Source of the DNA: Gemmatimonadales bacterium
GTDB taxonomy: Bacteria > Gemmatimonadota > Gemmatimonadetes > Gemmatimonadales > GWC2-71-9
Length of the DNA stretch: 64,000 nucleotides
Reading direction: 5' to 3'
Assembly (NCBI GenBank): GCA_035703525.1
Contig: DASSYA010000017.1
Coordinates: forward strand, 171,304-235,303
In this document: piece by piece, positions 1-64,000 of the stretch
Layout: each line of letters opens with the position of its first letter
How positions within the stretch are numbered: the stretch's first letter is position 1
Program-made: the position numbers and the translations under genes
The notes under the pieces: model-generated
The model's database searches: none
Seen by the model: the letters and a program-made list of their open reading frames with translations, nothing else
Told to the model about the DNA's origin: nothing

Positions 1-4
1 AACC

Positions 5-2776
<2,772 letters not shown>

Positions 2777-2883
2777 ACGAGAAGTGAGAAGTGAGAAGTG
2801 AGAACGTCGAAGGCCGGCATCTGTTCCTGATGCCGGCCTTCTGCAGTCCGAGGACTTCTCACTTCTCACTTCTCACTTTTCCC
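2777..2883. repeat. heptad-repeat palindromic element 1: ACGAGAA+GTGAGAAx3, central GC hairpin, then TTCTCACx3+TTTTCCC
   Basis: Read directly and cross-checked against the translation of track ORF 2791..3042. Left array is 2777-2804 and right array 2856-2883. The arms are reverse complements and sit between the acnA stop (2774-2776) and the convergent sigma stop (2886-2888). Confidence 0.9.
2809..2841. terminator. bidirectional intrinsic-terminator-like hairpin
   Basis: Perfect 13-bp stem GAAGGCCGGCATC / GATGCCGGCCTTC with a 7-nt loop TGTTCCT, between two convergent stop codons. It is flanked by pyrimidine/T-containing heptads on both transcribed strands. Confidence 0.6.
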
Positions 2884-2885
2884 CG

Positions 2886-3779
2886 CTACGCGACCAGGTC
2901 CTTCAGCCGCTCCCCCGTCTCACCCTCGCGGAGGCGGATGAGCGCCCGATCGCGGAGCTGGCGGATCCGCTCGCGCGTCACCCCCATCATCCGCCCGATT
3001 TCCTCGAGAGTCCGGGGTTGGCCGTCGTCGAGCCCGAAGTAGAGGCGCAGGACCTTGGCATCGCGCGGCGGGAGCGAATCGAGGGCCGCCTCGATGTCGG
3101 CGCTCTGCGAGTTCGCCATCGTGTTCGCATCGGTCCCCTCCTGCTCGGCCAGCGCGAATCGCTCCATGCGCTCGTTGCCATCCCCCTCACGGGTGGGATG
3201 GTCGAGCCGGACCGCCTCGGTGTTGAGGCTCGAGAGCGAGCGGACGGCCTCCTCGGTCAAGCCGGTGGCGCGGGCAAGCTCATCGACCGTGGGCATCCGC
3301 CCGAGCTTCTCCTTCAGGTAGGTCGTCGTCTTGCCGAGGCGCGACAGGTCGGCCGTCCGGTTGAGCGGCACCCGGACGGGGCGGCCGTGACGGGCGATGG
3401 CGGCCTGGACCGCCTGGCGGATCCACCAGACCGCGTACGAAATGAACTTGACACCGCGATCCGGATCGAACTTCCGTGCTGCCGTCATCAGCCCGAGATT
3501 GCCCTCGCCGATCAGGTCGACGAGCGGCACACCCCGGTTCTGGAACTTCTTGGCCACCGAGACGACGAAGCGCACGTTGTGCCGGGCCAGACGCTCCTGG
3601 GCGAGCACATCGCCCTTGAACGCCTTGCGGGCAAGCTCCATCTCCTCCTCACGGTTGAGGAGCGGAACCCGAGAGATCTCGTCGAGATACAGATCGAGGC
3701 TCTCGCGTCCCTCGTCGACAGCCCGGGCGATCTGGGCCGGACGGAGGGAGCGCCGCTTCCCGCGGGTACGAATGGTCAC
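2886..3779 (-). CDS. RNA polymerase sigma factor, sigma-70 family (short RpoD/SigA-like form, about 297 aa)
   Basis: Region 2 (DLIGEGNLGLMTAARKFDPDRGVKFISYAVWWIRQAV), region 3, and region 4.2 HTH (TLEEIGRMMGVTRERIRQLRDRAL) are present. Start moved to GTG 3779, which follows GAGGAG by 6 nt. The track ORF extends to 3872, but that N-terminal extension is Arg/Gly-rich junk. Confidence 0.85.
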   Translation of the reverse strand: MTIRTRGKRRSLRPAQIARAVDEGRESLDLYLDEISRVPLLNREEEMELARKAFKGDVLAQERLARHNVRFVVSVAKKFQNRGVPLVDLIGEGNLGLMTAARKFDPDRGVKFISYAVWWIRQAVQAAIARHGRPVRVPLNRTADLSRLGKTTTYLKEKLGRMPTVDELARATGLTEEAVRSLSSLNTEAVRLDHPTREGDGNERMERFALAEQEGTDANTMANSQSADIEAALDSLPPRDAKVLRLYFGLDDGQPRTLEEIGRMMGVTRERIRQLRDRALIRLREGETGERLKDLVA

Positions 3780-3884
3780 ATCAGCTCCTCGGCAACGATC
3801 GCTGGCCCCAGACCTCGTCCCATGCCGGACGGGCCCTGCCAGCGCACAGATTCGTTTGGGCCGGACATTCACCCAAAGTCATCA

Positions 3885-3913
3885 AAAATAGCGTCCGGAT
3901 CCAACTCTGGCAA
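3885..3913 (-). promoter_or_regulatory. candidate sigma-70-type promoter for the sigma gene (TTGCCA-N17-TATTTT on minus strand)
   Basis: AT-rich island in a GC-rich background. On the minus strand TTGCCA (3913..3908), a 17-nt spacer, and TATTTT (3890..3885), about 105 nt upstream of GTG 3779. Confidence 0.45.
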
Positions 3914-3986
3914 TTCATGCCGTAACACACTGTGAAACTTCACCCTATATACGCGCGGGCGCGTGAAACGGTTCCGGAAAGGCAGT

Positions 3987-4016
3987 CAGGCCCGGGAGCC
4001 GGGGCTTCCGGGCCTG
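3987..4016 (-). terminator. hairpin downstream of pntB
   Basis: CAGGCCCGGGAGCC..GGCTTCCGGGCCTG, about 14 bp with one mismatch, roughly 57 nt after the pntB stop. On the minus strand it is followed by ACTGCCTTTCC. Confidence 0.45.
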
Positions 4017-4072
4017 CCGCCTTCGGGAGAGGGGACGCGCGAGGGTGCCGAATCGTCACATCTCGCGGGGTC

Positions 4073-5473
4073 CTACAGCGTCTTGATCTCACTGACGAGG
4101 GCGGTGAGTGACCCCTTGGCATCCCCGAACAGCATGGCGGTCCGCGGGTGGAAGAAGAGGGCATTCTCGATCCCGGCGAAGCCCGGATTCATCCCCCGCT
4201 TCATCACGATCACGCTCCGGGCCTTGTCGACGTCGAGGATCGGCATCCCGTAGATGGGGCTGGAGGGATCCGAGCGGGCCGCCGGGTTCACCACATCGTT
4301 GGCGCCGATCACCAGCGCCACGTCGCACTCCTCGAACGCGGGATTGATGTCCTCCATGTCGACCAGCTTGTCATACGGCACATTGGCCTCCGCGAGCAGG
4401 ACGTTCATGTGCCCCGGCATCCGGCCGGCGACGGGGTGGATCGCGTAGCGGACCGTGCCGCCGTTCTTCTCGATCAGGTCGGCCAGCTCCCGGACCGCAT
4501 GCTGAGCCTGGGCCACGGCGAGTCCGTAGCCGGGCACGATGATCACCTGCTGGGCGTAGGCGAGCTGGACGGCGGCGTCCTCGACGCTGACGCTGCGGGC
4601 CACGAGCCCCTCCGAACTGGCCCCACCTCCGGTCGCGGCAGCACTCCCCTGCCCGAAGGCCCCGAAGAGCACGTTCGCCAGTGAGCGGTTCATCGCCTTG
4701 CACATGATCCGGGTCAGGATGATGCCGCTCGAGCCGACCAGCGCGCCGGCGATGATCAACACGTGATTGTTGATCACGAAGCCGGTCATCGCCGCGGCGA
4801 TCCCGGAATAGCTGTTGAGGAGCGATATCACGACCGGCATGTCGGCGCCCCCGATCGGGATCACCAGCAGGACCCCGAGGAGCAGGGACAGGCCGATCAC
4901 CAGGTAGAAGGCCACCGAAAGCGGTGCCACCGTGCTCACTTGCCACCCTGCGAGGCCGATGATGCCGAGACCGATCGCGGCCGTCATCAGCTTCTGGCCG
5001 GTCCATGTGATCGCCCGGCCGGTCATCACCTCCTGCAACTTGGCCCAGGCGATCATCGAACCGCTGAATGTCACGCCACCGATCAGCAGGGAGAGCTGGA
5101 TGACGATGCCGGTCTCCATCGGGATCGCATCGCCGCGGAGCTCGGCTCGCAGGAACTCCGCCCCGGCGACCAGCACCGAGGCGGCACCCCCGAAGCCGTT
5201 GAGCAAGGCGACCAGTTGTGGCATCGAGGTCATCTGCACCGTGCGCGCCATCCAGAGGCCGATCGCACTGCCACCCACGAGGCCGATGCCGATGGCCGAC
5301 CAGCTCACGATCTGCGCATCGAGGAGGGTGACGACGATCGCGATGAGCATGCCCCACGCCGAGAGGCGATTGCCAGCCGGCGCCGTCGCAGGCGAGCCGA
5401 GCCGCTTGAGGCCGACGATGAAGCAGGCGGAGGCGAGCAGGTATCCCAGTTCCGCAAGGACGTGCGGGATCAC
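4073..5473 (-). CDS. pntB: NAD(P) transhydrogenase subunit beta
   Basis: Multi-TM N-terminal part plus C-terminal dIII NADP(H) domain (GYGLAVAQAQHAVRELADLIEKNGGTVRYAIHPVAGRMPGHMNVLLAEANVPY). Start set at GTG 5473 (VIPHVLAELGY...), which overlaps the pntAB stop as GTGA. The 100-aa track extension is rejected. Confidence 0.93.
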   Translation of the reverse strand: MIPHVLAELGYLLASACFIVGLKRLGSPATAPAGNRLSAWGMLIAIVVTLLDAQIVSWSAIGIGLVGGSAIGLWMARTVQMTSMPQLVALLNGFGGAASVLVAGAEFLRAELRGDAIPMETGIVIQLSLLIGGVTFSGSMIAWAKLQEVMTGRAITWTGQKLMTAAIGLGIIGLAGWQVSTVAPLSVAFYLVIGLSLLLGVLLVIPIGGADMPVVISLLNSYSGIAAAMTGFVINNHVLIIAGALVGSSGIILTRIMCKAMNRSLANVLFGAFGQGSAAATGGGASSEGLVARSVSVEDAAVQLAYAQQVIIVPGYGLAVAQAQHAVRELADLIEKNGGTVRYAIHPVAGRMPGHMNVLLAEANVPYDKLVDMEDINPAFEECDVALVIGANDVVNPAARSDPSSPIYGMPILDVDKARSVIVMKRGMNPGFAGIENALFFHPRTAMLFGDAKGSLTALVSEIKTL

Positions 5474-5763
5474 GAGGCGCCCCCGTCCTTCGTGAACATC
5501 CGGAGCATCCGATCCGTCACGGCGTAGCCGCCCACGACATTCATCATCGCGAAGGCGACCGCGCCGATCCCGAACACCGTCGAGATCCAGCCGAATCCCC
5601 CCCCCGCAACCACCAGGGCGCCCACGATCGTGATCCCGCTGATGGCGTTGGACCCGGACATGAGCGGCGTATGCAGGGTCGGGGGCACCCGCTGGATCAG
5701 CTCGAAGCCGAGAAAGGTCGCGAGGGTGAAGATGACAATCCCGATGATGATGCCTTCGCTCAC
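5470..5763 (-). CDS. pntAB: NAD(P) transhydrogenase subunit alpha part 2 (membrane part)
   Basis: About 97-aa hydrophobic protein (SEGIIIGIVIFTLATFLGFELI...MSGSNAISGITIVGALV). GTG 5763 overlaps the pntAA stop (GTGA). This is the classic three-gene pnt layout. Confidence 0.88.
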   Translation of the reverse strand: MSEGIIIGIVIFTLATFLGFELIQRVPPTLHTPLMSGSNAISGITIVGALVVAGGGFGWISTVFGIGAVAFAMMNVVGGYAVTDRMLRMFTKDGGAS

Positions 5764-6869
5764 GTTCCACGCTCCTGGCGGCGAGCGCCCGCGTGCGCGA
5801 GGCACATGGCGCCGGTGATCTCGTCGTCGAGGTCGAGCGTCAGCTCGCCCTTCGGCGCGAGGTGATCGAGGAGGGTCTGCACATTGCGCCCGAACATCTG
5901 CGAGGCGTGTTGGGGCATCGTGCTCGGCAGGTTGAGCGGCCCGAGGATCGCGACGTCCCCATGTCGGACCGTCTCGCCCGGCACCGTGAGCTCGCAGTTG
6001 CCGCCCGTCTCGGCCGAGACATCGACGATCACCGAGCCGGGCCGCATCGAGTCGACCATCGCCCGGGTGATGAGGCGCGGCGCCGGACGGCCCGGAATGG
6101 CCGCCGTCGCGATCACCAGATCCATCGCGTCGATCGCTCCGGCGACGGCCTCCAGCACCTTCTGCTGGGCGGCGTCGGCGAGTTCCTTGGCATACCCGCC
6201 ACGCGTTTCCGCGTCGGTCCCGACCGCCTCGGGCGCCAGGAACCTGGCCCCGAGCGACGCAACCTGCTCCGCCGCTGCGGGCCGGACATCGAATCCGGTG
6301 ACCACCGCGCCCAATCGGCGCGCCGTCGCGATCGCCTGCAGGCCCGCCACCCCGGCGCCCAGGATCAGGACCTTGGCCGGCGCGATCGACCCGGCGGCCG
6401 TCGTGAGCATGGGGAGGAAGCGCGGCAGCTGGCTCGCGCCCACCAGCACCGCCTCGTAGCCGGCAACCGTGGCCTGGGACGAGAGGACATCCATCGATTG
6501 GGCACGCGTGATCCGGGGCACCCGTTCGAGGGCCAGCACGGTGACTCGACGGGTGTTGAGCACCTCGAGCGATCCCTCGCCGGCTGTGCCGATCAGCGCG
6601 ATCAGGACCGCCGACTCTGCCAGGCGAGCGGACCGAGCCGGGTCAGGCGCCTGCACGGCGACGACGAGCTCGGCGGATTCGGCGGCAGCGGCATCACCGA
6701 GGACACAGCCGGCCTCCTCGTAGAGGAGATCGGGGAATGACGCGGCCGCTCCCGCACCGCGTTCGACGACGATGCTCGATCCGGCCTTGATGAGACGGCG
6801 GGCGGCATCGGGGGTGAGGGCGACACGTCGTTCGCGTGGAGCGGTTTCCTTGAGCACACCAATGCGCAT
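5760..6869 (-). CDS. pntAA: NAD(P) transhydrogenase subunit alpha part 1 (alanine dehydrogenase/PNT domain)
   Basis: MRIGVLKETAPRERRVALTP... N-terminus and Rossmann motif VLILGAGVAGLQAIATARRLGA. The ATG at 6869 was confirmed by codon arithmetic. The upstream 200 aa of the track ORF are rejected. Confidence 0.92.
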   Translation of the reverse strand: MRIGVLKETAPRERRVALTPDAARRLIKAGSSIVVERGAGAAASFPDLLYEEAGCVLGDAAAAESAELVVAVQAPDPARSARLAESAVLIALIGTAGEGSLEVLNTRRVTVLALERVPRITRAQSMDVLSSQATVAGYEAVLVGASQLPRFLPMLTTAAGSIAPAKVLILGAGVAGLQAIATARRLGAVVTGFDVRPAAAEQVASLGARFLAPEAVGTDAETRGGYAKELADAAQQKVLEAVAGAIDAMDLVIATAAIPGRPAPRLITRAMVDSMRPGSVIVDVSAETGGNCELTVPGETVRHGDVAILGPLNLPSTMPQHASQMFGRNVQTLLDHLAPKGELTLDLDDEITGAMCLAHAGARRQERGT

Positions 6870-6950
6870 CGACCGTATCTCCTGACAGGATCGGGGGGAA
6901 TGACAGCATCGACACATGGCCGAGCCATCTGCGAAGCTACCGGGCATTGG

Positions 6951-6980
6951 TTGGACTTTCAACGCGAGGGGTGGTAGCGT
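6951..6980 (+). promoter_or_regulatory. candidate promoter giving a leaderless thrA mRNA (TTGGAC-N18-TAGCGT-N6-ATG)
   Basis: A -35-like TTGGAC (6951-6956) and a -10-like TAGCGT (6975-6980) end 6 nt before ATG 6987. There is no Shine-Dalgarno sequence in between. Confidence 0.3.
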
Positions 6981-6986
6981 AGCCGC

Positions 6987-9494
6987 ATGGCCACTCGACC
7001 AGCGCGTCCATCGATCCACAAGTTCGGGGGTGCCGCGCTCAAGGACGCGGGGTCCATGCTGGCCGTGACCCGGATCCTGGCCGAGCAGCCCACCCCACAG
7101 ATCGTCGTGGTCTCCGCGCTCGCCGGGGTCACGGATGCGTTGCTCGATCTGATCGCGGTCGCTGAATCGGGCGACCAGTCGGGTGCCGTCGGGCGAGCGG
7201 ATGCATTCCGCGCTCGTCACGAATCCTTCCTCGCCGCCCTGCTCCCGGCCACCCGCCGGGCGCCGATCCAGGCCGCGATCACCGAGATGAGTGACGAGCT
7301 CGTCGGATTGGCGCGGGCGCTGGCGGTCCTCCGGGAGGCATCGCCGCGGCTCCGGGATCATATCGTGGCCCGGGGCGAGCGGTTGAGCGCCCTGCTGCTT
7401 GCCGGTGCGTTGAGTCGCGCTCGCCAACCGGCCGAAGCGGTCGACCCTGGCGCGGTGATCATCACTGACGGCCCCCATGGCGGCGCCGCCCCGGTGGTCG
7501 ACGCGACCAGACGCGCGGCCCGGGCCACGCTTGAGCCGATGCTCGCTCGCGGAGTGACGCCGGTGATCCCGGGATTCCTGGGCCGCGCGCCGGGCGGTGG
7601 TCTCGCCACCCTTGGACGCGGTGGTTCCGATCTGACGGCGACGTCGCTCGGTCGGGCGATGACGTCACCCCAGGTCACCCTCTGGAAGGATGTCCCGGGC
7701 CTGCTCACGGCCGACCCGCGGATCGTCCCGGATGCCCGGCTCCTCGAGTTGGTGCACCCCACCGAAGCCGCCGAGCTCGCCTATTACGGCGCCAACGTCC
7801 TGCACCCGCGGGCGCTGCTTCCGCTTGCGGGCACCCGGACGGCGCTCCGCGTCCGTCCCTTCGGTGATCCGACCGCACCGGGGACCGAGATCAGTGCACG
7901 GCGAGAGAGCGCCCCGCCCCCGGTACGCTCGTTGTCGGCCGTGCGCGACCAGGCGCTGGTCACGGTGTCGGGCTCGGGCATCCTTGGTGTGCCGGGCATG
8001 TCGGCCCGCACGTTCGGCGCGCTTCAGGCGGCCGACATTTCCGTCTCACTGATCGCCCAGGCCTCGTCGGAGTACACGATCGACTTCACGGTGCCCGACG
8101 AGGTCGCGGAGCATGCCGTGGAGGTCCTGCATCGTGCCTTCCGCGCGGAGATTGCCCACGGGGAGCTCGAGGCGGTCCGGACACGGCGTGGGGTCGCGAT
8201 CCTGGCGGTGGTCGGGCTCCGGATGGCCGGGCATCCGGGCATCGCCGCCCGCGTCTTCGAGGCGCTCGAGCTGGCCGAGGTGAACGTGGTGGCGATCGCC
8301 CAGGGGTCGTCGGAGCACAACATCTCGATCGTGGTGGACACCGGCGCGGTCCCGGCCGGTCTTCGCCGCATCCATGCCGCGTTCCAGCTCGGCAAGGAGG
8401 GGGGGGGACGCCCGCGGCGGCGGACCGGCAAGGATGTGGTGTTGCTGGGCGCCGGGACCATCGGACGGGCGACCCTCGAGATGCTCGCGGCCGCCCCGGC
8501 ACGGTTCGGGATGCTGCGCGTGGTGGCGGTGGTCGATCGGACGGGGATGGTCGCGGATGCGGGCGGCTTCGACCCGGTGGCCCTGCGCGCGATTGCGGCG
8601 TGCAAGCGGGCTGGGGGGGGGGTCGCCGGTCTCCCGGGCGGGGTGCGCGGCACGCCGGCGGCGGTCCTCGCCACCCTGGCCCAGCAGGCGCTGATCCGTC
8701 CCGTGATCGCGGACCTCACCGCGGATGACAGCACGGCACTGCTCACGATGGTGGCGCGCGCCGGATTCGATGTGGTGCTCGCCAACAAACGGCCGGTCGC
8801 GGGGCCGTGGACCGAGTACCGGGCACTCCGCGATGCCTTGGCCGCCCACGGGGGCCGACTCCGTCACGAGGCGACGGTGGGCGCCGGGCTGCCCCTCGTG
8901 CTGGCGGTGGACCAGTTGCTGCGCACGGGCGACCGGGTGCACCGGCTCGAGGGCGTGCTCTCGGGGACCCTGGCCGCAGTGCTGACCAGCCTTGAGGATG
9001 GGGTCCCCTTCTCCGAGGCCGTCCTGGCGGCCGAGTCCGCCGGGATGACCGAACCGGATCCGCGCGACGACCTGCACGGCACCGACGTGGCCCGCAAGGC
9101 GCTCATTCTCGCCCGCATGCTCGGACAGCATCGCGAACTCCATGAGGTCGCGACCGAATCCCTCGTGCGCGGCACGGGAGGCGGTACCATGGCAGCCTGG
9201 CGGAAGACGCTTGCCCGGGATGATGCCTGGTGGCAGGCGCGCGTGGTCAGGGCCCGCGACAAGGGGAAGGTGTTGCGATACGTCGCCTCGATCACGGCCA
9301 GCAAGACCGAGGTGGGCCTCCACGAGGTCCCTCACGACCATCCGCTCGGTCAACTGCGCGGTCCGTCGAACCGGTTGGTGATCACCTCGGACCGCTACCA
9401 CGCGCATCCACTGGTGATCACCGGTCCCGGGGCCGGTCCGGAGGTCACGGCGACCGGCGTCGTGGCGGACCTCCTCTCCCTGACGGGCGCATGA
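6987..9494 (+). CDS. thrA: bifunctional aspartate kinase / homoserine dehydrogenase
   Basis: 835 aa. N-terminal amino-acid kinase domain (IHKFGGAALKDAGS), ACT-like middle region, and C-terminal homoserine dehydrogenase (EATVGAGLPLV). Followed by thrB and thrC with ATGA overlaps. Confidence 0.92.
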   Translation: MATRPARPSIHKFGGAALKDAGSMLAVTRILAEQPTPQIVVVSALAGVTDALLDLIAVAESGDQSGAVGRADAFRARHESFLAALLPATRRAPIQAAITEMSDELVGLARALAVLREASPRLRDHIVARGERLSALLLAGALSRARQPAEAVDPGAVIITDGPHGGAAPVVDATRRAARATLEPMLARGVTPVIPGFLGRAPGGGLATLGRGGSDLTATSLGRAMTSPQVTLWKDVPGLLTADPRIVPDARLLELVHPTEAAELAYYGANVLHPRALLPLAGTRTALRVRPFGDPTAPGTEISARRESAPPPVRSLSAVRDQALVTVSGSGILGVPGMSARTFGALQAADISVSLIAQASSEYTIDFTVPDEVAEHAVEVLHRAFRAEIAHGELEAVRTRRGVAILAVVGLRMAGHPGIAARVFEALELAEVNVVAIAQGSSEHNISIVVDTGAVPAGLRRIHAAFQLGKEGGGRPRRRTGKDVVLLGAGTIGRATLEMLAAAPARFGMLRVVAVVDRTGMVADAGGFDPVALRAIAACKRAGGGVAGLPGGVRGTPAAVLATLAQQALIRPVIADLTADDSTALLTMVARAGFDVVLANKRPVAGPWTEYRALRDALAAHGGRLRHEATVGAGLPLVLAVDQLLRTGDRVHRLEGVLSGTLAAVLTSLEDGVPFSEAVLAAESAGMTEPDPRDDLHGTDVARKALILARMLGQHRELHEVATESLVRGTGGGTMAAWRKTLARDDAWWQARVVRARDKGKVLRYVASITASKTEVGLHEVPHDHPLGQLRGPSNRLVITSDRYHAHPLVITGPGAGPEVTATGVVADLLSLTGA

Positions 9495-10414
9495 CACGGC
9501 CCGGTGTGGTAGCCACTGCGCCGGGATCGATCGGCAATGTCGGGCCCGGCCTCGATATCCTCGGGCTGGCCGTCGCCGGGCCCGGCGACTCGGTGCATGC
9601 CGACTTCGGCTCCGGCTCGGGCATTGTGGTCCTGGACGCCGGTCACCCCGAACTCCCGCGCGACCCGACCCGCAACACCGCCGCGATTGCGGCAGCGGCC
9701 GTGAGTCGCCTGCTCGGCAACACACGCGGCCTCGCGTTGTCGGTCACCAAGGGTCTCCCGCTGTCCGGGGGGCAAGGCGGCAGCGCGGCCTCGGCGATCG
9801 GGGGCGCAGTCGCCACCGATGCATTGCTGGGGGGGGGACTCACCACGGCCCAGCTGCTTGCCTGTGCCCTCGAGGCGGAGGCGACCGTGGCCGGGCGCCA
9901 CCTCGACAACCTCGCCCCGTCGCTCCTGGGCGGACTGGTGCTCGTCCGGACGCTCGACCCGATCGAGGTGGTGCGCCTCACCCTGCCACCCGACCTGCAG
10001 GTGGTGCTGGTGCACCCGGCCCAGCGCATGCGGACGCGGGACGCGCGGGCCGTGCTCCCGGCGAGCCTCCCACGGGAGGTGGCACTCCAGCAGGCCGCCA
10101 ACGTCGCGGCGATGGTGGCCGGGGCATGTCTCGGGGACATGGCGCTCTTCGGTCGTGCCATCGACGATCGGATCGCCGAGCCGGTGCGAGCCCCCCTGCT
10201 TCCGGGCTTCCAGGCGGCCCGGGACGCTGCGCACGCAGCCGGGGCGCTGGGGTGCTCGATCAGCGGTGCCGGGCCGACGGCGTTCGCCTTCGCTGCGGAC
10301 CCTGACATCGCCGCCCGGGTGGCGCAGGCGATGACGGCGGCCTATCGTGCCGACGGTCTCGCTGCCTCCGCCACCATCACGCAGGTCGATCACCAAGGAG
10401 CCCGCCTCTCATGA
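9491..10414 (+). CDS. thrB: homoserine kinase
   Basis: GHMP kinase motifs GSIGNVGPGLDILG and PLSGGQGGSAASAIGG. ATG 9491 overlaps the thrA stop (ATGA). The track ORF start at 9230 is rejected. Confidence 0.9.
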   Translation: MTRPGVVATAPGSIGNVGPGLDILGLAVAGPGDSVHADFGSGSGIVVLDAGHPELPRDPTRNTAAIAAAAVSRLLGNTRGLALSVTKGLPLSGGQGGSAASAIGGAVATDALLGGGLTTAQLLACALEAEATVAGRHLDNLAPSLLGGLVLVRTLDPIEVVRLTLPPDLQVVLVHPAQRMRTRDARAVLPASLPREVALQQAANVAAMVAGACLGDMALFGRAIDDRIAEPVRAPLLPGFQAARDAAHAAGALGCSISGAGPTAFAFAADPDIAARVAQAMTAAYRADGLAASATITQVDHQGARLS

Positions 10415-11697
10415 ACCCAACCGGTGCGGTGATCGTCCGATGCGAGGGATGTGATCGCGACTTCCCCGATACCACGGCCGCGGTGCGCTGCCCCTGTGGT
10501 GGCCTGCTCACTGTGGTGCACGACCCCGCCGCACGGGGGGGGGAGCTCCGGGCGATGTTCGACGAGGCCTGCTGCGCCCGCCCGTCACGCACCGCCTCCG
10601 GCGTCTGGCGATTCGGGCCGATTGTGCACCCGAGCGCCATGGACGATGCCGTGTCCCATCCCGAGGGCCACACGCCGGTGATGCAGCGCGACCGCCTCTC
10701 CGCCTGGACCGGGATTGACGGCTTTCACGTCAAGCACGAGGGGTACAACCCGACCGGATCGTTCAAGGACCGCGGGATGACCGTCGCCATGACCCAGGCG
10801 CGTCGCACGGGCGCCACGGCGGTCGCGTGTGCCTCGACGGGCAACACCTCGGCGTCGCTGGCGGCGTACGCATCTCAGGCCGGACTCGACCCGCTGGTCT
10901 TCGTCCCCGAGGGTCAGGTCGCGGTGGGCAAGTTGGCCCAGTCGCTCGCCTATGGTGCCCGTACCCTGATGGTGCGAGGAGACTTCGACGCCTGCCTCAG
11001 CCTCGTGCAGGATGCGGGGGAGGCGCTCGGGATCTACCTGGTCAACTCGATCAATCCCTTCCGGCTCGAGGGTCAGAAGACCATCGTCCTCGAGCTGCTG
11101 CGCCAGTGGAATTGGGCCCCCCCGGAGTGGATCGTCTTGCCGGCCGGCAACCTCGGCAACACGGCCGCCTTCGGGAAGGCCCTTGAGGAGGCCCACGCCT
11201 GGGGCCTCATCGCCAGGATCCCGCGTCTTGCGGCCATCCAGGCCGCGGGGGCGGCGCCGTTCGCGGCCGCGTTTGCACGCGGCTTCGATCATCTGGTGCC
11301 GGTGCACGCCGAGACGCTCGCCACCGCCATCAGGATCGGGGCCCCGGCATCGTACCACCGGGCCGTTCGAGCCATCCGGGCGACCAACGGGGTGGTCATG
11401 GCGCTCGACGATGCAACCATCCTGGCCGCGAAGGCGGAGGTGGATGCCGCGGGAATCGGGGCAGAGCCCGCCAGTGCCGCATCGGTGGCTGGGGCCCGGG
11501 CTCTTCGGGCGAGCGGGCTCATCGCCACGAGGGATCGGGTTGTGGCGATCCTGACCGGTCATCTGCTCAAGGACCCCGGGATCATCGAACGGATGCACGG
11601 CACGCCGCCGCTTGTCCCGCACCCCAACCGACCGGTGACGATCGAACCGACCCTCGAAGCCCTCCGGACCGTCCTCGCCTCCCGGGCAGCCCCCTGA
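10411..11697 (+). CDS. thrC: threonine synthase
   Basis: PLP-lysine motif NPTGSFKDRG, an N-terminal Cys-rich zinc-ribbon-like segment, and an ATGA overlap with thrB. Confidence 0.92.
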   Translation: MNPTGAVIVRCEGCDRDFPDTTAAVRCPCGGLLTVVHDPAARGGELRAMFDEACCARPSRTASGVWRFGPIVHPSAMDDAVSHPEGHTPVMQRDRLSAWTGIDGFHVKHEGYNPTGSFKDRGMTVAMTQARRTGATAVACASTGNTSASLAAYASQAGLDPLVFVPEGQVAVGKLAQSLAYGARTLMVRGDFDACLSLVQDAGEALGIYLVNSINPFRLEGQKTIVLELLRQWNWAPPEWIVLPAGNLGNTAAFGKALEEAHAWGLIARIPRLAAIQAAGAAPFAAAFARGFDHLVPVHAETLATAIRIGAPASYHRAVRAIRATNGVVMALDDATILAAKAEVDAAGIGAEPASAASVAGARALRASGLIATRDRVVAILTGHLLKDPGIIERMHGTPPLVPHPNRPVTIEPTLEALRTVLASRAAP

Positions 11698-11873
11698 GGC
11701 ACGGACTTCGCACTGGAGCCCAACAGGCGGTGTCGGTGGAGTCCCCTCGAAGGGGGTGACCCGCCGGCTGTCCTCGCCTCGAACCACCCTACCCGTCCCG
11801 GAGGAAGCCTGCCGCTCGACTCGACCGTTGTTGCCTGTCCAGGTGGGGCGTTGACCCGCCGGGATCGGTCCTG

Positions 11874-13694
11874 GTGACGTCGCCTCGCATCGGCGACATC
11901 CTGCTCATGCGTGGCCTGATCACGCAGGGGCAGCTCGAGCAGGCGCTCGTCCAGCAACGCCGGACGGGAGAACGGCTCGGTCGGGTCGTGTTGACCCTGG
12001 GCATGGTGACGCGGCTCGAGCTGGCGCGGGCCCTCGCGGAGCGCTGGCAGCAGCCGTTCGTGATGGTCACTCCCGACATGGTCACGCCGAGCATTGCGCG
12101 ACGATTCCCGCTCGACGCCACCCTCGCGCTCCGGGCGGTTCCGCTGTCCGACGACGGGCAGGTCGTGCTGGTCGCCTCCGGCGAAGAACCGAGCGACACG
12201 CTGCGTGACACGCTCAACGTCGTCTACCCGGGTCGGCACCAGGACATCCGGATCACCACCGAGTGGGATATCGATCGAGCCATCGGCATCGCGCACCGCC
12301 GCGAGATGGTCGACGCCTCGATTCACGGGCTGTACTTCCGCCATCAGGAGGAGAGTGCCTTCCGGGTGTTCAGCCCGGGGCAGTACCTGTTGATCGTCCT
12401 CCTGCTGATGAGCATCCTCGTCGGTCTCTGGATGATCCCGCTCACCACGATGCTGCTGCTCACGCTGCTCTCCGCACTCGCCTTCGGCGGCGCGGTGATC
12501 TTCCGCATGCTGGTCGGACTGGCGGAGACACCGACCTCGGCGAGGATCACCGTCACCCCCGAGAGCCTCGCGGCGCTGACCGAACGCAGTCTCCCGACCT
12601 ACTCGATTCTGGTCCCGTTCGATCGCGAGCCTGCGCAGGTTGTCCCGTTGCTCGCCTCGCTGGCCGCGCTGGACTATCCGGTCGACAAGCTGGACGTGAC
12701 GCTGCTGTTCCATGAAGAAGACCTGGAGAGTCTCGACGCAGCGAAGGCCGCCGCTCCCCCCGACAACATCCGGTTTCTGGTAGTGCCCGCCGGCGAACTC
12801 CACACCAAGCCGATGGCCTGCAACGTGGGCCTGCTCTATGCCAAGGGCGAATTCCTCGTGGTGCTCGATGCCGGGGACCGGCCGGAACCGGATCAGCTCC
12901 GGAAGGCCGTGGTCGCATTTCGTCGCGGGCCCCGTCGGCTGGCGTGCCTGCAGGCCACGCGCAACGCCCGCAATTCGCGCACGACCTTCCTCAGCCGGTT
13001 CGCCACGATTGACCAGCTGTTCTGGCTCGAGCACTTGCTCCCGGGCCTTGATCGGTGGCGGTTCCCCGTGCCGATTGGCGGGACCAGCAACCACTTCCGT
13101 ACCGAGGTCTTGCGGGAGCTCGGCGGGTGGGATCCGTTCAACGTCACCGAGGATGCCGATCTCGGGGTGCGTGCTGCCATGCACGGCCACCGGGTGGGTA
13201 CGATCAACAGTGCGACGTCCGTTGTCATCAATGCGACATTGCTCGCATGGCTCCGCGAGCGAACCCGCTGGATCAAGGGATACATGCAGACGGCGCTGGT
13301 TTTCCTGCGTGATCCGATGACGCTCGCCCACCGACTCGGACCACGTCGCACCTTCGGATTCGCGTTCCTGATCGCTGCCACCCCCCTCGGCCATCTGATG
13401 CAGCCCGTGGCGACGGGACTCACCCTCCTCTGGATCATGGTCGACCCCAGACTGCTCGTGACGGCATCTCCGGCCTGGGCCATCGACGCCTCCGTGCTGT
13501 CACTCCTCATGGGGTATGCCGGCGTCATCACGATCCACTTGTTCACCGCACTCCGACATCGACGCTACGGCCTGGCGCTGCTCGCGCCGCTCGCCCCCCT
13601 CTATTGGCTCCTGCACAGCCTGGCGGCCTCGGCGGCGTTGGTCCAGCTCCTGCTCCATCCGGACCGGCTCAGGACCCAGGTCCAGGACGAGTAG
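11874..13694 (+). CDS. MshEN(T2SSE_N)-domain-containing family 2 glycosyltransferase, putative c-di-GMP-controlled processive polysaccharide synthase
   Basis: N-terminus has two tandem 24-aa MshEN motifs separated by 5 aa: RIGDILLMRGLITQGQLEQALVQQ, RRTGE, RLGRVVLTLGMVTRLELARALAER. These are followed by TM helices and a GT2 core with DAGD, TED (VTEDADLG) and a Q/ExxRW-like motif (RERTRWIKG), then C-terminal TM helices. Confidence 0.8.
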   Translation: MTSPRIGDILLMRGLITQGQLEQALVQQRRTGERLGRVVLTLGMVTRLELARALAERWQQPFVMVTPDMVTPSIARRFPLDATLALRAVPLSDDGQVVLVASGEEPSDTLRDTLNVVYPGRHQDIRITTEWDIDRAIGIAHRREMVDASIHGLYFRHQEESAFRVFSPGQYLLIVLLLMSILVGLWMIPLTTMLLLTLLSALAFGGAVIFRMLVGLAETPTSARITVTPESLAALTERSLPTYSILVPFDREPAQVVPLLASLAALDYPVDKLDVTLLFHEEDLESLDAAKAAAPPDNIRFLVVPAGELHTKPMACNVGLLYAKGEFLVVLDAGDRPEPDQLRKAVVAFRRGPRRLACLQATRNARNSRTTFLSRFATIDQLFWLEHLLPGLDRWRFPVPIGGTSNHFRTEVLRELGGWDPFNVTEDADLGVRAAMHGHRVGTINSATSVVINATLLAWLRERTRWIKGYMQTALVFLRDPMTLAHRLGPRRTFGFAFLIAATPLGHLMQPVATGLTLLWIMVDPRLLVTASPAWAIDASVLSLLMGYAGVITIHLFTALRHRRYGLALLAPLAPLYWLLHSLAASAALVQLLLHPDRLRTQVQDE

Positions 13695-13789
13695 GGCCGG
13701 ACCGCGGGGCCGAGGAGTGACGTCTCCCGTGCTCCGTGCGTCTTCAGGGGGACTCGCCAGCCCGCTGCCCCGGACCCGGACGACTGCTC

Positions 13790-14239
13790 ATGCGTGCCAT
13801 TCCCCTGCTCATTGCCCTCACGATCGCGAGCTGCGCCTCGCCGACCCTCCCCGAGGAACGTGAACTCGCGTCAGCCGAGGCCCGCTGGGACGCCAGGTCG
13901 TTTCCCGACTACGAGATGGAACTCCGGATCAGTTGCTACTGTCCGACCGAGGTCGGTGACTGGGCTCGCGTCCGGGTCGAAGGGGGGAGGGTCACCCAGG
14001 TCATGCGGCTGTCGGACCGCACCATCTACGCGCCACACTTGTGGACGATGTGGCATTCGATCGACGACATCTTCGAGCGACTCCGGAGCGTGCCCGGCTC
14101 CGACGTCTACGCGCGGTTCACCGCGACGTTCGACCCCGCGCTCGGTTTCCCGCGGGAGGCCAACCTGATCGAGCGGCCGAACATCGCCGACGCCGGGATC
14201 GCGTGGAGCATCCGGAACGTGGTGCCATTCACGAGGTGA
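13790..14239 (+). CDS. small lipoprotein, function unknown (possibly DUF6174-like)
   Basis: Lipobox LTIASC after MRAIPLLIA, and a conserved-looking CYCP motif. Start moved to the internal ATG 13790. The family call is from memory and weak. Confidence 0.55.
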   Translation: MRAIPLLIALTIASCASPTLPEERELASAEARWDARSFPDYEMELRISCYCPTEVGDWARVRVEGGRVTQVMRLSDRTIYAPHLWTMWHSIDDIFERLRSVPGSDVYARFTATFDPALGFPREANLIERPNIADAGIAWSIRNVVPFTR

Positions 14240-14268
14240 GCACGGCCCACGGAAGGACGCAATGCCGA

Positions 14269-14302
14269 ACGGTGCGGACCCTCGTGTGAGGATCCGCACC
14301 GT
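14269..14302. terminator. bidirectional hairpin between convergent genes
   Basis: ACGGTGCGGACC / GGATCCGCACCGT (12 bp with a 1-nt bulge) and a 9-nt loop, lying between the lipoprotein stop (14239) and the DPP-IV stop (14324). Confidence 0.5.
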
Positions 14303-14323
14303 CTCGCTCCTGGCGGCGGGCGC

Positions 14324-16423
14324 TCAGCTGGTGAGCTTCGCCGGCCGCATCACCAGGTTCTCGATGAAGAACTCCATCATCCGGGCAGAGTTGAGGCCCG
14401 AGTGTCCGGCGTCCGGACCGACCTGCACCTCGAAGCTCTTGCCGGCCTTCTGCAGTGACTGGATCAACTGCATCATGTTGTTCGGATGGACGTTGTCGTC
14501 GGCCGTGCCATAGTAGAGCATGAGCCGGCCATCAAGGTCCTTGGCGTACGTCATGGCATCGCCCGCCTCGTAGCCCGCCTTGTTCCCCTGTGGCGTCCAC
14601 ATGTAGCGCTCGGTATAGATCGTGTCGTAATGGTACCACGCCGTCACGGGCGAGGACGCCGATGCGGCCGCGAAGGCCTCCGGATGGCGGAGCAACGCCA
14701 TCGCCGAGGCATAGCCCCCGTAGGAGGTACCGAAGATGCCGACCCGCGTGCCGTCGACATACGGCCTGGTTGCCAGGTACTTCGAGGCCGCCGCCATGTC
14801 ATCGATCTCGGGCACGCCGAGCTTCTCGTAGATCGCGTCGAGGAAGTGCTTGCCCCGACCCGCGGCACTGCGGGTGTCGAGCGTCACCACCAGGAAGCCG
14901 TACTCCGTGTAAGGATGCGACGTGGCGTAGGTCTCCCGTGCCCCGTTGGTCGCCGGTCCGCCATAGACCGAGAAGATCACCGGGTACTTCTTCGACGGAT
15001 CGAAGTTGGATGGGAAGTTGAGCATGCCGTGAAGCGGCGTCTTGCCGTCCGCGGACGTATAGGTGAACAGTTCCACCGGCTTGAGCCCGAGCGCCTTGGC
15101 ACCACTGTCATCGCTCTCGGCGATGGTGGCGAGCACCTTCCCGTTCGCATCCATCAGGCGACTCACGGGCGGCGTGTCATGCGTCTGCGCGACATCGACG
15201 AACGTCTTGCCGTCGGGGGCCACCGTCACGGTGTGCAGGAACGCGGGATCGGTGAGCCGGCGGTCGTTCTTGCCGTCGAGTCCCACCCGGTGCAATTGCA
15301 CCTTCATGTAGTTGTCGCCGCTTCGGGCATAGTACCAGAGCTGCTTTGCCTTCTCGTCGACCTTGACGATGCCGTTCACCTCGAAGGGATGATTCGTGAG
15401 CGTCGCGAGCAGTGTGCCGCTGATGTCGTAGAGATAGTAGTTCTTGAAGCCGGTCCGCTCGGACTCCCAGATGAACCGCTTGCCGTCCTCGAGCCAGCGG
15501 ATCGTCGGCGAGTTGTCGGTCCAGGATGCCGGCCACGACTCGCGCACGATCACCCGACAGGCGCCGGTCGCCGGGGCGCAGGCGGTGAACTCCATGATGT
15601 TCTGGCGGCGGTTGGTCCGGTTGAAGAGCAGCTCGCTGCCATCGGGGCTCCACCGCACGCCGTAGACGTAGTAGCCGACGACATCATCGGCCGAGGGCTT
15701 GCCATCCCGGACCTCGACCTTGGTGGTCTTCCCCGAGGCAACATCGTAGACATAGAGGTCGACGATCGGGTTGTCCGTGCCGGCCTTCGGGTAGGCCTCC
15801 GTGGCGATCTCGTCGTAGAGCTTGGTCTGGTCCACCTGGAGGAAGTAGTCCTTGACCGGGCCCTCGTCGAAGCGGTAGTACGCCAGCTTGGTCCCGTCCG
15901 GGGACCACCACATCGCGGTGGTCTGGCGGAGCTCCTCGCCATAGACCCAGCTCGCGGTACCGTACTTGATGCGGCGTTCCTCGCTGCCGTCGGTGGTCAG
16001 CGGCTGTTCGCCGCTGCCGTCGGCCGCGCTCAACCAGACATTCCGGTCACGGTAGAAGGCCTTCTTCGTGGAATCCGGCGACATCGCCTCGGTGGCCTGG
16101 CGACCCCGCCCCGGCCCGCCGCGACGGAAGCCAGCGCCCCGATTGGTCTCCGCCGCCTCGATCTCGGTCGCGCTGCGCTTGCCGAGATCGTAGCGGTAGC
16201 GCTTGCCGTCAAGCGAGTAGATGAACGACTTGCTGTCATCGGCCCAGTCGGGTGAGACCTGCCCGCGCGTGACGGCGCTCCCGATCTTGGGCGCCATCTC
16301 GGCGTAACGGGCGTAGCCAGGCATCTCCTTGAGGCGATCCTGGGCGTGCAGCGAGACCACGAGGCCGCCCAGCAGGATCACGAGGGCGGTGTGGGAGGTA
16401 TGACGGACAATCCGAGAGGACAC
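14324..16423 (-). CDS. dipeptidyl-peptidase IV family serine peptidase (S9B)
   Basis: 699 aa with a signal peptide, a beta-propeller N-terminal domain and a C-terminal S9 catalytic domain. Catalytic residues: Ser in GTSYGGY, Asp in DDNVHPNN, His in AGHSG. GGAG lies 9 nt before GTG 16423. Confidence 0.88.
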   Translation of the reverse strand: MSSRIVRHTSHTALVILLGGLVVSLHAQDRLKEMPGYARYAEMAPKIGSAVTRGQVSPDWADDSKSFIYSLDGKRYRYDLGKRSATEIEAAETNRGAGFRRGGPGRGRQATEAMSPDSTKKAFYRDRNVWLSAADGSGEQPLTTDGSEERRIKYGTASWVYGEELRQTTAMWWSPDGTKLAYYRFDEGPVKDYFLQVDQTKLYDEIATEAYPKAGTDNPIVDLYVYDVASGKTTKVEVRDGKPSADDVVGYYVYGVRWSPDGSELLFNRTNRRQNIMEFTACAPATGACRVIVRESWPASWTDNSPTIRWLEDGKRFIWESERTGFKNYYLYDISGTLLATLTNHPFEVNGIVKVDEKAKQLWYYARSGDNYMKVQLHRVGLDGKNDRRLTDPAFLHTVTVAPDGKTFVDVAQTHDTPPVSRLMDANGKVLATIAESDDSGAKALGLKPVELFTYTSADGKTPLHGMLNFPSNFDPSKKYPVIFSVYGGPATNGARETYATSHPYTEYGFLVVTLDTRSAAGRGKHFLDAIYEKLGVPEIDDMAAASKYLATRPYVDGTRVGIFGTSYGGYASAMALLRHPEAFAAASASSPVTAWYHYDTIYTERYMWTPQGNKAGYEAGDAMTYAKDLDGRLMLYYGTADDNVHPNNMMQLIQSLQKAGKSFEVQVGPDAGHSGLNSARMMEFFIENLVMRPAKLTS

Positions 16424-16531
16424 GGCAACGTCTCCGAGGAAGTGGGATCAGGAGGACTGAGCCCTTGTCGGGCCCAACCAACCGCTACGCATCACGGGCC
16501 GCCGAGGTTGCACCCCGACGGCCCGCGTTGG

Positions 16532-17074
16532 TCACCTTGCGGCCCGGACTGCCGCCTTGAGTTCGTCGTATGCGGTCGGGTCGATCTCGCGGAACGGCCG
16601 CATGACCGTCTGGACGGTACCGGTGGGTCCGACCACGAACAGCACCCGGGATTCCCATTGGCGCCCCTCGGCGAGGGTACCGTAGGCCTTGCCGGCCACC
16701 CCGTCGACGTCCGCGGCAAAGCGGAACGGGAACTTCTCATCCGCGGCCCAGCTCGCGAGATCGGCCGGCGTGTCCTTCGAGATGGCGATCAGCACGACAT
16801 CATCACCTCCGCCGAACAACTCGGTGAATCGGTCTCGATAGGCGCGCATCTGAATGGTGCAGCCACTGGTCCGTGCCTTCGGGAAGAAGGCGAGCACCAC
16901 CGTCTTGCCCCGGAGCGAGGAGAGCGCGAGGGAATCGCCCACCCCCGCCATCGTCGCCATCGGCAGCCGCCAGTCCGGGGCCGTGTCACCGACCGCCGGT
17001 CCCTGCGCCACGCCCAGCGACGTGAGACCACAGATGGCCACGGCCAGGGTCAGGCTTCGTGCGAACCATGTCAT
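16532..17074 (-). CDS. secreted peroxiredoxin (AhpC/TSA, Bcp-like)
   Basis: Signal peptide MTWFARSLTLAVAICGLTSLGVAQG and peroxidatic Cys context FFPKARTSGCT. Confidence 0.8.
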   Translation of the reverse strand: MTWFARSLTLAVAICGLTSLGVAQGPAVGDTAPDWRLPMATMAGVGDSLALSSLRGKTVVLAFFPKARTSGCTIQMRAYRDRFTELFGGGDDVVLIAISKDTPADLASWAADEKFPFRFAADVDGVAGKAYGTLAEGRQWESRVLFVVGPTGTVQTVMRPFREIDPTAYDELKAAVRAAR

Positions 17075-17083
17075 GATATTGCC

Positions 17084-18319
17084 TCAGTTCATGCGTGTGA
17101 TGCGCCAGACCTTGCCGCTCTGATCGGACGCGATATAGAGCGCACCATCGGGACCTACGGCCACGCCGCTCGGTCGGAGCGAGGTCTCGCCGGTCGACCC
17201 GACCGCGAACGTCGAGTACGCGCCGGTCGGCTTGTTGTCCTTGAACGGCATGAAGACCACCCGGAACCCGGCTTGCGGCAGTGGCGCGCGATTCCATGAA
17301 CCGTGGAAGGCCAGGAACGCGCCATCCTGATAGGCCGCCCCAAGCTCCGGATGCGGGTTGAACGCGAGTTGCATCGGTGCCCAGTGACCTGGGAAGGCGA
17401 TGGCCGGCTGCGTCGTGCCGGCACACTCGCCCACGAGCTTCCCGTCGCCACCGTACTCCGGTGCCAGCACCTTCTGCTTCAGCTCCCCGTCGTAGTAACA
17501 GTAGGGCCAGCCGAAGTTCGCCCCCTTCGCGATCAGACCGAATTCCTCCGCCGGTTTTTCGGCATTCGCCTCATCGCTGAAACCCCAATTGGCGCCCAGC
17601 TGGTCTCGACCATGCGAGGCGCCCCAGAGCAGACCAGTGACCGGCTGCACGGCGATCGCCATCGCATTCCGGAAGCCGATGCCCCAATGCACACCATCAG
17701 CGGGCGTCTGTCCGGGACGAGCGGCGTCGTAGCGCCAGATGCCGGCGCGCTCCGGAAGCTCGGGACAGGGGCGGACGCCGGGCGAGCGATCCTGGCGGTC
17801 TTCCGCCTGACAGGAGTTGGTCCGCGACCCATGGTCGACATACATCGCCCCATCGGGGCCGAGCGTGAGTGTGGTCGCGCTGTGGCCCCCCGTCGGGAGC
17901 CCCGAGACGATCACAGTGCCATCGCCGGTCGGAGCCAGGTCACCCCGCGTGCGCGGATACCGGATGATGCGATCGTCCATGCCGAACCAGACCGCGTCAG
18001 CGGTCGCGGCGATCCCCGTCCCGCTCCCCGGGCCGAACCGCGCGACCTGTTCCGCGTGGCCGTCGCCATCGACGTCCCGCATCGCAACCGCTCCCCCCCC
18101 CTGCCTCGCCCGACTCCCCGCGAAGACCACGCCGTCGGGCGACACGGCCAGATGTCGGGCCCCCGGCACCTCGGCGAACAGGGTGGCGCAAAATCCGTCG
18201 GGGAGGGAGAGTCCGGCGTTGTCGGGGTCACAGCTCGCGCGCTGGTGCGGTCGCATCGCCAGACCGGCGACGGCAACACCGGCAACCAGCGCGAACGAGC
18301 GGAAGTGGCGAATGGTCAT
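17084..18319 (-). CDS. PQQ-dependent sugar (glucose/sorbosone) dehydrogenase family protein
   Basis: Signal peptide and a beta-propeller with GSDH-like segments (GHSATTLTLGPDGAMYVDHGSRTNSC, ASHGRDQLG, FPGHWAP). Start set at ATG 18319. The longer GTG 18352 falls inside the upstream terminator stem. Confidence 0.75.
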   Translation of the reverse strand: MTIRHFRSFALVAGVAVAGLAMRPHQRASCDPDNAGLSLPDGFCATLFAEVPGARHLAVSPDGVVFAGSRARQGGGAVAMRDVDGDGHAEQVARFGPGSGTGIAATADAVWFGMDDRIIRYPRTRGDLAPTGDGTVIVSGLPTGGHSATTLTLGPDGAMYVDHGSRTNSCQAEDRQDRSPGVRPCPELPERAGIWRYDAARPGQTPADGVHWGIGFRNAMAIAVQPVTGLLWGASHGRDQLGANWGFSDEANAEKPAEEFGLIAKGANFGWPYCYYDGELKQKVLAPEYGGDGKLVGECAGTTQPAIAFPGHWAPMQLAFNPHPELGAAYQDGAFLAFHGSWNRAPLPQAGFRVVFMPFKDNKPTGAYSTFAVGSTGETSLRPSGVAVGPDGALYIASDQSGKVWRITRMN

Positions 18320-18347
18320 GAGGAGTCCCTGAGGCAAGAGGCGAAGC

Positions 18348-18370
18348 GGCACCGCCCGAGGCGCGGTGCC
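18348..18370 (-). terminator. hairpin after the DUF885-like gene
   Basis: GGCACCGC..GCGGTGCC, an 8-bp stem about 30 nt after the stop at 18399. An AT-rich tract (CAATAATAG) lies between the stop and the stem. Confidence 0.4.
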
Positions 18371-18398
18371 TATCCCTCAATAATAGCCCCCGGGCCGC

Positions 18399-19694
18399 TC
18401 AGGGGGCCGCGAGGTCGCTCGGCAGCCTCGGCGAAGCGAGCAATGACGCGAAGGCGCGCCACCGGGCAGTGGGATCGTCACCCCCCTCGCGCTGGACCCA
18501 ATCGGCCACCAGATCACGGCCGAGGTTGTAGTTGATCACATAGCTCCGGTAATCCTTGATGAACTGGAGGGTCTTGGCACCGGCGGCCGGACTCTGCAAC
18601 CAGTAGCGCTCCATGGCGGCGACGGCCTGGGTGCTGTCGATGTCGCCATCGAGGTAGCGACGCGCGACCTCGTTCCGGGCGTAGTTGAGGGCGGTGTTGA
18701 TGTCGCGAATCCTGGCGTTCTGCTCGGCGAGCGCCGGATCGAGGCCGGCGAGCGGAAAGAGCACATCACGCTCGAACGCGGTGCGCTCGTCACCGGGGAA
18801 CGCCATCTCGATCCCGAAGTTGGCGCTGCCCTCGGCGATGAGCGACTGCGGGGAGAAGAGCGGATAGACCGAGAACTCGACCCAGTCACGGTCCCGGACG
18901 AGTGCCTTCTCGAGCGAGGCATTGTAGACGTGATGCCCGGGATATCCCTCGTGGCACGCGAGATCGATCGCGCGATCAACGGCGATCGGGAAGTCCATGT
19001 TGACCTGGATCAGCGAATGCGAGTTGCCCTTGTACCAGTTGTAGGCATTCCACGACGTCCCCGTGACGTACTCGAGATCGAACTTCTCGCCGGCTGGCAG
19101 CGCGATGTGCGCGAGCGTCCGTTCGCGGCACGCGGCGATGGCGGTCTTGAAGACGGTGTCGACCAGCGCATTCGGGATCTCGACCCGTGTCCGGAACGCC
19201 TGATACCGTGCGGCAAGCGAACCCTGCCCCGGGACGAGCGTGTCGAGCTCGGCGAGCAGCGAATCGAAATGCGCGTCGGAGAGATGTGGTGGTGTCGCAT
19301 CGTAGAGGGCCTTCGCCTCCTGGTCGAACGAGAGTGTGGTCCCCTCGAGCATCCGGGCACGCGCGACCATCGAACCGAGCTGGGTACGGAGGTACCGATG
19401 CCGCATCGTGACGAGAGAATCATCGTAGGCCGGGACCGTGTCGCCCAGGATCACGATCAGCGAATCGGCCGACGTCCGGATCTGTGCCAGCGAGAGCGAA
19501 TCAGCGTCGGCCTGGACCTTGAGCGAGTCCGGGCCATAGTAGGCATCGACATAGGCCGGATCGTGGTGACCCATTTCCAGGGCGAGCACGACGTAGCGGG
19601 TGGCGATCGCGTCGAGGTCCGGACGGGCCGGCGCCGTGGGGGTGCACGCGGCAAAGGCGAGAATCGCGGCGACGTGACGGAACGTGGTGCGCAT
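18399..19694 (-). CDS. DUF885-like putative metallopeptidase lipoprotein
   Basis: MRTTFRHVAAILAFAACT lipoprotein signal and a HEGYPGHH motif resembling the DUF885 HExxPGHH signature. Start at ATG 19694, preceded by GGAGG 8 nt upstream. Confidence 0.5.
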   Translation of the reverse strand: MRTTFRHVAAILAFAACTPTAPARPDLDAIATRYVVLALEMGHHDPAYVDAYYGPDSLKVQADADSLSLAQIRTSADSLIVILGDTVPAYDDSLVTMRHRYLRTQLGSMVARARMLEGTTLSFDQEAKALYDATPPHLSDAHFDSLLAELDTLVPGQGSLAARYQAFRTRVEIPNALVDTVFKTAIAACRERTLAHIALPAGEKFDLEYVTGTSWNAYNWYKGNSHSLIQVNMDFPIAVDRAIDLACHEGYPGHHVYNASLEKALVRDRDWVEFSVYPLFSPQSLIAEGSANFGIEMAFPGDERTAFERDVLFPLAGLDPALAEQNARIRDINTALNYARNEVARRYLDGDIDSTQAVAAMERYWLQSPAAGAKTLQFIKDYRSYVINYNLGRDLVADWVQREGGDDPTARWRAFASLLASPRLPSDLAAP

Positions 19695-19724
19695 GGGTGG
19701 GCCTCCGGTTGGGACGACTGGCTC

Positions 19725-19856
19725 CAGGGGCGACCGCATTCAGGGGCGACCGCATTCAGGGGCGACCGTCAGGTCGCCCTCTGGATCATTGTAACAGGAA
19801 TCAGGCCCGACCGTGTTCAGGGGCGACCGCATTCAGGGGCGACCGTCAGGTCGCCC
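19725..19856. repeat. duplicated block of 16-nt direct repeats (CAGGGGCGACCGCATT) ending in hairpin GGGCGACC-GTCA-GGTCGCCC; 77-bp period
   Basis: Block A is 19725-19780 (16-mers at 19725, 19741 and 19757; hairpin at 19760-19779). Block B is 19802-19857 (16-mers at 19802 [degenerate], 19818 and 19834; hairpin at 19837-19856). Cross-checked against the translation of track ORF 19697..21148. Confidence 0.9.
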
Positions 19857-19879
19857 TCCGTATCCATGGCGGGATCCGG

Positions 19880-21115
19880 TCATTGGTCGTGCCGCACGAC
19901 CTGACGGTCGTGCCTGAAACATCGGTCATTGATCGTGCCAGAACGCCCCAACCCCGCCTCGATATCGGCCACGAGATCCTCGGCCGACTCGATCCCCACC
20001 GACAGCCGAAGCAACGAATCACTGATGCCCGCGAACGTGCGAGCCTCCGCGTCCATCGACGCGTGCGTCATGGTTGCCGGATGCGCCACCAGCGATTCGA
20101 CACCACCCAGCGACTCGGCCAACGTGAAGCATCGGAGTCCATCCAGGAAGTGCCGCACCGCGAGTTCCCCGCCCCGCAACTCGAACGAAACCATCGCCCC
20201 AAATCCGAGCTGCTGCCGGGCAGCGATCTCGTGACCGGGATGGCTCCGGAGTCCGGGATACCAGACGCGCTCGACGGCGGGATGCGCGCCCAGCGCGGCG
20301 ACCACCTCGACGGCGTTCTCCTCGTGGATCCTGGTGCGCGCGTGCAGCGTACGGATGCCGCGGAGCGTGAGGTAGCTGTCGAACGGCGCACCGGTCACAC
20401 CCAGGCAGTTGGCCCACCAGCCGAGCTCCTCGACCAGCGAGGCATCGCGGGCCACGACCGCGCCGCCCACCACGTCGCTGTGCCCATTGAGATACTTGGT
20501 CGTCGAATGCACGACGATGTCGGCACCGTGCTCGAGCGGTCGCTGCCACGCGGGCGACAGGAAGGTGTTGTCTGCCACAACCAGCGCACGGAGCGCATGA
20601 GCTTTCGCCGCAACCGCGCCGATGTCGGTGATCCTGAGCAACGGATTGCTCGGTGTCTCGATCCAGACCAGCCGCGGGCTTCGAGTGGCATCTCCGACTT
20701 CCGACTCCCGACTTCCGATTCCCTCCCCCGCGCCCCACGCACCGAGATCGACGAACTCCACGTCGAACAACCCCCGTCGACTGAGGTGCGTCAGCAGCCG
20801 ATGGGTGCCGCCGTAGCAATCGTGGGTGGCCAGGATCAGGTCACCCGGACGAACCAGCTGCAGCACCGTGGTGATCGCCGACATCCCGCTGCTCGTGATG
20901 ACGCCCCCACTCGCACCCTCGAGCTCCGCGATGGCTGCACCGAGCAGATCCCGCGTCGGGTTGCCCGAGCGCGTGTAGTCGTACGGTCGCTTGACACCGA
21001 ACCCTTCGAACGAGAAGGTCGACGAGAGATGGATCGGCGGGACCACCGCCCCGTGCTCGCGGTCGGAGCAGATGCCGGCACGGACGGCGTTGGTGACGCG
21101 GGGCTCACGCGGCAT
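19880..21115 (-). CDS. metB: cystathionine gamma-synthase / O-acylhomoserine-utilising PLP enzyme (MetB/MetZ family)
   Basis: Collinear with E. coli MetB as I remember it, with PLP-Lys motif [12 protein letters not shown] and C-terminal [12 protein letters not shown] 21115 overlaps the end of metX. MetB versus MetZ cannot be decided from sequence alone. Confidence 0.8.
20694..20721. repeat. intragenic heptad array CCGACTT-CCGACTC-CCGACTT-CCGATTC inside metB
   Basis: Coordinates derived codon by codon from the metB ORF. On the minus strand it is translated as [10 protein letters not shown]. Confidence 0.85.
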
Positions 21116-22016
21116 GGCGCACCTCGCTTTCGAGCGCGCGGTGGATGAACGCGCCGACCGACTCGACTTCCTTGAGGAAGCCATCGTGCCCGTAGATCGA
21201 TGACACGAGCTCGAGACGACATGCCGCAGTGCACTTCCGGGCCAGCTCCTCGAGCTGCCACGCCGGGACCAGCGTGTCCTCGTGGAAGCCGAGCAGGTCG
21301 AGCGGCACGGTGATCGCCGACGGGTCGACCTCGTGCAGGTCGAGTGATTCCGAGAGGGTCAGGTAGCGATCCGGCTCCCAGGTGGCGGCGAACCGCTGGC
21401 TGCCGTGATCGAGATAGCCTTCAACCGGGAATGCTCCCGAGGCCGTATCGCGCCCCGACTCGAATCGGGCCGCGAACTCCTCGGCCGTCCGGTAGGTGGT
21501 CATGCCGAGGGCACGGGCGAGTGCCACACCCTCGGTGGGGAGGCCGGCGGCGAGTCCGAGCCGGATGATCCGCCGCTGGATGACGCGGTGCGCCGTCGCC
21601 ATCGGATGGGTCTGATGCGCCGCCGCGATCACGACGAGGCGACCGACGCGCGTCGGATGACGTGCGGCGAACGCGAGCGCCACCATCCCGCCGTACGACG
21701 CGCCGACGATCGCATGGACCGCCTCACCGCCGAGCTCATCGAGGACGGTCGCGAGCTGATCGGCCTGATCGGTGGTCGTGACCGGTGCTCCGTCGGTGTG
21801 CCAGTCGATGCCGAGCACGCGCTGGCGTCTGGTGTCGACGGCGAGACCGGGACCGACGATGCCGTCCCACCAACCGGGCTGCGGATTGCTCTCGGTCTGG
21901 CAGAGATGGCGATGGGCGGAGATCCCGCCGAGCACCACCACGAGAGGGGCGTGCGGCGGGCCGGTGAGTTCCCAGGTCAGTGGTGTCGTGGGCGTGCGGG
22001 CAGTCGTGAGGGACAT
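21105..22016 (-). CDS. metX: homoserine O-acyltransferase (MetX family, short form)
   Basis: Alpha/beta hydrolase with MetX signatures PGWWDGIVGPGLAVDT, nucleophile elbow GASYGGM and C-terminal GHDGFLKE. Lies directly upstream of metB. Confidence 0.8.
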   Translation of the reverse strand: MSLTTARTPTTPLTWELTGPPHAPLVVVLGGISAHRHLCQTESNPQPGWWDGIVGPGLAVDTRRQRVLGIDWHTDGAPVTTTDQADQLATVLDELGGEAVHAIVGASYGGMVALAFAARHPTRVGRLVVIAAAHQTHPMATAHRVIQRRIIRLGLAAGLPTEGVALARALGMTTYRTAEEFAARFESGRDTASGAFPVEGYLDHGSQRFAATWEPDRYLTLSESLDLHEVDPSAITVPLDLLGFHEDTLVPAWQLEELARKCTAACRLELVSSIYGHDGFLKEVESVGAFIHRALESEVRHAA

Positions 22017-22110
22017 CGTGCGTCTCCGGCGGGTGAATGTTGCTCCACGACTCCCGGGCGGAAACGACGAACGCCCGGCGGCACGTGAAGGCCGCCAGGC
22101 GAGATACGCA
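22017..22110 (-). promoter_or_regulatory. structured 5' leader of metX-metB (candidate riboswitch/attenuator, class unknown)
   Basis: The minus-strand leader contains mutually exclusive helices: GCCTGGCGGC/GCCGCCGGGC versus CCGGGCG/CGCCCGG. The 5' segment GTGCGT..TCTC is complementary to the SD-start region GGAGACGCAC. Confidence 0.35.
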
Positions 22111-22139
22111 CTTTTAGCAGTTGTTTAACGTGGTTGCAA
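22111..22139 (-). promoter_or_regulatory. candidate sigma-70-type promoter of metX (TTGCAA-N17-TAAAAG on minus strand)
   Basis: The only AT-rich patch in this intergenic region. Hexamers lie at 22139..22134 and 22116..22111 with exactly 17-nt spacing. Confidence 0.45.
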
Positions 22140-22213
22140 GCAGCGGCAAATGACCACGGACTCCTTCGATTGTGACCGGAGGATAGATCCGGGGTTGGGC
22201 GTGGTCAAGGGAG

Positions 22214-22241
22214 GGATCGGACGTCGGAGGTCGGACGGCAG
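22214..22241. repeat. heptad array GGATCGG-ACGTCGG-AGGTCGG-ACGGCAG (left arm)
   Basis: Read directly and cross-checked with track ORF 22150..22794. It is complementary to the array at 22803-22837, with a 12-nt perfect core GTCGGAGGTCGG. Confidence 0.75.
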
Positions 22242-22309
22242 CTGCGTGGCCAGACGGTTCGGATCCAGGTCACCTATGATTCCCCGGCACCCCGTTCACG
22301 GAGCGGACC

Positions 22310-22783
22310 ATGATCCCCAGTCTCCCCACCCCTCTCGCCCCATGGGAACGGCGACTGATCCACGCCGCCTATCTCTTCGGGCTGGTGGTGGTCGGCCGCG
22401 TGGCAGCCGGCATCCTGAAGTGGATGCCGCCGGCCAGCGTCCTGATCGCACTCCAGCTCCTCGCCGCGGCAGGGGGCGTGATGTTCGTCTATCTCAGATG
22501 GTCTGCGCGTGGTCGAGCGGGTGCCCCACCGGCGTGGTTCGTGACACACGTCCTCTGGTTGATGATGTCGTTCCTCTATACCGTGGCCTGGGCGATCGGG
22601 ACGGCGGTATTCCTCTTCGGAGCCGTGGTGGTGGTCGCGACATTCCGCTCGCTCGCGGCACTGGCGGTGTATGGCCCGATCCTGGTGGCAGCCTTGATCG
22701 CGCTCTGGTTCATCTATCGAATGGTGCGGGGGTACCTGGATTACCTGCGAGAGTACCCGGCGGCGGAGATGTTGCCGCGCTGA
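22310..22783 (+). CDS. small integral membrane protein (4 predicted TM helices), function unknown
   Basis: The hydrophobic segment pattern is clear. GGAG lies 6 nt before ATG 22310. The alternative-frame 214-aa ORF (22150..22794) is Arg/Pro/Gly-rich and is rejected. Confidence 0.6.
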
Positions 22784-22802
22784 CGCCCGCGTAGATGCCG
22801 CC

Positions 22803-22837
22803 CCGACTTCCGACCGCCGACCTCCGACCGCCGACCT
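22803..22837. repeat. heptad array CCGACTT-CCGACCG-CCGACCT-CCGACCG-CCGACCT (right arm)
   Basis: Coordinates derived from the translation of track ORF 22274..22927 (...[13 protein letters not shown]...). It lies between the membrane-protein stop and the ettA start. Confidence 0.85.
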
Positions 22838-22856
22838 CCCGTTATCTTCCGCCCCC

Positions 22857-24533
22857 ATGGCCGGCGAATACATCTTCACGATGCGGGACCTCCGGAAGGT
22901 CGTCCCGCCCCAGCGCGAGATCCTCAAGGGGATCCACCTTTCCTTCTACCCGGGCGCCAAGATCGGCGTGATCGGGTCGAACGGCAGCGGCAAGTCGTCG
23001 CTCCTCAAGATCATGGCCGGAGTCGACACCGACTTCCTGGGCGAGGCGAAGCCGCTGGCGGGCACCCGGATCGGGTACCTCCCGCAGGAGCCGGTACTCG
23101 ATCCGACCAAGGATGTCCGCGGCAACGTCGAGGAGGCGCTCGCCCCCATCCGGGCGCTGCTCACCGAGTTCGAGGAGATCTCCGCGAAGTTCGCGGAACC
23201 GATGAGCGACGACGAGATGAACGCGCTGCTCGAGAAACAGGGCGCCGTGCAGGATCGGATTGACCAGGCCAACGCCTGGGAGATCGACCACACGCTCGAC
23301 ATGGCGATGGACGCCCTCCGGCTGCCGCCGGGCGATGCCGATGTCTCGACCCTCTCTGGCGGCGAAAAGCGGCGGGTGGCGCTTTGCCGGTTGTTGCTTG
23401 CCAAGCCCGAGATGCTGCTCCTCGACGAGCCGACCAATCACCTCGACGCCGAATCGGTGGCATGGCTCGAACGGTATCTGCAGGAGTTCACCGGCACCGT
23501 GGTGGCGATCACCCATGACCGCTACTTCCTCGACAACGCCGCGCAGTGGATCCTCGAGCTCGATCGGGGCGAGGGGATGCCGTACAAGGGCAACTACTCG
23601 AGCTGGCTCGACCAGAAGCAGCAGCGTCTCGCCACCGAGGAGAAGCAGGCCAGCGCTCGGCAACGCAACCTCCAACGCGAGTTGGAGTGGGTACGGCTGT
23701 CGGCGCGTGGCCGGCAGGCCAAGAGCAAGGCGCGCATCAACGCCTACGAGTCGCTGGTCGCGGCAGAGGAAAAGGCCGACAACCAGGGACACGAGATCCT
23801 GATCCCGCCGGCGCCGCGTCTGGGCGACGAAGTGGTGGTCGCCAAGAAGCTCGCCAAGGCGTACGGCGACAAGCTGCTGTTCGACAACCTCGAGTTCTCG
23901 CTGCCGCGTGGCGGCATCGTGGGCGTGATCGGTCCGAACGGCGCCGGCAAGACGACACTCTTCCGGATGATCGTGGGCCAGGAGACGCCCGACAGCGGCG
24001 AACTGGTGGTCGGTCAGACGGTGATCCCCTCGTATGTCGACCAGTCGCGCGAAGCGCTCGATCCGGAAAAGACGGTGTATCAGGAGATCGCCGGCGACTA
24101 CGACAACCTGCAGTTCGGCACCCGGACCGTGAACTCACGCGCCTATTGCGGGTGGTTCGGGTTCAAGGGCTCGGACCAGCAGAAGAAGGTCGGGACGATG
24201 TCGGGCGGCGAGCGCAATCGACTCCACCTCGCGAAGCTGCTCAAGACGGGTGGCAACCTGCTGATGCTCGACGAACCGACCAACGATCTGGACGTCGACA
24301 CCCTTCGCGCCCTCGAGGACGCGCTGCTGACCTTCTCGGGCTGCGCGGTGGTGATCTCGCACGATCGCTGGTTCCTCGACCGGATCGCGACGCACATCCT
24401 CGCGTTCGAGGGCGATTCGGAGACGGTCTGGTTCGAGGGGAACTATCAGGACTATTCCGCGGACTACAAGCGCCGGAAGGGCGTCGCGGTCGACCAGCCG
24501 CACCGGATCAAGTACCGGAAGCTGCCGACCTGA
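22857..24533 (+). CDS. ettA: energy-dependent translational throttle protein EttA (ABC-F ATPase)
   Basis: 558 aa with two ABC cassettes: Walker [10 protein letters not shown] and GPNGAGKTT, signatures LSGGEKRR and MSGGERNR. The N-terminus [18 protein letters not shown] is typical of EttA. Confidence 0.93.
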
Positions 24534-24536
24534 TAC

Positions 24537-24689
24537 GTGAGAAGCGAGAAGCGAGAAGTGAGAAGCGAGAAGTGAGAAGCGAGAAGTGAGACGCAGGAAC
24601 TCGGACGTCCACAGCGGATGGGTGTCGCAGCATCCGGAGCTTCTCGCTTCTCGCTTCTCGCTTCTCGCTTCTCACTTCTCGCTTCTCAC
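24537..24689. repeat. heptad-repeat palindromic element 2: (GYGAGAA)x8, 48-nt spacer, (TTCTCRC)x7
   Basis: Left array is 24537-24592 and right array 24641-24689. Cross-checked with track ORF 23546..24589 (...REKREARSEKREVRSEK*). It starts 3 nt after the ettA stop. Confidence 0.9.
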
Positions 24690-24721
24690 GCGTTTGTTCC
24701 AGACTCCATTGGAGGATTCCC

Positions 24722-26380
24722 GTGCGCTTCCTGATCCTCGGCGCCGCGCTCGTTGCCGCCCCGCTCGCCACCACCGCCCAGACGCCCCGCGTCTTCGGCC
24801 ATGCCGACACCCTGCGCGGATCGAACGGCCCCGGGCGGGCGTGGTGGGATGCCACCTTCTATGACTTGCACGTGACGGTCAACCCCGCGGACAGCAGCGT
24901 CGGAGGCCGGAACGGCATCACCTACGAGGTCCTCGGGCGGGCCACCGAGATGCAGATCGACCTGCAGATGCCGCTCGCGGTGGACAGCATGGTCCAGGAG
25001 GGCCGCCCCCTCGTGTATCGCCGCGATGGCAACGCCTACTTCGTGACGCTCACCGCCCCACAACCGCTCGGCTCCCGCCAGACGGTCACGGTGTACTACC
25101 ATGGCAGCTTCGGGGGGGGGAGCACCACGCCCGGTCGCCGCTCGGGGCCGTTTACCTGGGCCACCGACAGCAGCGGCGCGCCCTGGTTCGCGACGGCCAA
25201 CGAAGGGCCGGGCGCCAGCACCTGGTGGCCGCTCAAGGACTTTGCGGCCGACGAGCCGGACAGCCAGCGGATCGCCATCACCGTGCCGGATCCGTTGATC
25301 AATGTCTCCAACGGTCGGCTGCGCTCGACGACCCACAACACCGATGGCACCACCACCTTCGAGTGGTTCGTCGCCAATCCGATCAACAGCTACAATGTCG
25401 CCATCAACGCGAGCCCCAACTATGTGCCGGTGCGGAGCGAGTATCTCGGGCTCCGGGGCCCCCTGACGATCGAGTTCTGGGCGCTGGCCTCGCACCGGGC
25501 CAACGCAGAGGCGCTCATCCCCGAGGTCAAGACGATGCTCGCGTGCTTCGAGCACTGGTTTGGCCCCTACCCCTGGTACCAGGATGGCTACAAGCTGATC
25601 GAGGTGCCCTACCTCGGCATGGAGCACCAGAGCGGGATCGCCTACGGCAACCAGTATCTCCGAGGCTACCTCGGGCGTGATCTGTCGAAGACCGGCGAAG
25701 GGATGAGCTGGGACTACATCGTGGTGCACGAGAGCGCCCACGAATGGTTCGGCAATAACATCAGTGCCAAGGACCATGCCGACATGTGGATCCACGAGAG
25801 CTTCGGCATGTACGCCGAGGCACTGTACCTCGAATGCACTGAGGGGAAGGAGGCCGGCGTCAACTACCTGGTCGGCGTGCGCTCCAGCATGATCAGGAAC
25901 GACACACCGATCATCGGCCAGTACGGTGTGCAGGATGTCCCTCGCTCGCAGGACCGATACCCCAAGGGCGCCAACATGCTGATGACCATGCGGGCCGTGG
26001 TAGGCGATGACACCACATGGCTCGCGACGCTCCGGGGACTCAACCAGACCTTCTGGCACCAGACCGTGACCGCGAAGCAGATCCGCGACTACATGAGCGC
26101 CTCGACGGGCGTCGACCTCAACCCGATCTTCGTGCAGTATCAGGAGACGATCAAGATCCCGGCACTCGAGTACAAGCTCGGGAACGGGTCACTCTCCTAC
26201 CGGTGGACCAATGTCGTGCCGGGATTCACCATGCCGGTCGATGTGATGGTCGGGAACCAGAGGGTGACCCGCCTTGCTCCGACCGAGCAGTGGCAGTCGA
26301 TGCCGGTCACGACCGCGGCCGGGGCGTCACTAGCCGTGATACCGGAGTACTACGTGACAACCCAGCGGGTGGAGGACTAG
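24722..26380 (+). CDS. secreted M1-family zinc aminopeptidase
   Basis: Signal peptide, GMEHQ (GAMEN-like) exopeptidase motif, and HESAHEWFGN...E zinc motif. GGAGGA lies 5 nt before GTG 24722. Confidence 0.85.
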   Translation: MRFLILGAALVAAPLATTAQTPRVFGHADTLRGSNGPGRAWWDATFYDLHVTVNPADSSVGGRNGITYEVLGRATEMQIDLQMPLAVDSMVQEGRPLVYRRDGNAYFVTLTAPQPLGSRQTVTVYYHGSFGGGSTTPGRRSGPFTWATDSSGAPWFATANEGPGASTWWPLKDFAADEPDSQRIAITVPDPLINVSNGRLRSTTHNTDGTTTFEWFVANPINSYNVAINASPNYVPVRSEYLGLRGPLTIEFWALASHRANAEALIPEVKTMLACFEHWFGPYPWYQDGYKLIEVPYLGMEHQSGIAYGNQYLRGYLGRDLSKTGEGMSWDYIVVHESAHEWFGNNISAKDHADMWIHESFGMYAEALYLECTEGKEAGVNYLVGVRSSMIRNDTPIIGQYGVQDVPRSQDRYPKGANMLMTMRAVVGDDTTWLATLRGLNQTFWHQTVTAKQIRDYMSASTGVDLNPIFVQYQETIKIPALEYKLGNGSLSYRWTNVVPGFTMPVDVMVGNQRVTRLAPTEQWQSMPVTTAAGASLAVIPEYYVTTQRVED

Positions 26381-26392
26381 GGGGCGAACGGC

Positions 26393-27067
26393 ATGGCCAC
26401 CGATGCGCCGGTCGGACCTGGATCGGCGGGGCCGGGATCGCACGCGCATGTCCTCCTCGTTCACGGCCTCGGGCGCACCCCGGGGTCACTGGCCTCGCTG
26501 GGTTGGGCGCTACGGCGCGAGGGGTACCCCGTGCACCAGCTGGGGTACGTTGCCGCGTTCGAATCCGTGGATCGCATCATCGGGCGGGTCAGGGACCGCC
26601 TGGAGGAGCTGAGCGCAACGCAGGTACCGCTGGTTGTCATCGGCCATTCGCTCGGTGGCATCCTCGTCCGCGCCGCCCTCGCCGAGGCCGACACACGCGC
26701 GATCCGCGTCGACCATCTCATCATGCTCGGGCCACCGAACCGGCCGCCGCGTCTCGCTCGACGACTGCAACGCAACTGGCTCTATCGCATCGTCAACGGC
26801 GATGCCGGTCAGCGACTCGCCGACCCGGGGTTCCTCGATTCGCTGCCGCCACTCACCATCCCGCACACCATCATCGCCGGTACAGGCGGGCCGACGGGCC
26901 GGTGGAGTCCCTTCGGCGGCGATCCGAATGACATGATCGTGGCGGTCGACGAGACGCACTGCACGAACGATGAGCCCGTCATCCAGTTGCCGGTTCGACA
27001 TACATTCATGATGAACGATCCGCGGGTTCGGGCCGTGATCACCGGCGTACTCGCGCAGGTCGACTGA
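26393..27067 (+). CDS. alpha/beta hydrolase (lipase/esterase-like)
   Basis: HVLLVHGLG oxyanion region and GHSLGG nucleophile elbow. Confidence 0.65.
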   Translation: MATDAPVGPGSAGPGSHAHVLLVHGLGRTPGSLASLGWALRREGYPVHQLGYVAAFESVDRIIGRVRDRLEELSATQVPLVVIGHSLGGILVRAALAEADTRAIRVDHLIMLGPPNRPPRLARRLQRNWLYRIVNGDAGQRLADPGFLDSLPPLTIPHTIIAGTGGPTGRWSPFGGDPNDMIVAVDETHCTNDEPVIQLPVRHTFMMNDPRVRAVITGVLAQVD

Positions 27068-27107
27068 CCACGATCATGCCGAGCAACACTGCACGCAAGG
27101 AGTCACC

Positions 27108-27641
27108 ATGTCGGACGCCGGATCGACGCCTCCCCATTCCGCCACTCATCCCTTCCGTGACCGGTTGTACCAGCTCTGGCCCGGACGCGAACCGGTGGCA
27201 CGCGACATCAATGCCGAGGTCGAGCGACGTTCGACCCTGGGCGATCGCCTTGCCGACCGGATCGCCGGCTTCGGCGGTTCCTGGCCGTTCATCATCATCT
27301 TCCTCGCCTTCCTCGCGATCTGGACCTACCTCAACACCGCGATCCTGGGGCCGCGGCACGAGGCGTTCGACCCCTACCCGTACGTCTTCCTCAATCTCTT
27401 CCTGTCGATGATCGCCGCACTCCAGGCACCGGTCATCCTGATGTCACAGAACCGGCAGTCCGAACGTGATCGACTCGCGGCCGCCAACGACTTCGAGGTG
27501 AATGTGCGGGCCGAGCTGGCGATCCGGGCGTTGCACGAGCAGGTCGAGGTCATGAGGATGGAGCAGATGGCACTCCTCAGGGAGCTGGTGGAGTCACGGG
27601 ATGGCTCCGGGTCCGCGAAGGGGAAGACGCATGGCGCATAG
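27108..27641 (+). CDS. DUF1003 family membrane protein
   Basis: GSWPFIIIFLAFLAIWTYLN...FDPYPYVFLNLFLSMIAALQAPVILMSQNRQ matches my memory of DUF1003. AAGGAG SD is present. Confidence 0.65.
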   Translation: MSDAGSTPPHSATHPFRDRLYQLWPGREPVARDINAEVERRSTLGDRLADRIAGFGGSWPFIIIFLAFLAIWTYLNTAILGPRHEAFDPYPYVFLNLFLSMIAALQAPVILMSQNRQSERDRLAAANDFEVNVRAELAIRALHEQVEVMRMEQMALLRELVESRDGSGSAKGKTHGA

Positions 27642-28083
27642 TCTCCATGATCCTGCCCTCGTCGCGTCACTCCACGGCCGACTCGACGCGCTCCGGGCCG
27701 ACAGCCCCAGGCAGTGGGGCACGATGACGGTCCAGCAGATGTTGGCGCACTGCGCGCGCGGGGCCGAGATGGCACTCGGCGACCGGACGCCGCCACGAAT
27801 CCTCATGGGCCGGCTGCTCGGCCCGCTCGTCAAGCGGATGATCCTCAAGGACGACTCGCCGATGATGCGGAACGCGCCGACCGCGCCCTCACTCGTGGTC
27901 GCCGACCAACCGCAACTCGATGCCGAGCGCACGCGACTCCACGTCCTGATTGATCGATTCGCCTCGGGACCAGCGGCATGCACCACGCATCCCCATCCGT
28001 TCTTCGGGACCATGACGCCTGACGAGTGGGGCATCCTGGCCTACAAGCATCTTGACCACCACTTGCGGCAGTTCGGGGTCTGA
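27631..28083 (+). CDS. DinB-like / DUF1569 family protein
   Basis: C-terminal HPFFGTMTPDEWGILAYKHLDHHLRQFG is typical of DUF1569. Start set at the internal ATG 27631 (MAHSLHD...). Confidence 0.6.
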   Translation: MAHSLHDPALVASLHGRLDALRADSPRQWGTMTVQQMLAHCARGAEMALGDRTPPRILMGRLLGPLVKRMILKDDSPMMRNAPTAPSLVVADQPQLDAERTRLHVLIDRFASGPAACTTHPHPFFGTMTPDEWGILAYKHLDHHLRQFGV

Positions 28084-28085
28084 CG

Positions 28086-28775
28086 ATGCGCGATGCCCGG
28101 TCCGGTGCCCGGACACGATCGCCCGCGCGCCCGCGTGCCCTGGTGCTCGCCCTTCTGCTCACCATCCCTGCACTCAGCCCGTGCACCGTCCGTGGACAGG
28201 ATGTCCAGTTCGGGGTCGGTGGGGCGGCGATCGTCCAGGCGGGAGACGGTGTCGGCGTGGAGTGCGACAGCCGCAACTACCGGCTCGCCCTCGGCGCAGA
28301 TCTGTCGGCTCGACTCCCCGTGACCGGACTCCGGATTGCGGCGACCGGGCGGTACTTCGGCGTCTCGCCCTCTCCCGGGTGTGTCACCGACCCGTTCGTC
28401 CCGCGTGATGGTGTCCATACCTTCGATGATCACGTTGCGCTGGAGAGCAGTGCGTTTGGCACGACCGATCTGCGACTCGACGTTGCGCCACTGCCGCGAC
28501 TTGTGGTGTCCGGCGGCGGGGGCATCGCCTGGCGCGGGAAGCAGCGGGGTCGGAACGCTCCCTACCTCCTTGCCGGAGTGGCCACGATGCTGCCCGGGCC
28601 GGATCGGATCCGGTTCCGCCTCGGGCTTGAGGTGACCTGGTTCCGGTTCGTCCACAACCGGAGCGAGGTCACCTTTGCGAACTACATCCCGATCGAGGTC
28701 GTCGAGCTTGGCGAGCGTCATTCCTGGGATCGCGCCGTGCTGCTCACTGCCGCCGCGCGGTTTCCCATCCCGTAG
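28086..28775 (+). CDS. hypothetical secreted/outer-membrane protein
   Basis: N-terminal signal-like region (ALVLALLLTIPALSP) and an alternating beta-strand-like pattern. No family recognised. Confidence 0.4.
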   Translation: MRDARSGARTRSPARPRALVLALLLTIPALSPCTVRGQDVQFGVGGAAIVQAGDGVGVECDSRNYRLALGADLSARLPVTGLRIAATGRYFGVSPSPGCVTDPFVPRDGVHTFDDHVALESSAFGTTDLRLDVAPLPRLVVSGGGGIAWRGKQRGRNAPYLLAGVATMLPGPDRIRFRLGLEVTWFRFVHNRSEVTFANYIPIEVVELGERHSWDRAVLLTAAARFPIP

Positions 28776-28918
28776 CGATGTCATTCATGCAGGGCAGATC
28801 ATCTCCCACCGACGCTCCGCAGCGGTTCCATCATCGTCGGGTCCTGCCCGGACGGTGTCACACCATGCGTAGTTTGCCCCTGCACCGCGTTCCTGTCTCC
28901 CCCGATCGGAGTTGTTCG

Positions 28919-30286
28919 ATGTCCGCCATCGCCCGCCTCATGACCATCGCCGTCCTCGTCGTGACCCCGTGTCTCCCGCTCACGGGCCAGGCCTGGCCGA
29001 GCGAGTCCGCGATCCGCGCCATGATCACGGCCCCGGTCGACAGCGGCTTCTACGCGGGGATCGCGGTGGGACTCGTCGCGCGCGATGGCACACGGCGCGT
29101 GGTGACCTACGGACCGCACGCCGGCGTGACCCCATTCGATGGCTCGACCGTGTTCGAGATCGCCTCGATCACCAAGACCTTCGCCGCCGCCATCCTCGCC
29201 GATATGGTCACGAAGGGTGAAGTGGCGCTCGACGACCCGGTGGTGAAGCATCTGCCGCCCGGCACGACGGTGCCCAGCCGTGGTGGTCGCGAGATCACGC
29301 TCCTCGACCTGGCGACCCAGACGTCGGGATTGCCGCGGCTCCCGGGCAACCTCGTGATCAGCGACTCGACGAACCCCTACGCGGACTACACGATCGCCGA
29401 CCTCGATGCCTTCCTCGCCCGCTATACGCTGCCGCGTGACATCGGCGCGAGCTACGAATACTCGAACCTCGGATTCGGGCTGCTCGGGCGAGCGCTCACG
29501 CACCGTGCAGGGACCGATTTCGAGACGATGGTGCGTCAACGCATCCTCACCCCACTCGGCATGAACGACACACGCATCGCCCTCACGCCGGAGATGAGAC
29601 GACGCCTCGCGCCGGGACATGCGGAGAACGGCACAGTCACGGCGAACTGGGACTTCCCCTCCCTGCCAGCGGCGGGTGCGCTGCGCTCGACCATCGATGA
29701 CATGCTGACCTACATCCACGCCAACGCCGACTCGACGTCAACGCCTCTCGGGCCGACACTGGCCATGACGCATTCGGCACGCAGGCCCGCCGGCTCCCCT
29801 GCGATGCAGATCGGCCTGGCATGGAACCGGGTCCGGGCACCTGCAGGTCACACCATCGTCTGGCACAACGGCGGAAGCGGGGGGTATCGCTCATTCACCG
29901 GCTACGACGAGGCCACCGGACTCGGTGTGGTCGTGCTCACCAACACCTCCCGCAGCGTCGACGAGATGGGCATGCACCTGCTCGACTCGCTCGTGCCGCT
30001 GCCCACGCTCCGGAAGGCCGTCTCGCTCCCGATCGAGGAGCTCGCGCAGTATGTCGGCACCTACGAGATCCAGCCTGGCGTGGTGTTCACGATCACCCGG
30101 GAGAGCAGCCAGCTGATGGCACAGATCACCGGACAGCCCGCCAACCCGATCTACCCGAGCGGCCCCGGGGAGTTCTTCTATACTGTGGTCGATGCGACAC
30201 TCTCGTTCCAGCGCGACAGCGCAGGAGCCGTGACCGGCCTCGTCCTGCACCAGGGCGCCCTGACCGTGCCGGCGAAGCGGAAGTAA
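28919..30286 (+). CDS. serine hydrolase, beta-lactamase/PBP-related (class C-like) with extra C-terminal domain
   Basis: SxxK motif FEIASITKTF and a YxN-like YSN motif, plus a signal peptide. GGAG lies 7 nt before ATG 28919. The track ORF start at 28778 is rejected. Confidence 0.8.
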   Translation: MSAIARLMTIAVLVVTPCLPLTGQAWPSESAIRAMITAPVDSGFYAGIAVGLVARDGTRRVVTYGPHAGVTPFDGSTVFEIASITKTFAAAILADMVTKGEVALDDPVVKHLPPGTTVPSRGGREITLLDLATQTSGLPRLPGNLVISDSTNPYADYTIADLDAFLARYTLPRDIGASYEYSNLGFGLLGRALTHRAGTDFETMVRQRILTPLGMNDTRIALTPEMRRRLAPGHAENGTVTANWDFPSLPAAGALRSTIDDMLTYIHANADSTSTPLGPTLAMTHSARRPAGSPAMQIGLAWNRVRAPAGHTIVWHNGGSGGYRSFTGYDEATGLGVVVLTNTSRSVDEMGMHLLDSLVPLPTLRKAVSLPIEELAQYVGTYEIQPGVVFTITRESSQLMAQITGQPANPIYPSGPGEFFYTVVDATLSFQRDSAGAVTGLVLHQGALTVPAKRK

Positions 30287-30332
30287 CAGGGCGCTGGCGC
30301 GCTAAGGGGCGCTCCGTACCGAGCCCACGGGT

Positions 30333-30355
30333 GGCCCGGCCCTCCGGGCCGGGCC
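30333..30355 (+). terminator. GC hairpin after the serine hydrolase gene
   Basis: Perfect 10-bp stem GGCCCGGCCC / GGGCCGGGCC with a 3-nt loop, 47 nt after the stop. There is no U-tract. Confidence 0.4.
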
Positions 30356-30570
30356 TCAGTGCCGAGAAGCGGCTGACAGCCGCTGGCCAGAAGCGCGAGT
30401 TCTCGGAACAGCTGCGCTTGACGCCGTGCGCCACGGCTCGGCGGCCCCCGAACAGACGCCGAACCTCCCGCGGTTCACCGGGCCACGCTGGCGGAGTCGT
30501 CCCCCCCCTGCTATTCATTCCCTGCACCCACCCGGCTGGCGGGGGGGGACAAGAGCTGGGAGGACAAGGC

Positions 30571-30954
30571 ATGGCGCGGAAGACCACGACCGTCCCGAAG
30601 CGGACGGCCACCGCTCGGTTGCGGCGCATGTTCGTTGATGGTGGCTATGTGCGGACCCAATCGCGCGCCGACGCGCGCGAGTACGGGACCGATGTGTACA
30701 AGAAGGGGCACGAGGTCCGACTCACCCTCGGATCGATGGCCGAGGCCCAGGAGGCCCGTGCCATGCTCGAGGTCGTCGGCCTGCGCGGTGGCAAGCCGTA
30801 CCAGAAGCACAGCAGGGTGATCCAGCCGGTCTACGGGCTCGATGCAGTCGAGTGGTTCCTCGACAACCTGGGCAAGGACCCCAAGTCACTCGGCTTCACG
30901 AAGGGCGGCCGCCGCCGGCAGCGCCGCACCCCGGTCCGACACGACGACGCGTAG
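30571..30954 (+). CDS. small basic hypothetical protein (127 aa)
   Basis: GGGAGGA SD lies 6-7 nt before ATG 30571. Arg/Lys-rich termini. No family recognised. The upstream 250 aa of track ORF 29821..30954 overlap the hydrolase gene and are rejected. Confidence 0.5.
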   Translation: MARKTTTVPKRTATARLRRMFVDGGYVRTQSRADAREYGTDVYKKGHEVRLTLGSMAEAQEARAMLEVVGLRGGKPYQKHSRVIQPVYGLDAVEWFLDNLGKDPKSLGFTKGGRRRQRRTPVRHDDA

Positions 30955-30967
30955 GCTCCTCACCTGC

Positions 30968-31005
30968 CTGACCCGGTGACCCCGATTCGGGGTCATGCGG
31001 GTCAG
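30968..31005. terminator. two-tier bidirectional hairpin between convergent genes
   Basis: Outer stem CTGACCCG/CGGGTCAG and inner stem GACCCCG/CGGGGTC with loop ATT. The right arm overlaps the PCu(A)C stop codon (31002-31004). Confidence 0.5.
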
Positions 31006-31463
31006 CGCACCGCATCCACCTCGTCATAACCGATCACGAACGCCTGGATCTCCACCGTGCCCGCCCGGGCAAAGGTGAGGCTGAGGCGCACCGAGTCACC
31101 CCGTGCCACGGCGGGAAGTGGCGGCTCGAACATGATGTGCCGTCCCCCTGGCGCCAGCAGCAGGGTCTCCCCGCCCCCGATGCCCATGGTCACCAACGGT
31201 TCCATTCCTGCCCCATGCAGGCTCGGCGTCGGGAAGCCCTCGCCTCCCCGTACCGCCACCAGGGTGTCTGGCACACTCCCCCGGTTCTCGATCCGGAGGT
31301 ACGTCGGCATCGGGCTGTTGCTGAACGGCACGAGCGCGTAGGCCGATCGGACCGTGATCTCACCACGTGAGGCAGAGGCATCCTTGATGCGCGCCACGAC
31401 CGGATTGGTGCGCGTGCAACTTGCGAGTATCAGGATCGTCAGGAGAGCTGGCAGCTGTTTCAT
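31002..31463 (-). CDS. copper chaperone PCu(A)C (DUF461) lipoprotein
   Basis: MKQLPALLTILILASC lipobox. His/Met-containing segment LHGAGMEPLVTMGIGGGETLLLAPGGRHIMF resembles the PCuAC Cu(I) site. Start at ATG 31463 by codon arithmetic. Confidence 0.7.
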   Translation of the reverse strand: MKQLPALLTILILASCTRTNPVVARIKDASASRGEITVRSAYALVPFSNSPMPTYLRIENRGSVPDTLVAVRGGEGFPTPSLHGAGMEPLVTMGIGGGETLLLAPGGRHIMFEPPLPAVARGDSVRLSLTFARAGTVEIQAFVIGYDEVDAVR

Positions 31464-31523
31464 GCCGATCAATATAGGTTTGGGGCTGGACGCTGTCCCG
31501 AGTCTCACCAAGGAGCATTGCTG

Positions 31524-31919
31524 ATGTGGCGGACCCTTTCCCAGGTGGCCGCGAGTGCCTGCCTGGTCCTGTTGATCAGTGTCGTCATGCCGAACCGGGC
31601 AGAGTCGACCCCGGAACTGCATCTGCGACTCACGAAGTCACAACCGGCAAAGGACACCCTCCTCGCGTCGCCACCGAGCGAAATCCGGCTGTGGTTCTCG
31701 GAAACACCGACACTCGCGCTCTCGCGTGTCACCCTTTCCGGTCCGGGTGGCAACATCGAGCTCGGGAAGGTCACCCGCGATCCGGACGACTCCACGCTGC
31801 TGGTCGCGAAGATCGTCCCGGAGCTGGTGGGTGGCAACTACTCCATCGCGTGGCGGACGGCCAGTGCCGACGGCCATCCGATCCGGGGGACCTTGCCGTT
31901 CTCGGTTCGTCCGGAGTAG
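31524..31919 (+). CDS. CopC-domain periplasmic copper-binding protein
   Basis: Signal peptide and CopC-like beta-sandwich sequence (LTKSQPAKDTLL...YSIAWRTASADGHPIRGTLPF). AAGGAG lies 8 nt before ATG 31524. The track start TTG 31518 is possible. Confidence 0.75.
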   Translation: MWRTLSQVAASACLVLLISVVMPNRAESTPELHLRLTKSQPAKDTLLASPPSEIRLWFSETPTLALSRVTLSGPGGNIELGKVTRDPDDSTLLVAKIVPELVGGNYSIAWRTASADGHPIRGTLPFSVRPE

Positions 31920-31948
31920 GCTGGGGCTCCCGCTAGCCGGAGCCGAGC

Positions 31949-32617
31949 ATCAAGTACCTCCTGATCGAGGATGACCCGCACCTCGCGGCAACGCTGCTCC
32001 GTGGACTGGGGGAGCAGGGCCTCCTCACCGAACACGCCGGGACCATCCGCGAAGGACATCGACGAGCGATCGAGGGGCATTGGCAGGCACTCATCGTGGA
32101 CGTGGCGCTCCCGGATGGTTCAGGGATCGAGCTCTGTCGGCGGCTCCGGCACGCCGGCAACACGACCCCGATCCTCATGCTCACGGCACGCGATGCGATC
32201 CAGGATCGGGTCACCGGACTCGATGCCGGTGCGGACGACTACCTGGTCAAGCCGTTTGCGTTCGCGGAACTGGTGGCGCGCCTCCGTGCCCTGGCCCGCC
32301 GTCCGGCCCCCCTCGTGCCGGACCAGCTCGTCGTAGGCGATCTCGAGATCGATTTCGTTGCCCGTTCGGCCGTTCGGGACGGCCGCGAACTCCGGCTCAC
32401 GGTCAAGGAGTTTGCGCTGCTCGAGATTCTCGCGCGCCGCGCGGGTGTCCTGGTCGACCGTCCGACCATCACGGCCGCCGTCTGGGACGAGAACCACGAC
32501 CCGTTCACCAACGTGCTTGATGTCCTCGTCCGGCGGCTGCGTCGAAAGCTCGACGACGAGGCATCCGTGCCCATGCTCGAGACGATCCGTGGTGCGGGCT
32601 ACCGGTTGCGCGCGTGA
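31949..32617 (+). CDS. OmpR-family response regulator (probable non-canonical ATC start)
   Basis: Receiver domain (KYLLIEDD, phospho-acceptor in LIVDVALPDGSG) plus winged-helix output (TIRGAGYRLR). The frame opens after TAG 31934-31936 and contains no ATG/GTG/TTG before 32096. GGAG (31939-31942) sits 6 nt before ATC 31949. Confidence 0.8.
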   Translation: MKYLLIEDDPHLAATLLRGLGEQGLLTEHAGTIREGHRRAIEGHWQALIVDVALPDGSGIELCRRLRHAGNTTPILMLTARDAIQDRVTGLDAGADDYLVKPFAFAELVARLRALARRPAPLVPDQLVVGDLEIDFVARSAVRDGRELRLTVKEFALLEILARRAGVLVDRPTITAAVWDENHDPFTNVLDVLVRRLRRKLDDEASVPMLETIRGAGYRLRA

Positions 32618-33918
32618 CATCGACCCAGGACTCCGGGGCCGTTCGCACCGCGCGTCGGCAGCTCACGCGCTGGTACTTGCTGACCATGGCGCTGATGCTT
32701 GGCCTCCTCGGTGCCGGCCTCTATCTCACCATCCGCCATCAGTTCCAGACCGAGCTCGACACCTCCCTCGCCCGGGCCACCGGCGAAGTGATCCGCGCTT
32801 CGCGGATCCGTGATCTCGAGGCGGGGGCCACCGGAACGGTGGTCGACGCCCTCGACGAACTGCGGATCCCTGACCGCTCACTGTACCTGATGGACTCCGA
32901 CGGGACACCGATCAAGCCGGCCCAGGCCGAGCCCTGGGTCATGGATGCGGCGCGACGCACCCCTGAAGGGGCAACCCTCGATCTGACCACGGAAGTCGCC
33001 GGCGACCGCACCCTCCGGATCCACAGCCAGTCGTTCGTGGCCTCGGGCGAACGCCACCGGATCGCTGTGGTCGTGGCTGACGAGGTGGAGCTCGAGCAGC
33101 AGTACGCCGCCCTGATCACCGCCTTCGGGGCCGCGGCACTCGTGGCACTCCTGCTGGTCGCCGTTGCCGGCCGGATGCTGGTCGACCGGTCGATGCAGCC
33201 GGTCGAGCTCGGCATCACCCGGATGCGCCAGTTCATGGCCGACGCGGCCCACGAACTCCGGACCCCGGTCGCTGTCCTGCGGACGCGGGCCGAGGTCGCC
33301 CTCCTCCAGCCACGCGATGCCGATGCCTACCGCGAGGCACTCGAGGGAGTCACGGCCGAGGCGACGCGATTGAGCGGCCTCGTGGGTGACCTTCTCCTGC
33401 TCGCCCATGCGGACGCGGGCGAGCGCCCCATCGAACCCGTCTACGGTCATCTCGACGACATCGTGCTCGACGCCTGCGATGCTGCACGGTCCCTGGCCAC
33501 CGTGGCCGGGGTGACGATCGAGATCGCGGGGTTCGAGCAGGCCGACGTGCATGCCGACCCTGCCCTGCTTCGCCAGGCCGTCATGATCCTCCTGGACAAT
33601 GCGGTCAAGTTCACCCCCCCCCACGGAACGATCACCGTGGCCGTCGGCACGACGGACAACGCGGCGTTCGTGACCATCAGCGACACCGGGCCCGGGATCG
33701 CACCCAGCGAGCGTGCGCGTGTCTTCGATCGCTTCATGCGCGGCACCGCCCCCCCCGGAGCAGGTCACCAGCCCGGCGCCGGCCTCGGGCTGTCGATCGC
33801 CCAGTGGATCGTCACCGCGCACGGGGGTCGGATCGCCTTGCACCCCGGGCGCCCCACGGGCACGGTGGCCAGGCTGAGCCTGCCGATTCCGGGCACGGCG
33901 GGCCGCAGCCTCTCGTAG
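32614..33918 (+). CDS. sensor histidine kinase (two TM helices, periplasmic sensor)
   Basis: H-box AAHELRTPVAVL, N-box LDNAVKFTPP and G-boxes DTGPGI / GLGLSIA. GTGA overlap with the regulator gene. Confidence 0.88.
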   Translation: MTSTQDSGAVRTARRQLTRWYLLTMALMLGLLGAGLYLTIRHQFQTELDTSLARATGEVIRASRIRDLEAGATGTVVDALDELRIPDRSLYLMDSDGTPIKPAQAEPWVMDAARRTPEGATLDLTTEVAGDRTLRIHSQSFVASGERHRIAVVVADEVELEQQYAALITAFGAAALVALLLVAVAGRMLVDRSMQPVELGITRMRQFMADAAHELRTPVAVLRTRAEVALLQPRDADAYREALEGVTAEATRLSGLVGDLLLLAHADAGERPIEPVYGHLDDIVLDACDAARSLATVAGVTIEIAGFEQADVHADPALLRQAVMILLDNAVKFTPPHGTITVAVGTTDNAAFVTISDTGPGIAPSERARVFDRFMRGTAPPGAGHQPGAGLGLSIAQWIVTAHGGRIALHPGRPTGTVARLSLPIPGTAGRSLS

Positions 33919-33966
33919 GACGCGCCGTGTCAGGTCACCGACAGGTGGCCGCAGTACACTCCCCGC

Positions 33967-35178
33967 ATGACCAGCACCCATCCGGCCCTGATCGGCCTCT
34001 GGCTCGTGATACCGCTCGGCAGCATCGCGGCGCAGGTGCCGACTCGCCCGCTCTCGCGGGTCGAGGCGCGGACGATGGCCGCCAGTGGCGGGCCCACCCT
34101 CCAGGTGGCGGCCGCCGACACGACGCTCGGCGCAGCCCTGGTCCGGGATGCAGGCCTGCGCGCCGACCCGACGCTTGCCACCTCGTGGACGAAGTCGACG
34201 CCCCGATATCACATCGAACTGTCCTGGCCCATTGATCTCCCGGGCGTGCGGGGCGCACGGCTCCGTGCTGCACGATCGTCCGCCGACGCACTCCGCCTCG
34301 GCTGGAGTGCGGCGCAGGCCAGTGCCGCCATGACGGCTGACACCCTCTACCTCCGCGCGCTGGAGTCCGAGGCCGTCGCGCAGGCCAGCACAGCCGATGC
34401 CATGACCGCTCGACGGTTGGCGGAGCTGGCGAGCGCCGGGGTGGCCGCCGGCGAGACCAGCCGGTTCGACGCCGCCCTTGCCGCCCTGTCGGCCGAACGC
34501 TCCCGTGATCAGCTCGCCAGCGATTCCCTGGCCCTGCATGCGGCGATGCTTGCCCTGCAACGCGCGGTCGGCGATTCGGCCGACACCATTCACTTGACGC
34601 TCACGGATTCCCTCGCGGCGCCGACGGCCGTGCTCCCGAGCCGGTTGAACGCCGACCTGCTCGCGGCCGATGCCACCACGCTCGCCGCCGACGAGGCGAT
34701 TCGCAGTGCGCGCCGGACACGATGGAGTGGCACCGCGCTCCTCACCGGCATCGAGTTCGGTGACCCGGCAGTCGCCCATCACGAACTCCTGCCGGTCATC
34801 GGCCTCAGCCTTCCGATCCCGTTGTTCAACCGTGGCCGCGGCGCGACGGCGATCGCCGAGGCCGAGGCGGTCCGGGCGAGCGCCGCACGAACCACGTTGC
34901 GACGTGAGCTCGAAACCGCCCGGGTGATCTACCGTGCGCAATTCGCGTCGGCGATGGCACGGCTCGAGCAGGACGCCGCGCGCCTGGCAACGGCCGACGA
35001 TCTCGAACGGATGGCGGTCCAGGGCTTCCGCGAAGGGGAAACCGGGTTGCCCGCTGTCCTGGAGGCGGCCCGCACCGCCCGCGACATCCGCGTCATGCGA
35101 GCCCACCTTCTCGCCGACGCCATGATCGCCGCGGCAGTCCTGGAACACGTGGGGCTCCTGGCCCCGGCGGCCCCATGA
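33967..35178 (+). CDS. TolC-like outer membrane efflux protein (OMF)
   Basis: 403 aa with a signal peptide and an Ala/Leu/Arg-rich coiled-coil repeat composition typical of OMF proteins. First gene of the OMF-MFP-RND triplet, joined by overlapping start/stop codons. Confidence 0.75.
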   Translation: MTSTHPALIGLWLVIPLGSIAAQVPTRPLSRVEARTMAASGGPTLQVAAADTTLGAALVRDAGLRADPTLATSWTKSTPRYHIELSWPIDLPGVRGARLRAARSSADALRLGWSAAQASAAMTADTLYLRALESEAVAQASTADAMTARRLAELASAGVAAGETSRFDAALAALSAERSRDQLASDSLALHAAMLALQRAVGDSADTIHLTLTDSLAAPTAVLPSRLNADLLAADATTLAADEAIRSARRTRWSGTALLTGIEFGDPAVAHHELLPVIGLSLPIPLFNRGRGATAIAEAEAVRASAARTTLRRELETARVIYRAQFASAMARLEQDAARLATADDLERMAVQGFREGETGLPAVLEAARTARDIRVMRAHLLADAMIAAAVLEHVGLLAPAAP

Positions 35179-36218
35179 CCCGCAGGATCTCGTTGCCCCG
35201 TCCCCTCCTCGCCCTCGTCGCGCTCGGTTCCGCGTGCGGCACGCCCGCTGCTCCCCCCCCCGACATTGCCGCGCCGACGGTGGCCACCGCGGTGGCCCGG
35301 ACGGACACCTTCGTCACGATCATCCCGGCCCTCGGTCGGGTGGCCGCTCGCGATGGCTTCATTGCGCGCCTCGGCGCACCCCAGCAGAGTCGCGTCACGG
35401 CGGTTCACGTCAGTCAGGGGGACCGGGTCACGGCGGGCGCACCACTCGTCAGCCTCGATCTTCCGGCCTTCCGGGCGCAGCTCGAGAGTGCCACCGCGCG
35501 CCTCGACGCCGCCGAGGCGGCGTGGCAGCGTGCCGTCCGTCTTGAGCGCGATGGGCTCGTCGCGCAGCGCGACGTCGAGCAGCGGGCGGCCGACCTGGCG
35601 GCGGCGCGCGCGGAATCGGTGAACAGTCACCTGAACGCCGAACGCGCCGAGTTGCGATCCCCGATCACGGGCGTGGTGGCATCCATGACGGCCACACTCG
35701 GCGCGACCGTCGATCCCGGCACCGTGCTGGTGGAGGTCGTCGATCCGGATCGACTCGAGATCGTGCTGGACGTGCCGCCGGACGTCGCGAGACAGTTGCA
35801 ACCCGGAATGCAGGCCGTCCTCCGGAGCGTGGCCACCAACGGCGACTCGCTGGGAATCGGAGTTGTCCGCACGGTCTCGCCGCTGCTCGACGCGGCGGGC
35901 GGCACCGTGCGCGTCCGCCTTCGTGTCGCATCCGGTCATGCGGCCCTCCGCCTCGGCGAATCGGTGCAGGCGGCCATCGTGGCTGGACGTGTGCCCGATG
36001 CCATCGTCGTGCCGATCGACGCCCTCGTCCCCGAAGGTGACAGCTTCATCGTCTACACGGTCGATGCCGATGGCATGGTGCACCACCGGCCGGTGCGCGT
36101 CGCCGGTCGAAATGCCGCGCTCGCCTCCATTTCGGCAGGGCTGAACGTCGGTGAGCGGGTCGTCACCACCGGCGCATACGGCATGGTGGACAGCACGACG
36201 GTCGGCATCGCTCCATGA
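35175..36218 (+). CDS. efflux RND transporter periplasmic adaptor (MFP/HlyD family)
   Basis: Lipoprotein-like N-terminus (ALVALGSAC), a biotinyl/lipoyl-like motif (SQGDRVTAGAPLVSLD), an alpha-hairpin and a beta-barrel segment. ATGA overlaps on both sides. Confidence 0.8.
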   Translation: MTRRISLPRPLLALVALGSACGTPAAPPPDIAAPTVATAVARTDTFVTIIPALGRVAARDGFIARLGAPQQSRVTAVHVSQGDRVTAGAPLVSLDLPAFRAQLESATARLDAAEAAWQRAVRLERDGLVAQRDVEQRAADLAAARAESVNSHLNAERAELRSPITGVVASMTATLGATVDPGTVLVEVVDPDRLEIVLDVPPDVARQLQPGMQAVLRSVATNGDSLGIGVVRTVSPLLDAAGGTVRVRLRVASGHAALRLGESVQAAIVAGRVPDAIVVPIDALVPEGDSFIVYTVDADGMVHHRPVRVAGRNAALASISAGLNVGERVVTTGAYGMVDSTTVGIAP

Positions 36219-39200
36219 GCGAGCTCCCGGGAGGTGGCTGGCTCCACCGCCAGCGTCGCGCGATCCATCTCGCCATCGCGGTACTGAGCGCGGCCGGCAT
36301 CTGGGCGGCGCTTCATACACCGTCGGCGATCTATCCCGAGCTCGAGTTCTCGCGCATCACGATTGTCGCCGACGCCTCGGCGCTCGGGGTCCGGCAGGTG
36401 CTCTTCGGGGTCACTCGGCCGATCGAGGAGGCGGTCACCGTGGTGCCTGGCGTGACCCGGGTCGAGTCGCGGGCGATTCGCGGGGGCAGCGAGACCACCG
36501 TCTCGTTCGCCCCGAAGACCGACATGCCGGTGGCACTCCAGCAGGTCCAGGCGCGCGTCAATCAGATCCAGGGCGACCTGCCGCTCGGAACCACGCTGCA
36601 GGTCGAGCGCCTGACGCCGTCGCTCTTCCCGATCCTCTCGTACAACCTCGAGGGAGGCGACCCGGCAGCGCTGCTCGACATCGCACGCTACCAGTTGCGC
36701 CCCCTCTTCTCCCGAGTCCCCGGTGTCGCCCGGGTCGACGTGATGGGGAGCGTGCAACGGGAAATCGAGGTCGTCGCCGATCCGATGCGCCTGGCTGCCC
36801 GCGGCATGACGTGGGAGGATCTGGCCACGGCGATTCGCGGCGCGAGCACCGTTACCGCGCTCGGCCCCTTGCCGACCTCGTACCGGCAGTACCTGCTCCT
36901 TGGCGGTCGGGAAGTCCACTCGGCCGACGAAGTGGCCGCCCTGCCGATCTCACCTGTGCTGCGAGTGCGGGATGTCGCCGATGTCCGGATCGGCACGACC
37001 GACCGGACGCTGCTGGTGACCGGCGGCGGCGCCCCTGCGGCGTTCATCACCGTGAGTCGGCAAGTCGGCGGCAACACACTGGCCATCGCCGACAGCATCG
37101 CCGGCACCGCCCGCACTCTCGCAGCCGAGCTGCCGCCCGGCGTCCGGCTCGTGCCGGTCTACGATCAGGCCATGCTGGTCCGTGACGCGATCCGATCGGT
37201 CCGCGACGCCATGCTCATCGGGGCGGTCCTCGCGGTGCTCGTGCTCTTTGCCTTTCTTCGTGATCTCCGCGTCACGGCCATTTCCGCGGCGGTGATTCCA
37301 CTCACGATGGCCATCACGACCCTCGTGATGGTACTGCTCGGACAGTCGTTCAACCTGATGACGCTCGGCGCGATGGCCGTGGCCATCGGCCTGGTGATCG
37401 ACGACGCCGTTGTGGTCACCGAGAACATCGTGCGGCATGTCCGCCAGACCCCGGACCGCTTCCGTGCCGTCGCCGACGCGGTGCGTGAGCTGCGCTGGCC
37501 CGTGACCACCTCGACGCTCACCACCATCGTGGTGTTCCTCCCGCTCGGCCTGCTCGGTGGCGTGGAAGGCCAGTTCTTCCGGACACTCGGCTTGACGCTC
37601 TCGGTCGCGGTCGTGGTCTCCCTCGTGCTGGCGTTCACGATCATTCCATTGCTCGCAACCAGCGTGCTGCGCACCCCGGCCCGATCCGCGGACCCGGAAG
37701 ACGCTTCGACCGACAATCCGCTCGCGTCGCGGTATGCCAGCCTGATCGACACACTGCTCGACCGACCGCGCCTGGCATGGTTGGCCGCCCTCCTGCTGTT
37801 GATCGCCGCGGGACTGATGTACCGCACGGTCGGCACCGGCTTCCTCCCCGAGATCGATGAGGGGGCCTTCGTGCTCGACTACTTCACGCCGGGGGGGACC
37901 GCGCTCCCCGAGACGGATCGACAGCTCCGCGTCGTCGAGCAGATCCTGCTGCACACACCCGAGGTCGAGGCCTTCTCCCGACGCACCGGTGCAGAACTGG
38001 GCCTGTTTGCGACGGGCCAGAACACCGGCGATTTCATCGTGCGTCTCCGACCGATGAACCAGCGCAGTCGGACCACGGCGGAGGTGATCGACGGGGTGCG
38101 ACAGCAGATCGAATCGGCAACCCCCCAGCTGAAGATCGAATTCGTGCAGATCCTCACTGATGTCATCAATGATCTGGCTGGTGTCCACAACCCGGTGGAA
38201 CTGAAGCTGTTCGGCCCCGACCTGCACCAGCTCGAGGCCTACGCCGACACCCTGACCGCGCATCTCGAGCCAGTCGCGGGCCTGGTGGACCTGTACAGCG
38301 GCGTGAGCGAGCCGGCAGCGGAGATGGCACTGGACGTCGACCCGATCGCGATCCGGCGTGCCGGTCTGGCGCCCGGCGAGGTCGAGCAACAGGTACGGGG
38401 CGCGCTCATGGGCGTCCCGGCCGGTGCTGTCCTGCTCGATGACCGCGCCATCGAGATCCGGGTCCGCGCACCGGATGCCGTCCGGTTCGACCCGACGGCA
38501 CTCGCGGTGTTGCCGATCCTGGCGCCCGCCAGCCCGACCGCCCTGCCCCTCAATGCCCTGGCCTCGATGCAACCCGAACTCGTTCGTGGCGAGCTGCGGC
38601 GCGAGGACCAGCAACAGATGCTCACGCTTACCGGCGATCTCGGCGGGCGGGCGCTTGGGGCCGTCATGACCGACGTCCGCACCGTGCTGGCGGCGACACC
38701 GCCACCGCACGGCATCCAGGTGCGGATCGCCGGCCAGGATGCGGGGCAACGCGCCGCATTTCGCGCGCTGCTCGCCGTCCTGTTGCTGGCCAGTGTCTCG
38801 GTGGTCGCGGTGATGGTCGTGCAGTTCCGGTCGTTCGCCGAACCGCTGATCATCCTGCTCGCGGCGCCACTCTCCGTGAGCGGGGCGCTTGGCGCACTGT
38901 GGTTGACCGGAACGGTGCTCAATGTCTCGAGCGTGATGGGGATGATTTTCCTGGTCGGGCTCGTCGTCAAGAACGGCATCATCCTGCTCGAGTTCGCCGA
39001 TGCGGAGATGCGCGCGGGCGTCCCGATCCGGATCGCGATCGGCGAGGCCGCGCGCGTCCGGCTCCGGCCGATTCTCATGACCACGCTCTGCACCCTGTTT
39101 GGCCTGCTGCCGCTCGCACTCGGGCTCGGTCCCGGCAGTGACATGCAACGCCCGCTCGCCCTTGCGGTCCTTGGCGGGCTGGCCCTCTCGACCCCCATCA

Positions 39201-39277
39201 CATTGTTCCTGGTGCCCGTGCTGTTCTACACCGTCCGCCGTCACGCGGATGCGTCTTCACCCAACAGGAGTACCTGA
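36215..39277 (+). CDS. efflux RND transporter permease (AcrB/CusA/CzcA superfamily)
   Basis: 1020 aa with 12-TM topology and two large periplasmic loops. TM4 motif AIGLVIDDAVVVTEN. Substrate class not assignable by eye. Confidence 0.88.
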   Translation: MSELPGGGWLHRQRRAIHLAIAVLSAAGIWAALHTPSAIYPELEFSRITIVADASALGVRQVLFGVTRPIEEAVTVVPGVTRVESRAIRGGSETTVSFAPKTDMPVALQQVQARVNQIQGDLPLGTTLQVERLTPSLFPILSYNLEGGDPAALLDIARYQLRPLFSRVPGVARVDVMGSVQREIEVVADPMRLAARGMTWEDLATAIRGASTVTALGPLPTSYRQYLLLGGREVHSADEVAALPISPVLRVRDVADVRIGTTDRTLLVTGGGAPAAFITVSRQVGGNTLAIADSIAGTARTLAAELPPGVRLVPVYDQAMLVRDAIRSVRDAMLIGAVLAVLVLFAFLRDLRVTAISAAVIPLTMAITTLVMVLLGQSFNLMTLGAMAVAIGLVIDDAVVVTENIVRHVRQTPDRFRAVADAVRELRWPVTTSTLTTIVVFLPLGLLGGVEGQFFRTLGLTLSVAVVVSLVLAFTIIPLLATSVLRTPARSADPEDASTDNPLASRYASLIDTLLDRPRLAWLAALLLLIAAGLMYRTVGTGFLPEIDEGAFVLDYFTPGGTALPETDRQLRVVEQILLHTPEVEAFSRRTGAELGLFATGQNTGDFIVRLRPMNQRSRTTAEVIDGVRQQIESATPQLKIEFVQILTDVINDLAGVHNPVELKLFGPDLHQLEAYADTLTAHLEPVAGLVDLYSGVSEPAAEMALDVDPIAIRRAGLAPGEVEQQVRGALMGVPAGAVLLDDRAIEIRVRAPDAVRFDPTALAVLPILAPASPTALPLNALASMQPELVRGELRREDQQQMLTLTGDLGGRALGAVMTDVRTVLAATPPPHGIQVRIAGQDAGQRAAFRALLAVLLLASVSVVAVMVVQFRSFAEPLIILLAAPLSVSGALGALWLTGTVLNVSSVMGMIFLVGLVVKNGIILLEFADAEMRAGVPIRIAIGEAARVRLRPILMTTLCTLFGLLPLALGLGPGSDMQRPLALAVLGGLALSTPITLFLVPVLFYTVRRHADASSPNRST

Positions 39278-39279
39278 TC

Positions 39280-39753
39280 ATGATGTCCACACCGCGCAAG
39301 ATGCTGAGTGCCCTCATCCTGACCCTGGCGATCGGGGCCATGGTCACGGCATGCACCAAGGACGCCGAGAGCGATGAGGCAAATGAAGGGGCGATGACCG
39401 CCGGCCAGACGACCGCCACGGCCGAGAAGGAGACCGGCGAGGCCAACGAGGGAGCGGAGGGCAATGAGGCCGCCGAGGAAAGCGCCGAGGCGCTCGCCAA
39501 GGAAGCGAAGATCGCGGAGGCCGATGCCCGGAAGACTGCGCTCGCCCAGGTGCCGGGGGGCATGGTCGAGGCGTTCGAGCTGGAGCGTGAGGGCGGCAAG
39601 CTGCTCTACAGCTACGACATCAAGACGACCGGCAAGTCGGGGATCGACGAGGTCCAGATCGACGCACTGACTGGCGCCCTGCTCTCCAACAAGCATGAGA
39701 CGCCGGCGGATGAGGCCAAGGAGGCCGCAGAGGACGCGGCCGCCAAGACCTGA
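39280..39753 (+). CDS. PepSY-domain lipoprotein with acidic Glu/Ala-rich linker
   Basis: Lipobox (AMVTAC), a low-complexity E/A-rich segment, and a C-terminal PepSY-like fold sequence (ALAQVPGGMVEAFELEREGGKLLYSYDIKT...IDALTGALL). Confidence 0.65.
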   Translation: MMSTPRKMLSALILTLAIGAMVTACTKDAESDEANEGAMTAGQTTATAEKETGEANEGAEGNEAAEESAEALAKEAKIAEADARKTALAQVPGGMVEAFELEREGGKLLYSYDIKTTGKSGIDEVQIDALTGALLSNKHETPADEAKEAAEDAAAKT

Positions 39754-39762
39754 TCCGAGCCG

Positions 39763-39978
39763 TCAGTTCTTCGACTTCATGCCTCCAACCAGCAGCCCGG
39801 CACCAAGGATGATCGCGCCGATCCCAGCCCACATCGGGATCGGCCGCTCCTTGTCGGCCGAGATCTGGACGGCGCCGATGTCGACGATCTTTTCGCGCGT
39901 GGTGAGGGAGCCACCGTTGATGGTGACCCATCCTCCGGCGAGGATGAGCAGGATACCAATGATTGCGACGGGCTTCAT
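39763..39978 (-). CDS. small two-TM membrane protein (DUF3185-like)
   Basis: 71 aa: MKPVAIIGILLILAGGWVTINGG...MWAGIGAIILGAGLLVGGM. GGAG precedes ATG 39978. The rest of the 433-aa track ORF is antisense to glgP and is rejected. Confidence 0.55.
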   Translation of the reverse strand: MKPVAIIGILLILAGGWVTINGGSLTTREKIVDIGAVQISADKERPIPMWAGIGAIILGAGLLVGGMKSKN

Positions 39979-40089
39979 GGCGTACTCCGTGGAGAGGGAC
40001 GGGCAGCGCGGGGACAGGTGATCATGCGTCAGGACGTCCCAACCGGCCCACGGTGACACGCCGGGGCCGGGTCCCACTAGGTTTGTGGC

Positions 40090-42267
40090 ATGGACCTTTT
40101 TGATCTTCAGCGCGCCAAGATCCCTGCCCTCCCGGCCCGGATCGAGGGCTTGGCCGCCCTTGCCTGTAACCTCGCCTGGAGCTGGCACCGCCAGTCCCGA
40201 GCCATCTTCCGACGCGTCGACCCGGTCATCTGGCGACGATCCGCCCACAACCCGATCACGTTGCTCCGAGAGGTCACGCCCGCTCGGCTCGAGGCGTTGC
40301 TCCACGACAATGACTTCCTGGCCCACTACGACGAGGTCATGTCGTGGTTCACGGTCGAACGCACTGCCGAAGGTGGCTGGTTCCGGGATCAGTGGCCGGA
40401 TCTGGGCACGGACCGCCCGGTCGCCTATTTCTGCGCGGAGTTCGGTCTCCACGCGTCGGTCCCGATCTATTCGGGCGGCCTGGGTGTGCTTGCCGGTGAT
40501 CACTGCAAGACGGCGTCGGACCTCGCGGTGCCGTTCGTCGGGGTCGGCCTCTTCTACAAGAAGGGCTACTTCGATCAGCAGGTGAGCCCGGTCGGGTGGC
40601 AGGAAGACGGGGACGACGAAGTGGATCCGATCCTCACGCCACTGGTCCGGATTCCCGGTGCGGATGGAGCCGCATGGGTCACGGTGCTCGAGACCTTCGG
40701 TCGTCCGGTACACATCGCGGTCTGGACCATGACGGTCGGGCGTGCACCGATCTACCTGCTCGATACCGACCTCGAGGAGAATGCCCCTGAGGATCGCGGG
40801 CTCACGAGCAAGCTCTATTCCGGCGGGCTTCCGATGCGACTCCGCCAGGAATGGGTGCTGGGTGTCGGGGGCACCCAGGTGCTCGCCGCGCTCGGCGTGA
40901 CGCCCGGTGCATGGCACGCGAACGAGGGGCATGCCGCCTTCATGATGCTCGAACGCGTGCGGCAGCGCGTGATGGCCGGCGTCGAATTCGATGCGGCCGT
41001 CAGCGAGGTCCGGCGCACCACCCTGTTCACCACTCACACGCCGGTCCCCGCGGGGCACGATCACTTCAATCTCGAGAGCGTGATCGAGTGCGCCGGGGCC
41101 GCCTGGCTGGCGAGTTTCGGTATCGGCCTCGACCGGGTGCTGTCACTCGGGGTCCATGCGGCCCGGGGCCTTGATCAGTTTCACATGACCGTGCTCGCGA
41201 TCCGCTGCGCCGGGCATGTGAACGGGGTGGCCCAGCGACATGGGATCGTCTCGCGGGAGATCTGGGGCGACCTCTGGCACAACCGCGCCCCCGAGCAGGT
41301 CCCGATCGGTGCGGTGACCAACGGCGTGCACCTGCCGACCTGGATGGCCAATCCGATCAAGCGCCTGCTCGATCGACATCTGGGTCGCGGCTGGGTCGCG
41401 CGGCGCGATGAGGCAGAGACGTGGGATGCCGTGCTCGGGCTCGACTCGCACATGCTGTGGGCCGAACACCAGGCGCTGAAGCAGGCACTGCTCCACCATG
41501 TGCGCGAGGATGCCCGGCGACGCTGGGGCGAGACGTGGACCGAAGCCGCCCAGGTCGTGGCGAGCGGCACGCTGCTCGACCCGAACGTGCTCACGATCGG
41601 CTTCGCGCGCCGGTTCGCGACCTACAAGCGCGCGGACCTGCTCTTCCGCGATACCGAACGCCTCCGGCGCATGCTCACCGACCAGCAGCAACCGGTTCAA
41701 CTGGTACTGGCCGGCAAGGCGCACCCGCAGGACAACCCCGGCAAGGAAGTGCTCCAGGCGATCCACTACTTCACGCGGGACCCGATGTTCGAGGGCCGGG
41801 TGGCGTTCCTGGAGGACTATGACATGCACCTCGCGCACCTGCTGGTCCAGGGCGTCGACCTCTGGCTCAATGTGCCACGGGTGCCGCTGGAGGCCAGCGG
41901 CACCAGTGGCATGAAGGCCGCCCTCAACGGGGTGCCGCACCTCTCGACCCTTGACGGCTGGTGGGAGGAGGGGGCGTCGGGTCGGAATGGCTGGACCATC
42001 CCGCGATCGATGGCCGCCACCGAGGAGGAGGTCGATGCCGAGGATGCCGAGGCGTTGTATCGGATCCTCGAGCAGGAAGTGATCCCGATGTGGTATCATC
42101 GAGATGACGATGGGGTGCCCCAGGGCTGGGTGATGCGCATGAAGGAATCGATCCGCGTCGCCGGCAAGCAGTTCGCGGCCCGCCGGATGCTCCAGGATTA
42201 CGCTCGGCAGTACTATGCACCGATCCTGAGGGGGGACCCCTTCACCGACGATCCACCGACAGGCTGA
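40090..42267 (+). CDS. glgP: alpha-glucan (glycogen/maltodextrin) phosphorylase, GT35
   Basis: 725 aa. N-terminal DUF3417-like region and PLP-lysine region EASGTSGMKAALNG. Confidence 0.9.
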   Translation: MDLFDLQRAKIPALPARIEGLAALACNLAWSWHRQSRAIFRRVDPVIWRRSAHNPITLLREVTPARLEALLHDNDFLAHYDEVMSWFTVERTAEGGWFRDQWPDLGTDRPVAYFCAEFGLHASVPIYSGGLGVLAGDHCKTASDLAVPFVGVGLFYKKGYFDQQVSPVGWQEDGDDEVDPILTPLVRIPGADGAAWVTVLETFGRPVHIAVWTMTVGRAPIYLLDTDLEENAPEDRGLTSKLYSGGLPMRLRQEWVLGVGGTQVLAALGVTPGAWHANEGHAAFMMLERVRQRVMAGVEFDAAVSEVRRTTLFTTHTPVPAGHDHFNLESVIECAGAAWLASFGIGLDRVLSLGVHAARGLDQFHMTVLAIRCAGHVNGVAQRHGIVSREIWGDLWHNRAPEQVPIGAVTNGVHLPTWMANPIKRLLDRHLGRGWVARRDEAETWDAVLGLDSHMLWAEHQALKQALLHHVREDARRRWGETWTEAAQVVASGTLLDPNVLTIGFARRFATYKRADLLFRDTERLRRMLTDQQQPVQLVLAGKAHPQDNPGKEVLQAIHYFTRDPMFEGRVAFLEDYDMHLAHLLVQGVDLWLNVPRVPLEASGTSGMKAALNGVPHLSTLDGWWEEGASGRNGWTIPRSMAATEEEVDAEDAEALYRILEQEVIPMWYHRDDDGVPQGWVMRMKESIRVAGKQFAARRMLQDYARQYYAPILRGDPFTDDPPTG

Positions 42268-42272
42268 CCGAC

Positions 42273-43769
42273 ATGCCCGCGCCCGCGCCCGTCCCGCTCC
42301 CACCCATCGATGGCTCGACGCCAACGATCGTGCACCTGAGCGCGGAATACTACCCGTACGCGCGGACGGGGGGCCTCGCCGAGGCCGCATGGGGACTCCA
42401 TCGCCTGCAGCATGGCCGCGGACGACCGACGGCTGCCATCGTGCCGCTGTTTCGCACGGTCCGCAAGCACCTGCGCGATGCGGTGCCCGTGGGCGAGCCG
42501 ATGACACTGCGCTTCGGGACACGGACCGAGTCGTTTCAGCTCTGGCACGATCGCGATCCCGCCTCCGGGACGCCAAGCTGGTTCATCCAGCACGACGGAC
42601 TCTTCGATCGCGAGGGCATCTACGGCGAGGGGGGGGACTACCCGGACAACCACTTCCGGTTCGCGGCCTTCGCAGCCGCCGCAATCGCATTCCTGCCACG
42701 CGTGACCACGGGACCCGTGGTGTTGCACGCGCACGACTGGCACGCCGCACTCGCCCCGGTCTACCTGCGCACCTGGTTCCGCGGCAACCCGTGGTTCGAT
42801 CGGATCCCGGTGGTCCTGTCGGTCCACAATGGCGGCTATCAGGGCCACTTCGGTCCCGAGGTGATCCCCGAGATCGGGCTGCCGTGGGAGCTGTTCCGCT
42901 TCGACAAGCTCGAGTGGCACGGCCAGACGAACCTGCTCAAGGGCGGGTTGACGCACTGTGACATCGCGACCACGGTCTCGCCGACCCATTCGACCGAGTT
43001 GCGCACGACGGCTGGCGGATTCGGTCTGCAGGACGTCTTCTCGTGGATGGGTGATCGATTCACGGGCGTCCTGAACGGGATCGATCAGGCGGAATGGAGC
43101 CCGCTCCGGGACGACCACACGGCAGCGCACTACGGTCCGGGCGACCTTGCCGGGAAGGCCGCCTGCAAGGCCGACCTGCAACGCCGGTTCGGCTTGGCCG
43201 AGCGGACCGATGTCCCGGTGATTGCGCTGGCCGGCCGGCTGGTGACCCAGAAGGGACTCGACCTGGTCGTCGACAATGCCAATCTCTTCGCCCTCCCCGC
43301 GCAGTTCGTCTTCCTCGGGAGCGGCGAGCGGAAGTTCGAGTCGGCCATCAAGGCTCGCCGTGACGCCGAGCCCGACCGCATCGGCATCGACACCACGTTC
43401 TCGGACGAGCGCGAGCATCAACTCATGGCTGGCGCCGACCTCTTCCTGATGCCGTCACAGTACGAACCGTGCGGCCTCACGCAGATGCGAGCCCAGCGCT
43501 ACGGGACGATCCCCGTGGCACGGCGTGTCGGTGGTCTCGCTGACACCATCGACGACGGCATCACCGGTTTCCTCTTCGATGCCTACGACGAACGGGCGCT
43601 CGCTGGCGGGATGTGGCGCGCCCTGACGGAGCAGGGTGCGACCGAGCAGTGGCGCGAGATGCAGGACACGGGGATGCAGCGTGACTTCGGCTGGGAGCGC
43701 GTGGCCGAGACCTACGCGACGATCTACAGCCGCGCGATCGCGCGTCGTGCCGGATTGGTCGGATCGTGA
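42273..43769 (+). CDS. glgA: glycogen synthase, GT5
   Basis: N-terminal AEYYPYARTGGLAEA (KTGGL-type motif) and C-terminal PSQYEPCGLTQM and ARRVGGLADT. Confidence 0.9.
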   Translation: MPAPAPVPLPPIDGSTPTIVHLSAEYYPYARTGGLAEAAWGLHRLQHGRGRPTAAIVPLFRTVRKHLRDAVPVGEPMTLRFGTRTESFQLWHDRDPASGTPSWFIQHDGLFDREGIYGEGGDYPDNHFRFAAFAAAAIAFLPRVTTGPVVLHAHDWHAALAPVYLRTWFRGNPWFDRIPVVLSVHNGGYQGHFGPEVIPEIGLPWELFRFDKLEWHGQTNLLKGGLTHCDIATTVSPTHSTELRTTAGGFGLQDVFSWMGDRFTGVLNGIDQAEWSPLRDDHTAAHYGPGDLAGKAACKADLQRRFGLAERTDVPVIALAGRLVTQKGLDLVVDNANLFALPAQFVFLGSGERKFESAIKARRDAEPDRIGIDTTFSDEREHQLMAGADLFLMPSQYEPCGLTQMRAQRYGTIPVARRVGGLADTIDDGITGFLFDAYDERALAGGMWRALTEQGATEQWREMQDTGMQRDFGWERVAETYATIYSRAIARRAGLVGS

Positions 43770-45415
43770 TGCGCTTCACCCTGATCCTGCACTCGCACAT
43801 GCCCTGGGTCCTGCACCACGGCCGCTGGCCGCATGGCAGTGACTGGCTGACCGAGGCAGCACTTGACACCTACCTCCCGCTCCTCGCCTGGCTCGAACGC
43901 GCCGAGGCGGAGGAGGCACCGGTGGCGCTGACACTCGGGGTGACGCCGATCCTCGCGGCACAGCTTGCGCATCCGTCGTTCCGGACCGACCTCGATGCCT
44001 ACTTCGCCCACCGCTTCGAGACACTGGACGAATCGGAAGCGTCGCTGAAGACGACCGGCGATGACGAGCTGATCCCGTTGGTGCCGTTCTGGCATGCACA
44101 CCTCACGCGCCTCTGCGAGCTGTGGCACCGGATCGACCGGGACATCGTGGGTGCGCTCCGCCACCATGCGGCCACGGGACGGATCGAACTGATCTCCTCG
44201 GCGGCGACCCATGGATTCCTGCCGCTGCTCGCCCGTGACGAGTCCATCCGCTTTCAACTGCTGCTCGGGCGCGCCGAGCACCTGCGGCATTTCGGGGTGC
44301 TCCCGAAGGGATGCTGGGTTCCGGAATGTGCATACCGGCCGGCCGGAGCCTGGCAGCCATGGCACAGCGCGAAGTGGGTGGCCCACCGCGTGGGGACCGA
44401 ATCGCACCTGCGCTACGCCGGGTTCCGATGGTTCGTGGTCGACGCGCACCTGGCTCGCGCCGGTGCGGCCTGGGAACTCTACGAGTCGCAGGCGACGCGG
44501 CCACTCGATGACGAGGCTGACGTCTCGCCCTACCGGAGCTTCGAGGTGGGGCATCGGCCACCCCGCACCCGCCCGGTCGATGTCGTGATCCGTGACCCCG
44601 AGACGACGGCCCAGGTCTGGAGCCGTCACGGTGGCTATCCCGGGGATTCACGCTACCTGGAGTTCCACAAGATCCGCTATCCCGGTGGCCTCAAGCTCTG
44701 GCGGGTGACCGATCCTTCGGCCGACCTCGGCGAGAAGGCCCCCTATGATCCGGCCGCAGCACGCGATGCCGCGGCCCAGCACGCCCGGCACTTCCGGGAG
44801 GTCTTGCACCGGATTGCGGCGCGCGCCACCGAGTCGGACACAGCCGTCGTGGCGCCATTCGACACCGAGTTGTTCGGGCACTGGTGGTTCGAGGGAATCG
44901 ACTTCCTCGCCGACCTCTACGCCCAACTCGACGAAGCCGGCAACGTGACGCCCGCCACTGGCAGCGCCCTCCTGACCGACGAGCCACCGGAGGCGGTGAT
45001 CGAGCTGGAAGCCGGTTCCTGGGGCGCCAACGGCGACTTCTCCAAGTGGCTCAACGACGAGACAGCGTGGACCTGGGAACGCCTCTGGCCACTCGAGGAA
45101 CGGTTCTGGAACGCCGTGCCGTCCGCGGTCGAGGAAGCCCATCTCGCCTCGATCGTCGAGCAGGCGGCCCGCGAACTCCTGCTGGCCCAGTCATCGGACT
45201 GGCAGTTCATCATCTCCACCGGGGCGGCCGGGGACTACGCTACCAAGCGATTCGTCGAACACTGCGATGCACTCGAGGCCCTGCTTCCCGCGATCGAGGG
45301 ATGGGGCGACGTGGTGCATGCCAGATACCTCGCCCAGGAATACAAGCGGGTGGATGATCCCTTCCCCTCGCTCCTCGGTGCGCTCGCCGCCGCATCCGAC
45401 CTTCCCGCCGCCTAG
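43766..45415 (+). CDS. GH57 family 1,4-alpha-glucan branching enzyme-like protein (DUF1957 type)
   Basis: N-terminus FTLILHSHMPWV, nucleophile region GCWVPECAY and acid/base region PFDTELFGHWWFEG. Overlaps the glgA stop. Confidence 0.8.
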   Translation: MMRFTLILHSHMPWVLHHGRWPHGSDWLTEAALDTYLPLLAWLERAEAEEAPVALTLGVTPILAAQLAHPSFRTDLDAYFAHRFETLDESEASLKTTGDDELIPLVPFWHAHLTRLCELWHRIDRDIVGALRHHAATGRIELISSAATHGFLPLLARDESIRFQLLLGRAEHLRHFGVLPKGCWVPECAYRPAGAWQPWHSAKWVAHRVGTESHLRYAGFRWFVVDAHLARAGAAWELYESQATRPLDDEADVSPYRSFEVGHRPPRTRPVDVVIRDPETTAQVWSRHGGYPGDSRYLEFHKIRYPGGLKLWRVTDPSADLGEKAPYDPAAARDAAAQHARHFREVLHRIAARATESDTAVVAPFDTELFGHWWFEGIDFLADLYAQLDEAGNVTPATGSALLTDEPPEAVIELEAGSWGANGDFSKWLNDETAWTWERLWPLEERFWNAVPSAVEEAHLASIVEQAARELLLAQSSDWQFIISTGAAGDYATKRFVEHCDALEALLPAIEGWGDVVHARYLAQEYKRVDDPFPSLLGALAAASDLPAA

Positions 45416-45420
45416 GACCG

Positions 45421-47373
45421 ATGTCGCACATCGTCGTCCACGCGCACTGCTACCAGCCACCGCGCGAGGATCCGTGGCTGGAACTGGTACCCGAGGAACC
45501 GAGCGCACTTCCCGACCACGACTGGAACGCGCGGATCACCCGGGAGTGTTACCGTCCGCTCTCGCGAGCACGGGTGCTCGATGCCGAGGGTCGGATCGTG
45601 CGTGTGCACAACGCCTGGGCCTGGCTGTCGTTCGATGTCGGCCCGACGCTCGTGCACTGGCTCGAACGCCACGCCACGGATGTGCTCGATGCCATGCGCG
45701 AGGGCGATCGCGCGGCGATCACCCGTACCGGACACGGCACGGCCATCGCGCACCCCTACCATCATATCATCCTGCCGCTGGCATCGAGGCGCGACAAGCG
45801 CACCGAGATCCGCTGGGGCATGCGGGAATTCCGTCGGGTGTTCGGTCGGGATCCGTTCGCGATGTGGCTCCCCGAGACGGCGGTTGACGAGGAAACCCTC
45901 GAGGTGCTGGCAGAAGAGGGCATCCGCGGGACGATCCTGGCACCCAGACAAGTCACGACCGTGGGTCCAGCAGGTGCACCCGTGCGCTGGGATCGCCCCG
46001 ATTGCGACATGCGGATTCTCGCCTACGATGGCGCGCTGGCGCACGACGTGGCCTTCGGTTCGTTGCTCCAGGACGCCGAGCGATTCGCGACCCGCCTGAC
46101 CGAGCCCCGTGATCGGGGCGTCGTGGCCCTCGCCACCGACGGCGAGACCTTCGGCCATCATCATCGGTTCGGCGACCTGGCGCTGGCGCGCGTCATCGAG
46201 ACCATCGCGGTACACCCGACGGCCCGGATGGTCGGCGCCGAGGCCGTCCTCGCCACCACGGACCCGGCCATCCCGACCGGCATCGTTGCCCCGAGCGCCT
46301 GGAGTTGCGAGCACGGTGTCGATCGATGGCAGGCCGACTGTGGCTGCCGGATGGATCCGCACACCTCCCAGGACTGGCGTGCGCCGCTCCGCGCCGGTCT
46401 CGAGGTCCTGGCCCTCGGCCTCGATGCCGTGGTCGAGCGCGAGTGGCCGCGTGCCGCCGGCAATCGCCACGAGATCCGGGACATCGCCGGTCCCCGGCTC
46501 GATGGCGCGGGCCCGCTCCCCCCCCCGGCACGACGACTGCTGGAGGCGGAGCGGCATGCCCTCGCGATGTTCACCTCGTGTGCCTGGTTCTTCGATGACC
46601 TCGCCCGGATCGAGCCGCGGGTGGTGCTGCGGCATGCGGCCCGCGCACTCGACTTCCTCCCTGCCGATGACGCGGAGGCACTCGAGGCGGCGCTCCGCAC
46701 GGCGCTCGCGGAGGCGCATGCCAACGATCATGGCGACGGGACCGGTGTGACGATCTGGGAACGGGATATCCTGCCGGGGCGACGCGCCGTGCCGGCGATG
46801 GTCGCCGGGATCGCGGCACTCCGTGAACTGGCACCGCACGCGCCGTTCGAGGGTGGCATGCCCGCGCACGAATGGACCTTCGACGGCGAGACCATCATGA
46901 CCACACATCGGGCCAGCCGCCGCACCCGACGCTGGCATACCGAGCCCATCACGCTCGGCGTGGTCCCACGACGGATCCATGTGCGAGAGGATCGCGAGGT
47001 CGGCTGGTCGGGCGTGATCCTGCTGGAGGAGGTCCCGCCCCCGCTGCGTCGGCGACTGCTCGCCCTGGCGCTGCCCGTCGTGCTCGAGGCAGCCGTGGGC
47101 ACCCGCCATCTCGATGCCACGGCGATGCTGGGCGGCGGGCTGGCCGCCCTGCTCCCTCGTATCTTGCGGGGCGCATGGCAACGCGGGTCCGAGGACGATC
47201 CGGTGGCGGCGGCAACGATCACCCATGCCGTCCTCGATCTCTGGTCGCTGAGCGGACACGAGATACCCGACAGTGTCGCGAGCGAAGCCTGGCTGCGACT
47301 GGTGGTCTGGCCCGCCGGCCCTGAACGCGAACACCTCGCCGAACGATTCGGCCTCTCCTTTCGGGATCCGTGA
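45421..47373 (+). CDS. GH57 family glycoside hydrolase with DUF3536-like C-terminal domain
   Basis: HAHCYQPPRE N-terminus, WLPETAV nucleophile region and ATDGETFGHHH acid/base region. The long C-terminal domain has unknown function. Confidence 0.75.
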   Translation: MSHIVVHAHCYQPPREDPWLELVPEEPSALPDHDWNARITRECYRPLSRARVLDAEGRIVRVHNAWAWLSFDVGPTLVHWLERHATDVLDAMREGDRAAITRTGHGTAIAHPYHHIILPLASRRDKRTEIRWGMREFRRVFGRDPFAMWLPETAVDEETLEVLAEEGIRGTILAPRQVTTVGPAGAPVRWDRPDCDMRILAYDGALAHDVAFGSLLQDAERFATRLTEPRDRGVVALATDGETFGHHHRFGDLALARVIETIAVHPTARMVGAEAVLATTDPAIPTGIVAPSAWSCEHGVDRWQADCGCRMDPHTSQDWRAPLRAGLEVLALGLDAVVEREWPRAAGNRHEIRDIAGPRLDGAGPLPPPARRLLEAERHALAMFTSCAWFFDDLARIEPRVVLRHAARALDFLPADDAEALEAALRTALAEAHANDHGDGTGVTIWERDILPGRRAVPAMVAGIAALRELAPHAPFEGGMPAHEWTFDGETIMTTHRASRRTRRWHTEPITLGVVPRRIHVREDREVGWSGVILLEEVPPPLRRRLLALALPVVLEAAVGTRHLDATAMLGGGLAALLPRILRGAWQRGSEDDPVAAATITHAVLDLWSLSGHEIPDSVASEAWLRLVVWPAGPEREHLAERFGLSFRDP

Positions 47374-49295
47374 TGCCCCGACCCGTGCGATTCTGCTTCG
47401 GACTCCATCTCCATCAGCCGGTGGGGAACTTCGACTCCGTCTTCCGCGATCACCTCGATGCCGTCTATGCCCCGCTCCTCGACGGACTCGAGCACGGCGA
47501 GACCTGGCCCGTGGCGATTCATGTCTCAGGCCCGCTCCTCGATTGGCTCGAAACGCACGCCTCCGCGTGGGTTGATCGACTCGGCCGACATGTGAGTGCA
47601 GGACAGGTCGAGTTGCTGGCCTCGGGCCACGACGAGCCGATCCTCGCCATCCTCGATCGTGAGGACCGTGTCGACCAGGTGCGCCGATATCGCGAGCGAC
47701 TGGTGCGACGGTTCGGCACCGAAGTGCGGGGGCTCTGGCTGACGGAGCGCGTCTGGGAGCCCGACTTGCCGGGCGATCTCGCGCGGGCCGGGATCGAGTT
47801 TGCGCTGGTCGATGATCGGCATCTCCGTGTCACGGGACTTCCGGCGGAGGCACGTCACCGCCCATGGGTCACCGAGCACGACGGCGCCCGCATCACGGTG
47901 CTCGCCATCGACCAGAACCTCCGGTACCTCGTGCCCTTTCGGCCGCCGGAGGAGCTGGCCGAATACCTGAATGCCATCCGCCACGACGGGCATCGACTCG
48001 CCGTCCTGGCCGATGATGGCGAGAAGTTCGGTGGCTGGCCGGGCACGGCCAAGTGGGTCTGGGCGGATGGCTGGTTCGATCGCTTCACGGAGCAGGTGCA
48101 CCGGATGCGTGAGGCCGGCATCGCCGAGCTGTCCCGCTTCGACGAGACGCTACTCGGCGTGCCTGCGGACGGGCCGGTCTACCTGCCCTCTGCCTCGTAC
48201 CAGGAGATGGAACGGTGGGCCCTGCCCCCGATCCAGGCTCGCGAACTGACGCGCCGCGAAGCGGCCATCCTGGCGCTCGATCCCAGCGCCGAAGCCGATC
48301 CGCTGGTGCGTGGCGGCCATTGGCGACATTTTCTCGCCAAGTATCCGGAATCCAATCGGCTGCACAAGGTGATGCAGCATCTCTCCCGGACATGCCGCGC
48401 CGCCGGCGACCCGCCCGACGCACGCCGTCACGTCGGGCGGGCGCAGTGCAACGACGCCTATTGGCATGGCGTCTTCGGCGGGCTCTACCTGCCCTTCCTG
48501 CGGGAGGCGCTGTGGCAGGAACTCGGGCACGCTGCCCGACTCCTGCTGCACGATCGCCCACCGGCCGCGACCCGGCTCGATCTCGACGCCGATGGCCAGG
48601 ACGAGGTCGTCGTCACCTCTCCCGGCCAGTTCGTCGTGGTCTCCCCGCATCGGGGGGGGGCGATTGATGTCATGCTGGACCTGCATGGCGGCGGCAACTG
48701 GGCCGACGCCCTGACACGGCACGAGGAGGCCTACCATCTGGCACCCGGAGCGCCCGCACCGGATGGCCCCGAGGGGGACGCGTCCGGCGATGGGGCAGCG
48801 ACGATCCACGACGCGGAGACGCAGGTGCAGGAAGCACCGGCCCTCGACCGCGAGACCCGCGCCCTGTTCGTGGACCGCCTGCTCCCGCACAACATCACAC
48901 GCGAGCAGTTCGTCGCGGGGACCGTCGACCCGATCGTCTCGTGGGCCGCTCGCCGGCTCGACGGCCGGCTCGAGACGGTTCCGCATGGAGTCGCGGTGCG
49001 ACTCTCCGCCGATCGATTCAGCAAGACACTGGTCTTCCACACCGACGGCCCGCTCGATGTGCATTGGACATGGGAGGGCGACGAGCCGGATGGTGCCTGG
49101 TTCACGACCGAACTCTCGCTGGCACGGCTGCCCCGCATCGTGGCGGATGGTGCCGAGCGCTGGGACTACCCGATCGAGACGGTCTCCCGGAGTGAAGCGG
49201 GATTCGACCACACCGTCCAGGGGACGGCGGTGGTGCTCCGGTGGCCCGTCGCTCGGCGCAGCGCGAGCGTGCGGATCACATGGATGGCGGACTGA
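47370..49295 (+). CDS. GH57 family 4-alpha-glucanotransferase/amylopullulanase-like protein
   Basis: FGLHLHQPVGN N-terminus, LWLTERVWEP nucleophile region and LADDGEKFGGWPG acid/base region. ATGA-type overlap with the preceding gene. Confidence 0.75.
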   Translation: MMPRPVRFCFGLHLHQPVGNFDSVFRDHLDAVYAPLLDGLEHGETWPVAIHVSGPLLDWLETHASAWVDRLGRHVSAGQVELLASGHDEPILAILDREDRVDQVRRYRERLVRRFGTEVRGLWLTERVWEPDLPGDLARAGIEFALVDDRHLRVTGLPAEARHRPWVTEHDGARITVLAIDQNLRYLVPFRPPEELAEYLNAIRHDGHRLAVLADDGEKFGGWPGTAKWVWADGWFDRFTEQVHRMREAGIAELSRFDETLLGVPADGPVYLPSASYQEMERWALPPIQARELTRREAAILALDPSAEADPLVRGGHWRHFLAKYPESNRLHKVMQHLSRTCRAAGDPPDARRHVGRAQCNDAYWHGVFGGLYLPFLREALWQELGHAARLLLHDRPPAATRLDLDADGQDEVVVTSPGQFVVVSPHRGGAIDVMLDLHGGGNWADALTRHEEAYHLAPGAPAPDGPEGDASGDGAATIHDAETQVQEAPALDRETRALFVDRLLPHNITREQFVAGTVDPIVSWAARRLDGRLETVPHGVAVRLSADRFSKTLVFHTDGPLDVHWTWEGDEPDGAWFTTELSLARLPRIVADGAERWDYPIETVSRSEAGFDHTVQGTAVVLRWPVARRSASVRITWMAD

Positions 49296-49304
49296 TGCGC
49301 GACA

Positions 49305-50291
49305 TCACTCGCGACTCAGGACCACACCGAATCCGCCGAAGAACTTGCCGGTATTCGGATTGACCTCGGCGAAGCGCGTCGTGAGTGCCAGGTTCGAACC
49401 GACCTGATAGCCGCCTTCGGCCACGAACTCGAGCGGGCCGAGGTGGACCCCCAGATTCAACGCCGTGACGATCCGCATTCCCGACAACTTCGGCTCCAGG
49501 GGCGCGCCCACCACGTCGGTCCCGGGGTCGCGGTAGGCGACCTCGCCGGTGCCGGAGAGCAGATCCACGCCGGCACCGGCGGCCAGGTCGAGCCAGTCGA
49601 ATCGCTTCCCCGCGAACAGGCGCACGTCGATCGAGGAGGCGTTGAAGGTGTACGCCGTCGTGTTGCCATCCGTGGTGCCGCCAAGCTGCACCGTCGGTGT
49701 CGAGCGCTTCATGATCGTGAGCGAGACCGTCGGGAGCGTCGGGCTCGTCATCCCGAACCGGACCCCCCAGTCGAGGGTCACGGCCGCCTTGCCGATCGTC
49801 CGACTCCCCGGCACCGGGGTGAACGCCGTGGTGCGATCGCTCGGGATCACCAGCGCCGAGAACATCGCGTCGACGCCAATTGTCCCCATTGGCATCACCA
49901 TCTGGACCAGGCCGAGCGCCAGATCGACGTGTGGCGCATAGAACTGCACCCGCTGGCCGACCGCCACAGTGTCGGTGCTGCCGTCGTAGGTGAGGTCGGG
50001 GATCACCCCCGTTGCCGTGGTGGCCCGGAGCGTCACGGCGAAGTGACCGAACTTCCCGATCGGCGCCGCACTGCCGAGACGGGGATTGCCACCGTTCATG
50101 AGGAGCGCCGCGAACGGGTGGAGCATCGTCGCGCCGTCGAGCGCGGCCTGACAGACCTTGAGTCCCCCCGCCGACAGCGAGTCGGGACAGACCACGGGGA
50201 GCGCCGTGGCCGCGGTATCGGCCTGGGCCACCGCCGGAATCGGCGTCGCGGCGACGAGGAGGGCGATCAGAACGAGCTGGCGAATGGGCAC
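49305..50291 (-). CDS. hypothetical secreted/outer-membrane protein
   Basis: Signal peptide ...LVLIALLVAATPIPAVAQA. Start preferred at GTG 50291 (GGAGA 5 nt upstream). The longest-ORF ATG 50306 has no SD and lies 6 nt from the repeat array. Confidence 0.45.
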   Translation of the reverse strand: MPIRQLVLIALLVAATPIPAVAQADTAATALPVVCPDSLSAGGLKVCQAALDGATMLHPFAALLMNGGNPRLGSAAPIGKFGHFAVTLRATTATGVIPDLTYDGSTDTVAVGQRVQFYAPHVDLALGLVQMVMPMGTIGVDAMFSALVIPSDRTTAFTPVPGSRTIGKAAVTLDWGVRFGMTSPTLPTVSLTIMKRSTPTVQLGGTTDGNTTAYTFNASSIDVRLFAGKRFDWLDLAAGAGVDLLSGTGEVAYRDPGTDVVGAPLEPKLSGMRIVTALNLGVHLGPLEFVAEGGYQVGSNLALTTRFAEVNPNTGKFFGGFGVVLSRE

Positions 50292-50312
50292 GGCGTCTCC
50301 GGGCATTGGCTT

Positions 50313-50546
50313 ACGAGAAACGAGAAGCGAGAAGCGAGAAGCGAGAAACGAGAAACGAGAAACGAGAAGCGAGAGACGAGACGAGACGAGAAACGAGAAA
50401 CGGGAGACGGGAGACGAGAGACGGGAGACGGGAGACGGGAGACGGGAGACGCGAGCAAGGTAATGGAACGTGTTTGGAGACAGGCGTCACGCTTCTCGCT
50501 TCTCACTTCTCATTTCTCGCTTCTCGCTTCTCGCTTCTCGCTTCTC
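50313..50546. repeat. heptad-repeat palindromic element 3 (expanded, asymmetric): 19 heptads + 2 pentamers, AT-richer spacer, 8 heptads
   Basis: Left array is 50313-50455 (ACGAGAA/GCGAGAA, then ACGGGAG variants). Right array is 50491-50546 (GCTTCTC/ACTTCTC/ATTTCTC). Verified against the translation of track ORF 50306..50572. The right array runs into the TAA stop (50550-50552) of the upstream minus-strand gene. Confidence 0.92.
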
Positions 50547-50549
50547 GCT

Positions 50550-51581
50550 TTACAGCCCTGCCCGCACAATAATCCGATACGACAGCTCCCACGGCGTCCC
50601 GAAGAACGCCTCGCTCTGTTCACTGTCGATCCGATGGAATCGCACTTCGGTGTCGAACGAGACGCCCGTGCTGGCGTCGCCGAAGCGGCGCCATGCACCG
50701 AGTTCGGTGTACCGGCGCTCGGCACGGTAGACGCCCGGCGTATGCCCCACGGAGCCGTAGTTGGCATCCCCGGCGGCGGCCGCGAAGTCCTGACCTCGCC
50801 AATGGATCACGAAGAGCGCCCAGAGTGGCCACGGATTCACCTCACCACGAAGCCATGTCCCCGACCCGCCGCGCGGTTGGTCGGTCGGGTAGGCCGGGTC
50901 GAGGTGCCCGTCGCTCCAGAGTCTCGCCGCCTGGACGCTGCCGTGCCGGACGATCGGGAGCGAACCTGACAAGGTCGCACCGAGTGCCGTGACGCGGTTG
51001 TTGGTCACCGGGACACCGGCATCGAACAACTGCCCGCCGTGATGCGACCAGAGGTGTTGGGCGTCGATGCTGAGGCCGCGCACCGGACGAACGCGTGCAA
51101 CGATGCCCATCTCGAACGCCTCACGCTGCGCCGGTGTATTCAGTCGCTGCCAGTTGATCCACGCCTCGGCGTCGAGCCGTTCGCGGCGTTCGCGCCACTG
51201 CAGGCCATACTCGATCGGCGTCGTGAGCTCGCGTGTGCTGACCATCAGTGGGTCAATGAGGCCGTGTCGACGCGTGTTCTCGAGGGTGCCGATCACACCC
51301 AGGGAATGCGGGGTCGTGTAGCGGGCGGCGAGGATCGGCTTGAGCGAGTCGGTGAACTCCTCGCTGCCCCAGCGACGGTCGGCGAAGACGCCCAGGCGGA
51401 GCGCCAGGTGACCGGTCGCCTGCCCGGAGATCCAGCCCTGCACCTGTCCACCGAGAATCGTCTCGCCGACACGGTACGGGGTGAAGAATTCGGTGTTGTC
51501 GCCGTAGAGCGTGGCGCGGAGCTGCCAGTCGATCCGCTGTGCGCCGAGGATGGGGCACGCGAGGGCCAGCAGGAGGATCAC
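50550..51581 (-). CDS. hypothetical secreted protein
   Basis: The only in-frame start near the hydrophobic N-terminus is GTG 51581 (M-ILLLALACPILGAQ). No family recognised. The start is uncertain. Confidence 0.4.
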   Translation of the reverse strand: MILLLALACPILGAQRIDWQLRATLYGDNTEFFTPYRVGETILGGQVQGWISGQATGHLALRLGVFADRRWGSEEFTDSLKPILAARYTTPHSLGVIGTLENTRRHGLIDPLMVSTRELTTPIEYGLQWRERRERLDAEAWINWQRLNTPAQREAFEMGIVARVRPVRGLSIDAQHLWSHHGGQLFDAGVPVTNNRVTALGATLSGSLPIVRHGSVQAARLWSDGHLDPAYPTDQPRGGSGTWLRGEVNPWPLWALFVIHWRGQDFAAAAGDANYGSVGHTPGVYRAERRYTELGAWRRFGDASTGVSFDTEVRFHRIDSEQSEAFFGTPWELSYRIIVRAGL

Positions 51582-51619
51582 GCGAAGGGCGACGGACCGG
51601 ATCGAGTGTGAAATGCGGC

Positions 51620-54600
51620 TCAGCCGATCTCGCCCTGCAGCTTGGCGATCCGGTCGCGGATCTCGCGCACCCGCGGTTGGAGCTTCGGGTCGGCGTTGGC
51701 CCAGAGTTCGGTGAACTGACTGTAGTAGTCGATGGCCTTGGCCTTGTTGCCCTTGTTCTCGTAGGCCTCGCCGAGGCGCTCCAGGATCTTGGCACGCCAC
51801 TGCCCGTCCGTGCCAGGCAAGGCTGCGGGTGTCGCCAGGAACTTCTCGTAGTAGACAATCACCGAATCCGTGCGCCCCAGTTCGAGGTGTGCGTTGCCAC
51901 GGACAAGGTCAGCGATGCGGGGCTCGAATGAGAACAGGCGTTCCGCCTGGTCGGCATACCGAATGGCATCTTCCCAACGCCCTTCCGCCATCGCGAGGTG
52001 CGCGGCATAGTCCGCGCGGCGACCCTCTGCATCCGAGGAGAAGCTGACCTGATCGCGCTCGAACCCGGCCATCGCTTCGCGCACCAGCGTCGGTTCCCTG
52101 AGGATGGCCCCGACGAACTTGATGAAGCCCCACGGCCGCTCGACTGGCGGGATCTCGGTCATCGGCACACGCGCCCGGGCCCGGGCGAGCGCGGCCAGCG
52201 TACTGGCCTTGGTGCCATACATCAGTTCGTAGTACACCGTGTCGAGCCCGATGCTCAGCAGGTTGCCGGGAGTCGGCTGCACCTTGTAGAGCGCGGCACT
52301 GTTTCTGGCCTGCCACCGCGCCGCCTCGGCGATCTGGCCACGCATCTCGGCGGTGGCCGTCAGCGCAGCGGTTGACCGGATCGCCTGCCGAACGGTCTTC
52401 GCCGAGGCGTCCACCGCGCGCGCGATCGAATCGGCTCCGGCGACATCCCCCTTCCCCCAGGCGACAAACCACTGCGCTTCCCAGAAGTCGTTGCTCTCCC
52501 CGAACGTGTTCCGGAAGGATGTGAGGGTGGAGTCGAGCGCGGCGCCCGAGCGGCCATTCAGGATTTGTGTCGTGATCAGGTTCGTGAACGCGCCACCGAA
52601 GGTATGCGGCAACCGGACCACGCGACGATAGAGTTCCTCGGCGCGGATGTCGTCGTTCATCTCACCCAGGATGACGGCCGCATTGTTGAGGGCCGAGGTG
52701 CTCAGGGTATCGAGCTTGGCGGCGGCCTCGTACGCGGCAAGCGCCTTCTCGCGATCGGGCGTCGGTCCCCGCGTATAGTAGAACCCCTCGGTGAGGAGGC
52801 GCTCCATCTCGGTCAGGCGGTCGCGGTGTCGATAGGCGGTCGAGATCGCGTTGATCATGCCGACCTGATCCCGACCCTCGTTGTTGAGCAGCACCGACAG
52901 CTTGCGCCATGCCATCGCGAACGACGTGTCGATGGTGACCGCCTCCCGGATCAACTCCATGCCGCGCTCGTTCTCGCCCTCCTCGTCGGCAAGGCGCGAG
53001 CCCTCGACGTACTTGCGGAGCGCGGCGAGCGAGGGGGTGGTGACCCGCTCGAGTTCGTTGCTCGCGCGGATCGACTTGAGCGACTCCCCGGCCTTGGCGC
53101 GGACGGCCTTCGACAAACGGCCGAGCGCCGGGAGGATCTCGTCCTCGTTGGACGCCTCCTCGCGGAACGAGGCGAGATCGGCGCCATCGAGGGCCGAGGC
53201 CAGCCGCGCCGTGATGACGTAACTCTTGCCGATCTCCGCAATGCCGCCATCGAGCACCGCCTTGGCGCCCTCACGCGTGGCGATCTCGCGGGCCAGGGCA
53301 TAGGGGACCGCCTCGTCCGGGGAGCGCTGCATCAGGGTGAGCGCCTCGCGGATTGCCGAGCGGGTCAGGACCGTGAGTGAGGTCGACTGCGCAAGATCGG
53401 TACGAAGTGCTTCAGCGACGGTGCCGCCGAGCGTCGAATCGCTGGGTGGCGAGGTGAAATCCGCGATCATCAGCGTCTCGCGATCACCGAAGGCGCCCTT
53501 CCCCTGGAGCGAGGCCATCGGCCCGATCCCCATCGCGCGCATCACCATGAACGCGAGGACCACGACGGCGAAGCCACCGACGGCGAACGCACCACCGAGC
53601 CAGGTGCGCCGCCACGAGACATGCGGACTCGCCTTCATCGCAAGCGTTGCCATCGTGCCCTGCGGGGATGGCGTGCGATTGGGTGTTGCGGTGAACGCCT
53701 TGTGCGTGGTCCGCTGGACGTAGGCCGTGAAGAGCAGCACCGGCAAGCCCGCGAGCATGACGCCGACCGCGCCGGGGAGGACCCAGTCGGGCAGGCCGAT
53801 CGCCTCACGAGCGGCCCACGCCGTCAGGGCGACGACGATCGTGGCGAAGGCCCAGAGTGCCACCGCGCGGCCGAGGCGGATCGGACCTCCACGCAGGATC
53901 TCGGGCACCGTCGCCCCGCTGCCGCTCGAGGTGATCGTGTCGAGGACCTGCACCAGCTCCGCGGAATCCCGGGGCCGGTCCTGGGGCTCCTTCTCGAGGC
54001 AGCGCATGACGAGGGCGGCGAGCGCGGGCGGGCAATCGGGGCGGAGTCCGAGAATATCCGGCGCGGGCTCCGTCATGTGCGCAGCGAGCAATTTCGTTGG
54101 CGTGGCAGCCACAAACGGTGTCCGGCCGGCCAGTGTCTCGAAGGCCATTACACCGAAGGCGTAGAGATCGGCGCGGTGGTCGGTGTCGGGATCGCCGGCG
54201 GCCTGTTCGGGTGCCATGTAGGCAGGCGTCCCGATCGAGGTGCCGACCTGGGTCAGCGCCTCGCCGTGGTCACCACCAGTGCGCGCAGCGTTGATCGCCT
54301 TGGCAATCCCGAAGTCGGTGACCGTGGCGCTCCCGGCCGAGAGGAGGACATTGTCAGGCTTGATGTCGCGGTGGACGATCCCCTGGGCATGGGCATAGGC
54401 GAGGGCCCGCGCCACGTCACGGAGGATGCTGACGGCCTCCCCGATCCCGACACCGCCCTTGGCCAGCCGATGGCGGAGCGAATCGCCATCGACATACGGC
54501 ATCGTGAACCAGGGGATGCCGCCGACATCGCCGGTGGTGAGCACCGGCACCACATGGGGATGCTGGAGCTGGGCGGCGAGGAGCACCTCGCGGCGAAAGC

Positions 54601-54775
54601 GTTCGACCGAAATGCCTGCGAGAAGCTCGGGAGCCAGGACCTTCACCACGACCCGGCGCTGGAGGGCATTCTCGCGCACGAGATAGGTCCTCGACATCCC
54701 TCCGCCACCCAACTCGCGCTCGAAGGTGTAGGCACCCGCGAGCGCCTGCTCCAGTCGCGGTCGGATGTCGTCCAT
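51620..54775 (-). CDS. Ser/Thr protein kinase with transmembrane segments and C-terminal TPR-repeat domain
   Basis: Hanks kinase motifs GGGGMSRTYL...VVVK, HRDIKPDNVLL, DFGIAK and GTPAYMAPE. Then TM helices and about 550 aa of TPR-like repeats. Start taken as ATG 54775 (MDDIRPRLEQ), with GTG 54844 as an alternative. Confidence 0.88.
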   Translation of the reverse strand: MDDIRPRLEQALAGAYTFERELGGGGMSRTYLVRENALQRRVVVKVLAPELLAGISVERFRREVLLAAQLQHPHVVPVLTTGDVGGIPWFTMPYVDGDSLRHRLAKGGVGIGEAVSILRDVARALAYAHAQGIVHRDIKPDNVLLSAGSATVTDFGIAKAINAARTGGDHGEALTQVGTSIGTPAYMAPEQAAGDPDTDHRADLYAFGVMAFETLAGRTPFVAATPTKLLAAHMTEPAPDILGLRPDCPPALAALVMRCLEKEPQDRPRDSAELVQVLDTITSSGSGATVPEILRGGPIRLGRAVALWAFATIVVALTAWAAREAIGLPDWVLPGAVGVMLAGLPVLLFTAYVQRTTHKAFTATPNRTPSPQGTMATLAMKASPHVSWRRTWLGGAFAVGGFAVVVLAFMVMRAMGIGPMASLQGKGAFGDRETLMIADFTSPPSDSTLGGTVAEALRTDLAQSTSLTVLTRSAIREALTLMQRSPDEAVPYALAREIATREGAKAVLDGGIAEIGKSYVITARLASALDGADLASFREEASNEDEILPALGRLSKAVRAKAGESLKSIRASNELERVTTPSLAALRKYVEGSRLADEEGENERGMELIREAVTIDTSFAMAWRKLSVLLNNEGRDQVGMINAISTAYRHRDRLTEMERLLTEGFYYTRGPTPDREKALAAYEAAAKLDTLSTSALNNAAVILGEMNDDIRAEELYRRVVRLPHTFGGAFTNLITTQILNGRSGAALDSTLTSFRNTFGESNDFWEAQWFVAWGKGDVAGADSIARAVDASAKTVRQAIRSTAALTATAEMRGQIAEAARWQARNSAALYKVQPTPGNLLSIGLDTVYYELMYGTKASTLAALARARARVPMTEIPPVERPWGFIKFVGAILREPTLVREAMAGFERDQVSFSSDAEGRRADYAAHLAMAEGRWEDAIRYADQAERLFSFEPRIADLVRGNAHLELGRTDSVIVYYEKFLATPAALPGTDGQWRAKILERLGEAYENKGNKAKAIDYYSQFTELWANADPKLQPRVREIRDRIAKLQGEIG

Positions 54776-54898
54776 GGGGGCCTGTCCGATGGGTTGGGAA
54801 GTGTCAAGTATGGCACCGGACGGCCGGTGAGGAAAGCCTTTCACCCCATCCGATCCGCGCCGAGGCCCTCATCTCCTGTATGGGCACTATTTTGGGGG

Positions 54899-55801
54899 AT
54901 GACCACTTCGTCTCGCATCGTCCGCATCGGACTCGTCCAGCAGCGGGTCGGCCCCGACCCTGCCGCCAACCTCGAGCGCGCCATCGAGGGCATTCGTGAG
55001 GCCGCAGCCAAGGGCGCCCGGATCGTCTGCCTGCAGGAGCTCTTCGGCTGGTACTACTTCTGCCAGCGGGAAGATCACGAATTCTTCAAGCTTGCCGAGC
55101 CGATCCCGGGACCCAGCTCGGAACGGCTCGCGGCCGTCGCGAAGGAGCTCGGGGTCGCCATTGTCGCCTCGCTGTTCGAGAAGCGGGCCGAGGGGCTCTA
55201 CCACAACACCGCGGCGATGCTCGACGCCGATGGCTCGTACATGGGGAAGTATCGCAAGATGCACATTCCCGATGACCCGCAGTTCTACGAGAAGTTCTAC
55301 TTCACACCGGGCGACCTCGGCTTCCAGCGGTGGGACACGCAGCACGCGCCGATCGGTACACTGATCTGCTGGGACCAGTGGTATCCGGAGGCCGCACGCC
55401 TCACGGCGCTCACCGGTGCCCAGGTGCTCTTCTATCCGACGGCGATCGGGTGGCTTCCCGGCGAGAAGGCCGAGTTTGGTGCGCGTCAGCAGGCGTCGTG
55501 GGAGACGATCCAGAAGAGTCACGCCGTGGCGAACGGCGTGTTCGTCTGCGCCGTCAATCGAACCGGCCACGAGGTGTTGCCCGGGAGTGAGCCGGGGCAC
55601 CCCGGGATCGAATTCTGGGGAGGCTCGTTCATCTGCAACCCGAGTGGCGAGGTGATCGCCAAGGCGGGTCAGGGCGAGGAGGTCCTGGTCGCCGACTGTG
55701 ACCTGGCCGAGGTCGATGTGGCGCGGACGCACTGGCCGTTCCTCCGGGACCGCCGCATCGATGCCTACGGCGACATCACGCGGCGGTATATCGATGAGTG
55801 A
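54899..55801 (+). CDS. aguB: N-carbamoylputrescine amidase (nitrilase superfamily)
   Basis: CN-hydrolase Glu-Lys-Cys triad context (CLQELF, YRKMHIP, LICWDQWYPE). Adjacent to agmatine deiminase. The upstream 425 aa of track ORF 53621..55801 are antisense to the kinase and are rejected. Confidence 0.85.
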   Translation: MTTSSRIVRIGLVQQRVGPDPAANLERAIEGIREAAAKGARIVCLQELFGWYYFCQREDHEFFKLAEPIPGPSSERLAAVAKELGVAIVASLFEKRAEGLYHNTAAMLDADGSYMGKYRKMHIPDDPQFYEKFYFTPGDLGFQRWDTQHAPIGTLICWDQWYPEAARLTALTGAQVLFYPTAIGWLPGEKAEFGARQQASWETIQKSHAVANGVFVCAVNRTGHEVLPGSEPGHPGIEFWGGSFICNPSGEVIAKAGQGEEVLVADCDLAEVDVARTHWPFLRDRRIDAYGDITRRYIDE

Positions 55802-56921
55802 GGATGGGGCGCGCACGGAGGGAGACGGGCGAGGAGGCCCCGCCGCCCTCCCTTCGGTCGGGGGTGGGGCGGCAGGCATGCTCCGCATGCCTGCCGAATG
55901 GGAGCGGCACCGGGGGACCTGGCTCTCGTGGCCGCACAAGGAGGCATCGTGGCCGGGCAATTTCGGTCCGATTCCCGGCATCGTCGCCGAGATGGTGCGC
56001 CACCTCGTGCCCGGCGAGGAGGTCCACATCAATGTCGCCGATGCCGCCATGGAGCAGGCAGCGGGCGAGGTCCTGCTCACGGCTGGTGTCTCGACCGACA
56101 ATGTCTTCTTCCATCATGTGCCGACCAACGACGCCTGGTGCCGTGACCACGGCCCGATCTTCGTCGAACGCTCGCTCTCCGGGGGGGGGATGGAGCAGAT
56201 CGCCCTCGACTGGGGCTTCAATGCATGGGGAGACAAGTACCCGCCCTATGATCTTGACAACCGCGTCCCCACGCGCGTGGCCGGGATCCTGGGCATCCCG
56301 AGCATCGCCCCCGGGATGATCCTCGAGGGTGGCTCGATCGACGTGAACGGGGCCGGCACCCTGATCACGACCGAGGCCTGCCTCCTCAACCCGAATCGGA
56401 ACCCCGAGCGCAGCAAGGCCGAGATCGAAGCGATGCTGCGCGCCTATCTGGGCGTGCGCACCATCCTGTGGCTCGGCGATGGCATTGTCGGTGATGACAC
56501 CGACGGGCATGTCGATGATCTCACGCGGTTCGTCGACGCGCGGACGGTGGTGACCGTGGTCGAGGACGATCCTGATGACGTCAACCATGACGTGCTGCGG
56601 GACAACCTCGCCCGGCTCCGAACGATGCAGATCCAGGATGGCACCCCGCTCCGGGTCATCGAACTGCCGATGCCCCGGCCCGTGATCCACGAGGGTGAGC
56701 GCCTCCCCGCGAGCTATGCCAATTTCTACATCGGCAACGAGGTGGTCCTGGTGCCCGGCTACGACCCCGAGCGAGACGAGATCGCTCGCCGGACCCTGCA
56801 AGGGCTCTTCCCGACCCGCCGGGTCGTGGTGATCGATTGCACGGCGATGGTCTGGGGCCTCGGGGCCTTTCACTGCCTCACGCAACAATGGCCGCTGACA
56901 GCGATCTCGACGGCGAGCTGA
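55794..56921 (+). CDS. aguA: agmatine deiminase
   Basis: RMPAEWERH N-terminal motif and C-terminal catalytic Cys context GAFHCLTQQ. The start is ambiguous: ATG 55794 overlaps the aguB stop, while ATG 55878/55887 fit homologue N-termini better but lie inside a perfect hairpin. Confidence 0.85.
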   Translation: MSEDGARTEGDGRGGPAALPSVGGGAAGMLRMPAEWERHRGTWLSWPHKEASWPGNFGPIPGIVAEMVRHLVPGEEVHINVADAAMEQAAGEVLLTAGVSTDNVFFHHVPTNDAWCRDHGPIFVERSLSGGGMEQIALDWGFNAWGDKYPPYDLDNRVPTRVAGILGIPSIAPGMILEGGSIDVNGAGTLITTEACLLNPNRNPERSKAEIEAMLRAYLGVRTILWLGDGIVGDDTDGHVDDLTRFVDARTVVTVVEDDPDDVNHDVLRDNLARLRTMQIQDGTPLRVIELPMPRPVIHEGERLPASYANFYIGNEVVLVPGYDPERDEIARRTLQGLFPTRRVVVIDCTAMVWGLGAFHCLTQQWPLTAISTAS

Positions 56922-56943
56922 CGCTCGCCGCTGAATGGGTCCC

Positions 56944-56974
56944 TGCAACCCTTCGGCCCAGGGCACCGTCCAAG
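56944..56974 (+). promoter_or_regulatory. ECF-type promoter TGCAACC-N17-GTCCAAG upstream of the ECF sigma gene
   Basis: Exact bipartite match, with the same spacing, to 60749-60779. Sequence verified through the translation of track ORF 56935..57549. Confidence 0.6.
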
Positions 56975-57033
56975 CTGACGTGACCCATACGATGACCTTT
57001 TCGACGCCCGTGGCCGGTGTACCGAGCCTCGAC

Positions 57034-57549
57034 ATGGAAACCGCCCTGGTCCGCCGTGCCGCCGCCGGCGACGAACACGCCTTCGAGGGGCTGTACCGCC
57101 GTCACGTCGACCGAATCCACTCACTGGTCCGGCGGATGACGGATGCGGTGCAGGCGGATGAATTGACCCAGGACGTCTTCGTCCGCGCCTGGCAGAAGCT
57201 CACGACGTTCCGTGGCGAGAGTGCCTTCGGGACCTGGCTCCACCGACTCGCGGTCAATGTCGTCCTCAGCCATCGTCGACGCGACCGCACCGAACGGGAC
57301 TGGTTGCTCCCGACCGATGACATCCTGCCCAGCCTCGGTCAGCGCGCCGTGCATCCGGGCGTCGCGATGGATCTGGAGGATGCGATGGCCAGACTGCCCG
57401 AAGGTGGCCGGCAGGTCTTCATCCTGCACGACATCGAAGGCTGGACCCACGAGGAGATCGCCGAGCAACTCGGCCTGGTCGCCGGGACCTCGAAATCACA
57501 GTTGTCGCGGGCACGTGCCGCGCTCCGGAGAATGCTCGATGGTTATTGA
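57034..57549 (+). CDS. ECF-type RNA polymerase sigma factor
   Basis: Region 2 (AFEGLYRRHVDRIHSLVRRM...DELTQDVFVRAWQK) and region 4 (WTHEEIAEQLGLVAGTSKSQLSRARAALRRML). Start is ATG 57034 or 56992. ATG 56935 lies upstream of the predicted promoter. Confidence 0.85.
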   Translation: METALVRRAAAGDEHAFEGLYRRHVDRIHSLVRRMTDAVQADELTQDVFVRAWQKLTTFRGESAFGTWLHRLAVNVVLSHRRRDRTERDWLLPTDDILPSLGQRAVHPGVAMDLEDAMARLPEGGRQVFILHDIEGWTHEEIAEQLGLVAGTSKSQLSRARAALRRMLDGY

Positions 57550-58084
57550 ACCCGATCGCCCCGACCCGCGTCTCGCCGGCCTGATCGACGGTCTCGTCGA
57601 TCGTGCTCCGGCGTCTGATCTCTGGCCCGGCATCTCCGCCCGGCTGACGCCTCACCGCCGCGGTACCGTGGTGATGCGGTGGCCCACCGCGCTGGCTGCC
57701 GGTTTGGCCCTCGTGACGGGATCCGTCGGCCTCACCCTGCTCATGCAGGCTCGACCCGTGGCCAGCCGTCCCCTCCCCGACCACCCGGCCCCGACCGGAC
57801 CCGAGGCGGTGCTGCCGGCCGGATTCGTGCAAGCGACCGGCACCCTGCAGCGGGCGATTGACGACCTCGAGCAGACCCTGGCGACGACGACCCAGGCCCT
57901 CGATCCCACCACCCGTGACCGGGTCCGCGAAGCCATCGCGACACTCGACGCGGCGATTGATGATGCACGCCAGCGCGCCATGGGGGCACCGACCGACCTC
58001 GGCGCGGCACGCTACCTCACGCGCGCGATGCAGCGGAAGCTCGATGTGCTCCAGAGCGTCGCCACCCTGACGCACCGGAGCTGA
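57539..58084 (+). CDS. putative membrane-anchored anti-sigma factor
   Basis: Overlaps the end of the sigma gene. Single TM helix (WPTALAAGLALVTGSVGLTLLM), with a short cytoplasmic N-terminus and a helical periplasmic C-terminus. No ZAS motif. Confidence 0.6.
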   Translation: MVIEPDRPDPRLAGLIDGLVDRAPASDLWPGISARLTPHRRGTVVMRWPTALAAGLALVTGSVGLTLLMQARPVASRPLPDHPAPTGPEAVLPAGFVQATGTLQRAIDDLEQTLATTTQALDPTTRDRVREAIATLDAAIDDARQRAMGAPTDLGAARYLTRAMQRKLDVLQSVATLTHRS

Positions 58085-58938
58085 TGATGCACGTCCTCCT
58101 CACCGCGGCCCTGCTCGGCGCGCCGCTCGCCGCCCAGGCACGCGATACGACGGTCCGGCTCACACCCGGCACGACCGTCGAGGTGTCGAGCTTTTCGCAG
58201 CCGATCATGGTCACCGGGACGTCGGGTGACTTGCTCACGGTCCGTGGCGCGACGATCGATGTGGGCCGGCGCACGGTCGAGATCGACGGACAGGTGTTCG
58301 GTCGGGGCCCGAAGGGTCCGATCATGATTCAGCTGCCCACATCGGCCCGCCTCACGATCGATGCCGTCTCGGGTCCGGTCACCGTGACGAATGCACCGGA
58401 CCGACTCGAGATCGATGCGGTGGACGGTCCGGTGAACATCACTGGTGGCCGCGGCGAGATGAGCATCTCCGCCACCGGCGAGATCAGCGTGGCGAATTTC
58501 GCCGGCGAACGACTGTCGATCAACGGACTCGCCGGCGGCATCATCGTCCGCGGCGCCAGCGGCATCGTGGAGATCGAGAACGTCAATGGCCCGATTCTCC
58601 TCGAGCGCATGGCGAGTCGCGACGTCCAGATCAGTTCGGTCAACGGTCAGGTGCGGTGGCGCGGGGACTTCGACCCGGCGGGTCGGTTCACGATCGAGTC
58701 GCACAACGGTGGCATCGAGCTCGTGGTGCCGGCGACCCTCAGCGCCAGGCTCCAGATCGAGACCTTCAACGGCGGCCTCTCCTCCGAGATCCCGGCGCGG
58801 ATCACCGGCGACGACCGGAGACGGGACGGCCCCCCGACGGAGCGAAGCATCACCGCCACCTATGGCCGCGGTCAGGCGGCGATCGACATCACGACCTTCA
58901 ACGGTGGCATTCGCATCCTGCGGCTCGGCGGGACCTGA
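58084..58938 (+). CDS. DUF4097 (Toastrack / putative adhesin) domain protein 1
   Basis: Signal peptide and repeated beta-helix-like units (IDAVSGPVTV, IDAVDGPVNI, SSVNGQVRW, ETFNGGLS, TTFNGGIRI). TGATG overlap with the anti-sigma gene. Confidence 0.7.
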   Translation: MMHVLLTAALLGAPLAAQARDTTVRLTPGTTVEVSSFSQPIMVTGTSGDLLTVRGATIDVGRRTVEIDGQVFGRGPKGPIMIQLPTSARLTIDAVSGPVTVTNAPDRLEIDAVDGPVNITGGRGEMSISATGEISVANFAGERLSINGLAGGIIVRGASGIVEIENVNGPILLERMASRDVQISSVNGQVRWRGDFDPAGRFTIESHNGGIELVVPATLSARLQIETFNGGLSSEIPARITGDDRRRDGPPTERSITATYGRGQAAIDITTFNGGIRILRLGGT

Positions 58939-58946
58939 TCCCGCAG

Positions 58947-60659
58947 TCAGTCGAAGGCGGGTGGCCGGCGGCGATGCACGTTCGAGAGCATCTGCCAGGC
59001 ATGCGCCATCCGCAGGCACAGATCTTCCCTCCAGAGCGCCCCGATGATGGTGAGGCCCTGTTGCGCACCATCCTCCGGTCCCCCGATCGGGACCGTCACC
59101 GCCGGATGCCCGGTGAGGTTGGTGGTCGCCAGCGCCGTCTCGGTCATCGGTGGTACCAGGATGACATCCACACCCGTGAAGATGGCGTGTACACGACGGC
59201 TGGTCAGGGTTCGGACCCGATTTGCCTGCACATATTGCACGGCGGGGATGAAGTGCGCCGCACGAAGCACATTGGGCCTCGCGTCCACCCCCTGGTCGAC
59301 CAGCCGATCGTCGGCACCGTGGGCGACGATCTCCTCGAAGGCGGCGGCACCCTCCACTCGCATGATGATGTCCATGGCGGTGGTCGGGATGTCGGTCGGC
59401 CACGCAACCGGCCGCATGCCGACACCCGCACGACGCAGCGTCTCCACCGCCGCCGCGACAAGTGGACGTTCGTGCGCATCCCCCGTGAGCAGGTCCGGGT
59501 GGAGTCCCACGCGGATCTCGGCGAGTGCCTGGTCGGGATCGAACGCGAACGGCATCGGATGCGACGACGGGTCCCGGGCGTCCTCGCCCTGGATGGCAGC
59601 GAACACCACCGCCAGATCTTCGGCACTGCGCGCGATCGGTCCGAGCTTGTCGAGCGTCCAGGCGAGTGACATCGCGCCGAAGCGCGACACCCGTCCGTAG
59701 GTCGGTCGCAGGCCGCTGACCCCGCATCGCGTGGCGGGAGCGAGGATGCTTCCCAGTGTCTCGGAACCGATCGCGAATGGCAGCATCCCTGCGGCCACTG
59801 CAGCGGCAGAGCCTGCCGATGATCCGCTCGCGCCCTCACTCACTCGCCACGGGTTGCGGGTCCGGCCGCCATACCAGAGATCACCATAGGCCAGCTCGCC
59901 GAGCGCGAGCTTCGCGACGAGGACGGCCCCGGCTGCGTCGAGTCGCTCGACCACGGCGGCGGTCTCCGGCAGGGTACGCTTCCGGTACATCGGGGTGCCC
60001 CAGGTGGTGGGGTAGTCCGGCACGGCCAGAAGGTCCTTCGCCCCCCAGGGTATCCCGTGCAGTGGCCCACGCCATTCGCCACGCGTCGCCTCGGCATCGA
60101 GCAGATCGGCCTGGTGGAGCGCCCGCGCAGCGGTCAAGGTCACGACCGCATTCAAGTCGGGATTGAGCCGCTCGAGACGGCTGAGCGTCCGCTCGGTCAG
60201 CGCCCGAACCGTGAGACGGCCCGTGCGAAGCAGTGCTCCCAGTTCGGCGATCGTGGCGAACCCCAGATCGGCGTCCGTCGCGATCGTCGGGACCGCGGCC
60301 TCACGAACCCGGACAGCTCCGGCCGGTGGAATCCCGGCAGTCTCCCCTGCCGGGACCGGGTCAAACCGGAACGCCGGAGGGACATCATTGGGAATGGGAG
60401 CCTTCTCGAGCGTGGCGTAGGCACGGAGGGCTTCCTCGAGGTGCCCCAGCATCTGGTCGCGGTCCGCGTCGCTGAAGGAGAGGCCGAGCACCTTCTCGGC
60501 CGCCGCGACTTGCTCCTTCGTGATCCGGAGGAGCTGCGCCGTGTCATGCGAATGCCCCATGGACCCGAGGGTGGCCCAGCTCCGTTCGGCCACCGTGAGT
60601 GGCAGCCCTGCCGCCGCACAGGACGTCAGGAAGGCTCGGCGATCGATTGGGCTCCTCAT
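58947..60659 (-). CDS. amidase-signature family amidase with Tat signal peptide
   Basis: Twin-arginine motif IDRRAFLTS, AS-family Gly/Ser-rich motif GASGSSAGSAAAVAAG and a catalytic-Ser region. GGGAG lies about 10 nt before ATG 60659. Confidence 0.82.
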   Translation of the reverse strand: MRSPIDRRAFLTSCAAAGLPLTVAERSWATLGSMGHSHDTAQLLRITKEQVAAAEKVLGLSFSDADRDQMLGHLEEALRAYATLEKAPIPNDVPPAFRFDPVPAGETAGIPPAGAVRVREAAVPTIATDADLGFATIAELGALLRTGRLTVRALTERTLSRLERLNPDLNAVVTLTAARALHQADLLDAEATRGEWRGPLHGIPWGAKDLLAVPDYPTTWGTPMYRKRTLPETAAVVERLDAAGAVLVAKLALGELAYGDLWYGGRTRNPWRVSEGASGSSAGSAAAVAAGMLPFAIGSETLGSILAPATRCGVSGLRPTYGRVSRFGAMSLAWTLDKLGPIARSAEDLAVVFAAIQGEDARDPSSHPMPFAFDPDQALAEIRVGLHPDLLTGDAHERPLVAAAVETLRRAGVGMRPVAWPTDIPTTAMDIIMRVEGAAAFEEIVAHGADDRLVDQGVDARPNVLRAAHFIPAVQYVQANRVRTLTSRRVHAIFTGVDVILVPPMTETALATTNLTGHPAVTVPIGGPEDGAQQGLTIIGALWREDLCLRMAHAWQMLSNVHRRRPPAFD

Positions 60660-60748
60660 GCCATGCACGCTCCCAGGGGTCGCGGCCCGTGGATTCGACC
60701 GCATTCACACGATACGCCTGACACACCCACCCAGGTTGAGTCCGGGGA

Positions 60749-60779
60749 TGCAACCATCGGCACCACCTCGGTGTCCAAG
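60749..60779 (+). promoter_or_regulatory. ECF-type promoter TGCAACC-N17-GTCCAAG upstream of DUF4097 genes 2 and 3
   Basis: Exact bipartite match to 56944-56974. Coordinates derived from track ORF 60520..61644. It lies 50 nt upstream of ATG 60829, which has an AAGGA SD. Confidence 0.6.
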
Positions 60780-60828
60780 GGGTGCGTCCAAGATCCCTAC
60801 TCCGCTCCCCAGACCCAAGGACACCACA

Positions 60829-61644
60829 ATGGTTCGTCTCCTGCTCGCCGCCGTTGCCGTCACCGGGTTCGGCCTGTCGCGGCACCTCACCTCCCCCGAC
60901 CCCGCGACGGCTGGGACCTCACTCCGGGCCCAGGATGACTACCGGTTCACGAAAGTGCTCAGGCCAGGCGACGAGCTGGGGATCTCGAACGTCGAGGGCG
61001 ACGTCACGGTGACCCAGGGTACCGGGACCACTGCGGAGATCTCGGTCCGCAAGCGAGTGATTCGGGGTGATGGTGACCTGGTCTCGGCGATCATGGAAGA
61101 GACCAGCGACGGGATCCGGGTCTGTACCGTCTACCTGAATCGACCGGACGAGGCGCGGACGAGTTGCCGCGGGGGCACTCACATCGATCGGCGCCGCGAG
61201 CCACTCGAGGTCGAGATGACGTACACCGTCACGATCCCGCGTGGCGCACGACTCGATGCCACCACCGTCGATGGCGACCTTCGCATCGAAGGGCTCGACA
61301 CGCCAGCCGAGATCACGACGGTCGATGGGGATGTCACCTATCGAGGCGTGATGCCCGCACACCTCAGTTCGGTTGACGGCGACGTGCTGCTCGACATCGA
61401 GGGGCAGGTGGCGCACGACACCCGCATCAGCACGGTCGATGGCAGCATCACGTTGCATCTCGACCGCGATGTCGCGGTCGATGTGGCCGCGACCAGCGTC
61501 GACGGTGACCTCGAAAGCGATTTCCCGCTGACCGTCAAGGGCAAGTGGGGCCCGCGCACCATGCGCGGCACGATCAACGGCGGGGGTGCGTCCATGCGCC
61601 TCTCCACGGTCGACGGATCAATCCGGATCCGTCGGGCCCACTGA
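60829..61644 (+). CDS. DUF4097 (Toastrack) domain protein 2
   Basis: Signal peptide and repeated TVDGD/SVDGD units. Shares RVCTVYL...RTSCRGG and VKGKWGPRTMRGTI with the next gene. Confidence 0.7.
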   Translation: MVRLLLAAVAVTGFGLSRHLTSPDPATAGTSLRAQDDYRFTKVLRPGDELGISNVEGDVTVTQGTGTTAEISVRKRVIRGDGDLVSAIMEETSDGIRVCTVYLNRPDEARTSCRGGTHIDRRREPLEVEMTYTVTIPRGARLDATTVDGDLRIEGLDTPAEITTVDGDVTYRGVMPAHLSSVDGDVLLDIEGQVAHDTRISTVDGSITLHLDRDVAVDVAATSVDGDLESDFPLTVKGKWGPRTMRGTINGGGASMRLSTVDGSIRIRRAH

Positions 61645-61671
61645 CCCCTTCTTTCCCAGGAGCCTTGCCTG

Positions 61672-62454
61672 ATGCTACGCCATGCGACCACCCTGCTCGG
61701 CCTCACGATCATCGCCTTGCCACTCAAGGCACAGGAGACCCACTTCGCCCGGACCATGTCGCCCGGTGAGCGACTCGAGCTCTCGAACCTCAACGGCCAG
61801 ATCCGCGTGACCCAGGGAACGGGACGCGACTTCGACCTCGTCGCCACCACGGTGGTGAAGTCGGGCGATCCACGCCTCGTCAAGGTGATCCTCGAGGAAG
61901 GCCAGGGCTTCGTCCGGGTCTGCACGATCTACCTGACACGCGACCCGAATCGGACCAGCTGTCGTGGTGGCAACTCGACGGATGACTGGACCAATCGGCG
62001 GGGGGAGCGTCTCGACATCAGCATCGACTACGAGGTGCGTGCGCCAGCGGGCGTCAAGCTGGAGGTGGACAATGTCAACGGCGGGGTCGTGCTGCGAGGC
62101 CTCGACACCCCCGCGACTGTCGAGACGGTCAACGGCGGGATCGCATTCGATGGGGTCGGTGCGCACCGACTCTCGACAGTCAACGGACGGATCACCGGTC
62201 GCTTCACGAGTTCGAGCTGGAGCGGGGACCTTGACCTTTCGACGGTCAACGGAGCCATCGACCTGACCCTCCCGGCCGACTTCGGCGCCGAGATCCGCGG
62301 CCAGACCGTCAACGGCGGGATCGACTTCGGGGAGTTTCCGGTCACCATGAAGGGGAAGTGGGGGCCCAGGACGTTCACCGGCACGATCGGCTCGGGCGGG
62401 CGGCGGGTGAACATCGAGACCGTGAATGGCTCGGTGCGGTTGCAACGGCGGTAG
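61672..62454 (+). CDS. DUF4097 (Toastrack) domain protein 3 (tandem paralog of protein 2)
   Basis: Signal peptide and repeated TVNGG/TVNGR units. Shares RVCTIYL...RTSCRGG and MKGKWGPRTFTGTI. Confidence 0.7.
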   Translation: MLRHATTLLGLTIIALPLKAQETHFARTMSPGERLELSNLNGQIRVTQGTGRDFDLVATTVVKSGDPRLVKVILEEGQGFVRVCTIYLTRDPNRTSCRGGNSTDDWTNRRGERLDISIDYEVRAPAGVKLEVDNVNGGVVLRGLDTPATVETVNGGIAFDGVGAHRLSTVNGRITGRFTSSSWSGDLDLSTVNGAIDLTLPADFGAEIRGQTVNGGIDFGEFPVTMKGKWGPRTFTGTIGSGGRRVNIETVNGSVRLQRR

Positions 62455-62471
62455 GAGTCTAGATTGTCCGG

Positions 62472-62864
62472 ATGGACAACTTCTTCACGACCGATGGCCT
62501 TGCCGCGTGGCGAGGCCATCTGCTGCATTCGACCGACTTCGCGGAGGCGGCGCGCGGCTGGAGTGGCACCCTGTTGCTCCGGGAGTCCGCCACCGGCGGC
62601 GATCCACGACGGGCATGGATCTCCCTCGAGGATGGTCGACTCCTCGAGCTCAGGGTCGGCACGGACGAGGATGAGGCCGTGGCGGAATTCGTGCTCGCGG
62701 CCGAGGCCGAGATCTGGCGCAGTCTCGTCGATGGCTCGCGCGATCTCGCGAAGGCTGCGTTCACCGGCGAGCTCAGACTCGAACGGGGCTCGGTGCTGCG
62801 TCTCTTGCCGCATGCCCGCGCGGCAGCGGCGTTGTTGCGGGCGGCACGGGGGGCTGCAATGTGA
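62472..62864 (+). CDS. SCP2 sterol-binding-like small protein
   Basis: 130 aa. The pattern ...AEFVLAAEAEIWRSLVDGSRDLAKAAFTGELRLERG resembles the SCP2/alkyl-sulfatase C-terminal fold. Weak, from memory. Confidence 0.4.
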   Translation: MDNFFTTDGLAAWRGHLLHSTDFAEAARGWSGTLLLRESATGGDPRRAWISLEDGRLLELRVGTDEDEAVAEFVLAAEAEIWRSLVDGSRDLAKAAFTGELRLERGSVLRLLPHARAAAALLRAARGAAM

Positions 62865-62927
62865 CCATTCGGGCTCGACTCGAGTCTCCCTGATGCGTTG
62901 AACCCGAGCGATCAGGGAGCCCATTCG

Positions 62928-64000
62928 ATGAAGCGTCGATTCACCGTCAGCCTCACGATCTGTGGCGTCCTTCTGGCTGCCGCGTGCGCCGACTCCCCGA
63001 CCCGGATCGGTTTCGGTCCTCCGAGCAGGATCGAGGTCGTTTCCGGTGGCGCTCAGTCACAGTTGGCGGGATACCCGCTCGATCAGGCTGTCGTACTGCG
63101 TGTGGTCGACGAGCGCGGCCTGCCAGTCGCGGGGGTGCCACTCACGGTATCGACCGTCACACCTGCCGCGCAGCTCTTCCTGGATACCAAGACAACTGAT
63201 CAGCAGGGGAAGCTCTCATTCCATTGGCGGCTGGGCGCAGTACTCGGCCAACAGGTGGTACGGATCGAGGCGCCTGGTGTGGCCAGTGGCATGTCGACCC
63301 AGGTCTCGGCGAGCGCAACCGGGAGCGCGGTCCGCGCGATCTCCGGCGGATCGCCAGGACTGTGTGCGGTCTATTCCGATGGCCGAATCGGCTGCTGGAA
63401 GGTCGACCGCGGCATCCCGACAGCCCCTCCCACCGTCCATCCGGTCGAGACCACGCTCCGGTTCACATCCCTCACCCTGATCACAACCCCTGCGTCCGAC
63501 ACTCCCGCCAAGGGATGTGCGATCGCGGAGTCGGGGCGAGTCTGGTGCTTCGATCTTGATCAGGATCACTGGACCGTGGACAACATGCGCGAGGTCCCCG
63601 GAGACTACGACAACATGCAATCGCTGGAGAGTGCCCGGAACGGGGGCACGAGCTCGTTCGGTGGCGGCTTCTGCGGGCTGGATCGCGAGGGACATGCCTG
63701 GTGTTGGGGAGAGAACGTGCATGACCGGCTCGGCTTCCCGAACATTGGACCGATCCCAGTGGCCACACGGGTTCCGATCCCGGGAACGCTGTCAACGCTC
63801 TCCCTCGCCCTCACCCACGGGTGTGCCACACAGGTCGATGGCAGAACTTGGTGCTGGGGCTCGAACGCCACCGGTGAGCTCGGACGGGCGGGTACGGACC
63901 AGGACCCGATCGACCTGGCCCCGATGCCGATTGATTCACCGCTCCGGTTCGAGCGGGTGTTGACGATCTATCTCGGCAGCTGCGGGATCACGGTGGCTGA
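62928..64000 (+). CDS. lipoprotein with Ig-like (Big) N-terminal domain and RCC1-like repeats; 3'-truncated by window end
   Basis: Not in the ORF track because it has no stop. I translated it by hand from ATG 62928 with no stop through 64000. Lipobox LLAAAC, a Big-like segment (VVSGGAQSQLAGYPLDQAVVLRVVDERGLPVAGVPLTV), and RCC1-like repeats (HAWCWGENVHDRLG, RTWCWGSNATGELG). Confidence 0.65.
   Translation, partial: MKRRFTVSLTICGVLLAAACADSPTRIGFGPPSRIEVVSGGAQSQLAGYPLDQAVVLRVVDERGLPVAGVPLTVSTVTPAAQLFLDTKTTDQQGKLSFHWRLGAVLGQQVVRIEAPGVASGMSTQVSASATGSAVRAISGGSPGLCAVYSDGRIGCWKVDRGIPTAPPTVHPVETTLRFTSLTLITTPASDTPAKGCAIAESGRVWCFDLDQDHWTVDNMREVPGDYDNMQSLESARNGGTSSFGGGFCGLDREGHAWCWGENVHDRLGFPNIGPIPVATRVPIPGTLSTLSLALTHGCATQVDGRTWCWGSNATGELGRAGTDQDPIDLAPMPIDSPLRFERVLTIYLGSCGITVA

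Follow-up and report, generated by a model that had tools for sequence, protein, structure and literature searches.

The element at positions 50313-50546 of the window, by which we mean the whole 64,000-nt stretch of Gemmatimonadales DNA that was analysed, is a lineage-specific heptanucleotide simple-sequence repeat in the form of an inverted pair (palindrome), and it fills nearly all of the 258-nt spacer between two co-directional genes encoding outer-membrane proteins. Inverted pairs of heptads are a kind of repeat already known from Xanthomonas, and what is new here is the unit, GAGAAGY, and its occurrence in Gemmatimonadales. What sets the element apart is chiefly the strictness of its orientation rules, together with signs of flipping. 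We lean slightly towards the reading that this inverted-pair repeat was grown by slippage and that its hairpin has a terminator-like or 3′-end-protecting role for the upstream gene.

Architecture of the inverted repeat and its flanking genes

The heptad repeat is intergenic, lying between the stop of the upstream gene at 50550 and the start of the downstream gene at 50291. The features of the locus, with the arms named after the sense RNA, are as follows:

50550..51581, minus strand: upstream gene, lipid A deacylase-like outer-membrane protein, 343 aa (from the ORF list and a Pfam record)
50485..50549, minus strand: 5′ arm, 8 GAGAAGC-type units (50491-50546) plus partial units
50456..50490, no strand assigned: spacer, 35 nt, non-repeat, part of the loop
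50384..50455, minus strand: nested loop array, unpaired in folds (from the unit parse and composition)
50423..50446, plus strand: G3N4G3N4G3N4G3 motif, GGGAGAC x3 then GGG, as read from the sequence
50313..50383, minus strand: 3′ arm, units 1-10 of CUUCUCG/UUUCUCG types, pairing with the 5′ arm
50297..50300, minus strand: GGAG motif, Shine-Dalgarno-like, 5 nt upstream of GTG 50291
49305..50291, minus strand: downstream gene, 328 aa, start GTG 50291, with a signal peptide; predicted outer-membrane beta-barrel

A unit-by-unit parse resolved the left side (50313-50455) into 21 units and the right side (50491-50546) into 8 complementary units, which are of GAGAAGC type on the minus strand. In order, left units 1-9 are ACGAGAA (x2), GCGAGAA (x3), ACGAGAA (x3) and GCGAGAG, and units 10-21 are ACGAG (x2), ACGAGAA (x2), ACGGGAG (x2), ACGAGAG, ACGGGAG (x4) and ACGCGAG, so that the left side holds ten units of GAGAA type, one GCGAGAG, two 5-nt ACGAG, six ACGGGAG, one ACGAGAG and one ACGCGAG. 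The spacer at 50456-50490 has about 51% G+C, compared with 68% for the window. The original prediction had given 21 units against 8 with a 35-nt AT-richer spacer, and its counts and coordinates match the parse exactly. Tandem Repeats Finder reported three arrays of period 7, namely 50313-50423 (15.4 copies, unit ACGAGAA), 50383-50455 (10.4 copies, unit GAGACGG) and 50490-50550 (8.7 copies, unit CGCTTCT). In the window the two-unit pattern has 38 matches, where 1.16 were expected and no shuffle gave more than 6, and the array is thus a long simple-sequence repeat, with a tandem unit within the 5-11 nt range and a length beyond chance. A coding reading of the array was rejected: with a period of 7 no reading frame stays intact, and the ORFs that cross it are spurious.

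The results of RNA folding showed that the minus-strand transcript of the element reaches −122.3 kcal/mol (z = −10.7). The two opposite-strand arrays lie close together in convergent orientation, and the inverted repeat I1 joins 50318-50383 to 50485-50550 over 66 nt with 88% complementarity; in the minimum free energy (MFE) structure 57 pairs are consecutive, which gives a stem of ~57-66 bp. The loop of ~100 nt is made up of 11 surplus units and the 35-nt spacer. The arms had been described beforehand as lopsided, which does not hold for the stem itself: about 10 units pair with 8-9, and the surplus 11 lie in the loop. Since units 1-10 pair with 50485-50550, the stem is roughly balanced, and what looked like an expansion is a second array inside the loop. 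This nested array consists of the end of the second ACGAG, two ACGAGAA and eight units of GGGAG/GAGAG/GCGAG type (50400-50455). As had also been predicted, the ACGGGAG units have no partners in the other arm, and the folds leave the ACGGGAG-type array unpaired.

The 5′ arm is purine-rich, with 44% A, 41% G and 12% C. On the sense RNA, the 72 nt of loop repeat contain 49% C, 15% G, 0% A and 33 YC dinucleotides, and the spacer has 34% C and 17% G. The unit GAGAAGC contains no GGG run, and only the nested array fits four G3N4 repeats, at 50423-50446, which formally matches a G-quadruplex motif; the DNA strand concerned is the template of both minus-strand genes. The arms should be unable to form quadruplexes, because the main unit GAGAAGY is without a G-tract.

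The stop codon of the upstream gene is TAA 50552..50550; 3 nt further on the repeat sets in, and at this end GTAAAGC precedes GAGAAGC. An identical 343-aa product has been recorded in two other samples with the precomputed Pfam match PF28590 (Lipid_A_deac); our own Pfam search of this protein gave no match. NCBI protein VFN22_06435, from a Gemmatimonadales MAG, is an exact match to the 328-aa product of the downstream gene, a protein that has no Pfam domain. Its structural model (pLDDT 68) contains about 12 strands, its Foldseek matches are all outer-membrane barrels (TM 0.3-0.4), and the prediction is an outer-membrane beta-barrel that carries a helix at the N-terminus. The protein (49305-50291, minus strand) belongs to a small family with 32 matches at E ≤ 1e-10, all of them Gemmatimonadales-type sequences.

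The array ends 6 nt from ATG 50306, the start of the longest ORF, and the original prediction had therefore placed the downstream start at GTG 50291. This placement was borne out, since both the NCBI and the Logan gene calls use GTG 50291, the N-termini of eight homologs align to it, and the GGAG motif stands 5 nt upstream, retained as ccggag in an 88% relative (L136). The gene start can thus be regarded as settled at GTG 50291 for this genome. That the upstream stop TAA 50552..50550 runs into the array, and that the array ends 6 nt from ATG 50306, were likewise confirmed.

Repeats of other types were observed elsewhere in the window. A TCCGACT heptad array (20693-20722; 4.4 units, 30 nt) lies in frame within a gene for a Cys/Met PLP-dependent enzyme, where it encodes 13 residues, and the Pfam match of the enzyme spans it unbroken. 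Intergenic heptads at 22217-22237 and 22803-22839 (TCGGACG, and CCGACCK with a 14-nt super-period) surround a small membrane-protein gene (22310-22783) and lie immediately upstream of an EttA-like ABC-F gene (22857). Two arrays of a 16-nt unit (CAGGGGCGACCGCATT) at 19725-19768 and 19808-19846, each followed by the hairpin caggggcgaccgtcaggtcgccctc, lie between convergent or adjacent genes and represent a repeat type distinct from the heptads. No Rfam family covers the element, and the only Rfam match in the window is a SAM_alpha (SAM-II) riboswitch at 22094-22167 (minus strand; 40.9 bits against a gathering threshold of 36), upstream of genes for an alpha/beta-hydrolase (MetX-like, 21105-22016) and the Cys/Met PLP enzyme (19880-21184). 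The SAM_alpha family was described for Alphaproteobacteria, and the match here sits in a Gemmatimonadales genome.

Polarity and turnover of GAGAAGY arrays

A scan for (GAGAAGY)x4 in one genome per species yielded at least 119 loci in many phyla, at least 23 of them in Gemmatimonadota. Among the matches listed, 13 inverted pairs were found in other genomes, from at least five phyla, and together with the three palindromes of the window they make 16. The purine arm comes first in all 16 of these pairs (matches listed and window) and the reverse order occurs in none; a second count of pair order, among the matches listed, gave 14:0 for purine-first. No reverse-order pair was matched in 241 million metagenome records, in a scan that had no positive control in that collection, and a search of viral contigs, which returned no palindrome in either orientation, was uninformative.

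A corresponding polarity relates the arrays to genes. Among the matches listed, the end of a long ORF lies 0-40 nt upstream of the array in 49 of 114 cases for the purine strand and in 12 of 115 for the pyrimidine strand; when only ORF ends within 6 nt are counted, there are 25 purine-strand arrays against a single pyrimidine-strand one, and a crude gene caller gave an ORF-end polarity of 44:2. The stop codon is often the first TGA of the array or lies inside a degenerate first unit, again among the matches listed. Across the matches listed and the window, the palindromes sit 2-12 nt from stop codons and between convergent or co-directional genes, at most one of the 16 being in a divergent spacer. 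Among the matches listed, from many phyla, the purine strand of the same 7-nt unit is almost always the sense strand right after a stop codon. No description of GAGAAGY arrays or of their placement after stop codons was found in the literature searched.

Besides the element at 50313-50546, two palindromes are present in the window:

2779-2878: palindrome member 1, between convergent genes, enclosing a GC hairpin
24539-24687: further palindrome, between co-directional genes

In each, a stop codon precedes the start of the palindrome by 2-5 nt. Member 1 and L009, a locus in another genome, enclose GC-rich terminator-type hairpins. The mutual similarity scores of the three window loops equal the shuffle mean and the three palindromes share no conserved core of the REP/BIME/MITE kind; since the loops are unrelated, the window palindromes are not copies of a mobile element, and a MITE or REP reading was rejected on this ground and because arm lengths vary freely. 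Arm lengths differ by at least two units in about half of the pairs, among the matches listed (4.5 against 8 in L097), so that asymmetry is normal for the GAGAAGY family and 50313-50546 is the extreme case of it.

Comparison with relatives revealed a rapid turnover of the locus. In a syntenic relative (kinase, deacylase, barrel, GH57; 83% amino acid identity) the spacer is 81 nt long and contains no heptads, and in the 88% relative about 7 CTTCTC-type units adjoin the same start codon on its upstream side, and the loop is a different, REP-like one. Copy number between relatives is thus nil at 83% identity and different at 88%; within the species the signs of change are indirect, in the form of contigs that break off in the arms and of L001, a contig of this locus with one unit fewer. 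More distant orthologs carry ordinary GC hairpins and a conserved leader. These loci (L127-L135) have in common a GC hairpin (CCGGCCATTCTTGCCGCTCCGGCAGGGATGGCCGG) and a leader (TTCTTGCGATTTCGCACGGCGACCTC..GGAGTCGCCGTG), both conserved and situated ~40-170 nt before the orthologous gene; the leader is probably the native terminator/promoter region, whose place the heptad palindrome took in the lineage of the window. Given its absence at 83%, its different form at 88% and the ordinary hairpins of distant orthologs, the element is young and changing fast. At the between-species level, the different arms and loop at 88% and the lack of the repeat at 83% uphold the earlier idea of a hotspot of variation. 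Look-ups of the genes beside the other arrays of the window found no strain-level sequence, and a 26-mer of the spacer was absent from the JGI metagenomes.

Another Gemmatimonadales MAG has a heptad palindrome whose loop is likewise occupied by the REP-like sequence of the 88% relative. This sequence (...gtgcagatccctc...gctccgstcgggatgac and its inverse) occurs in or beside the loops of heptad arrays in other Gemmatimonadota, at L136:1-60, the orthologous locus of the 88% relative, and at L012:6630-6750, L006:~3215-3330 and L118:~1955; it is absent from this window.

The left array contains blocks of identical neighbouring units together with the one-step intermediates of a series GAGAA -> GAGAG -> GGGAG. 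ACGGGAG is two substitutions away from ACGAGAA, and the one-step form ACGAGAG is present in the array. The window has no ACGGGAG outside this array, and of the 136 loci compared L001 alone, which is the same locus, carries it. Similar unit drift along arrays was found in other genomes (L118 and L083), and the CTCCCGT units show a weak local match to a pyrimidine-rich leader in L124, a possible ancestral source. The surplus units would have arisen in place by point mutation from GAGAA through GAGAG to GGGAG, each new unit then multiplying through replication slippage, and each arm would lengthen and shorten independently. A slippage origin of the surplus units is well supported. Slippage of one side had been proposed at the outset and stands, given the blocks of identical units, the intermediates, the private ACGGGAG, the drift, the unequal arms and the turnover; the accompanying claim of slippage rather than selection is too simple in view of the polarity rules of the family.

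Possible role of the hairpin and competing explanations

We infer that the hairpin acts at the level of RNA or transcription, most likely as a terminator-like 3′-end hairpin without a U-tract. In the sense-strand transcript, the purine arm (GAGAAGC)n begins 3 nt after the stop codon, and a duplex of ~57-66 bp can form between it and the ~10 outermost units of the pyrimidine arm. An rPy:dPu hybrid is weak by nucleic-acid thermodynamics, and as the hairpin closes, the weak hybrid of the pyrimidine-rich 3′ arm could stand in for a U-tract. Replacement of the U-tract by the pyrimidine 3′ arm would explain why the purine arm always comes first. More generally, the polarity rules argue for a role at the level of the transcript, since neutral processes, or ones acting purely on DNA, would not tell purine-first from pyrimidine-first order.

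The hairpin is nevertheless, with its long perfect stem and 100-nt loop, unlike known intrinsic terminators. Consensus scans of 49900-51000 found no canonical terminator or promoter, the promoter consensus used being possibly not that of this phylum; the search for canonical intrinsic terminators returned 0 sites in this interval, where the stem is ~60 bp and the loop ~100 nt. The downstream start lies 21 nt beyond the stem, and an efficient terminator would silence the downstream gene, because the distance from stem to start is only 21 nt and no promoter is visible. Partial termination, or a processing or stabilising site, is accordingly likelier on these grounds; termination is probably partial, or the hairpin is a processing/stabilising site in a bicistronic RNA. 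Since the element is absent from the close syntenic relative, any role that it plays is dispensable.

The fold energy is better on the sense strand for window members 2 and 3. G:U wobble as a sign of selection on the sense-strand RNA was rejected across the family, as the sense strand is the better one in only 3 of 7 unambiguous cases. The notion that single arrays form the A-tract side of terminators was unsupported, the downstream flank being the more structured in 52 of 102 among the matches listed; the single arrays of Gemmatimonadota gave a weak trend (12 of 18, p = 0.08, among the matches listed).

A neutral origin is a real possibility, which we judge doubtful overall. It holds that slippage-prone heptads fill a dispensable spacer, that the polarity is a mutational or transcription-coupled bias and that the hairpin is functionless. 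The absence of the element from the 83% syntenic relative and its difference in the 88% relative fit this explanation, as do the commonness of unit drift and unequal arms, the lack of a sense-strand fold advantage across the family, and the over-representation of heptanucleotide repeats in bacteria, for which polymerase slippage has been proposed (Mrazek 2007, as cited in PMC4679880 and PMC4692102). Neutral slippage does not, however, predict the 16:0 excess of purine-first pairs (matches listed and window), the sense-strand placement after stops (49/114 against 12/115, among the matches listed) or the scarcity in divergent spacers (at most 1 in 16, matches listed and window), and pairs of the same unit flanking a spacer are far commoner than independent arrays would yield. 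Another explanation, an improbable one, makes the element a Rho-dependent terminator or attenuator, in which the stem would display the unpaired, C-rich and G-poor loop of ~100 nt as a rut site between the genes. Sites of this kind are C-rich, G-poor, unstructured and ~70-80 nt long. The 72-nt loop repeat (49% C, 15% G, 0% A, 33 YC), which is unpaired in the MFE structure, agrees with this by composition alone, as the spacer does with 34% C and 17% G, and the surplus units would thereby acquire a role. The composition is, however, automatic for the complement of a purine-rich repeat, the other two window palindromes have no such loops, and, if the junction in L001 described below is real, the loop also occurs in the opposite, G-rich orientation.

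The two remaining explanations turn on how the locus behaves in other assemblies. Logan contigs, which we take to be k = 31 assemblies, from other samples reproduce 50290-50343 (L002), 50424-50533 (L001) and 50522-50552 (L003 and L004), and 50344-50423 (80 nt, ~11 units) is covered by this assembly alone, for which reason the exact count of 21 is without independent confirmation. Exact-protein look-ups further showed that contigs from three other samples stop inside the arms, in line with the assembly risk that had been foreseen; the locus is a spot where short-read assemblies break or mis-join. L001 (SRR30566757) agrees with the plus strand from the GGGAGAC units across the spacer and along the right arm, then crosses 10 consecutive 31-mers absent from the window and enters the downstream gene on the minus strand. 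The contig thereby (L001:1-139) connects loop and right arm, both in plus-strand orientation, with a left arm that is read on the minus strand and is one CTTCTCG unit shorter; it represents either a palindrome flipped by arm-arm recombination or a chimeric-read artefact that gives the same pattern. Mis-assembly of the 21-versus-8 asymmetry, or of part of the left array, from short reads is very unlikely as an account of the element. The 80 nt lacking an independent contig, the failure of other assemblies at the locus and the alternative join in L001 would agree with it; against this, 110 nt of L001 are identical to the window and independently give most of the right arm, the spacer, ACGCGAG and four GGGAGAC units, the two outer junctions recur among L002-L004, and L097 too contains an asymmetric pair. 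Moreover, the region contains no repeated k-mers at k = 31 to 141, which makes the de Bruijn path unambiguous. Without repeated 31-mers, the contig breaks in turn imply mixtures of variants or loss of coverage, and this bears on a contingency (phase-variation) element, in which a change of unit number or a flip would tune the downstream beta-barrel gene. We regard such an element as unlikely, even with outer-membrane proteins encoded on both sides, the repeat directly upstream of the start codon, and the flipped-palindrome signature of L001 (10 novel 31-mers, one unit fewer). With regard to an inverton, the inverted repeats are present and one contig has the flipped form; but consensus scans of the loop found no promoter-like site in either orientation, the flip is seen in one contig only and may be a chimeric-read or graph artefact, a known result of palindromes, and the contigs form no series of lengths differing by 7 nt.

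In its most far-reaching form, the proposal would make GAGAAGY palindromes a self-renewing, U-tract-free transcript-end signal across phyla, with a flip by arm recombination at 50313-50546 that switches the ~100-nt loop between a C-rich Rho-loading and a G-rich quadruplex-capable state and so provides recombinase-free phase variation of the outer-membrane barrel gene; this is highly speculative, and we give it very little credence.

Relation to known repeat systems and implications

The closest counterpart of the element is found in Xanthomonas, where 70-75 of ~185 sites of GGGAATC heptamers are inverted pairs, 'always' convergent (Rehm et al. 2015, PMC4692102); the length of these repeats varies between close species while the type is kept, and most are transcribed (PMC4692102). 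The Xanthomonas repeats and this locus are both intergenic and built from tandem 7-nt units of variable copy number, and the nested GGGAGAC array fits the GGGNNNN, G-quadruplex-capable format of Xanthomonas. In contrast, the main unit here is GAGAAGY without a G-tract, the phylum is Gemmatimonadota, the arms have 8-21 units and the loop holds a second, derived unit type; placement just after the stop on the sense strand is a feature of GAGAAGY unreported for Xanthomonas (PMC4692102). TAACTGA heptamers in marine Beggiatoaceae, Cyanobacteria and Bacteroidetes, for which a post-transcriptional role has been proposed (MacGregor 2015, PMC4679880), resemble GAGAAGY in that one heptamer forms direct repeats in unrelated phyla with a fixed orientation to genes, whereas TAACTGA arrays lie just upstream of starts with only one reported inverted case (PMC4679880), and GAGAAGY arrays lie mainly just after stops and are often paired. 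Heptanucleotides are the most abundant long-unit class, with slippage as the proposed cause, according to the account of Mrazek et al. 2007 given in PMC4679880 and PMC4692102. Like this locus, prokaryotic long repeats of 5-11 nt units and the STRR heptamers of cyanobacteria are, as far as those accounts extend, intergenic and phylogenetically patchy; the long-repeat surveys, as represented there, deal with abundance, whereas palindromic architecture, gene-end polarity and nested derived arrays belong to this locus.

Intrinsic terminators, often bidirectional, resemble the element in their location at the 3′ ends of genes, with convergent or co-directional neighbours, and in the order of their parts, with purine-rich sequence 5′ of a hairpin and pyrimidine-rich sequence 3′ of it; they differ from it in having a U-tract and a stem of 5-14 bp, as against ~60 bp with a loop of ~100 nt here. 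REP/BIME elements are likewise repeated palindromic sequences after stop codons, and REP elements can stabilise the upstream mRNA; REPs are, however, fixed units of 20-40 nt spread by a RAYT transposase, whereas the arms here are tandem repeats and the loops are unrelated. The pil1 switch of Streptococcus gallolyticus, as outlined in PMC3894217, also sets a short tandem repeat beside a stem-loop terminator upstream of a surface-structure gene; that switch, according to the same outline, operates through translation of a leader peptide whose frame is set by a 5-nt repeat, and no leader peptide is evident here.

If the polarity rules of the GAGAAGY family are functional, they point to a terminator-like signal without a U-tract, which, if true, matters for the prediction of operon ends in GC-rich, poorly studied phyla. 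If they result from mutation bias instead, the family would be a clean case of transcription or translation orienting the growth of a repeat.

Follow-up and report, generated by a model that had tools for sequence, protein, structure and literature searches.

Two copies of the bipartite motif TGCAACC-N17-GTCCAAG were found in the window (the whole 64-kb stretch of DNA analysed here), both on the plus strand and directly upstream of plus-strand genes. Both are very probably promoters for the ECF sigma factor whose gene adjoins the first copy; this factor would autoregulate its own operon and, through the second copy, tie in the genes DUF4097-2 and DUF4097-3 (Table 1). A cognate autoregulated promoter had already been proposed in the initial annotation, and the proposal now draws comparative support from sites preceding 72 or more of 80 sigma orthologues, from a position weight matrix (PWM) trained on foreign sites, from the conservation of promoter 2, and from the co-variation of -10 elements within genomes.

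Table 1. Features of the locus, in window coordinates.
Feature	Position	Strand	Basis and remarks
Promoter 1 (sigma operon, ECF-type, putatively autoregulatory)	56944..56974	+	-35 TGCAACC 56944-56950, -10 GTCCAAG 56968-56974; exact match, PWM 21.3 bits
ECF sigma factor gene	56980..57549	+	Pfam Sigma70_r2, r4_2; TIGR02937 above cut-off; proposed start GTG 56980
Single-pass membrane anti-sigma factor, 181 aa	57539..58084	+	11-nt overlap with the end of the sigma gene
DUF4097-1, exported Toastrack, third gene of the sigma operon	58084..58938	+	PF13349 37.5 bits (cut-off 22.9)
Amidase, Tat-type RR signal	58947..60704 (start 60704 or 60659)	-	PF01425 E=5.5e-74
Promoter 2 (DUF4097-2, DUF4097-3, probably SCP2-like)	60749..60779	+	Exact match, PWM 18.1 bits, outside the training set
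Third GTCCAAG box	60786..60792	+	Starts at ~+1 to +3 of promoter 2; probably functionless
DUF4097-2, exported or membrane-anchored Toastrack	60829..61644	+	PF13349 53.1 bits; orthologues aligned
DUF4097-3, paralogue of DUF4097-2, 27 nt after it	61672..62454	+	PF13349 21.1 bits, just under the 22.9 cut-off
Small SCP2-like protein, 17 nt past DUF4097-3	62472..62864	+	Weak PF02036 match, under cut-off

The presence of the motif at the two positions first reported was borne out by an exact search of the window, whereas none of 100 dinucleotide-preserving shuffles contained any match, and no third one appeared in the 64 kb when the gap was relaxed to 15-19 nt. The base composition leads to a chance expectation of 3.9e-4 matches in 2 x 64 kb, close to the earlier rough estimate of about 1e-3. 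Only 6 of the 17 spacer positions are identical between the copies, as are 20 of 80 flanking positions (28% expected from composition); the likeness is thus limited to the two heptamers, as expected from selection on the -35 and -10 elements alone, and no duplication of a longer DNA segment is involved. The first copy starts 22 nt past the stop of an agmatine deiminase gene (56921), and the second sits between the divergently transcribed amidase gene and DUF4097-2, upstream of the latter as originally described, but at 49 nt and not 50, the start codon being ATG 60829 and not 60830.

The upstream regions of sigma orthologues from 80 genomes were then used as a sample for comparison. The host itself is an uncultured Gemmatimonadales bacterium, known from assemblies alone. 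A regular expression for nTnCAACCyT-N14-y(A/G)TCCAAy, its gap fixed at 17 nt, was matched at 68 loci (about 0.02 of loci expected by chance), and PWM matches of at least 14 bits were detected upstream of sigma at 72 or more of the 80, in genomes spanning several phyla, with four more just beyond the distance filter; unexplained matches of that score numbered only about 5 in ~1 Mb of locus sequence. The gap between half-sites is 17 nt, occasionally 18, with a free spacer sequence, and among orthologues of the window's clade the -35, the -10 and their spacing are invariant while spacer and flanks vary. Site orientation agrees with the downstream gene in every case. When the PWM was trained solely on sites from other genomes, with no window sequence included, the two window sites were its top two matches, and no other match above 10.2 bits was found in the 64-kb window or in the 8 kb beyond it (L081). 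The motif, CAACCyT-N14-rTCCAA, belongs to the RpoE type, and an AlgU-like TCTGA -10 is used by some relatives. An AAC-containing -35 and a GTC-containing -10 had been called typical of ECF promoters; the consensus agrees with the experimentally defined sigmaE promoter (PMC1312014).

Within the window's own clade, promoter 2 recurs on about 14 contigs. Its homologues precede the DUF4097-2/3 orthologues in L001, L003, L005, L082, L083, L087, L088, L090, L091, L094, and L102, the last eight of them from a separate metagenome collection, all on the plus strand and scoring 17.6-22 bits. In L002, L004, and L093 the site lies within the amidase coding sequence, antisense to it, where its AAC is provided by a rare GTT codon (2 of 43-50 Val codons) and its CAA by a rare TTG codon (2-3 of 49-57 Leu codons). 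Scores were low in L003 (13.2 bits) and L004 (12.3 bits), the site was displaced one gene further downstream in L102, and it was missing from clade contig L085. In 32 more distant loci, where DUF4097-1 and DUF4097-2 abut, no promoter was detected between them. Moreover, hand-aligned -10 blocks of 10 positions showed 2.5 mismatches between the two promoters of the same genome versus 4.5 between genomes (permutation p<1e-5), a co-variation for which a reader encoded at the locus is the simplest explanation. The extra GTCCAAG box after promoter 2 was found where it had been described, but 12 of 14 orthologous promoters do not share it, and only L090 presents an analogous -10 repeat, a tandem GTCTGAA; it has no usable upstream -35, as no further PWM match of at least 10.3 bits exists.

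Regarding the genes involved, most of the 80 loci have DUF4097-1 immediately behind the anti-sigma gene; judging by sequence, its N-terminus, MMHVLLTAALLGAPLAAQA, resembles a signal peptide. DUF4097-2 has an AAGGA Shine-Dalgarno sequence 8 nt ahead of its ATG and shares 40.6% identity with DUF4097-3 (E=2e-51, tblastn); the DUF4097 proteins also match LiaX and LiaG weakly. The SCP2-like gene, probably co-transcribed with DUF4097-3 in the window, is syntenic in most clade loci but inverted in L091, L092, L094, and L102. The RCC1/Big gene turned up in no relative's locus and does not belong to its conserved part. The mini-regulon originally claimed is supported for sigma, anti-sigma, and DUF4097-1 and for DUF4097-2/3; the SCP2-like and RCC1/Big genes had been named only as possible members. 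The amidase gene, itself not under the motif, is convergent with DUF4097-1, with 8 nt separating the stop codons. The window, L002, L004, L005, L090, L094, and L102 all carry it here, and on two short contigs, L091 and L093, it adjoins the DUF4097-2/3 gene; L001, L003, L082, L088, and all the distant loci lack it.

The anti-sigma protein returned no Pfam or NCBIfam match, and by tblastn it is homologous, from residue ~11-24 on, to zf-HC2 anti-sigma factors of L009, L020, L065, and others. The N-terminal zf-HC2 (ZAS) helices of more distant orthologues are missing from it; it derives from a zf-HC2 anti-sigma factor and has lost the zinc-finger N-terminus. In canonical class I anti-sigma domains, the zinc-finger helices bind sigma; the inhibition of sigma by a protein without them is uncertain.

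The position of promoter 1 bears on the start of the sigma gene. The longest-ORF start at 56935, also chosen by the automatic gene-caller on an identical Logan contig, was rejected because promoter 1 lies within that ORF. It had been argued that the start must then be ATG 56992 or ATG 57034. The former is conserved and constitutes an alternative start, but the latter was discarded, as L001 has CTT at that position and the peptide upstream of 57034 is conserved, and an in-frame GTG at 56980 had been overlooked. In 11 of 11 clade loci an in-frame GTG is found 7 nt past the last A of the -10, with the ATG 12 or 15 nt later; the distance from GTG to ATG differs by multiples of three only, and most changes in the second codon fall at the wobble position. 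More broadly, about 50 of 72 loci have their first in-frame start codon 5-12 nt past the -10, and the distance from site to start codon peaks where the transcription start site would be expected. A discriminator of 5-6 nt followed by a purine at +1 characterizes the sigmaE promoters of E. coli (PMC1312014), a geometry that places +1 of promoter 1 at 56979-56980. Since GTG 56980 falls exactly at the predicted +1, this suggests a leaderless sigma mRNA beginning at that codon; translation from ATG 56992 after an untranslated leader of 12 nt would fit the DNA equally well. In some bacteria, leaderless mRNAs are poorly initiated from GUG.

That the two sites are genuine ECF promoters read by another ECF sigma factor, a paralogue with overlapping or identical specificity or one upstream in a cascade, with the adjacent sigma as target and not as autoregulator, seems unlikely. 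Overlap among ECF promoters is well known, as in the shared sigmaWXY binding consensus (PMC3498285), and a second sigma-DUF4097 locus was found side by side with the first in L032 and in L044, the latter with its own motif-type site just past its DUF4097 gene. However, the motif tracks the sigma orthologues across their genomes and phyla, the -10 variants of the sigma and DUF4097-2 promoters co-vary within genomes, and no other ECF sigma gene was found in the 64-kb window.

Considerably less probable is that the shared heptamers constitute the operator of a non-sigma DNA-binding regulator or belong to a dispersed repeat. The half-sites are unlike each other and form neither a palindrome nor a direct repeat, and the near-fixed spacing around a free spacer, the constant orientation towards the downstream gene, the start-codon distance, and the agreement with the sigmaE promoter all speak for a promoter, even though bipartite promoters and bipartite direct-repeat operators are formally indistinguishable by sequence alone; no repeat-element homology was detected in the flanks. 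As for the second copy being a functionless chance match at 14 of 14 positions, this hardly deserves credit: it is true that a single window was viewed after the fact and that GTCCAAG by itself is not over-represented (4 observed versus 6.3 expected), but, besides the low chance expectation and the empty shuffles, the site is intergenic, correctly oriented, and has counterparts ahead of the orthologous gene in about 14 further contigs, a conservation by which chance is effectively refuted.

The motif, its conservation, position, orientation, and co-variation were shown in silico, and from them we infer a model in which sigma dependence, transcription start, leaderless translation, and inducing signal are all predicted. 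At rest, the membrane anti-sigma factor would hold sigma inactive until an envelope signal frees it. Sigma-RNA polymerase would then bind the -35 and -10 of promoter 1 and transcribe sigma, anti-sigma, and DUF4097-1 in a positive autoregulation, probably from G 56980. The same holoenzyme at promoter 2 would generate a transcript of DUF4097-2, DUF4097-3, and probably the SCP2-like gene, with a 5'UTR of ~45 nt and normal Shine-Dalgarno initiation. The output would be three exported Toastrack (beta-helix) proteins, of predicted function, so the locus looks like a small envelope-stress module. In distant relatives, the sigma, anti-sigma, and DUF4097 genes form one uninterrupted operon with a single promoter; in the window and at least four relatives the opposite-strand amidase gene splits this ancestral operon, and in the window's clade the second cognate promoter would keep the distal Toastrack genes under sigma control.

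In conclusion, the locus appears to be a sound and well-conserved, if unexceptional, case of control by an ECF sigma factor; such factors usually autoregulate and are co-encoded with regulators and targets (PMC7826278). As in the ECF groups of Staron and Casas-Pastor, sigma is conserved together with its upstream promoter motif and neighbour genes, and DUF4097 is not mentioned in the main text of that classification (PMC7826278). Among solved sigma factors the closest is AlgU (6in7), followed by M. tuberculosis SigE, with E. coli RpoE (1or7) not far behind; SigW is also among the closest. With the E. coli sigmaE (rpoE-rseABC) and P. aeruginosa AlgU systems, the locus shares a two-domain ECF sigma, the order sigma, membrane anti-sigma, and periplasmic protein, and positive autoregulation, which we infer here from position. 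The promoters are also alike, with TGCAACCyT, 17 nt, and GTCCAA in the window and GGAACTTTT and GGTCAAAA set 15-19 nt apart (preferably 16) in E. coli (PMC1312014), although the -35 is CAACC instead of GAACTT. Unlike in those systems, the sigma is not an RpoE orthologue (93.9 bits with the RpoE model TIGR02939, cut-off 236), the anti-sigma is unrelated to RseA/MucA, and Toastrack proteins are encoded downstream where the rpoE system has RseB/RseC. The other precedent is the yvlABCD operon of B. subtilis, part of the core sigmaW regulon (PMC3498285), as YvlB and LiaG are Toastrack proteins (PMC11237479); as predicted for the window, an ECF sigma there stands over a Toastrack gene in an envelope-stress response. 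The window proteins bear apparent N-terminal signal peptides, whereas Toastrack domains have been argued to be intracellular (PMC11237479). Unlike yvlABCD and the Lia/Psp-associated systems with the Toastrack proteins LiaG, LiaF, and LiaX, the window locus has no PspC, LiaI, or two-component partner. The sigmaW promoter consensus, TGAAAC-N16-CGTA, is different from the window motif, and the Toastrack genes of the window, unlike those precedents, adjoin the sigma gene and would be its main local output.

The initial annotation had reported a duplicated motif, TGCAACC-N17-GTCCAAG, on the plus strand, and both copies were confirmed as the only exact matches in the window, also when the gap was allowed to vary from 15 to 19 nt. 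No match was found in 100 dinucleotide-preserving shuffles, and 3.9e-4 matches are expected from base composition (2 x 64 kb). The first site starts 22 nt past the stop of the agmatine deiminase gene and the second lies within the divergent amidase/DUF4097-2 gap. The likeness of the two copies is limited to the heptamers, with 6 of 17 spacer positions and 20 of 80 flanking positions identical, compared with 28% by chance; a segmental duplication as the source of both was thus discarded, as identity in spacer and flanks is at chance level. The two copies are sites under constraint at the same 14 positions, not one duplicated segment. A degenerate pattern allowing up to three mismatches gave 8 matches in the window versus 4.6 expected, the extra ones located in coding or odd contexts. 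TGCAACC alone appears 11 times in the window versus 4.6 expected, a number reached by one of 100 shuffles, and none of the other nine copies has a corresponding -10 at the required spacing. Between 56500 and 63200, a sigma-70 promoter scan detected no promoter-like sites, and a terminator scan returned one weak terminator-like stem at 61631, not above shuffled expectation.

Genes and promoter elements of the sigma/Toastrack locus, in window coordinates
Feature	Position	Strand	Remarks
Agmatine deiminase	to 56921	+	upstream neighbour
ECF sigma	ORF from 56935, ends 57549	+	PF04542, PF08281
First site, TGCAACC-N17-GTCCAAG	56944-56974	+	sigma operon
Single-pass membrane protein, 181 aa (anti-sigma)	57539-58084	+	no family match
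DUF4097-1	58084-58938	+	PF13349, 37.5 bits (cut-off 22.9)
Amidase with Tat-type RR signal	58947-60704	-	
Second site, TGCAACC-N17-GTCCAAG	60749-60779	+	DUF4097-2 side
Third GTCCAAG	60786-60792		13-nt period from the second-promoter -10
DUF4097-2	60829-61644	+	PF13349, 53.1 bits (cut-off 22.9)
DUF4097-3	61672-62454	+	PF13349, 21.1 bits, just under cut-off; 40.6% identical to DUF4097-2
Weak SCP2-like gene	62472-62864	+	
Big/RCC1 gene	62928 onwards	+	

A protein-guided scan taking one genome per species yielded 80 loci with sigma relatives (47–78% identity over the best aligned segment), the closest ones from Gemmatimonadales MAGs, and the bipartite motif was found directly upstream of the sigma gene in nearly all of them. 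The loose expression AAC[CT]-N17-[AG]TC, which should occur in about 2% of upstream regions of 160 nt, picked out one site each in 68 of the 80 loci; overall, a bipartite promoter with AAC in the -35 and TC or GTC in the -10 is conserved ahead of the sigma factor's own gene in at least 72 of the 80 with the gap fixed at 17 nt, which is the pattern of ECF autoregulation. Conservation extends beyond this expression, to a T on either side of CAACC at a distance of two bases (78% before, 81% after) and to the final A of TCCAA (95%), giving the consensus nTnCAACCyT-N14-y(A/G)TCCAAy. When the first promoter was aligned across the orthologues of the window's closest relatives (hereafter, the clade), TGCAACC, the -10 core, and a CGTGA just downstream were invariant, with spacer and flanks free to vary.

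A position weight matrix (PWM) trained on the sigma-upstream sites of other genomes only, and run on both strands of the window, assigned 21.3 bits to the first site and 18.1 to the second. Everything else in the window scored at most 10.2 bits, and this third-best match was again the first site, read with a gap of 16 nt; shuffled windows gave 0.12 matches of at least 16 bits each. No further site was detected in the 8 kb past the window end, as read from L081 (loci and contigs are designated L001 to L102; this one is a Logan contig from SRR25158252, identical to window positions 55361–64000 and running 8 kb further). About 1 Mb of related loci contained 88 matches of at least 14 bits, 76 of them upstream of sigma genes and about five unexplained, with most of the non-sigma matches just after DUF4097-1. 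From these counts, the motif is rare and context-bound across the window, its 8-kb extension, and the related loci. The orthologue footprint and the independent PWM test together support the proposal that this is probably the cognate, autoregulatory promoter of the sigma factor.

Sigma, anti-sigma, DUF4097-1, and DUF4097-2/3 are syntenic in a very wide range of loci. In 32 more distant loci, DUF4097-1 adjoins the next DUF4097 gene with no motif between them, so these genes form a single operon there, and the distant loci L095 and L099 showed the sigma promoter only. Among the five closest genomes, the motif was found ahead of the DUF4097-2 orthologue in L001 (18.7 bits), L005 (16.5), and L003 (13.2), and in L002 (16.6) and L004 (12.3) about 200 nt upstream, antisense within the amidase coding region. 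In a second, independent collection, where a scan with the single DUF4097-2 protein found no relatives and an alignment of orthologues as query did, both promoters were detected in L082, L088, L090, L094, and L102, and four short contigs (L083, L087, L091, and L093) showed the DUF4097-2-side promoter; every one of these sites is on the gene strand, with DUF4097-2/3-side scores of 16.6–22 bits. The L102 site is placed ahead of the second distal DUF4097 gene instead of the first, and no DUF4097-2-side site was detected in L085. This recurrence of an equivalent site within the clade argues for the earlier suggestion that the second copy ties DUF4097-2/3 to the sigma operon.

The amidase gene occupies the same position in the window, L002, L004, L005, L090, L094, and L102, lies beside a DUF4097-2/3 gene on the short contigs L091 and L093, and is absent from L001, L003, L082, L088, and all the distant loci; the internal promoter spans the whole clade, whether or not the amidase is present. 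In the simplest history, the clade would have acquired both its second promoter and the inserted amidase near its base, and some lineages would have lost the amidase afterwards. Candidate promoters within the amidase were located at 11654-11687 in L002, 11629-11662 in L004, and 378-411 in L093, in the 5' coding region for the peptide SLDAPEGA, so that a promoter may be embedded there in an opposite-strand coding sequence. In L002 and L004, GTT and TTG codons provide the motif with its AAC and CAA and are among the rarest in those amidase genes (GTT, 2 of 43–50 Val codons; TTG, 2–3 of 49–57 Leu codons), and the L093 site is likewise built from rare GTT and TTG codons. In the window, DUF4097-1 converges with the amidase gene (58938-58947), with 8 nt between their stops and no terminator-like structure, and read-through from the sigma promoter past DUF4097-1 would run antisense to the entire amidase gene.

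The -10 element differs among genomes (GTCCAAG, GTCCAAC, GTCACAA, GTCTCAA, ATCCAA, and others), and the two promoters of a genome tend to vary together: in -10 blocks aligned by hand, the mean number of mismatches in 10 positions was 2.5 within a genome versus 4.5 between genomes (permutation p<1e-5), and a test on the heptamers only gave p=0.001. Two unrelated sites drifting independently would not yield such co-variation. A single reader with a drifting preference would, and gene conversion between the two sites would do likewise.

The sigma protein (185–189 aa) shows both of its Pfam domains above their cut-offs and a TIGR02937 (sigma70-ECF) score of 91.8 bits versus a cut-off of 42.9; with sigma2 and sigma4 domains only, a length within about 170–200 aa, and neither region 1.1 nor region 3, it is an ECF (group IV) sigma-70 factor. 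It is not an orthologue of RpoE/AlgU, as TIGR02939 scored 93.9 bits versus a cut-off of 236.15 and its anti-sigma had no RseA-family match. Mapped E. coli sigmaE promoters carry GGAACTTTT and (T/C)GGTCAAAA, with the elements 15–19 nt apart (16 preferred), a discriminator of 5–6 nt, and a purine at +1 (PMC1312014); aligned to this scheme, the window promoter reads GCAACCC, a 17-nt gap, and TCCAA. Since the sigmaE-type discriminator is 5–6 nt, the +1 of the first promoter is predicted at 56979-56980. For the second promoter, the prediction is 60784-60786, which would leave a leader of about 45 nt, with an AAGGA 8 nt ahead of the DUF4097-2 start ATG 60829.

Position 56980 is a G that opens a GTG triplet sharing the reading frame of the sigma gene. 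An in-frame GTG lies 7 nt past the last A of the -10 in 11 of 11 clade loci, within the CGTGA that is invariant 5–6 nt past the -10 (window, L001–L005, L082, L088, L090, L094, and L102), and is mostly followed by a wobble-variable ACN codon. Taking the family more broadly, about 50 of 72 loci have their first start codon in frame 5–12 nt past the -10, most often as ATG +9 (20 loci), and a minority shows a GGGAG Shine-Dalgarno and an ATG at +32. Because of the in-frame GTG at the predicted +1 and these distances, we lean towards a leaderless sigma mRNA starting at GTG 56980. Alternatively, the sigma factor could start at ATG 56992 behind a 12-nt leader, this ATG being conserved in the clade at 12 or 15 nt from the GTG. 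The initial annotation, having placed the first site within the longest ORF, had limited the start to ATG 56992 or ATG 57034; the former is conserved, but the latter is not, and it was discarded as a start because L001 has CTT at that codon and conservation extends to the peptide encoded ahead of it (MTFSTPVAGVPSLD). For leaderless AUG and GUG starts, mycobacteria and Deinococcus provide well-documented cases (PMC4633059, PMC4007540). The start-codon distances in the family suggest that leaderless or near-leaderless mRNAs are the rule among these sigma orthologues. For annotation, this corrects the sigma start, as the longest-ORF call, adopted in a public assembly, swallows the promoter.

The anti-sigma of the window is homologous to those of distant loci from about residue 11–24 on. 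The latter (L009, L020, and L065) match zf-HC2 (PF13490) at the N-terminus with E=1e-11 to 4e-7, and the homology begins only past this zinc-finger region; no PF13490 match was obtained for the window protein even at E<=0.1, which places it outside the ZAS/zf-HC2 class I. All the clade anti-sigmas (window, L001–L005, L082, L088, L090, L094, and L102) lack the first 45 aa or so, including H-x3-C-x2-C, and retain the helix with DLWPGI, the transmembrane segment, and the helical domain on the periplasmic side.

By Pfam score, DUF4097-1 and DUF4097-2 are Toastrack (DUF4097, PF13349) proteins; DUF4097-3, just under the cut-off but 40.6% identical to DUF4097-2, is counted with them. All three DUF4097 proteins show weak similarity to LiaX and LiaG. 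Their N-termini, judged by eye, are signal-peptide-like or membrane-anchor-like, e.g., MMHVLLTAALLGAPLAAQA. With regard to the genes downstream, no homologue of the Big/RCC1 gene was found in any of the 102 related loci, against its proposed membership of the regulon, and the candidacy of the SCP2-like gene is favoured by its synteny but weakened by its inversion in four relatives (L091, L092, L094, and L102). Upstream, 53621-56921 encodes a CN-hydrolase (carbamoylputrescine-amidase-like) and the agmatine deiminase, the latter syntenic with sigma in most clade members (L001, L003–L005, L082, L088, L094, and L102); a 726-aa ORF from 53621 was rejected as an open-frame artefact of GC-rich DNA. 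About 2.5–6 kb past the window end (L081, 11167-14586), divergent genes for a VirJ-family protein and an MprF-like lysyl-phosphatidylglycerol synthase (LPG_synthase_TM and LPG_synthase_C) were found, a pair of envelope-modification genes without a copy of the motif.

The extra GTCCAAG downstream of the second promoter was present as the initial annotation described but is not conserved, being absent from 12 of 14 orthologous promoters, which carry no repeat of their own -10. The exception is L090 (about 4095-4111), where the -10 is repeated with an 8-nt period as GTCTGAA-T-GTCTGAA, so that exact repeats in 2 of the 14 promoters exceed chance (about 1e-3 each), with different geometry. The box is not another promoter, as ACCACCT 17 nt upstream is no acceptable -35 and the PWM score is below 10; a sigma-dependent pause element was also discarded, since the window and L090 have the box at different positions with respect to +1, and no literature on ECF-dependent pausing was found. 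More speculatively, the repeated -10 box at +1 in both could act on sigma retained in the early elongation complex.

Other branches also showed additional motif copies. In L056 (10042-10075), L067 (6061-6094), L072 (10020-10053), and L044 (5362-5395, minus strand), a second copy just after DUF4097-1 precedes the gene for a conserved small secreted protein of 169–207 aa with GPPW[IV]SIELPANP and no Pfam match; a second cognate promoter beside the operon would thus have been gained more than once. A strong copy (22.6 bits) between the sigma and anti-sigma genes of L065 (8530-8563) would permit separate transcription of the anti-sigma and downstream genes. Finally, L001 carries a 14.1-bit copy (1215-1248, minus strand), about 6.7 kb away from sigma and about 45 nt ahead of an ORF for a secreted esterase-like protein (VKLYRALFLLSLGG...), which may be an extra regulon member there; the window has no equivalent of this site.

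In conclusion, the data support an RpoE-type, though not RpoE-orthologous, autoregulated ECF sigma with a putative local two-promoter regulon. This would assign three DUF4097 genes of unknown function to a defined regulator, and provides a promoter model, CAACCyT-N14-rTCCAA with a gap of 17 nt, that can be used for the sigma/anti-sigma/Toastrack module, which is widespread in Gemmatimonadota and also found in Acidobacteriota, Eisenbacteria, and Xanthomonadales. The current understanding of ECF sigma factors is not overturned, and a specialist would not be surprised; the value of the locus lies in annotation and in a neat illustration of promoter gain with co-variation, a clean natural example in which the regulon of a split operon would be held together by a second cognate promoter. 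ECF classifications exploit the same combination of sigma, conserved promoter, and conserved neighbourhood (PMC7826278). The main text of the 2021 classification by Casas-Pastor et al. has no DUF4097 or Gemmatimonadetes entry, and a literature search for DUF4097 with ECF returned Listeria papers only. We regard it as doubtful, although conceivable, that the locus represents an undescribed Gemmatimonadales ECF lineage combining an exported Toastrack output, a leaderless GTG-at-+1 sigma mRNA, an anti-sigma without zinc-finger helices, and a co-evolving second cognate promoter that holds the distal genes after the amidase split.

For Toastrack biology, the locus would offer a regulator-linked, apparently periplasmic protein set. 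Psp/Lia envelope-stress systems repeatedly have Toastrack proteins as partners (PMC11237479), and the B. subtilis Toastrack operon yvlABCD belongs to the core sigmaW regulon (PMC3498285); because of both, our best guess for this set is an envelope-stress role. Toastrack domains have been argued to be generally intracellular (PMC11237479), and an exported output, if true, would place them outside the cytoplasm, against that prediction, and would make this module a counterpart of the Lia/Psp envelope modules under ECF control.
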